IMG/VR virus record: IMGVR_UViG_3300045988_005619
Location: 1-21,157 of that record
DNA length: 21,157 bases
Direction: 5' to 3' (one strand)
Source: a virus
Each line of letters opens with the position of its first letter. The first letter of the stretch is position 1. The notes under the pieces are model-generated. The model had not been told where the DNA came from. It saw only the letters and a program-made list of their open reading frames with translations, and ran no database searches. This document shows positions 1 through 21,157 of this stretch, one piece after another. A program made the position numbers and the translations under genes.

Positions 1-63
1 ATAAATTACCATATACAAGTTTAGTTGATGACAGAGCAAAATTAACATTATAAAGGAGTAAAT

Positions 64-366
64 ATGATTGAAAACAAAGAAAAAGTAAAATATATCGAAA
101 TGTATCCAAAGGCAAGATGTTTCTGCCCTATTGGTAAAGCATGGTACACCAATAAATTTAGAGTATCAGTATTTCCTAGAGATTGTTATTTCGACTATCT
201 AGATGTAGAGAAATTTATTAAAGAAGAAATTGAAGGAAAAAGCTTAACAATTGAAGGAGCTTGCAAGAAACTATATAACTATTTGAAAAAAGATGTTGAA
301 GATATTCAAGTAGAATCACACGTAAATGACGCAACGCATTTTCCTGTAAAGGTATTAATTGATTAA
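64..366 (+). CDS. Small T-fold protein, QueF-like (preQ0 / 7-cyano-7-deazaguanine reductase-like), shorter than cellular QueF
   Basis: ATG at 64 lies 5 nt after AAGGAG (53-58). The segment ARCFCPIGKAWYTNKFRVSVFPRDCYFDYLDVEKFI resembles by eye the QueF catalytic-Cys region (CPxTGQPDFatixIxYiPdxxxvEsKSLKxY). It lies directly upstream of a QueT-like gene. The canonical E-x-K-x-h-K QueF motif is not clearly preserved. Confidence 0.45.
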   Translation: MIENKEKVKYIEMYPKARCFCPIGKAWYTNKFRVSVFPRDCYFDYLDVEKFIKEEIEGKSLTIEGACKKLYNYLKKDVEDIQVESHVNDATHFPVKVLID

Positions 367-379
367 GGAGGAAGTACTA

Positions 380-838
380 ATAAAAAATCAAACAATTAAG
401 ACAATTTCAATGAATGCAATCGTATGTGCAATGTATGTTGCATTATGTGTAGCATTAAATCCAATTAGCTTTGGAGCATTACAATTTAGAGTAGCAACTC
501 TATTGTTACCGTTAGGGTTTCAAGATAAGAGATTTGCAAATGGACTTATTTTAGGAGTAATCTTAGCAAACCTAACAAGTTCACTAGGATTAATTGATGT
601 ATTAGTTGGATTTACAATTCAATTTACAATGTATTATTTATTCCCATATTATATTAAGAATAAATGGATTCATGGAATTGCTTATGCAGTATTAAGTGGA
701 ACATTAGTAGCATTAGAATTATTATCAGTATTACACATTCCATTCTTATATTCATTTGTAACGGTTGGATTAAGCGGATTGATTTTATACGAAGTAGGAA
801 ATGTATTGTGTACAAGATTATTGAAATACATTGATTAA
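380..838 (+). CDS. queT: QueT-family (COG4708-like) queuosine-precursor transporter, multi-pass membrane protein
   Basis: The ORF-track frame 359..838 is used, with the start moved. AAGGAGG lies at 365-371, followed by an 8-nt spacer and ATA at 380. The N-terminus MKNQTIKTISMNAIVCAMYVALCVALNPISFGALQFRV matches my memory of the QueT pattern (MKNxxTKxLxxxALxAAxYVxLT...ISxGxxQFRxSE). The protein is about 150 aa with several hydrophobic helices. The TTG at 359 lies upstream of the SD, and the ATG at 410 has no SD. Confidence 0.6.
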   Translation: MKNQTIKTISMNAIVCAMYVALCVALNPISFGALQFRVATLLLPLGFQDKRFANGLILGVILANLTSSLGLIDVLVGFTIQFTMYYLFPYYIKNKWIHGIAYAVLSGTLVALELLSVLHIPFLYSFVTVGLSGLILYEVGNVLCTRLLKYID

Positions 839-853
839 AGGAGTGATAGACAC

Positions 854-1222
854 ATGGCAAGCAAAAAGTTTATTAATCAAAAGCAATTTGAACAACTATG
901 CCAAATTCAATGTACAAAAGAAGAAATCTGCTCTGTGTTAGATGTATCAGAAAAAACATTGAATAATTGGTGTAAAGATACATACGGAGAAACTTTCTCC
1001 CTAGTTTTCGGTAAAAAAAGACAAGGAGGGTGCGCAAGTCTTAGAGCAAAGCAGTGGAAACTAGCTTCTAAAAGCCCTGCTATGGCTATTTTCTTAGGTA
1101 AACAATTCTTAGGTCAAACGGATAAGGTAGAAACACATTTTGACGCTTCAGAAGTAAATGCAATTAATAAAGCTATGATTACAGATGTAGCAAAAGAAAG
1201 AAGAATTGAAGACTTTGAATAA
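854..1222 (+). CDS. terS: Terminase small subunit (HTH type)
   Basis: ATG lies after AAGGAG (838-843). The N-terminal HTH (CTKEEICSVLDVSEKTLNNWCK) and the motif SLRAKQWKLA...MAIFLGKQFLGQTD are typical of Firmicute phage small terminases. The gene sits immediately 5' of terL. Confidence 0.75.
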   Translation: MASKKFINQKQFEQLCQIQCTKEEICSVLDVSEKTLNNWCKDTYGETFSLVFGKKRQGGCASLRAKQWKLASKSPAMAIFLGKQFLGQTDKVETHFDASEVNAINKAMITDVAKERRIEDFE

Positions 1223-1240
1223 AAGAAAGGTGGTGGTTTG

Positions 1241-2571
1241 ATGAATAAGCCTGCACCTTTTAATCAAAAGCAGTTGGCTTACCTCAAGAAAACATTTGAT
1301 TGTTGGTTGAATGTACTTGAGGGAGGTTAGGCAAGCGTGGAGGAAAGAACGTACTGAACACGTACGCATTCTGCGTTGCATTAGAAACACATCCGGATAA
1401 ATTCCATTTGATAGCAGGAACGGATACATCATCAGCACGTGTAAATATTGGAGATTGTAATGGATATGGTTTGCAGAACTATTTTGCTAATAGATTCAAA
1501 GTAGGAAAGTATGAAGGTAAAGACTGCTACTACATCAACACAAAGGTTGGTGAAAAGGTTGTATTCTTTGCCGGTGGTGCTAAAAAAGGCTCAGAGAATG
1601 CGATACATGGTTATTCTTATGGAATGGCATATGTAACAGAAGCAAACCTTTGTTGCATTGAGTTTCTACAAGAAGTGATGGATAGAACAATAGCTTCAAG
1701 CAATCGAAAGATATTTCATGATTTAAACCCCAAAGGAAAGAATCATTGGTATTATACTGATTTCTTGAAATATCATGAGGAGCAACAGAATAAAGATTCT
1801 ACATATGGTTACAACTATGGGCATACCACCTTAGTTGATAATTATTCATTAAGTGATGAGCAGATAAGAACGGTCTTAAAATCATACGATAAGAATAGCG
1901 TTTATTACAAAAGAGATATAAAAGGACAAAGGGAAGAAGCCGAAGGACTTGTGTTCCCTTATTTTGCTAATGACTGCAAACCTTACCTATTTAAATATCA
2001 GAGTCTAAAAGAAAAGATGAAAGAACAAGGAAAAAGGTTCAGTCATTTAATCATAGGTGTTGACTTTGGAGACAATGGGTCAAAGTATTCATGGCATTTA
2101 ACAGGGTTTACAAATGATTGGGATTATATGTGGGCACTTGATGAAGGAGACATGGCAAAATCTAATTCCATAGACGCAACAAAGTTCTGCAAAGCGTTTG
2201 TAAGGTTCTATAAGCGTTGTATTGAATGTTACGGATATGTGGAATGGATATTTCCGGACAGTGCTTCTAATACATTAATTAACACGCTTAGAGCTTATTT
2301 CTACGCCGAAGGGCTAGACGGAAGTATAATTGCACCGGTCAAGAAGAATGAGCTAACCGACCGTCCCATAACGGTTGATAGCTTACTTGTTACAGGAAGA
2401 TTGAAGATAGAAGAACATTGTAAGAACTTAATAAACGCATTGAGCGAATTGGTATGGGATAAAAAAAAAGACATTCCAAAAGATGAGAACGTAAACAATA
2501 TCAATGACGATTGGGATTCGTTCTGCTATACATTTATAACCCATAGTGGATATATAGATTTAAGGAGGTAA
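1241..2571 (+). CDS. terL: Terminase large subunit with an interrupted reading frame. The N-terminal 29 codons (1241..1327) end at TAG 1328-1330, and the rest is open from 1321 in the -1 frame
   Basis: ATG at 1241 follows GGTGGTG. The N-terminal piece MNKPAPFNQKQLAYLKKTFDCWLNVLEGG stops at TAG. The other frame continues (G)KRGGKNVLNTYAFCVALETHPDKFHLIAGTD..., which is a Walker-A-like continuation. The ORF-track TTG at 1408 has no SD and would remove the P-loop. The C-terminal nuclease-like region (IIGVDFGDNGS..., NDDWDSFCY) is intact. Confidence 0.7.
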
Positions 2572-2574
2572 GAA

Positions 2575-3978
2575 ATAGAAACATCTAACACACGTAGACC
2601 GTGGTTTCAAAACTACCTTAACGAAAGAGGGTATTTTGTAGATACAAACGCAATTGAAATCATTGAATTGTGTAACAAGTGGTATACGAATACAGAAACA
2701 GAATTTCATACGGCATACACATTAAATAACGAGGAATACACGCTAGACAAAACAGACTTTGCAAAGCGCTTGTGTGAGGATGACGCAAACCTAATTGAAA
2801 TCTTAGATATAAACGCAACAGAGGACAGTGTTACAAATGATATTATTTCAGACATTCTAACAAAGAACAGGTTTGATGTAATGTATAGGAAACAAGTTGA
2901 GCAAATGTCTGCAAACGGAACAGTAGGAGCTTATGTAACTGTATCGAATGCCGAAATTTATGAAGATGGTTCATTTAGTGGAGGAGAAATCAGAATCAAC
3001 TATTGTGATTCAATGAATATCCTCCCATTAACTGTTATCAATGATGAAATTGTGGAAGTTGCTTTCGTTGGGGTAAATTACGAAAAACTAAAAAAAGTAT
3101 ATGTAATGGTCATGTTCTTAAAAGGACAAGACGAAAGATATATTGCAGAAACACATTACTTTAAAGATACAGGCGAAGAAATAAAAGACCGTGCTCAGAT
3201 TGTTCAATTAGATGTTGTAAAGCCGTTTGCAATTATGAGAAACGCAAAGGTAAACAACTTACAAATGCAAGGTTACGGCTTGCCAAAAATTTGGAGCGCA
3301 ATTGCTCCACTGAAAACAATTGATTTAACAATGACAATGTGGAATCGTGATTTGTTGAAATCCGATAAAATCGTTCTTGTGAATGAAGCATTAATGCAGA
3401 AAGACGAGAATGGAAAGATTAAGATGAATCCACAAATGAAAAAGATATTTGTTCAGTTAGGTAGAGATAAGCTTCCGGAAGAAAAAGCTTTATGGCAAGA
3501 ATATAATCCAACAGTAAGAACGGCAGAAGTTGTTCAATCACTAGAAACTGCGTTAAGTATCTTATCTATGATGTTTGGATTTGGTACAAAGAAATATACG
3601 TTTGAAAGTGGAAGAATCGTAACGGCTACAGAATATATCGGTGAGAATCAAGACGCAATGAAGGAAGTAAATTCACAACGTAAAGAATCTACTGCATATA
3701 TTCAAGATATTATTCAAGCGATAGCGTACTTCTACGAATTAACACAAGGAAGAAAGCTTAATATCAATTCATTAGACATTGCAATTGATTATGACGATAC
3801 GTATATCGAGGATAAGCAAAGCACGGCACAAGCGTTAAGGAATGACGCACTAACATTTGATATTCCAAGATTGAAAATCATGTACTTTATGAAGCAATAC
3901 GGCTTTACTGAAGAAGAAGCTACTGAATTATTAAATGAAGAAATTCAAGATGATGGAGAGGAGGATGAAGAAGAATAG
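2575..3978 (+). CDS. Portal protein (SPP1 gp6-like)
   Basis: Position after terL, size of about 467 aa, and an acidic C-terminal tail (DDGEEDEEE). The frame is open from 2572. AAGGAGG lies at 2562-2568, then a 6-nt spacer, then ATA at 2575. The ORF-track TTG at 2668 has no SD. Confidence 0.75.
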   Translation: METSNTRRPWFQNYLNERGYFVDTNAIEIIELCNKWYTNTETEFHTAYTLNNEEYTLDKTDFAKRLCEDDANLIEILDINATEDSVTNDIISDILTKNRFDVMYRKQVEQMSANGTVGAYVTVSNAEIYEDGSFSGGEIRINYCDSMNILPLTVINDEIVEVAFVGVNYEKLKKVYVMVMFLKGQDERYIAETHYFKDTGEEIKDRAQIVQLDVVKPFAIMRNAKVNNLQMQGYGLPKIWSAIAPLKTIDLTMTMWNRDLLKSDKIVLVNEALMQKDENGKIKMNPQMKKIFVQLGRDKLPEEKALWQEYNPTVRTAEVVQSLETALSILSMMFGFGTKKYTFESGRIVTATEYIGENQDAMKEVNSQRKESTAYIQDIIQAIAYFYELTQGRKLNINSLDIAIDYDDTYIEDKQSTAQALRNDALTFDIPRLKIMYFMKQYGFTEEEATELLNEEIQDDGEEDEEE

Positions 3979-4748
3979 CAACTACATATTTTCCATTCGT
4001 CTCAAGAAATGGCGATAGATTAGTGTTATATGACGCTTTCAGAAGATTATTCTCAAGCTATTTCACAAATGGTGTGTTCATAGACGATTCTAGTTCAGAC
4101 CATTTAAGAGTTGAGAAAGCTCAAGGCTTAACATTAACAATTAAAGCAGGACGAGCAAATATTAATGGAGCGTTCTATTGGCAGAAAGATGACGAAACCA
4201 TAACATTAGAAAAGAATAGCGCTACTAAAAACTACAATATTATTCTTAGGTTAAATGATAATGACACATATAGAAACATTACCTTAGTAGCAAGTGATAT
4301 TAACAGTGGAATTACAAGAAGTGATTCTATTTACGATTTGGTATTAGCTACAGTTACGGTAACAGGTAATTCAAATGAAGTTAAAGGTTCAGATATTACA
4401 GATACAAGATTAGATTCAACACGTTGTGGAGCAGTTACAAGCGCAATTAAAAGCGTACAATCGTTGGATTTATTTACCCAAGTTACTGAGTTATTCAAAG
4501 AAATTAAGGCTCAGAATGAATCTGAAATGAACGCAAATAGAACAGAGTTCAATGATTGGTTTGAAACTGTAAAAGATACGTTAGACGCAAATACGGCAGG
4601 AAAACTATCGAACAGAATTTCAAACATTGAAAAGATGATTATGGAGAACCATTTCACTACGATTCTATTAACAGGAAATGGAGAACTAGTAGATGAAAAT
4701 GGTCATGAGATTTTAGCGGATTGGAAATATAAAGTCAAGGAGGAATAG
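3975..4748 (+). CDS. Tail-fibre / upper receptor-binding-complex structural protein
   Basis: The N-terminus (M)ATTYFPFVSRNGDRLVLYDAFRRLFSSYFTNGVF matches the widespread Firmicute prophage fibre N-domain pattern (F..v.GDR.Y.a.dF..yF..f..nGVF). It is followed by a coiled-coil. ATA at 3975 lies 10 nt after GAGGAGG (3958-3964) and overlaps the portal TAG stop as ATAG. The GTG at 4023 has no SD. Confidence 0.6.
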   Translation: MATTYFPFVSRNGDRLVLYDAFRRLFSSYFTNGVFIDDSSSDHLRVEKAQGLTLTIKAGRANINGAFYWQKDDETITLEKNSATKNYNIILRLNDNDTYRNITLVASDINSGITRSDSIYDLVLATVTVTGNSNEVKGSDITDTRLDSTRCGAVTSAIKSVQSLDLFTQVTELFKEIKAQNESEMNANRTEFNDWFETVKDTLDANTAGKLSNRISNIEKMIMENHFTTILLTGNGELVDENGHEILADWKYKVKEE

Positions 4749-4751
4749 AGA

Positions 4752-5660
4752 ATGGCAGGAAGACAAGTAACAGAATTAGACACATTGCCTAGCTTCACGG
4801 ATACAAGTTTATTACCAGTACACAATGGAGCAGGATTAAAAAAAGGAACATTATCGCAATTGGCAAACTATTTAGGAACTAAATTCAGTAATCCAAATTT
4901 ATTGATTAATCCCGATTTTAAAATAAATCAGAGAGGAAAAGCAGAGTATACAAGTGATGGTACAGTAAGATATACGGTAGATAGATGGAGAAGTTTATCT
5001 TTAAATGTAAAGACTGATACAAACGGTATATTACTATCCGCAGACAGTCAGAATGATGATGGCGGATTCATTGCACAGGAATTGGAAAAATCAATTGATT
5101 TAGAAACACTATTTACATTGAAAGTTGGTTCAGTAACCGGAAGTATTGTAGTTTCAGTTATGGATAGTGCGTCTAATGGAAACAATTTAAATATTACAAC
5201 GAGTGGGATTTATTCTATAGGTTTAGCAAACCAAGCTAAAAAAGTAATTATACAAGTTACAAAAGGAAGCTCTTGTAAGATTGAGTGGGCGAAATTAGAA
5301 CAAGGCTCAATTGCTACTCCTTTTGTTGCTCCAAATCCGGCAGAAGAATTAGTGAAATGTGCGCGATTTTTACAAATGATACCGGAAATATACTTTATTC
5401 CGTACGCAAGTACGAGAACGGCGTTTATTAGTGATGGGAGATATTATCAAAGTACAGGTGGTTTATTCCCGGTAGAAATGCGCACGAATCCAACAGTCAC
5501 GTATAGTAATATACATAAAGCCGATGATGAAGTGATTTCTGAAAAAGTTACAAGTGTTGATTCAAATAAACACGGAATTGGTCTTATCGTTATTTGTAAT
5601 AATGCAGGATATTATACATTAAGAATGAAAAACATTGTTGCGGACGCAGAAATTTACTAG
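4752..5660 (+). CDS. Receptor-binding protein / tail fibre with a beta-rich carbohydrate-binding-like C-terminus
   Basis: ATG lies after AAGGAGG. The N-terminal motif QVTELDTLPSFTDTSLLPVHNGAGLKKGTLSQL, followed by NLLINPDFKINQRG, is typical of Gram-positive phage fibre and RBP proteins. Confidence 0.6.
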   Translation: MAGRQVTELDTLPSFTDTSLLPVHNGAGLKKGTLSQLANYLGTKFSNPNLLINPDFKINQRGKAEYTSDGTVRYTVDRWRSLSLNVKTDTNGILLSADSQNDDGGFIAQELEKSIDLETLFTLKVGSVTGSIVVSVMDSASNGNNLNITTSGIYSIGLANQAKKVIIQVTKGSSCKIEWAKLEQGSIATPFVAPNPAEELVKCARFLQMIPEIYFIPYASTRTAFISDGRYYQSTGGLFPVEMRTNPTVTYSNIHKADDEVISEKVTSVDSNKHGIGLIVICNNAGYYTLRMKNIVADAEIY

Positions 5661-5669
5661 GAGGAAGCT

Positions 5670-6014
5670 ATGAACGAACATAAAGTATACGTATCCTTAC
5701 AAGATGGATACATCACATCTATTAATTCAGAAATCTTTTTATCACAAGAAGAAATGTCAACTATGACAGAAATTGACCATGGGAAAGGCGACAAATACGC
5801 ACATGCACAAAGTCAATATCTAGAAAAAGAATTAGTTGATGAGCACGGTAGATACAATTATAAATTTGCAGAAGGTAAAGTGATTGAGGTTGCAGAAGCA
5901 GAAAAGCCAACAATCGAAGAACCAAAAGCAGTACCAACGGAGCAAGAGAAGATTAACGCACAATTAATGCTACAGATTGCACAGTTAAAAGCTCAAATGA
6001 ATGGGGTGAAGTAG
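5670..6014 (+). CDS. Fibre-associated small protein occupying the XkdW position; function unknown
   Basis: ATG lies after TAGGAGGAAG. The protein is 114 aa. It sits between the RBP and an XkdX-like gene, and its C-terminus is coiled-coil (INAQLMLQIAQLKAQ). Confidence 0.5.
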   Translation: MNEHKVYVSLQDGYITSINSEIFLSQEEMSTMTEIDHGKGDKYAHAQSQYLEKELVDEHGRYNYKFAEGKVIEVAEAEKPTIEEPKAVPTEQEKINAQLMLQIAQLKAQMNGVK

Positions 6015-6015
6015 T

Positions 6016-6135
6016 ATGAGTTATGAATTAATCAAATCGTATTATGAATTAGGCTTATTTACAAAGAATGATTTAGAAATCTTTGCTTCTATTGGATGGA
6101 TTACAGAAACTCAGAGAAAAGAATTAATTAAATAG
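6016..6135 (+). CDS. xkdX: XkdX-family small phage protein (39 aa); absent from the supplied ORF track
   Basis: ATG at 6016 lies 7 nt after GGGGTG. The product is MSYELIKSYYELGLFTKNDLEIFASIGWITETQRKELIK. Its size and the yy..g.yt..dl..fv..g.IT motif fit XkdX, which normally follows tail-fibre genes. Confidence 0.6.
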   Translation: MSYELIKSYYELGLFTKNDLEIFASIGWITETQRKELIK

Positions 6136-6151
6136 GCATTAAAAGCGTTTT

Positions 6152-6175
6152 AAAGGGCATTTAAGCCCTTTTTCT
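6152..6175 (+). terminator. Rho-independent terminator closing the fibre cassette
   Basis: AAAGGGC (6152-6158), loop ATTTAA, then GCCCTTT (6165-6171), followed by TTCT. Confidence 0.55.
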
Positions 6176-6191
6176 ATATGGGGGTATATAA

Positions 6192-7373
6192 ATGTTAAGT
6201 GAAGAAGAACAAAGGGAACAAGAACGTGAAAAAAGGCAAGAGCAAAGAAAGAAAGAACGCCTACAAAAGCAGATTGAGAAAAGAAGAAATTTTGAAGAAA
6301 GAGAAAGAAAAAGTGTCAAGCGTGCTAGTGTATTTGAATTGGGAATGATGATATTCATTTCAAATAAAATTCGTGAAGTGCTAGAAAAAAGCACCGAAGA
6401 AAATGCGAAATTTAATGAGATATTAGCAAAATCACTAGTAGATTTGCGTAAATTCACAAAAAAAGAATCAAAAAGCCTAAAAAAAGATGTAATTAAGGAA
6501 TCAAAAAAGGATTTTGAAGAAAATAAGCAAGGAACACTTGATTTAATCAAAGAAGCAAGTGGGAAACCTATCAAAAATAAGCTCAAGATAGATTTATATA
6601 TCAGTCCACAAAACGATACCTCAAAGCGTTGGAAGAAATATATCAAGACAAGTGCTAACACGTATGCAATCGGTAAAGATAAACTACCGGTATTCTTTAC
6701 AAAGGTAGTTCAAGAAGAAGTTAAGAATGTAGTAGGTGGAAAATGTACAATTGATGATTCTTGTAGAAAAGCTATCTCAAAATTAGCATATAGTGGCGTA
6801 AAAATCGTGGAATATGATACAGGTGTTAAAAGAAATGTGGATGTATGGGTAAGGCAACAAATGCAGTACGCAGAAAAAGAATCATCACAAGAAATTAACA
6901 ATAAATGTGCTAAAGATTTGGGCGTTACTGTATTCGAGTTTGACGCTCACGCAAATGCAAGACCAAGCCATAAGAAGTGGCAAGGCAAGCGATACGACAC
7001 GCAAGGGAAATTATATCCTAGCTTGTATGAGTTAACGCATGGAGAAGAAAAAGATTATGGATGTAGACACTTTGCTCAACCTGTATGGGATATTGATATG
7101 CCTTACGCTTACACAAAAGAGCAGTTAAAGAATATTGATACAAAACCTTTCACATTCCAAGGAAAAAAATATGAAGGATATGAAGCTAGGCAGTATCAAA
7201 GAGAACTAGAAAGAAACATTAGAGCATTAAAGAGGGAAGTAATCTTATTGGACAATCAAGGATTAGGAAGTACAGAAGCAAAAATTAAGCTAAAACACGC
7301 AAATGCAACGTATAAAGCTTTCAGTTCTGAAATGGGAGACAGAGTTCACAACGATAGGCTTAGAATTGGCTAA
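6192..7373 (+). CDS. Minor capsid / head morphogenesis protein (SPP1 gp7 / minor capsid protein 2-like) with a K/E/R-rich N-terminus
   Basis: ATG lies 6 nt after GGGGGT. The C-terminal half carries FEFDAHANARPSHKKWQGKRYD, typical of this family. It sits upstream of the scaffold and MCP genes. Confidence 0.6.
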   Translation: MLSEEEQREQEREKRQEQRKKERLQKQIEKRRNFEERERKSVKRASVFELGMMIFISNKIREVLEKSTEENAKFNEILAKSLVDLRKFTKKESKSLKKDVIKESKKDFEENKQGTLDLIKEASGKPIKNKLKIDLYISPQNDTSKRWKKYIKTSANTYAIGKDKLPVFFTKVVQEEVKNVVGGKCTIDDSCRKAISKLAYSGVKIVEYDTGVKRNVDVWVRQQMQYAEKESSQEINNKCAKDLGVTVFEFDAHANARPSHKKWQGKRYDTQGKLYPSLYELTHGEEKDYGCRHFAQPVWDIDMPYAYTKEQLKNIDTKPFTFQGKKYEGYEARQYQRELERNIRALKREVILLDNQGLGSTEAKIKLKHANATYKAFSSEMGDRVHNDRLRIG

Positions 7374-7468
7374 AACGCTCACATTGTGAGCTATTATTCA
7401 AGCTAAAATATAGTTAGCCAAAACCATACCGGAGAAGATTCGGTTTATAAATAACTTTAGGAGGGCAA

Positions 7469-8053
7469 ATGAAAAACATTATTGAAATTTTAAAAGAATC
7501 AAACATTGAATTAACCAAAGAGCAAGAGGACTCAATTACAAAGCTAGTAAATGACAACTATAAGACGATTGCAGAGTTCGACAAGCAAAAAGAAAAGCTA
7601 TCTTTAGCAGAGAACAACGCAAAGGAAATTCAAACAAAGTTTGATGATTTCAAGAAAAGCTATGATGGAGTTGATGTAGAAGAATTGAAAAATAAAATCA
7701 ATACATTGACGAATGATATTGACACTCAAAAGACAAACTACGAAGCTCAGATTAGCAAAATGAATCTTGATTCTGTATTAAGCGCAAAAGCTAAAGAATA
7801 CGGATGTAAAGATTTCGATTTAGCGAAATCACAATTCAACTATGATGATTTACTAAATTCAAAAGACCAAACAAATGACATTGACAAAGCTTTTAAGACA
7901 GTAAAAGAAAAAAAACCAATCTTATTTGAGGAAAATCAAAATGAACCTGTTGCCAAAGGAAATATCGTTGGAAACAGTGGGCAAGGAGATAACCCAAACG
8001 CCGAAGATTTATTATTACGACAAGTAATGGGTTTAACTACAGAAAAGAAATAA
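7469..8053 (+). CDS. Scaffolding protein (phage GP20-like)
   Basis: ATG lies after TAGGAGGG. The protein is a highly charged coiled-coil of 194 aa, located directly 5' of the major capsid gene. Confidence 0.7.
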   Translation: MKNIIEILKESNIELTKEQEDSITKLVNDNYKTIAEFDKQKEKLSLAENNAKEIQTKFDDFKKSYDGVDVEELKNKINTLTNDIDTQKTNYEAQISKMNLDSVLSAKAKEYGCKDFDLAKSQFNYDDLLNSKDQTNDIDKAFKTVKEKKPILFEENQNEPVAKGNIVGNSGQGDNPNAEDLLLRQVMGLTTEKK

Positions 8054-8067
8054 GGAGGATTTAATTA

Positions 8068-8937
8068 ATACCAAATGAAATTGCATTAGCTAAAACGTAT
8101 GTCTCAAATTTGGATGAGGTATATAAGTTAGCTTCAGTAACAGGTGAGTTAAATGCAGACGCTACAATGGTAAGAGCAGGAGCGAACGCAAAAGAAATCA
8201 TCTATCCACAAATTTCTGTTAAAGGTTTAGGAAACTATGATAGAAATAGTGGTTATACATCTAACTCAGTGAAATTAGAATGGAAAACTGCTACATTCGA
8301 CTATGATAGAGGAACTAAAATCTCAGTTGATACACAAGACAATGCAGAATCAATGAATATTGCGTTCGGTAGAGCAGGAGCGGAATTAATGCGTACAAAG
8401 GTTGCACCGGAAGCAGACGCTTACACATTCGCTAAGATTGCAGGCACAACAGGAATCACGAAAGTTTCAGAAGATTATGCAAGTGCAGAAGAGTTCTTGA
8501 GTGCATTATTAAAAGCAGTTACTAAAATGGATGAGGATGAAGTGCCAAGTGAACAACGTATCTTGTATTCTACTCCTACATTATTGAATAGCGTTAAAGC
8601 TTTAGATACTTACAAATCACGTGAAGCTTTACAAGGATTCGCAAAGGTAGTTCCTGTACCTGCTAGTCGTTTCTATACAAAGATTAAATTGTTGAGTGGA
8701 GCAGATACAGAAGAAGAAGGTGGATATACTAAAGCAGAGGATGGACACGTTATTAACTTTTTGATTGTTCATAAACCTTCTGTTATGAAATGGGATAAAC
8801 ACACTGTTTCAAATGTGATTCCTGCAAGCAATAACATTGAATCAGATTCAGATGTATTGAAATATCGTAAGTATGGAATCGTTGATGTATACGCAAATAA
8901 GGTAGCAGGTATTTACTTATCTGCTAGTGCGAAGTAA
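8068..8937 (+). CDS. Major capsid protein
   Basis: It follows the scaffold gene. The frame is open from 8065. AAGGAGG lies at 8052-8058, then a 9-nt spacer, then ATA at 8068. The extended N-terminus (M)PNEIALAKTYVSNLDEVYKLASVTGELN fits the conserved L.AkkYvp.LDEvYk start of TP901-1/Sfi11-type major head proteins. The TTG at 8110 has no SD. Confidence 0.75.
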   Translation: MPNEIALAKTYVSNLDEVYKLASVTGELNADATMVRAGANAKEIIYPQISVKGLGNYDRNSGYTSNSVKLEWKTATFDYDRGTKISVDTQDNAESMNIAFGRAGAELMRTKVAPEADAYTFAKIAGTTGITKVSEDYASAEEFLSALLKAVTKMDEDEVPSEQRILYSTPTLLNSVKALDTYKSREALQGFAKVVPVPASRFYTKIKLLSGADTEEEGGYTKAEDGHVINFLIVHKPSVMKWDKHTVSNVIPASNNIESDSDVLKYRKYGIVDVYANKVAGIYLSASAK

Positions 8938-9023
8938 TGGCTACAGAAATCGGTTGGGGCTATCCTTCTAAAGTTGAAAAACCTAAAACAAAAGAGGAAG
9001 CTAAACCTCAAAATGAAAAATAG
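8937..9023 (+). CDS. Possible 28-aa K/E/P-rich peptide, start-stop coupled to the MCP gene (TAATG)
   Basis: ATG at 8937 overlaps the MCP TAA by 1 nt. The product is MATEIGWGYPSKVEKPKTKEEAKPQNEK. It has no SD of its own and fills an otherwise 105-nt gap. Confidence 0.25.
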   Translation: MATEIGWGYPSKVEKPKTKEEAKPQNEK

Positions 9024-9042
9024 CTAAAAAGGGGGTTGTAAA

Positions 9043-9390
9043 ATGAACAATATTTTAGATTGGGAATATTACAATTCCCATTTTCCTAAATTTGATGAAA
9101 ATCAATTCAATCAGTATTCTTACAAAGCCGAAGCAATGGTATTGAAGTACGTGAATGTTGATTCTATTAACGAACAGAACGAAAGCACTCTAAAAGATTG
9201 TATCTGTGATGTCTTAAACAATGTAATTTTTCAAGATTCAGTAAATGGTGTATCAAGTATTTCAAACGGTGGATATTCCAAAAGCTTTGTAAACACTACT
9301 CATTCAGACAAAAGAAACACGCTTGAGGATATTATAGCCTTTTGGCTAAGCGATACAGAATTAATGAAAGAAAGATGGATTGCATTATGA
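9043..9390 (+). CDS. Head-tail connector / adaptor protein
   Basis: ATG lies after AAGGGGG. The protein is 115 aa and is the first of four small genes between the MCP and the major tail protein. Confidence 0.45.
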   Translation: MNNILDWEYYNSHFPKFDENQFNQYSYKAEAMVLKYVNVDSINEQNESTLKDCICDVLNNVIFQDSVNGVSSISNGGYSKSFVNTTHSDKRNTLEDIIAFWLSDTELMKERWIAL

Positions 9391-9806
9391 CAGGATTCTT
9401 TGAAGATTCAATTACACTTGTAAATCACTACTATGACACATTAACGAGAGAAGATAGGTTTCAAGCTTCTATCCTTAATAAATGTATGTGGAGACAATCA
9501 ACTGTTAGAACTGCAAACGGTAATATTCTGAGCATAGCCACATCCACAAATATTACTATTCTATATCGTGAAGGATATGTTGAACCTTACGCATATGCAA
9601 AGCTTTCAAATGATGAAAAACAAAAGCATTTCACGTTAAATACGGATAAGACAGATTTTGTATTCTTTGGAGAAGTTGAAGAAGATTTATCTAGTATTAA
9701 AGCAATAAATGAAGCTAAAAAGAAATACAAATGGACAACGATTCAAAGTGTTACAGATTGTACGAATGTCGATATGTTGAAGCATTGGGAGGTTGTCGGT
9801 CAATAG
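9387..9806 (+). CDS. Head-tail joining (head closure-like) protein
   Basis: ATG at 9387 overlaps the upstream TGA as ATGA, which suggests translational coupling. The ORF-track start at 9342 would overlap the upstream gene by 49 nt. ATG at 9375 is an alternative start. Confidence 0.45.
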   Translation: MTGFFEDSITLVNHYYDTLTREDRFQASILNKCMWRQSTVRTANGNILSIATSTNITILYREGYVEPYAYAKLSNDEKQKHFTLNTDKTDFVFFGEVEEDLSSIKAINEAKKKYKWTTIQSVTDCTNVDMLKHWEVVGQ

Positions 9807-9808
9807 GA

Positions 9809-10165
9809 ATGAAAGTCAAACTTGATGTTGAATCAATTCCCCAAATTAAGCAATCAAGAGGACTTGAAGAACGTGGACGAGTTCAACAAATGATTGATTC
9901 TGAAGTCATTAGGCTTATGTCCCCTTATACACCTAGAGACACAGGAGCATTAATCAACTCGGCTACAAGATTAACTCAAATTGGTAGTGGATTAGTAAAG
10001 CAAGGTGGGCCAAGTGCTCCATATGCTAGACGGTGGTATTACAATAAAGAGAACGCTCATTTCGTTGGTGGCAAAACAGACCATTGGTTTAAAAAAGCTA
10101 TGCAAAATGGTGGAGCAGAAGCAATCTTGAAGAAAGCACAACAAATGATAGGAGACGGAGAATGA
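9809..10165 (+). CDS. HK97 gp10-like tail-completion / neck protein
   Basis: ATG at 9809 lies 2 nt after the upstream TAG. It carries the motif SPYTPRDTGALINS, the vP.dTG.L signature of the gp10 family. The ORF-track start at 9731 lies inside the upstream gene. Confidence 0.55.
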   Translation: MKVKLDVESIPQIKQSRGLEERGRVQQMIDSEVIRLMSPYTPRDTGALINSATRLTQIGSGLVKQGGPSAPYARRWYYNKENAHFVGGKTDHWFKKAMQNGGAEAILKKAQQMIGDGE

Positions 10166-10581
10166 CAGTATCAAAAGCATTGATTCAATGGCTATATGGC
10201 TATGGAAATATACAGATAGATGAGCGTATTGAAACGGATGTTTTAGCGCAACAAGCTATTTCTTATGCATTGTATAAAGAACCCAATGCAATTGTAGATA
10301 CATACATTGACGGCTCTCAAATGCGTACAGAATACTACACGTTTCTAGCACGTAGGAATACACAAATCGAAGCCGAAAGGCAAGACAACAATTCTTTCTT
10401 AGAAGAATTAGGAGAATGGATTGATGAAAAGAATTTAAATGGAGAATTACCACAACTAGACGGAAACAAATATTGTGATGATGTTTCCGTTTCAAGTGGT
10501 TTATATCTATACACAAATGAGGATAGTCAAGCAGTATATGCATTGACGATTCAAATTAAATACAGAAAGGAGCTTAATTAA
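10162..10581 (+). CDS. Tail terminator-like / minor capsid family neck protein
   Basis: ATGA overlap with the upstream gene, and an upstream GGAGACGGAG. The protein is 139 aa and is the last gene before the major tail protein. Confidence 0.45.
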   Translation: MTVSKALIQWLYGYGNIQIDERIETDVLAQQAISYALYKEPNAIVDTYIDGSQMRTEYYTFLARRNTQIEAERQDNNSFLEELGEWIDEKNLNGELPQLDGNKYCDDVSVSSGLYLYTNEDSQAVYALTIQIKYRKELN

Positions 10582-11087
10582 TAGCAACTCAAGGAACTGA
10601 AGTAAATACAGGACAGACAGTCAAGAAGTATATGATTGGATTGTTCTTAGAAATGGGAACAGGTTACAAGCGAATTAAGAAGTCTACAACTTTAGATATT
10701 TCGTTTAACAGTGAAACTGAAACGTATGACTTTATCGCAGATAAGAACCCAACAGAATCATTAAAGAGTTATTCACCTCAGATTTCGCAAGATTTAACAA
10801 TGATTAAAGGCGAAGATGATTTTGAATACATTTACGAACAAATGATGAAATCCGTACCAAACAACGAAGAAGTAAATACAAAAGCTTTACTTGTATTTAT
10901 GTTTGATGGAGATAAAGCTAAAGGCTATAAAGCGTGGGAAGTTGACGCTAAATTGATTTTCGATACATTAAGCGGTGTCGATTCAAAAATCAACTTCAAT
11001 ATTAACTTTGCAAGCGATATTCGCGTCGGTGTTGCAAAGGTAGCAGATGGAACAGTAACCTTCACAGAAGGCACATCAGAAGCATAA
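10581..11087 (+). CDS. Major tail protein
   Basis: Position is before the chaperone pair and the TMP. AAAGGAG lies at 10566-10572, then an 8-nt spacer, then ATA at 10581, overlapping the upstream TAA as TAATA. The N-terminus is (M)ATQGTEVNTGQTVKKYMIGLF. The ATG at 10632 has no SD. Confidence 0.65.
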   Translation: MATQGTEVNTGQTVKKYMIGLFLEMGTGYKRIKKSTTLDISFNSETETYDFIADKNPTESLKSYSPQISQDLTMIKGEDDFEYIYEQMMKSVPNNEEVNTKALLVFMFDGDKAKGYKAWEVDAKLIFDTLSGVDSKINFNINFASDIRVGVAKVADGTVTFTEGTSEA

Positions 11088-11105
11088 AGAAAGAAGAGGT
11101 AAATC

Positions 11106-11468
11106 ATGAATAGAATCACGTATGAAGGGAAACAGTATGAAATCCCACCTAAAACAATTGAAGTATTAAAAGCAGAGGACGCTTGTAACGCATTTCACGC
11201 AACGCATGAAGAAGCATATCGAGCAAAATTCGACTATTTAAAAGCAGTATTAACAGATGAACAAATTGAAAGCATGTTAGGAAGTGCAGACTTTGAACAA
11301 GTTGATTTGATGGAAGTATTGTATATTGTCAATTTGATTGATGATGAATATTCAAAGAAAACGGATGAACAGTTAGAAAAGAAATTAAAAACAACATTCG
11401 GAACAAATGGAATGAAGCAATTTCTTGACGCAAGCAAAACTGTTTCTAGCATTTCGGCGAAGAAATGA
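11106..11468 (+). CDS. Tail assembly chaperone (gpG-like position)
   Basis: ATG lies after AGAAGAGGT. The protein is 120 aa and acidic, and sits between the MTP and TMP genes. Confidence 0.55.
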   Translation: MNRITYEGKQYEIPPKTIEVLKAEDACNAFHATHEEAYRAKFDYLKAVLTDEQIESMLGSADFEQVDLMEVLYIVNLIDDEYSKKTDEQLEKKLKTTFGTNGMKQFLDASKTVSSISAKK

Positions 11469-12028
11469 TTGATTTACGCATAAAAGGCTTGCCAAATAGC
11501 ATACAATCGCTAGATGGCGAGCCTATTTTATTAAATACAGACTTTCGATTATGGATAAGATTCTATGAAGAATTAGAGCGATTCAACAATCATGTTGTTG
11601 ATGAAGTAGATTGTTCTTATTTATTTGTAGATGAACCACCTATCATAGATAAGCATATTTTAAAAGAGTTAGAGCAATTCCTATACAACCCTTCTAGTAC
11701 ACCTAGAAGTGATTCTACAGGCGTTAAGACATTAGATTATGTACAAGATGGGGAATATATTTATTCGGCATTTATGCAACTTTACGGCATTGATTTAACG
11801 GAATGTGATATGCATTGGCATAAGTTCTTAGCTTTAGCAAATAATATCGTTGGTGATTCAACTTTATGGGGATACGCTAAGAGTGTTAGAGGATATGAAA
11901 AACCTTCAAAGAATGATACACAAGATAAAGCATATCAAAGAGCAAAAGAAGCGTGGTCTTTCCCAATCGAGTTAACAATAGAGGAACAAGAAATGAAAGA
12001 TGAATTCGATTCATATTTTGATGTTTAG
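11465..12028 (+). CDS. Phage Gp15-family protein (second tail chaperone position)
   Basis: ATGA overlap with the upstream gene. The N-terminus GLPNSIQSLDGEPILLNTDFRLWIRFYEEL resembles the Listeria A118 Gp15 family. It lies directly 5' of the TMP. Confidence 0.55.
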   Translation: MIDLRIKGLPNSIQSLDGEPILLNTDFRLWIRFYEELERFNNHVVDEVDCSYLFVDEPPIIDKHILKELEQFLYNPSSTPRSDSTGVKTLDYVQDGEYIYSAFMQLYGIDLTECDMHWHKFLALANNIVGDSTLWGYAKSVRGYEKPSKNDTQDKAYQRAKEAWSFPIELTIEEQEMKDEFDSYFDV

Positions 12029-12048
12029 AAAAGGAGGTGGCAAATTGA

Positions 12049-14628
12049 ATATCAGACGGAACATTAAAGTTTGATACAAAGATTGATACAAGTGGTCTAG
12101 AGAATGGAATGAAATCCGTTCATGAAGTCACAAGTGGAGCTACAAATGCTATCAAAGAAACTTCAAAAGCGATTGATAAGTTAGGTTCTGATGGTTCAAA
12201 AGCACCACCAAAGATTACAGATGAATTAAGAAAGCTAAATAATGAGCAAAAGAATACACAAACAGAAACGCAAGAAACAGGTTCTAAATTTGATGTATTT
12301 AAACAAGTAGGAAACAGTGCCTTAGATTCAATTCAAGGTGGATTTGATGGACTATTAGGAAAGATTCAGAATATTAGTCCTGAAGCTACTGCAATCACTG
12401 AAGCCTTAACAGAATTAGGCGTTGGAGGTGTCGTTGGTGTCACTGCCGTAGCAGGAGCAGTCGGTGGTATGGCATTAGCAATTAAGACAGGTGTCAATCA
12501 AGCTACAGAATTAGATGACGCTATGGCTAAATTCCAAGCTCAGACAGGTGCTTCAAGTAATGAAATGAGCAAATTTAAAAACATTGCTCGTGATGTTTGG
12601 TCAAACAATTTTGGTGAAGATGTTTCAGATATTGCCGATATGATGGGCCGTGTCAAACAACAAATGCAAGGAATAAGTGATGTCGATTTAAAGGATGTTA
12701 CAGAAGACTTGATTACATTAAGAGACGTTTACGGCATGGATGAAAATGAGACTCTTAGAGGTGCAAAGCAATTAATGGAACAGTTCGGAATTAGTTCTAA
12801 AGAAGCTTTTGACCTTATGGCAAAAGGGGCTCAGAATGGTTTGAATTATTCCGGTGAATTAGGAGACAATATCGCAGAATACGCAGGTAAATTCAAGCAA
12901 GCAGGATATTCGGTAGAAGAATATTTCCAAACTATGACAAATGGTGTAAAAGGTGGCTCTTATAACCTTGATAAAATGCAAGACGCAGTAAATGAAATTA
13001 CTACACGAATGTCAGATGGAACTATTGAAAAAGCGTTAGATAGTTTTAACGATAAGACAAAAGAAGTTTTTCAGGCATATAAAGAAGGCGGTGCAACACA
13101 AAAAGATGTACAAGACGCAATTGTCCAAGATATTAAGGAAACAACAAATCAACAAGAAGCATTAAATAAAGCAAGCATTGCATTCGGCACCATGGGAGAA
13201 GATTTCAACCTTAAGTTTATTACATCTTTATCATCTGTAGGTGATGAATATAACAATGTAGCCGGAACAATGGATAAGGTTAAAGCTATTGCAAATGGTG
13301 GCTTAAAGAACGCTTTAAGTGGATTAGGACGTACATTTCTTGATTCATTTACACCAATAGGCGAACTTATTACTCCTATTCTTGCCGGTATCATTGGATT
13401 GATTACAGTAGCAATTCAAGGTATTCAACAAGGGTTTGCAAAAGTTGGTGATGTAATTTCAAGTGTATTAAATAAGATTGATACAAGTGGAATTACAGAA
13501 TTGACAAATCAAGTTTCTGAAGTGTTAGCTCCTGCGTTTGATGAGGTCAGAAAAGCGATTGACGAAATGAAAGTTGCACTTGAACCTATCGCAAAAGAAA
13601 TTTTAGGCAAGATAGGCAGTGCAATTCAAAATGTTGTTAATCAAACTCAAAAAATTCTTAGCGTTGTAGGCCCACCGATTCTAGCAACCATTAAAAAGAT
13701 TATTCAAACAGTTATCGGAATGATTCCTGTAATAACATCTATTCTTCAAGTAGTTGGAAGTGTGGTAAGTGGAATCATTTCATTCATAAATATGGTTGTA
13801 ACGTATGTTGGGACTGCGATTGCGACAATACTAGGATTTATCATGCCTATTGTTCAAATTGTAGCTACAATTGTAGCGAATATTTGGTCTGTAATATTAA
13901 CGGTTGCTCAGAATATTTGGAGCAAGGTTAGCGAAGTAGTTACTGCGATTGTTGGATTTGTCAACAATGTGTTTAAGACTGTTTCAGATGTAGTAGGCAA
14001 AATTTGGAGTAAGATTCAAGATTCTATGAACAAGATAAGAGATAAGGTTCAAGGTGTTGTCGACAATATTAATAAATATTTCAATGATGTCAAGGATACC
14101 GTTTCGGATGTTTTCAATGGCATTTGGTCTAAAGTTAAAGATATCATGGGCAAGGTAGGAGAAAAAATTTCAAACGTCTTACAAGGAATACAGAATTCAT
14201 GGAATGGTTTGACAGGGTTTGTAAGTGGCGTATTTAGTGGAATTGAAGGAGCGGTACAATCATTAGTCGGAAGCGTAAAGGGATTCGTAAATGGTGTTAT
14301 TGGCGGTATTAACGGTGCAATCGGTATCATCAACAAGATTCCCGGAGTGCATATTGGAAGGATTCCAAAATTAGAGCGTGGTGGTGTATTGAAGCGCGGT
14401 CAAGTTGGTTTACTTGAAGGTAATGGAGCAGAAGCAGTTGTACCTTTAGAAAGAAACAAAGCGTGGATTCGTGCCGTAGCTAAAGATATGGCTCAAATCA
14501 TGCCAAGCGTTACAACGAATAACAACGGACAAACAATTAACTTCTATAATAAAGCTCAAAGTCCGGATGAAATCGCTAGAATGTTGCGAATGCAAGCAAG
14601 ATATGGATATGGAGGTGTAGTTCAATAG
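12049..14628 (+). CDS. Tape measure protein
   Basis: About 860 aa, with hydrophobic/Gly-rich central segments, periodic IWS repeats, and the conserved C-terminal motif GGVLKRGQVGLLEGNGAEAVVPLE. AAGGAGGTGG lies at 12031-12040, then an 8-nt spacer, then ATA at 12049, which is the first codon after an in-frame TGA. The ATG at 12109 has only a weak SD. Confidence 0.8.
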   Translation: MSDGTLKFDTKIDTSGLENGMKSVHEVTSGATNAIKETSKAIDKLGSDGSKAPPKITDELRKLNNEQKNTQTETQETGSKFDVFKQVGNSALDSIQGGFDGLLGKIQNISPEATAITEALTELGVGGVVGVTAVAGAVGGMALAIKTGVNQATELDDAMAKFQAQTGASSNEMSKFKNIARDVWSNNFGEDVSDIADMMGRVKQQMQGISDVDLKDVTEDLITLRDVYGMDENETLRGAKQLMEQFGISSKEAFDLMAKGAQNGLNYSGELGDNIAEYAGKFKQAGYSVEEYFQTMTNGVKGGSYNLDKMQDAVNEITTRMSDGTIEKALDSFNDKTKEVFQAYKEGGATQKDVQDAIVQDIKETTNQQEALNKASIAFGTMGEDFNLKFITSLSSVGDEYNNVAGTMDKVKAIANGGLKNALSGLGRTFLDSFTPIGELITPILAGIIGLITVAIQGIQQGFAKVGDVISSVLNKIDTSGITELTNQVSEVLAPAFDEVRKAIDEMKVALEPIAKEILGKIGSAIQNVVNQTQKILSVVGPPILATIKKIIQTVIGMIPVITSILQVVGSVVSGIISFINMVVTYVGTAIATILGFIMPIVQIVATIVANIWSVILTVAQNIWSKVSEVVTAIVGFVNNVFKTVSDVVGKIWSKIQDSMNKIRDKVQGVVDNINKYFNDVKDTVSDVFNGIWSKVKDIMGKVGEKISNVLQGIQNSWNGLTGFVSGVFSGIEGAVQSLVGSVKGFVNGVIGGINGAIGIINKIPGVHIGRIPKLERGGVLKRGQVGLLEGNGAEAVVPLERNKAWIRAVAKDMAQIMPSVTTNNNGQTINFYNKAQSPDEIARMLRMQARYGYGGVVQ

Positions 14629-15494
14629 ATTTGAATAAAGTTAGAATCATTGTCCGTAGGGATGATGGCAAAGAATTTGAAATCGACAATAAAAGATGGA
14701 GAATACCATCTAGTGATGGTTTAGATGGATTTGATTATGTAGCACCTTCATACACTACACAAGACAATGCATTTGGTAATGGTGCTAGATTAATCGGCTC
14801 ACGTATTCCCACAAAAGAAAGAAGCGTGAAAGCTACCTTTAAAGGTTCTTTAGAAGAAAAAAGAGAAGAAAGGGAGAAGCTACGGCGCTTCTTCCAATAT
14901 TCTCATGTATTTGACATTATAGTTGAGTACATGGGAGAAAAGAAATATTGTAGAGGTAGACTATATGCGTATAGCTTGCCTACCGTTAATATCTACAAAG
15001 ATTTAGAGCTTAATTTTACAATTCTATGTACGCAACCTTTATTGCTTTCATTTGATGATTTCGCAAGAAATATTGCAGAAATTGGCGAAGGTTTAGCGTT
15101 CAATTTTGAAATACCGGAAACAGGCGTAAACTTTGGAACGTTTACATTCGCTAGAGAAATCTACATTGATAATCAAGGTGATACAGAAACATACTGTAGA
15201 GCCGTTATTGAAGCGTTTGGAGAGGTTACAAATCCGAAACTGTTCAACAAAGATAAATATATTCGTGTATTAGATACGCTACACAATGGTGATGTATTAG
15301 AAATTGATTTAGTTTCTGAGCCTATATCAATTAGAAAGAATGGTGTGAATTGTATTGGCAAAGTTGACAGAACCTCATCATTCAATGATATGACGATTCA
15401 GTTAGGTGAGAATATCATAGGATATACGGCAGATAATGGAGATACGAACCTAGCTTGTACGGTTTACTACAATGAGAGGTATTTAGGTTTATAG
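14625..15494 (+). CDS. Distal tail protein (Dit, siphovirus tail component)
   Basis: It lies directly after the TMP. GGAGGTG lies at 14611-14617, then a 7-nt spacer, then ATA at 14625, overlapping the TMP TAG as ATAG. TTG at 14631 is the alternative start. The N-terminal pattern is typical of Dit. Confidence 0.65.
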   Translation: MDLNKVRIIVRRDDGKEFEIDNKRWRIPSSDGLDGFDYVAPSYTTQDNAFGNGARLIGSRIPTKERSVKATFKGSLEEKREEREKLRRFFQYSHVFDIIVEYMGEKKYCRGRLYAYSLPTVNIYKDLELNFTILCTQPLLLSFDDFARNIAEIGEGLAFNFEIPETGVNFGTFTFAREIYIDNQGDTETYCRAVIEAFGEVTNPKLFNKDKYIRVLDTLHNGDVLEIDLVSEPISIRKNGVNCIGKVDRTSSFNDMTIQLGENIIGYTADNGDTNLACTVYYNERYLGL

Positions 15495-15495
15495 T

Positions 15496-16509
15496 ATGTC
15501 TTACTTTGGATTAGATAAAGATTTCAATATCGTCACGCACTTAGCACCTTATAACGTGCAGTGGAATAGGCGATATTATGAAACAGGAGATTTTGAGATT
15601 TATATTGATATAGGGCAGTACTCAAGCGATATCAAATACATTTATTCAACAGATGATAAAGAGTTAGGAATTGTAGAAATACCACATTATTCGGTTTCAA
15701 ACAACACGAAACAAATGTTGCTAAAAGGTTCTTTCTTTGAAAAGATTCTAGCAGATGATTGTATTTATCCTACATTCTCAAGCAGTGGAAAGATTGTTGA
15801 CGTGGTCAGAAAGCTATTAGATAAGTATTGCTCATGGGAAATGGGATATAGATATGATGAATCCATTACCGATAGAGTAGACTTCCAAGAAACAGGATCG
15901 AACCTTGACGAGAAGCTTTATGAGTTGTTATATCCGTTAGAATTGTCTTTCCGTATAGAATATGACTATGTATCAAGTACGTTCACATTTGTATTGTATC
16001 GAGGTCGTGATTTAACACAAAACAATACATATGGAAACAACTTTGTTACATTCTCTACAGAGTTCGGAAACATTGAAGAACCGGATGTAATGATTGACTC
16101 AAGTAAATACAAGAACTATGCAATCGTTTGCGGTGAAGGACAGTCAGAAGAGCGTATATACGTTGAATATGACGCTAGAATAGATAAGAATGAGCGAATC
16201 AAGAAATTGTTCGTAGACGCACGTTCTGAGCGCATGGGGGACGATATTACACTTGATGAATATAAGAAGATATTGATTCAAAAAGGGATTGAAAAACTAG
16301 CAGATTGTCAAATTGAAGAGAATGTCAATTTTGGATTGAATACGGATTCATACGAATACAAAGTTGATTTCGATTTAGGCGATAAGGTGGATGTCATAGT
16401 AGCAGATATTGGACTAGTAATGACTGCAAGAATTAGAAATATATTTGAGGTAATTAAGAGTGGATATAGAACCCTAGAATTAGAGGTTGATAATTTAAAA
16501 ATCATGTAA
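15496..16509 (+). CDS. Short Tal-like baseplate protein (siphovirus Gp37-like)
   Basis: ATG lies 1 nt after the Dit stop. The protein is 337 aa. The N-terminus FGLDKDFNIVTHLAPYNVQWNRRYYETGDFEIYI resembles the ReqiPepy6 Gp37-like family. It is the last tail gene before the holin. Confidence 0.55.
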   Translation: MSYFGLDKDFNIVTHLAPYNVQWNRRYYETGDFEIYIDIGQYSSDIKYIYSTDDKELGIVEIPHYSVSNNTKQMLLKGSFFEKILADDCIYPTFSSSGKIVDVVRKLLDKYCSWEMGYRYDESITDRVDFQETGSNLDEKLYELLYPLELSFRIEYDYVSSTFTFVLYRGRDLTQNNTYGNNFVTFSTEFGNIEEPDVMIDSSKYKNYAIVCGEGQSEERIYVEYDARIDKNERIKKLFVDARSERMGDDITLDEYKKILIQKGIEKLADCQIEENVNFGLNTDSYEYKVDFDLGDKVDVIVADIGLVMTARIRNIFEVIKSGYRTLELEVDNLKIM

Positions 16510-16522
16510 AGGAGTGAATTTA

Positions 16523-17032
16523 ATGAAAAAGAAAGATGATGGAGGATTTAAGCAAATAGCAAGAAGTATGTATTTTCTAGACAAAATGAATGCAATAGGT
16601 GGTGTAGCCGTTGCCGTATTAACATACGTATTAGGTGAGCATTGGTATTTATTTGCATTCTTCTTATTTATGAATGTAGTGGATTATATTACGGGATGTA
16701 TGAAATCGGCTATCGCTCACAAGCTAAACAGTAATAAAGGATGGATTGGGGTACTGAAAAAGCTAGGATATTGGATTATGATTGTGGTTGCGTTCGCATT
16801 CAGTGTATTCTTGGTGGAAATTGGCGAAATGTTGGGAATTGATTTCCGCGTAACTACATTATTAGGTTGGTTTGTGCTAGCTTCTCTATGTATTAATGAG
16901 GTGCGTAGTATTATTGAGAACCTTGTACAATGTGGATATAGCGTCCCTAGCGTGTTAACTAAAGGATTAGAAGTAGCAGATAAACTCATTAACGAAGAAC
17001 AAGACAATGACGACTCAAGTACCCTGGAATAA
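16523..17032 (+). CDS. Holin (phage_holin_4 / LL-H / TcdE-like family)
   Basis: ATG at 16523 lies 8 nt after AAGGAG (16509-16514). There are three to four hydrophobic helices. It carries the motifs NVVDYITG, GWIGVLKKLGYW and NEVRSIIENLVQCGYSVP, and has a charged C-terminus. Confidence 0.75.
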   Translation: MKKKDDGGFKQIARSMYFLDKMNAIGGVAVAVLTYVLGEHWYLFAFFLFMNVVDYITGCMKSAIAHKLNSNKGWIGVLKKLGYWIMIVVAFAFSVFLVEIGEMLGIDFRVTTLLGWFVLASLCINEVRSIIENLVQCGYSVPSVLTKGLEVADKLINEEQDNDDSSTLE

Positions 17033-17273
17033 GATTATTCTTGAAGAATTCATTAACTTAGCATTATTAACTAAGGATGAAGAAATGATTCTAAGAACTA
17101 GAATATATGGATGGACAGTAAGAGAACAAGCCGATAGATTGGATATGAGTGTTTCTAGCGTGAATAGAATCATTAAACGAATCAAGAATAAGTATGATGA
17201 TGTAGAAAAATATAGCGCAATTCTACCACCTAGAAAAACCAGTAAAAAAGAAACAAATCTAGATGATGATTAA
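17007..17273 (+). CDS. Small sigma-70 region-4-like HTH DNA-binding protein (possible transcription regulator)
   Basis: LTKDEEMILRTRIYGWTVREQADRLDMSVSSVNRIIKRIKNKY fits the region 4.2 / LuxR-like HTH pattern. The ORF overlaps the holin 3' end by 26 nt in another frame. The start is uncertain, because there is no good SD before 17007. Confidence 0.5.
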   Translation: MTTQVPWNKIILEEFINLALLTKDEEMILRTRIYGWTVREQADRLDMSVSSVNRIIKRIKNKYDDVEKYSAILPPRKTSKKETNLDDD

Positions 17274-17297
17274 GAGGTTGAAAAGCCTCTTTTTTTT
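17272..17297 (+). terminator. Rho-independent terminator
   Basis: AAGAGG (17272-17277), loop TTGAAAAG, then CCTCTT (17286-17291), running into a T tract that ends at 17297. Confidence 0.65.
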
Positions 17298-17351
17298 GAC
17301 ATTTATATGATATTAATACGGAAACAAATTGAGATTGACCCTGAATATAAT
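17296..17351 (+). promoter_or_regulatory. Candidate promoter region for the accessory cassette
   Basis: A perfect TTGACA lies at 17296-17301 and a perfect TATAAT at 17346-17351. They are 44 nt apart, so they cannot belong to one sigma-A promoter. Each lacks a good partner at 16-18 nt. Confidence 0.2.
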
Positions 17352-17375
17352 TAGGGGTGTAAAGAGGTGATAGAA

Positions 17376-17801
17376 ATGTATAATCCAATCAATGACAGAA
17401 TTAACAATTTAATGAATCAAAAGCAGATGATTGAATCACAATTACAAAACATTCAACAATTAGCTAACATTCCACCTATTAATATTAACAATCAAATCAC
17501 GCCTAATATGGCATTGAATGATTTCAATGGAAAATGGGTCAACAATGAGCAAGAAGCAAGAAATATGATGGTGAATGGTTTGCCTAGTATTATGCTAGAT
17601 AGAAATGATTCAGTATTCTATATGAAGTCATTAGACGGCAGTTTCAAAAAATACAGATTCCAAGAAGAAACAGAGCCAAAGAAAGACAATATAGAACAAC
17701 GCTTAGACAAGCTAGAAGCTATGATATTAGGCTTAACAAACGGAAATAATATAAATACAATGGCAGAGAAAGAAACACATAGAAAGGAGCTTAAAGCGTG
17801 A
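17376..17801 (+). CDS. Unknown protein: N-terminal coiled-coil, P/N/I-rich linker, small beta-rich domain
   Basis: ATG at 17376 lies 6 nt after GAGGTG (17364-17369). It is the first gene after the terminator. It has no TM segment and no signal peptide. Confidence 0.5.
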   Translation: MYNPINDRINNLMNQKQMIESQLQNIQQLANIPPININNQITPNMALNDFNGKWVNNEQEARNMMVNGLPSIMLDRNDSVFYMKSLDGSFKKYRFQEETEPKKDNIEQRLDKLEAMILGLTNGNNINTMAEKETHRKELKA

Positions 17802-18007
17802 ATCCTTTAATGAATATGATGAACCCTCAACAGATGTTATTGGGTATGTTACAACAAAGAAATCCACAAGCATTTAATCAAGTACAACAATTAATGCGAA
17901 GTGGACAGAATCCCCAAGTATTGCTTAACAATATGATGGGGCAACTAACGCCACAACAGAAACAACAGTTTGAAAATGTGGCTTATCAGTATGGGCTAAA
18001 ACGCTAA
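17798..18007 (+). CDS. Q/N/M-rich 69-aa protein of unknown function
   Basis: GTG at 17798 lies 8 nt after AAAGGAG (17783-17789) and overlaps the upstream stop as GTGA. It contains two internal NPQ...LL..M repeats. Confidence 0.5.
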   Translation: MNPLMNMMNPQQMLLGMLQQRNPQAFNQVQQLMRSGQNPQVLLNNMMGQLTPQQKQQFENVAYQYGLKR

Positions 18008-18031
18008 TTGCGTTGAAAGGAGGAAATATAA

Positions 18032-18643
18032 ATGGAAAGCATGAATGGTATTCAACCAATGTACGATTTAGCAGACAGAAACAACAATGAATGGGGTAGT
18101 GGAAATTGGATTTGGATTATCCTTTTATTCTTCCTGTTTGGTGGAAATTGGGGTAACAATGGCAACCTACAGAATGACGCATTAATGAATCAAGAATTCA
18201 TTAAACGTGATTTATTCAACACAAATCAGAATGTATCTAGCCAAGGTTACCAAAATTCAAGAGATATCTTAGAAAGCCGATACACTACACAATTAGGTTT
18301 ACAGAATCTAGGTCAACAGAGCCAAGAGTGTTGTTGTACAACACAAAGAGCGATTGATGGTGTAAACGCGCAAAGCTTTAAGAATACGTGCGATATTACA
18401 ACTGCAATTCACTCGGAAGCCGAAGCAACAAGAGCATTAATTAATGCTAACACAATGCAAGAGTTGCGTGATAAATTAGCGGATAGAGATCGAGAGCTAT
18501 TGACTACTAATTTCCAATTGAGTCAACAAGCGCAATCTGCGAATATCATTAATACATTGCAACCAACGCCAAAACCTGCATATCTTACTTGTTCACCTTA
18601 TTACGCATACAATATGACAGGTTGCGGATGCAATCAAATCTAG
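18032..18643 (+). CDS. Single-pass membrane protein with a Q/N-rich coiled region and Cys clusters (CCC, GCGC); function unknown
   Basis: ATG lies after AAAGGAGGAAA. The hydrophobic segment NWIWIILLFFLFGG is at about 18100-18145. TGT TGT TGT lies at 18329-18337. The C-terminus is LTCSPYYAYNMTGCGCNQI. Confidence 0.55.
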   Translation: MESMNGIQPMYDLADRNNNEWGSGNWIWIILLFFLFGGNWGNNGNLQNDALMNQEFIKRDLFNTNQNVSSQGYQNSRDILESRYTTQLGLQNLGQQSQECCCTTQRAIDGVNAQSFKNTCDITTAIHSEAEATRALINANTMQELRDKLADRDRELLTTNFQLSQQAQSANIINTLQPTPKPAYLTCSPYYAYNMTGCGCNQI

Positions 18644-18678
18644 CTCGAAAGAGATTAGGCAATAGCCTTTGGATTATA

Positions 18679-18708
18679 GGGTAGTCGAAAGGCTACCCGT
18701 TTATTTTA
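18679..18708 (+). terminator. Rho-independent terminator or attenuator inside the accessory cassette
   Basis: GGGTAGTC (18679-18686), GAAA tetraloop, then GGCTACCC (18691-18698), followed by GTTTATTTTA. Confidence 0.55.
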
Positions 18709-18725
18709 TATAGGAGGAAAAGAAA

Positions 18726-19145
18726 ATGATTAATAGTATAGCAACGGCAATTCAGACTGTATCAAATGGACAAAATGTATTATTTCCAACAGATAGAGTA
18801 AGAACAAAATCTTGTCAATGTGCTTGTAAAGGTTGGCTTGCTCATGATGTAGGTAGTGGACTATTTACATTGACAAAACAAGGAATTTATGAAGTAGAAT
18901 ATACGGCAGATATTACAAGTGAAACAGTAGGAGTTGCTTCTTTAGAATTGGAACAGAACGGAGAAGCAGTAGGAGGAACAGAATCTTCATATAATGTAGC
19001 TACTGTGAGTGCATATGGAAATGTAAGTGGAGTTACATTGATTCAAGTACCTTGTGGAGCTTCTTACACCATCACATTGGTAAATAATAGTGGCTTAGAT
19101 TTATCTGTTCAGAATGCGAATATCATCATTAAGAAATTAGCGTAG
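18726..19145 (+). CDS. BclA C-terminal-domain-like (TNF/C1q-like jelly-roll) protein without a collagen region
   Basis: ATG lies after TAGGAGGAAAAG. The pattern is IQTVSNGQNVLFPT...GSGLFTLTKQGIYEVEYTADITS...ASLELEQNGEAVGGTES...LIQVPCGASYTITLVNNSG...NANIIIKKL. This matches the exosporium BclA/BclB C-terminal domain layout that I recall from Bacillus and Clostridium. Confidence 0.5.
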   Translation: MINSIATAIQTVSNGQNVLFPTDRVRTKSCQCACKGWLAHDVGSGLFTLTKQGIYEVEYTADITSETVGVASLELEQNGEAVGGTESSYNVATVSAYGNVSGVTLIQVPCGASYTITLVNNSGLDLSVQNANIIIKKLA

Positions 19146-19152
19146 GTGTATC

Positions 19153-19590
19153 ATGCAAGAGGTTAGAAAAAGGAATCTAGACCTCTTAACGGAAGCTATG
19201 AGAGGACTAGAAAAAGGATACAATGATTTAGATTTTAGAGTTATGAGCCAAGCTTTAGACAATATCAAAGACATTGATACAATACTAGCTATGAGTGATG
19301 GAAGAACGGCTATAAATTCATTAAAAACAAATGATACAGATATTGAAGGAACGGAAATTGATGACAATATCGCATTAATGAATAATCATTTCAGAAAATA
19401 TATAGAAGCTAAAAAAGAATATCGAAAAGATAACAATGAAATTGATAAGCGGACTTCTATTCGTGAATTAGAAGCTTTTCTTAGTGCTATGTATGGAATT
19501 TTGGAAGAAATGAAAACGTCTAGCGATTTTCAAGAAGAAAGAGAAATGGTAAGAGATAAATTAAGAGAAATGTTCTCAGTATATCAGTGA
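19153..19590 (+). CDS. Acidic, all-helical cytoplasmic protein of unknown function
   Basis: ATG lies after TAGGTG. The protein is 145 aa with no TM segment. It is the last gene of the cassette before a strong terminator. Confidence 0.5.
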   Translation: MQEVRKRNLDLLTEAMRGLEKGYNDLDFRVMSQALDNIKDIDTILAMSDGRTAINSLKTNDTDIEGTEIDDNIALMNNHFRKYIEAKKEYRKDNNEIDKRTSIRELEAFLSAMYGILEEMKTSSDFQEEREMVRDKLREMFSVYQ

Positions 19591-19597
19591 TAAAAAA

Positions 19598-19640
19598 CCT
19601 CTTTTATGTGCTATAATTGGTACATAAAGGAGGATTTTTA
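19598..19640 (+). terminator. Strong rho-independent terminator (14-bp stem)
   Basis: CCTCTTTTATGTGC (19598-19611) pairs with GTACATAAAGGAGG (19620-19633), including 2 G-U pairs. The loop is TATAATTG, and ATTTTTA follows. Confidence 0.7.
19609..19617 (+). promoter_or_regulatory. Extended -10 element TGCTATAAT embedded in the terminator loop; candidate endolysin promoter
   Basis: The TGnTATAAT consensus is matched exactly at 19609-19617. There is no convincing -35, which an extended -10 element can tolerate. Confidence 0.3.
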
Positions 19641-19735
19641 ATAAATTATATTGTCTGATTCAGATAAAGAAAAGTTAGTCGAAACTAGAAATGAAATTCA
19701 AGATTTCTTAGTTAAAAAATTAGGAGGTATAATTC

Positions 19736-19840
19736 ATGGAAGAAAAAGAAGTGAAATTTGAAGAATTATCAAAAGAAGCTCAATCAGAGTTGAGTAACGG
19801 GAAAGAAGAAGGTGAAGATGAATATCATACTCAAGCTTAA
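19736..19840 (+). CDS. 34-aa highly acidic peptide of unknown function
   Basis: ATG at 19736 lies 8 nt after TTAGGAGGT. The product is MEEKEVKFEELSKEAQSELSNGKEEGEDEYHTQA. Its 3' end overlaps the proposed endolysin start by 19 nt. Confidence 0.4.
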   Translation: MEEKEVKFEELSKEAQSELSNGKEEGEDEYHTQA

Positions 19841-20919
19841 CAAATAAATATATTCCTGCTAGTGCAGATAACTATATGCGAGGACGTGGTGGATATAAAG
19901 TATGTAAAATTACACCACACCACATGGCGTGTCAGTGGAGTGCCGAAAGATGTGCTCAATCATTCCAAGTAAGTGGAAGAATGGCTAGTGCAAACTATTG
20001 TATCGGGTCAGATGGAACGATTGTTTCGAATGTTGATGAAGAAAATAGAGCGTGGACATCATCAAATTATTATAATGATTGCCAAGCTATTACGATTGAA
20101 GTTGCAAATGAAACGTGTGCGCCTAATTGGACTATCTCGACTAAAGCATGGAATGCATTGGTAAATTTATGTGTCGATATTTGTAAGAGATACGGATTTA
20201 GATTAAATTACACAGGAAACGCAAATGGAAGTTTGACAGAGCATAGAATGTTTGCAAGTACAAGTTGCCCAGGTCCTTTCCTACACGATAGAATGCCTCA
20301 ATTAGCACAAGAAGTAAATGCTAGATTAGATGGTCAGACTGTAGCACCAAGCGCTCCTAGCACTCCAAGCGCTCCAAGTGGTGAAAAGTATTCAGTCGGT
20401 ACACCTATCTGCACAAATACATTAAGCGTTAACTGCTACGGAACTTCTAAAATCTTAAAAGGGGATTGGAGCGGTTCGATCGGTAGAGTAATTAAAGGTG
20501 CTAAATATCCATATCGTATTGATCGTAATGGGGTAGCGATTGGATGGACAAATGATGTGGGTATTGATACAGACCCTCATACACCAGTTGGAACAACACA
20601 GTCTAGCTCAGAATCTATCGACCAAATCTTGCATGAAGGAAGCTATGTTACATCTGTACATATGAAAATCGGCAATCAAGGCTTAAAGAAGATTGGTGAT
20701 GATTTATGCTGCTACTTATCTCAATTAGGCGGTTGGTTTCCAATTCGTATGGTAGACAAAGTGCCAAATTCAGATGGATATAATGACAATGTATTGCACA
20801 CCACAAATGCAGTTGTCTATGTAACTAGAATAAGAGTTGATGCGGTCAATGTTCAAAAGAATATTGTTAAAATTGGCGGTATTTGGGTTGACCCAACACC
20901 ATTAACAGAAATTGCGTAA
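19822..20919 (+). CDS. Endolysin: N-acetylmuramoyl-L-alanine amidase (amidase_2/PGRP type) with a Pro/Ser linker and C-terminal SH3b-like wall-binding domains
   Basis: It carries the motifs ITPHHMA, ASANYCIG, ENRAWTS, ITIEVANE and EHRMFASTSCPGP. The linker is APSAPSTPSAPSG (about 20344-20382). ATA at 19822 is the first codon after an in-frame TGA and lies 7 nt after AAGGTG (19809-19814). It restores the usual N-terminal segment (M)SYSSLTNKYIPASADNYMRGRGG. The ATG at 19876 has no SD. Confidence 0.8.
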   Translation: MSYSSLTNKYIPASADNYMRGRGGYKVCKITPHHMACQWSAERCAQSFQVSGRMASANYCIGSDGTIVSNVDEENRAWTSSNYYNDCQAITIEVANETCAPNWTISTKAWNALVNLCVDICKRYGFRLNYTGNANGSLTEHRMFASTSCPGPFLHDRMPQLAQEVNARLDGQTVAPSAPSTPSAPSGEKYSVGTPICTNTLSVNCYGTSKILKGDWSGSIGRVIKGAKYPYRIDRNGVAIGWTNDVGIDTDPHTPVGTTQSSSESIDQILHEGSYVTSVHMKIGNQGLKKIGDDLCCYLSQLGGWFPIRMVDKVPNSDGYNDNVLHTTNAVVYVTRIRVDAVNVQKNIVKIGGIWVDPTPLTEIA

Positions 20920-21046
20920 AGTATAAAAATAACACATATAAGTGTCAAAATTGTACAAAATGTGCAAAAATTACAATTAAATATCAATAAAAGTGTCATA
21001 ATTTAAAAAAATGACACAAAACCTTCAACTATTTTTTGTATATTTT

Positions 21047-21070
21047 AGCCTATGATTAAGTTCATAGGCT
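21047..21070. repeat. 9-bp perfect inverted repeat AGCCTATGA / TCATAGGCT with a 6-nt loop
   Basis: Read directly from the sequence. Neither strand has a flanking T tract. Confidence 0.5.
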
Positions 21071-21087
21071 CAGACTGTTGACAAAGT

Positions 21088-21106
21088 GACTGTCGACAGT
21101 CTTTTT
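21088..21106 (+). terminator. Palindrome GACTGTCGACAGTC followed by TTTTT; probable terminator of the late/lysis transcript
   Basis: A perfect 14-nt palindrome lies at 21088-21101, followed by T5. The upstream AGACTGT (21073-21079) could instead pair with ACAGTCT (21096-21102). Confidence 0.45.
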
Positions 21107-21157
21107 AAAATCTGATAGAATATCTGTGGCAGAAACGTACTTCATAAACCCAAAAAT

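Follow-up and report, generated by a model that had tools for sequence, protein, structure and literature searches.

Why should the holin and endolysin of a phage be held apart by a block of other genes? In the window, the 21,157-nucleotide stretch of virus record IMGVR_UViG_3300045988_005619 that was analysed here, a TcdE-type Phage_holin_4_1 holin (16523..17032, on the + strand like all the features described below; Pfam PF05105, E = 5e-32; phrog_199 holin) and an Amidase_2 endolysin (19822-20919) lie 2.8 kb apart. The interval holds a small sigma-region-4-like HTH gene, three terminator-like hairpins, five genes (A to E) and a 34-codon open reading frame. The original prediction, made from the DNA letters alone, had drawn attention to this separation, and it is indeed present, with all the named elements lying at or near where they had been placed. 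Immediately 5' of the holin are TMP, Dit and a Sipho_Gp37 tail gene, and the holin is the final recognisable late-operon gene ahead of the block. The GC content of the block, 0.30-0.37, is the same as that of the remainder of the stretch, and the composition of the cassette is not foreign.

Nearly all of 188 loci, from 40 non-redundant lineages at <85% identity of the C protein, keep the order A-B-C-D followed by either E or a DUF7841 gene. The block had been proposed to be a discrete accessory cassette, with co-occurrence of its five families elsewhere as a check, and the outcome of that check is strongly positive: the five genes form a genuine cassette, syntenic and mobile, and the interval is one copy of an operon that recurs in gut phages of very different hosts. 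The cassette lies between holin and lysin in this phage and in groups 1 and 2 of the related loci, and in group 2 it is followed by a second holin, the 34-codon ORF (s34) and a lysin as a normal unit. In group 3 it is found 3' of a tail gene, in phages of roughly 100 kb within the tail/lysis region, and in the crAss-like phage cr1_1 next to a holin and an Rz-like gene. Its surroundings are early or recombination genes in the phages of C. perfringens and Bacteroides and in the Dulem phages. It sits near the integrase end of temperate genomes; the stretches examined from the crAss-like and roughly 100-kb carriers showed no integrase. Among named hosts the closest is Holdemanella biformis (Erysipelotrichaceae), which is not known to sporulate. 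Other hosts include C. perfringens, Butyrivibrio, Negativicutes (Megasphaera, Phascolarctobacterium) and Bacteroides, and the cassette also occurs in crAss-like phages and predicted Methanomassiliicoccales (archaeal) viruses, with the proviso that host labels taken from MAG bins or from predicted archaeal viruses may be wrong.

Gene A (17376..17801) is always first in the cassette, its start being most likely, on the alignment of the intergenic regions, ATG 17376 and not the alternative GTG 17367. Its product has a Q/N-rich N-terminus, a beta-rich core of ~55 aa and a C-terminal coiled coil, and gave no sequence match in Pfam, NCBIfam, PADLOC or the PDB. Gene B (17798..18007), which begins with a GTG that overlaps the stop of A (GTGA), encodes a basic 69-aa miniprotein rich in Met, Gln and Asn (pI 10.4). 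Its second place is conserved, the C. perfringens phages and Dulem virus 39 included, and the C. perfringens homologue gave sub-threshold matches only, to chaperone-type helical domains. Gene E (19153..19590) encodes an acidic helical protein (pI 4.8); the DUF7841 protein that holds its slot in other lineages has no detectable homology to it. The cassette genes have strong ribosome-binding sites, and their products, as read from sequence, lack signal peptides. No known defence family was matched by the cassette, and no Rfam element by its region.

The product of gene C (18032..18643) is, from family alignments and hydropathy, a hydrophobic-anchored coiled coil. A short acidic N-tail leads into a hydrophobic segment flanked by Trp (residues ~25-41), after which come a long helix and a C-terminal tail rich in Cys. 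The CCC motif is invariant, and Cys120, His127, Cys187 and Cys200 are conserved. The family comprises 5065 clusters at 90% identity and 1207 at 50%, and has no Pfam match and no PDB relative; the AF2 monomer is unreliable (pLDDT 48), with helices predicted at 26-36 and 113-173. The product of gene D (18726..19145) had been called BclA-CTD-like, and this call holds at the level of fold. Pfam BclA_C scores 38.6 bits against a cut-off of 38, most D homologues carry a precomputed PF18573 assignment, and the AF2 model (pLDDT 92.2) finds its best Foldseek matches in F-BclA, BclA, BxpB and ExsFA (TM ~0.75, probability 1.0, roughly 21% identity). A cyanophage tail fibre and the phi812 spike are also matched. 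As modelled, D belongs to the BclA C-terminal domain family and consists of a TNF/C1q-type jelly roll alone, without the collagen stalk.

Ahead of the cassette lies the gene for the small sigma-region-4-like HTH protein (17007..17273; 88 aa), whose start overlaps the 3' end of the holin gene by 26 nt. The protein scores above the Pfam cut-off for HTH_23 (27.1 bits against 24.6) and slightly below that for Sigma70_r4_2 (23.5 against 25.7), and matches PHROG sigma-factor families and the NCBIfam 'positive control sigma-like factor', in agreement with how the gene had been described. A homologous small HTH gene stands directly 5' of gene A in 129 of 174 loci and in 16 of 33 non-redundant lineages, being absent from that position in half of the latter. 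Sigma-like PHROGs are the most frequent upstream neighbour family of the cassette, and the PHROG matches of these HTH proteins include a Q-like antiterminator family as well as sigma factors. The HTH protein is thus a candidate for a dedicated cassette regulator. A sequence scan found no promoter signal for the HTH gene itself and, because the gene lacks such a signal and overlaps the end of the holin, expression of the cassette looks tied to the late lytic operon.

Downstream of the HTH gene the order is a terminator and then lineage-specific, 11-bp phased direct repeats. The first terminator-like hairpin and T-run, T1 (17272..17297; hairpin 17272-17291), is directly 3' of the HTH stop codon. 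On our reading of sequence and alignment, two tandem 11-bp direct repeats, TTGACATTTAT and ATGATATTAAT, occupy 17296..17317, ~28 nt 5' of the -10 box, and other lineages carry 2-4 copies of a different 11-mer at the equivalent place. Autocorrelation over 64 non-redundant upstream regions gives z = 8.3 at lag 11 and z = 5.8 at lag 22. These repeats are putative binding sites for the HTH protein. The promoter-like hexamers predicted before gene A were recovered in part: a -10-like TATAAT (17346..17351) and, after it, the RBS AAAGAGGTG (17361-17369) do not vary when the intergenic regions of groups 1 and 2 are aligned, but a consensus scan found no canonical -35/-10 pair ahead of gene A and no -35 matching the TATAAT.

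The hairpin scan placed two further hairpins with T-runs within the block, T2 in the spacer between C and D (18679..18708; hairpin 18679-18698) and the strong terminal T3, with a 16 bp stem, after E (19598..19640; hairpin 19598-19633), so that the three terminators claimed for the + strand are all found. The 5.6 kb region as a whole holds eight terminator-like sites (both strands), against 2.0 +/- 1.4 in shuffles. This terminator-bounded layout is kept in relatives. The relative L032, with a C protein ~75% identical, has hairpins at the same three positions, its T2 hairpin being the same as here with one base pair more, and a T3 equivalent is also present in L014. The T1 position has a hairpin in group-2 relatives and in 16 of 33 lineages, and the C-D spacer has a hairpin and T-run in 20 of 33, with unrelated sequences, against a background of hairpins in 14.5% of random 160-nt windows. 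T2 is probably an attenuator.

The acidic 34-aa ORF s34 (19736..19840) does have a strong RBS, but its membership of the block did not stand: it occurs only alongside the Amidase_2 catalytic domain, and is coupled to the endolysin as an upstream ORF, with its stop 5 codons inside the endolysin ORF. Among 32 sequences there are 13 protein variants of s34, with pN/pS = 0.39 over the first 24 codons. The endolysin itself (Amidase_2, Pfam PF01510, plus a C-terminal wall-binding part) has at 19822 an ATA start codon, which is ATG or GTG in relatives. Family homology begins at 19822, 5' of the first ATG (19876), phrog_7698 aligns from residue 3 of the translation from 19822, and the sequence is identical in two independent metagenome contigs.

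What might such a cassette do? The original prediction offered a prophage module that remodels the spore coat or exosporium of a spore former. In the Bacillus exosporium, ExsY and CotY form a Cys-rich lattice, ExsFA/BxpB is a stand-alone TNF-like trimer, and BclA/F-BclA joins a collagen stalk to a TNF-like knob. D has the same jelly-roll fold, is structurally closest to these proteins and, like ExsFA, is a stand-alone domain of ~140 aa; it is likewise paired with a Cys-rich partner, C, neither having a signal peptide, and the family is represented in phages of C. perfringens, a spore former. However, D lacks collagen-like repeats, and B and C match no spore-coat family, including ExsY, CotY, CdeC and GerQ, so the suggested likeness of these two proteins to spore components is not supported. 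The cassette is moreover phage-borne, in hosts mostly non-sporulating or Gram-negative, and its occurrence in Holdemanella, Negativicutes, Bacteroides, crAss-like phages and predicted archaeal viruses largely refutes spore remodelling, which we find hardly credible. Elsewhere in viral structure libraries, the fold of D serves as the knob at the far end of tail fibres, whiskers and collagen-like fibres, which favours a part of the virion, with C as the coiled-coil stalk and D as the knob of a fibre or decoration, and A, B and E as assembly factors; the genes would then be structural late genes and not accessory ones. Strong ribosome-binding sites without signal peptides fit this, as do the frequent position beside tail-fibre or DGR and lysis genes and the lack of an obvious receptor-binding protein after Dit and Tal in this stretch. 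Yet the highly conserved C is common to siphoviruses, a phage named as a podovirus, crAss-like phages and phages of roughly 100 kb, and since these have unrelated virion genes, an attachment partner on the virion could hardly be conserved. The location among early or recombination genes in several phages, the dedicated regulator, the terminator insulation and the membrane-type segment in C also count against a virion part, which we regard as unlikely.

A moron expressed from the prophage, whose benefit to the lysogen would lie at the membrane (superinfection exclusion, for instance), was put forward in general form in the original prediction and would be consistent with terminators on both sides, a possible promoter of its own, proximity to the integrase end in temperate genomes, mobility between phages and, again, the segment in C. 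It is hard to square with a regulator gene that overlaps the holin and has no promoter signal, with carriers in which no integrase was seen, with the composition, or with the failure to match known defence families. Of the lysogenic-conversion island first proposed, the discrete, terminator-bounded cassette stands and the conversion role is doubtful; a role in the lysogen only is unlikely, and the moron as such distinctly so. Lysis timing would give the terminators, the HTH protein and s34 the main task of delaying or limiting endolysin relative to holin, with A to E modulating holin or membrane function. Three terminators do precede an endolysin whose weak ATA start depends on s34 coupling, and holin, XhlA-like, Rz/LysB-like or lysin genes adjoin the cassette in several unrelated lineages. 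But lysis genes are immediate neighbours in only a minority of the 40 lineages (2 members each for holin, endolysin and XhlA families upstream, 3-4 for endolysin families downstream), group 2 has its normal lysis unit after the cassette, and the cassette is found in phages of hosts both with and without a wall, making this explanation highly unlikely.

Lambda-type Q and the small RinA/ArpU-type phage late activators, which have sigma-region-4-like HTH domains, control late operons. As there, a terminator comes after a small regulator gene and precedes a putative regulated promoter region that would drive a late transcription unit with lysis genes; in contrast, the cassette HTH protein is only 88 aa and lacks sigma regions 2 or 3, its putative target is a five-gene cassette and not the whole late operon, and the putative operator consists of tandem 11-bp repeats. 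In the PaLoc of C. difficile, cargo genes lie inside a phage-derived cassette of TcdE holin and endolysin remnant, with TcdR as the dedicated small sigma factor. The order of TcdE-family holin, sigma-like regulator, cargo without signal peptides and endolysin is the same here and, by analogy, the lysis machinery could release the cassette cargo. The cargo, however, bears no relation to toxins, the regulator falls short of a full group-5 sigma factor, and holin/lysin linkage is not general for the cassette. C shares with Rz-type i-spanins an N-terminal membrane segment and then a coiled coil with conserved cysteines, and C and D together resemble the anchor, stalk and TNF-like head of type II membrane TNF-family ligands, although neither group has sequence similarity to C or D. 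Unlike spanins, the cassette has no lipoprotein partner, its hosts include monoderms, and cr1_1 has an Rz-like gene besides it; unlike in TNF-family ligands, D is a separate polypeptide with no export signal.

The reading that we favour, tentatively and at just under even confidence, is a self-contained, horizontally mobile, HTH-regulated A-E operon with a very late, not spore-specific role at the envelope, which we propose landed inside the lysis region in this phage lineage. As a universal role this fits poorly, because the cassette lies among early genes in some phages. Here, the HTH protein, its gene overlapping the holin, would be translated from the 3' end of the late operon, T1 would halt late transcription, and the protein would bind the phased repeats just downstream, then either activating a -10-only promoter or working as a Q-like antiterminator; we infer this action because the linkage recurs and the repeats change from lineage to lineage. 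A very-late A-B-C transcript would result, with only a fraction of transcription passing T2 into D-E, and T3 into the s34-coupled endolysin with its weak start. C would be anchored through its one hydrophobic segment, extending a long helix that carries conserved Cys and His, and D, going by its predicted fold, would supply the TNF/C1q-type knob. More speculatively, A and the Met-rich B probably act as assembly or holdase partners, and the products would most likely form a membrane-attached stalk-and-knob assembly, possibly cross-linked through Cys or metal, in the infected cell shortly before lysis, where it would serve release, exclusion or lysis control at the envelope.

The window corresponds to the late region of a siphovirus-type prophage. 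Both terminase subunits (small and large), the portal, the major head protein and connectors are encoded in it, as are a tape measure of 839 aa, Dit, a tail protein of Sipho_Gp37 type and a TcdE-type holin (16523-17032; Pfam Phage_holin_4_1, E = 5e-32). The start of a gene for an 88-aa, sigma-region-4-like protein (17007-17273; the HTH gene) overlaps the end of the holin gene and is followed by five genes, A to E (17376-19590), by s34, a 34-codon ORF (19736-19840), and by an Amidase_2 endolysin gene, which starts at an ATA codon at 19822 and ends at 20919. Terminator-like hairpins on the plus strand begin at 17272 (after the HTH gene), 18679 (between C and D) and 19598 (after E). Genes and hairpins alike lie at or near where the original prediction had placed them, and terminator-like sites on both strands of the 5.6-kb region number 8, compared with 2.0 +/- 1.4 in shuffles. 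The promoter-like hexamers of that prediction survive in part: a conserved TATAAT is present (17346-17351), but a canonical -35/-10 pair before A is absent. The start of A is probably the ATG at 17376, which corrects the earlier gene call. In the window and in its closest relatives (group 1), holin and endolysin genes are 2.8 kb apart, neither adjacent nor overlapping as in the canonical Gram-positive cassette. An Rfam scan of the region matched no family, and blastn of the block against GenBank phages gave two short matches only.

Two further features of the window deserve mention. Directly after the endolysin stop, the minus strand has a strong promoter-like site (TTGACA-17-TATACT, 20948..20920), with two hairpins past the endolysin at around 21050-21070 and 21088-21101; the site and hairpins at 20920-21157 may mark the border of the lysogeny module. 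In relatives, an integrase and an XRE repressor lie another 2-3 kb along. Among the head genes, at 4752-6014, sit a tail-fibre-like gene (phrog_4492) and a small partner (phrog_24451), and a homologous pair (39% identity) is found just ahead of the lysis region in the more distant group-2 phages (4050-5284 in locus L032). After Dit and Tal, the window contains no receptor-binding candidate other than this tail-fibre-like gene.

Scanning IMG/VR with protein C returned 80 loci, and tblastn of all window proteins against them showed that essentially every one keeps the order A-B-C-D. Group 1 (C identity 93-98%) has the same holin and HTH gene as the window, group 2 (about 75%) has the same cassette plus E, s34 and lysin with different upstream genes, and group 3 (about 71%) has the cassette without E. 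Distant relatives, found via translations and iterative profile searches, show the same gene order in the C. perfringens phages CPD1, HMD-PC1 and vB_CpeS-17DYC, in lemur-gut Dulem viruses, in Butyrivibrio phage Ceridwen and in phages of roughly 100 kb. For crAss-like cr1_1 and Bacteroides uniformis phage C3_41T2LP, profile searches found C and a DUF7841 protein, and did not find A, B or D. A 'virion structural protein' beside the DUF7841 gene of crAss-like cr6_1 was considered as a C homologue and rejected as not homologous. The resulting 188 loci, which form 40 lineages at less than 85% C identity, have the architectures A-B-C-D-E (48 loci), A-B-C-D-G, where G is the DUF7841 protein (40), HTH-A-B-C-D-E (21) and A-C-D (16), the remainder being minor variants; a small gene, F, is an optional extra of the cassette. 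As a family, C has 5065 members at 90% clustering and 1207 clusters at 50%, the best-scoring 150 of these 1207 being proteins of 62-299 aa, mostly about 200-250 aa, without large domain fusions. Gene-neighbourhood comparison, which had been put forward as a check on whether the families co-occur, clearly finds their homologues linked, and tightly so. It is well supported that the cassette is a conserved and mobile phage operon, which in most loci goes together with a small regulator gene of its own and which is here inserted in the lysis region. A full-text literature search found no description of the cassette or of DUF7841.

The cassette lies between holin and lysin in the window and group 1, between a pair of XhlA-like and TM genes on one side and a second holin with s34 and lysin on the other in group 2, after a tail protein gene and facing convergent replication genes in group 3, between lysis genes and giant tail-fibre genes in the roughly 100-kb phages, after a holin and an Rz-like gene in cr1_1, and among antirepressor, recombination or replication genes in C. 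perfringens, Dulem and Bacteroides phages. We compared the three nearest genes on each side with PHROGs for the 40 lineages. Upstream, the commonest neighbours are sigma-like regulators (phrog_1740, 8 members; phrog_3512, 4; phrog_36, 3), and holin, endolysin and XhlA families have just 2 members each. Downstream neighbours are mixed: besides convergent DNA-metabolism genes there are integrase, with 3 members, and endolysin families of 3-4 members each. Because lysis families are rare among the neighbours, the splitting of lysis genes is not a property of the module; rather, it is a trait of the window lineage and a few others. The module itself acts as a self-contained unit, inserting at module boundaries.

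In group-2 phages (coordinates of L032), an XhlA-like protein and a small TM protein (5420-5936) are encoded ahead of the HTH gene, and a separate 75-aa holin-like membrane protein, called from sequence alone, is encoded at 8685-8912, immediately before s34 and the lysin. With both sets flanking it, the group-2 cassette therefore splits two sets of lysis-associated genes. Among the crAss-like Suoliviridae, a DUF7841 gene comes directly after a holin and an Rz/LysB-like gene, with or without an adjoining C homologue (3412-5037 in L106, which is cr6_1; 2529-5869 in L086, which is cr1_1), and GenBank annotates these genes as 'sigma factor/ubiquitin-like' and 'spike protein/glycoprotein'.

When the endolysin ORF is read from 19822, PHROG profiles of endolysins match its product from residue 3 onward, and the first ATG lies well downstream, at 19876; the codon equivalent to 19822 is ATG or GTG in relatives. 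Two independent human-gut metagenome contigs also carry the window sequence with its ATA, so that faulty assembly does not explain this codon. We likewise reject a frameshift or a sequencing error at this start, as relatives have ATG or GTG exactly there and both contigs agree with the window. The s34 ORF terminates five codons into the endolysin ORF; one relative has an s34 stop that overlaps the endolysin start as TAATG. Such an overlap, combined with the ATA codon, suggests translational coupling and a deliberately weak initiation of the endolysin. With 13 protein variants among 32 sequences and a pN/pS of 0.39, counted over the stretch upstream of the endolysin ribosome-binding site, s34 is most likely translated. 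Its only setting is alongside the window's Amidase_2 catalytic domain: elsewhere in the window's own lineage, a 261-aa lysin (L006 and L012, 8585-9370) or a 551-aa lysin (L014, 8699-10354) is encoded without s34, and both keep the same C-terminal wall-binding part as the window endolysin. The 261-aa lysin looks, from its N-terminal sequence, like a CHAP-type enzyme. Catalytic domain and s34 are swapped as a single module. Since s34 is present only with the Amidase_2 domain, we place it outside the accessory block, to which the original prediction had assigned it as a tiny acidic ORF, and treat it as an upstream ORF putatively coupled to the endolysin. The window annotation is corrected by assigning both the 34-aa ORF and the ATA start codon to control of endolysin translation.

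A small HTH family (77-110 aa) provides the ORF ending just upstream of A in 129/174 loci and 16/33 non-redundant lineages. The window's member scores 27.1 bits against HTH_23 (cut-off 24.6), 23.5 bits against Sigma70_r4_2, below the cut-off of 25.7, and 26.4 bits against TIGR02937 (cut-off 42.9); it also matches PHROG sigma families at E of about 1e-4 and an NCBIfam 'positive control sigma-like factor'. The matches to sigma profiles all fall on the region-4/C-terminal end of these, and sigma regions 2 and 3, which bind the core and recognise the -10 element, are absent from the 88-aa protein. In the window, its gene overlaps that of the holin and lacks its own promoter signal, so the HTH protein should be made together with the late proteins. 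Lineages lacking the HTH gene (L092, L098, L164, L175, L185 and L186) have a second recurrent partner of 125-147 aa just upstream of A, ending '...PD.SF.LDEL....SL.EL..LMPFI', which may be phrog_1401 (6 members among upstream neighbours).

A terminator-like hairpin comes first in the DNA 3' of the HTH gene, and behind it stand two to four direct repeats in tandem, each of about 11 bp; then follow a -10-like box, roughly 28 nt on, and a strong ribosome-binding site. The sequence of the repeat varies between lineages, its units being TTGACATTTAT / ATGATATTAAT in the window lineage, GGGTATTTTAT / GAGTATTATTC / GAGTATTAAAT in group 2, four copies of ATAGGGAATAT in locus L136 and of the GATACTA type in group 3. 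Such short repeats were not reported by a general repeat search and were therefore tested by autocorrelation against shuffles. Across 64 upstream regions of <70% mutual identity, base autocorrelation peaks at lag 11 (z = 8.3) and lag 22 (z = 5.8) and is flat at lags 9, 10 and 13, and the lag-11 peak is absent from the coding DNA of gene C. A hairpin followed by a T-run occurs upstream of A in 16/33 lineages, in the C-D spacer in 20/33 and after the last cassette gene in 17/40, compared with 58/400 random 160-nt control windows that contain a hairpin (14.5%). The hairpin sequences are unrelated between lineages, and the C-D hairpin of L032 has one base pair more than that of the window. We propose that the HTH protein would bind the phased 11-bp repeats and turn on, or antiterminate, a very-late transcript, and that the C-D hairpin would set the output of A-B-C high and that of D-E low.

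Protein D (139 aa) scores 38.6 bits against Pfam PF18573 (cut-off 38), and precomputed annotation assigns PF18573 to most of 101 homologues. Its AF2 model (pLDDT 92.2, pTM 0.86) is a TNF-like beta jelly roll, for which Foldseek against the PDB ranks F-BclA, BclA, BxpB and ExsFA best, then TNF/C1q domains and some phage fibre knobs, with probability 1.0 and TM up to 0.75 for F-BclA, BclA, BxpB, ExsFA, C1q and TNF ligands. The best matches in BFVD come from uncultured gut phages and are stand-alone proteins, each about 140 aa long; others are distal knobs of viral fibres. D has no GXY collagen repeats, the jelly roll beginning at residue 2. The earlier description of D as BclA-CTD-like thus holds for the fold, but not for membership of the exosporium glycoproteins, as the collagen stalk is missing. 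Comparison by hhalign found no relation between D and D', the alternative D family.

Searches with the remaining proteins brought up no sequence relative among spore, defence or PDB proteins. In A, a Q/N/Y-rich N-terminus precedes a conserved core of about 55 residues, and the C-terminal part is a coiled coil. B is a basic Met/Gln-rich miniprotein whose previously noted likeness to GerQ is compositional only, there being no Pfam or NCBIfam match; the C. perfringens B homologue has sub-threshold matches only, to SurA-N and trigger-factor-C chaperone domains, a weak lead. C begins with a short acidic N-tail and a Trp-flanked hydrophobic stretch of about 15-17 residues, after which comes an invariant EFIKRD. 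Next are a unit with an invariant CCC and a helix some 60 residues long, and beyond a P-rich linker the protein ends in a Cys cluster. Its AF2 model from a 36-sequence alignment (pLDDT 48) is unusable for fold search. Some C homologues (P0072, P0076, P0091, P0092 and others; alignment A1, columns 115-143) duplicate a unit of about 29 aa, 'RYTTQLGLQNLGQQ..CCC.TQ.EI', and so have two CCC motifs. The suggested kinship of C with ExsY, CotY and CdeC found no backing in Pfam (no family at E <= 0.1), NCBIfam (no relevant family) or the PDB (no relative). As for C as an i-spanin, which would call for an outer-membrane lipoprotein partner (o-spanin) in diderm cells, reading the cassette ORFs revealed no lipobox ORF, and the closest hosts are monoderm Erysipelotrichaceae. 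E, an acidic helical protein, gives its slot to DUF7841 in other lineages; hhalign detects no homology between the two. Sequence-profile searches of the PDB with A, C, DUF7841 and D' gave only sub-threshold coiled-coil, EF-hand or unrelated matches, and no signal peptide was seen on reading the sequences of A-E.

Among cellular organisms, only Holdemanella biformis is named as the source of a close relative (77% identity). Genome matches are labelled Solobacterium, Waltera, Anaerofustis, Phascolarctobacterium, Megasphaera and a Bacteroidales MAG, some of the MAG labels perhaps being binning errors, and matches among GenBank phages include many crAss-like Suoliviridae, an isolate that infects Bacteroides uniformis and viruses whose predicted hosts are Methanomassiliicoccales. 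The CCC motif of C is invariant across the crAss-like, Bacteroides uniformis and predicted archaeal-virus homologues. In one predicted archaeal virus (L108, Caudoviricetes sp. vir215, 4653-5534), the C-family protein with its CCC motif has a reverse transcriptase and a tail protein of phrog_5302 as neighbours; the phrog_5302 family also precedes the group-3 cassette, and the cr6_1 holin is preceded by a tail protein and a reverse transcriptase.

One way to view the cassette is as a very late operon of graded output, in which C, as anchor and stalk, and D, as knob, would form with the help of A and B a membrane-attached, possibly cross-linked envelope assembly near the time of lysis. Taken jointly with a mobile, regulator-linked operon inserted in the lysis region, this is the reading that we favour, tentatively and as something short of probable. 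A fibre or decoration of the virion would suit the fold of D and the late position, but clashes with the sharing of the cassette among phages of unrelated virions and with its placements in early regions, and we consider it unlikely. Remodelling of the spore surface or exosporium, which the original prediction had raised and which the resemblance of D to BclA and ExsFA recalls, cannot be a general explanation because the hosts include Holdemanella, Megasphaera, Phascolarctobacterium and Bacteroides, which do not sporulate; we give it scarcely any credence, and the idea should be dropped from the window annotation.

A moron expressed from the prophage, acting for instance in superinfection exclusion, would be in keeping with the temperate character of the window lineage and group 2, which have an integrase and an XRE repressor 1-3 kb downstream; terminators are conserved, and a conserved -10 with upstream repeats is present in place of a canonical promoter. 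The cassette also occurs in genomes without visible lysogeny genes, the block is not of foreign base composition (GC 0.30-0.37, like the remaining window), and PADLOC-DB contained no match for A-E, s34, F, DUF7841 or D', the single match of the HTH protein (E = 0.006) being treated as non-significant. We regard this explanation as decidedly unlikely. A lysis-timing device would fit the insertion between holin and endolysin; with lysis families so seldom next to the cassette, we judge it improbable. We could assign the cassette to no known kind of phage system; it may yet prove to be a variant of an established process, for example fibre assembly or exclusion. In the boldest form of the envelope reading, an undescribed operon common to much of the gut virome would be switched on at the end of infection by a sigma-region-4-like factor of its own, through helically phased 11-bp operators. 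It would build, with the logic of ExsY, ExsF and BclA in the exosporium, a Cys- or metal-cross-linked, membrane-anchored stalk-and-knob structure in infected bacteria of several phyla and possibly in archaea, and so define a new class of structures that phages make for the cell envelope or for release; this we consider unlikely.

If true, gut phages without common virion or replication genes swap a conserved five-gene operon, usually together with a regulator gene, among hosts that span Bacillota, Negativicutes, Bacteroidota and perhaps methanogen-related archaea. Four of the cassette families are unannotated, one is a DUF and one has an exosporium-type TNF-like fold. The system is a tractable target, since cultured carriers of all or part of it are available in the C. 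perfringens phages, Butyrivibrio phage Ceridwen and Bacteroides phage C3_41T2LP, and the predicted regulatory switch, an HTH protein and 11-bp repeats, is simple and testable in vitro. Solving the cassette would give a function to some of the unannotated genes of gut phages, and could reveal a new envelope process late in infection.
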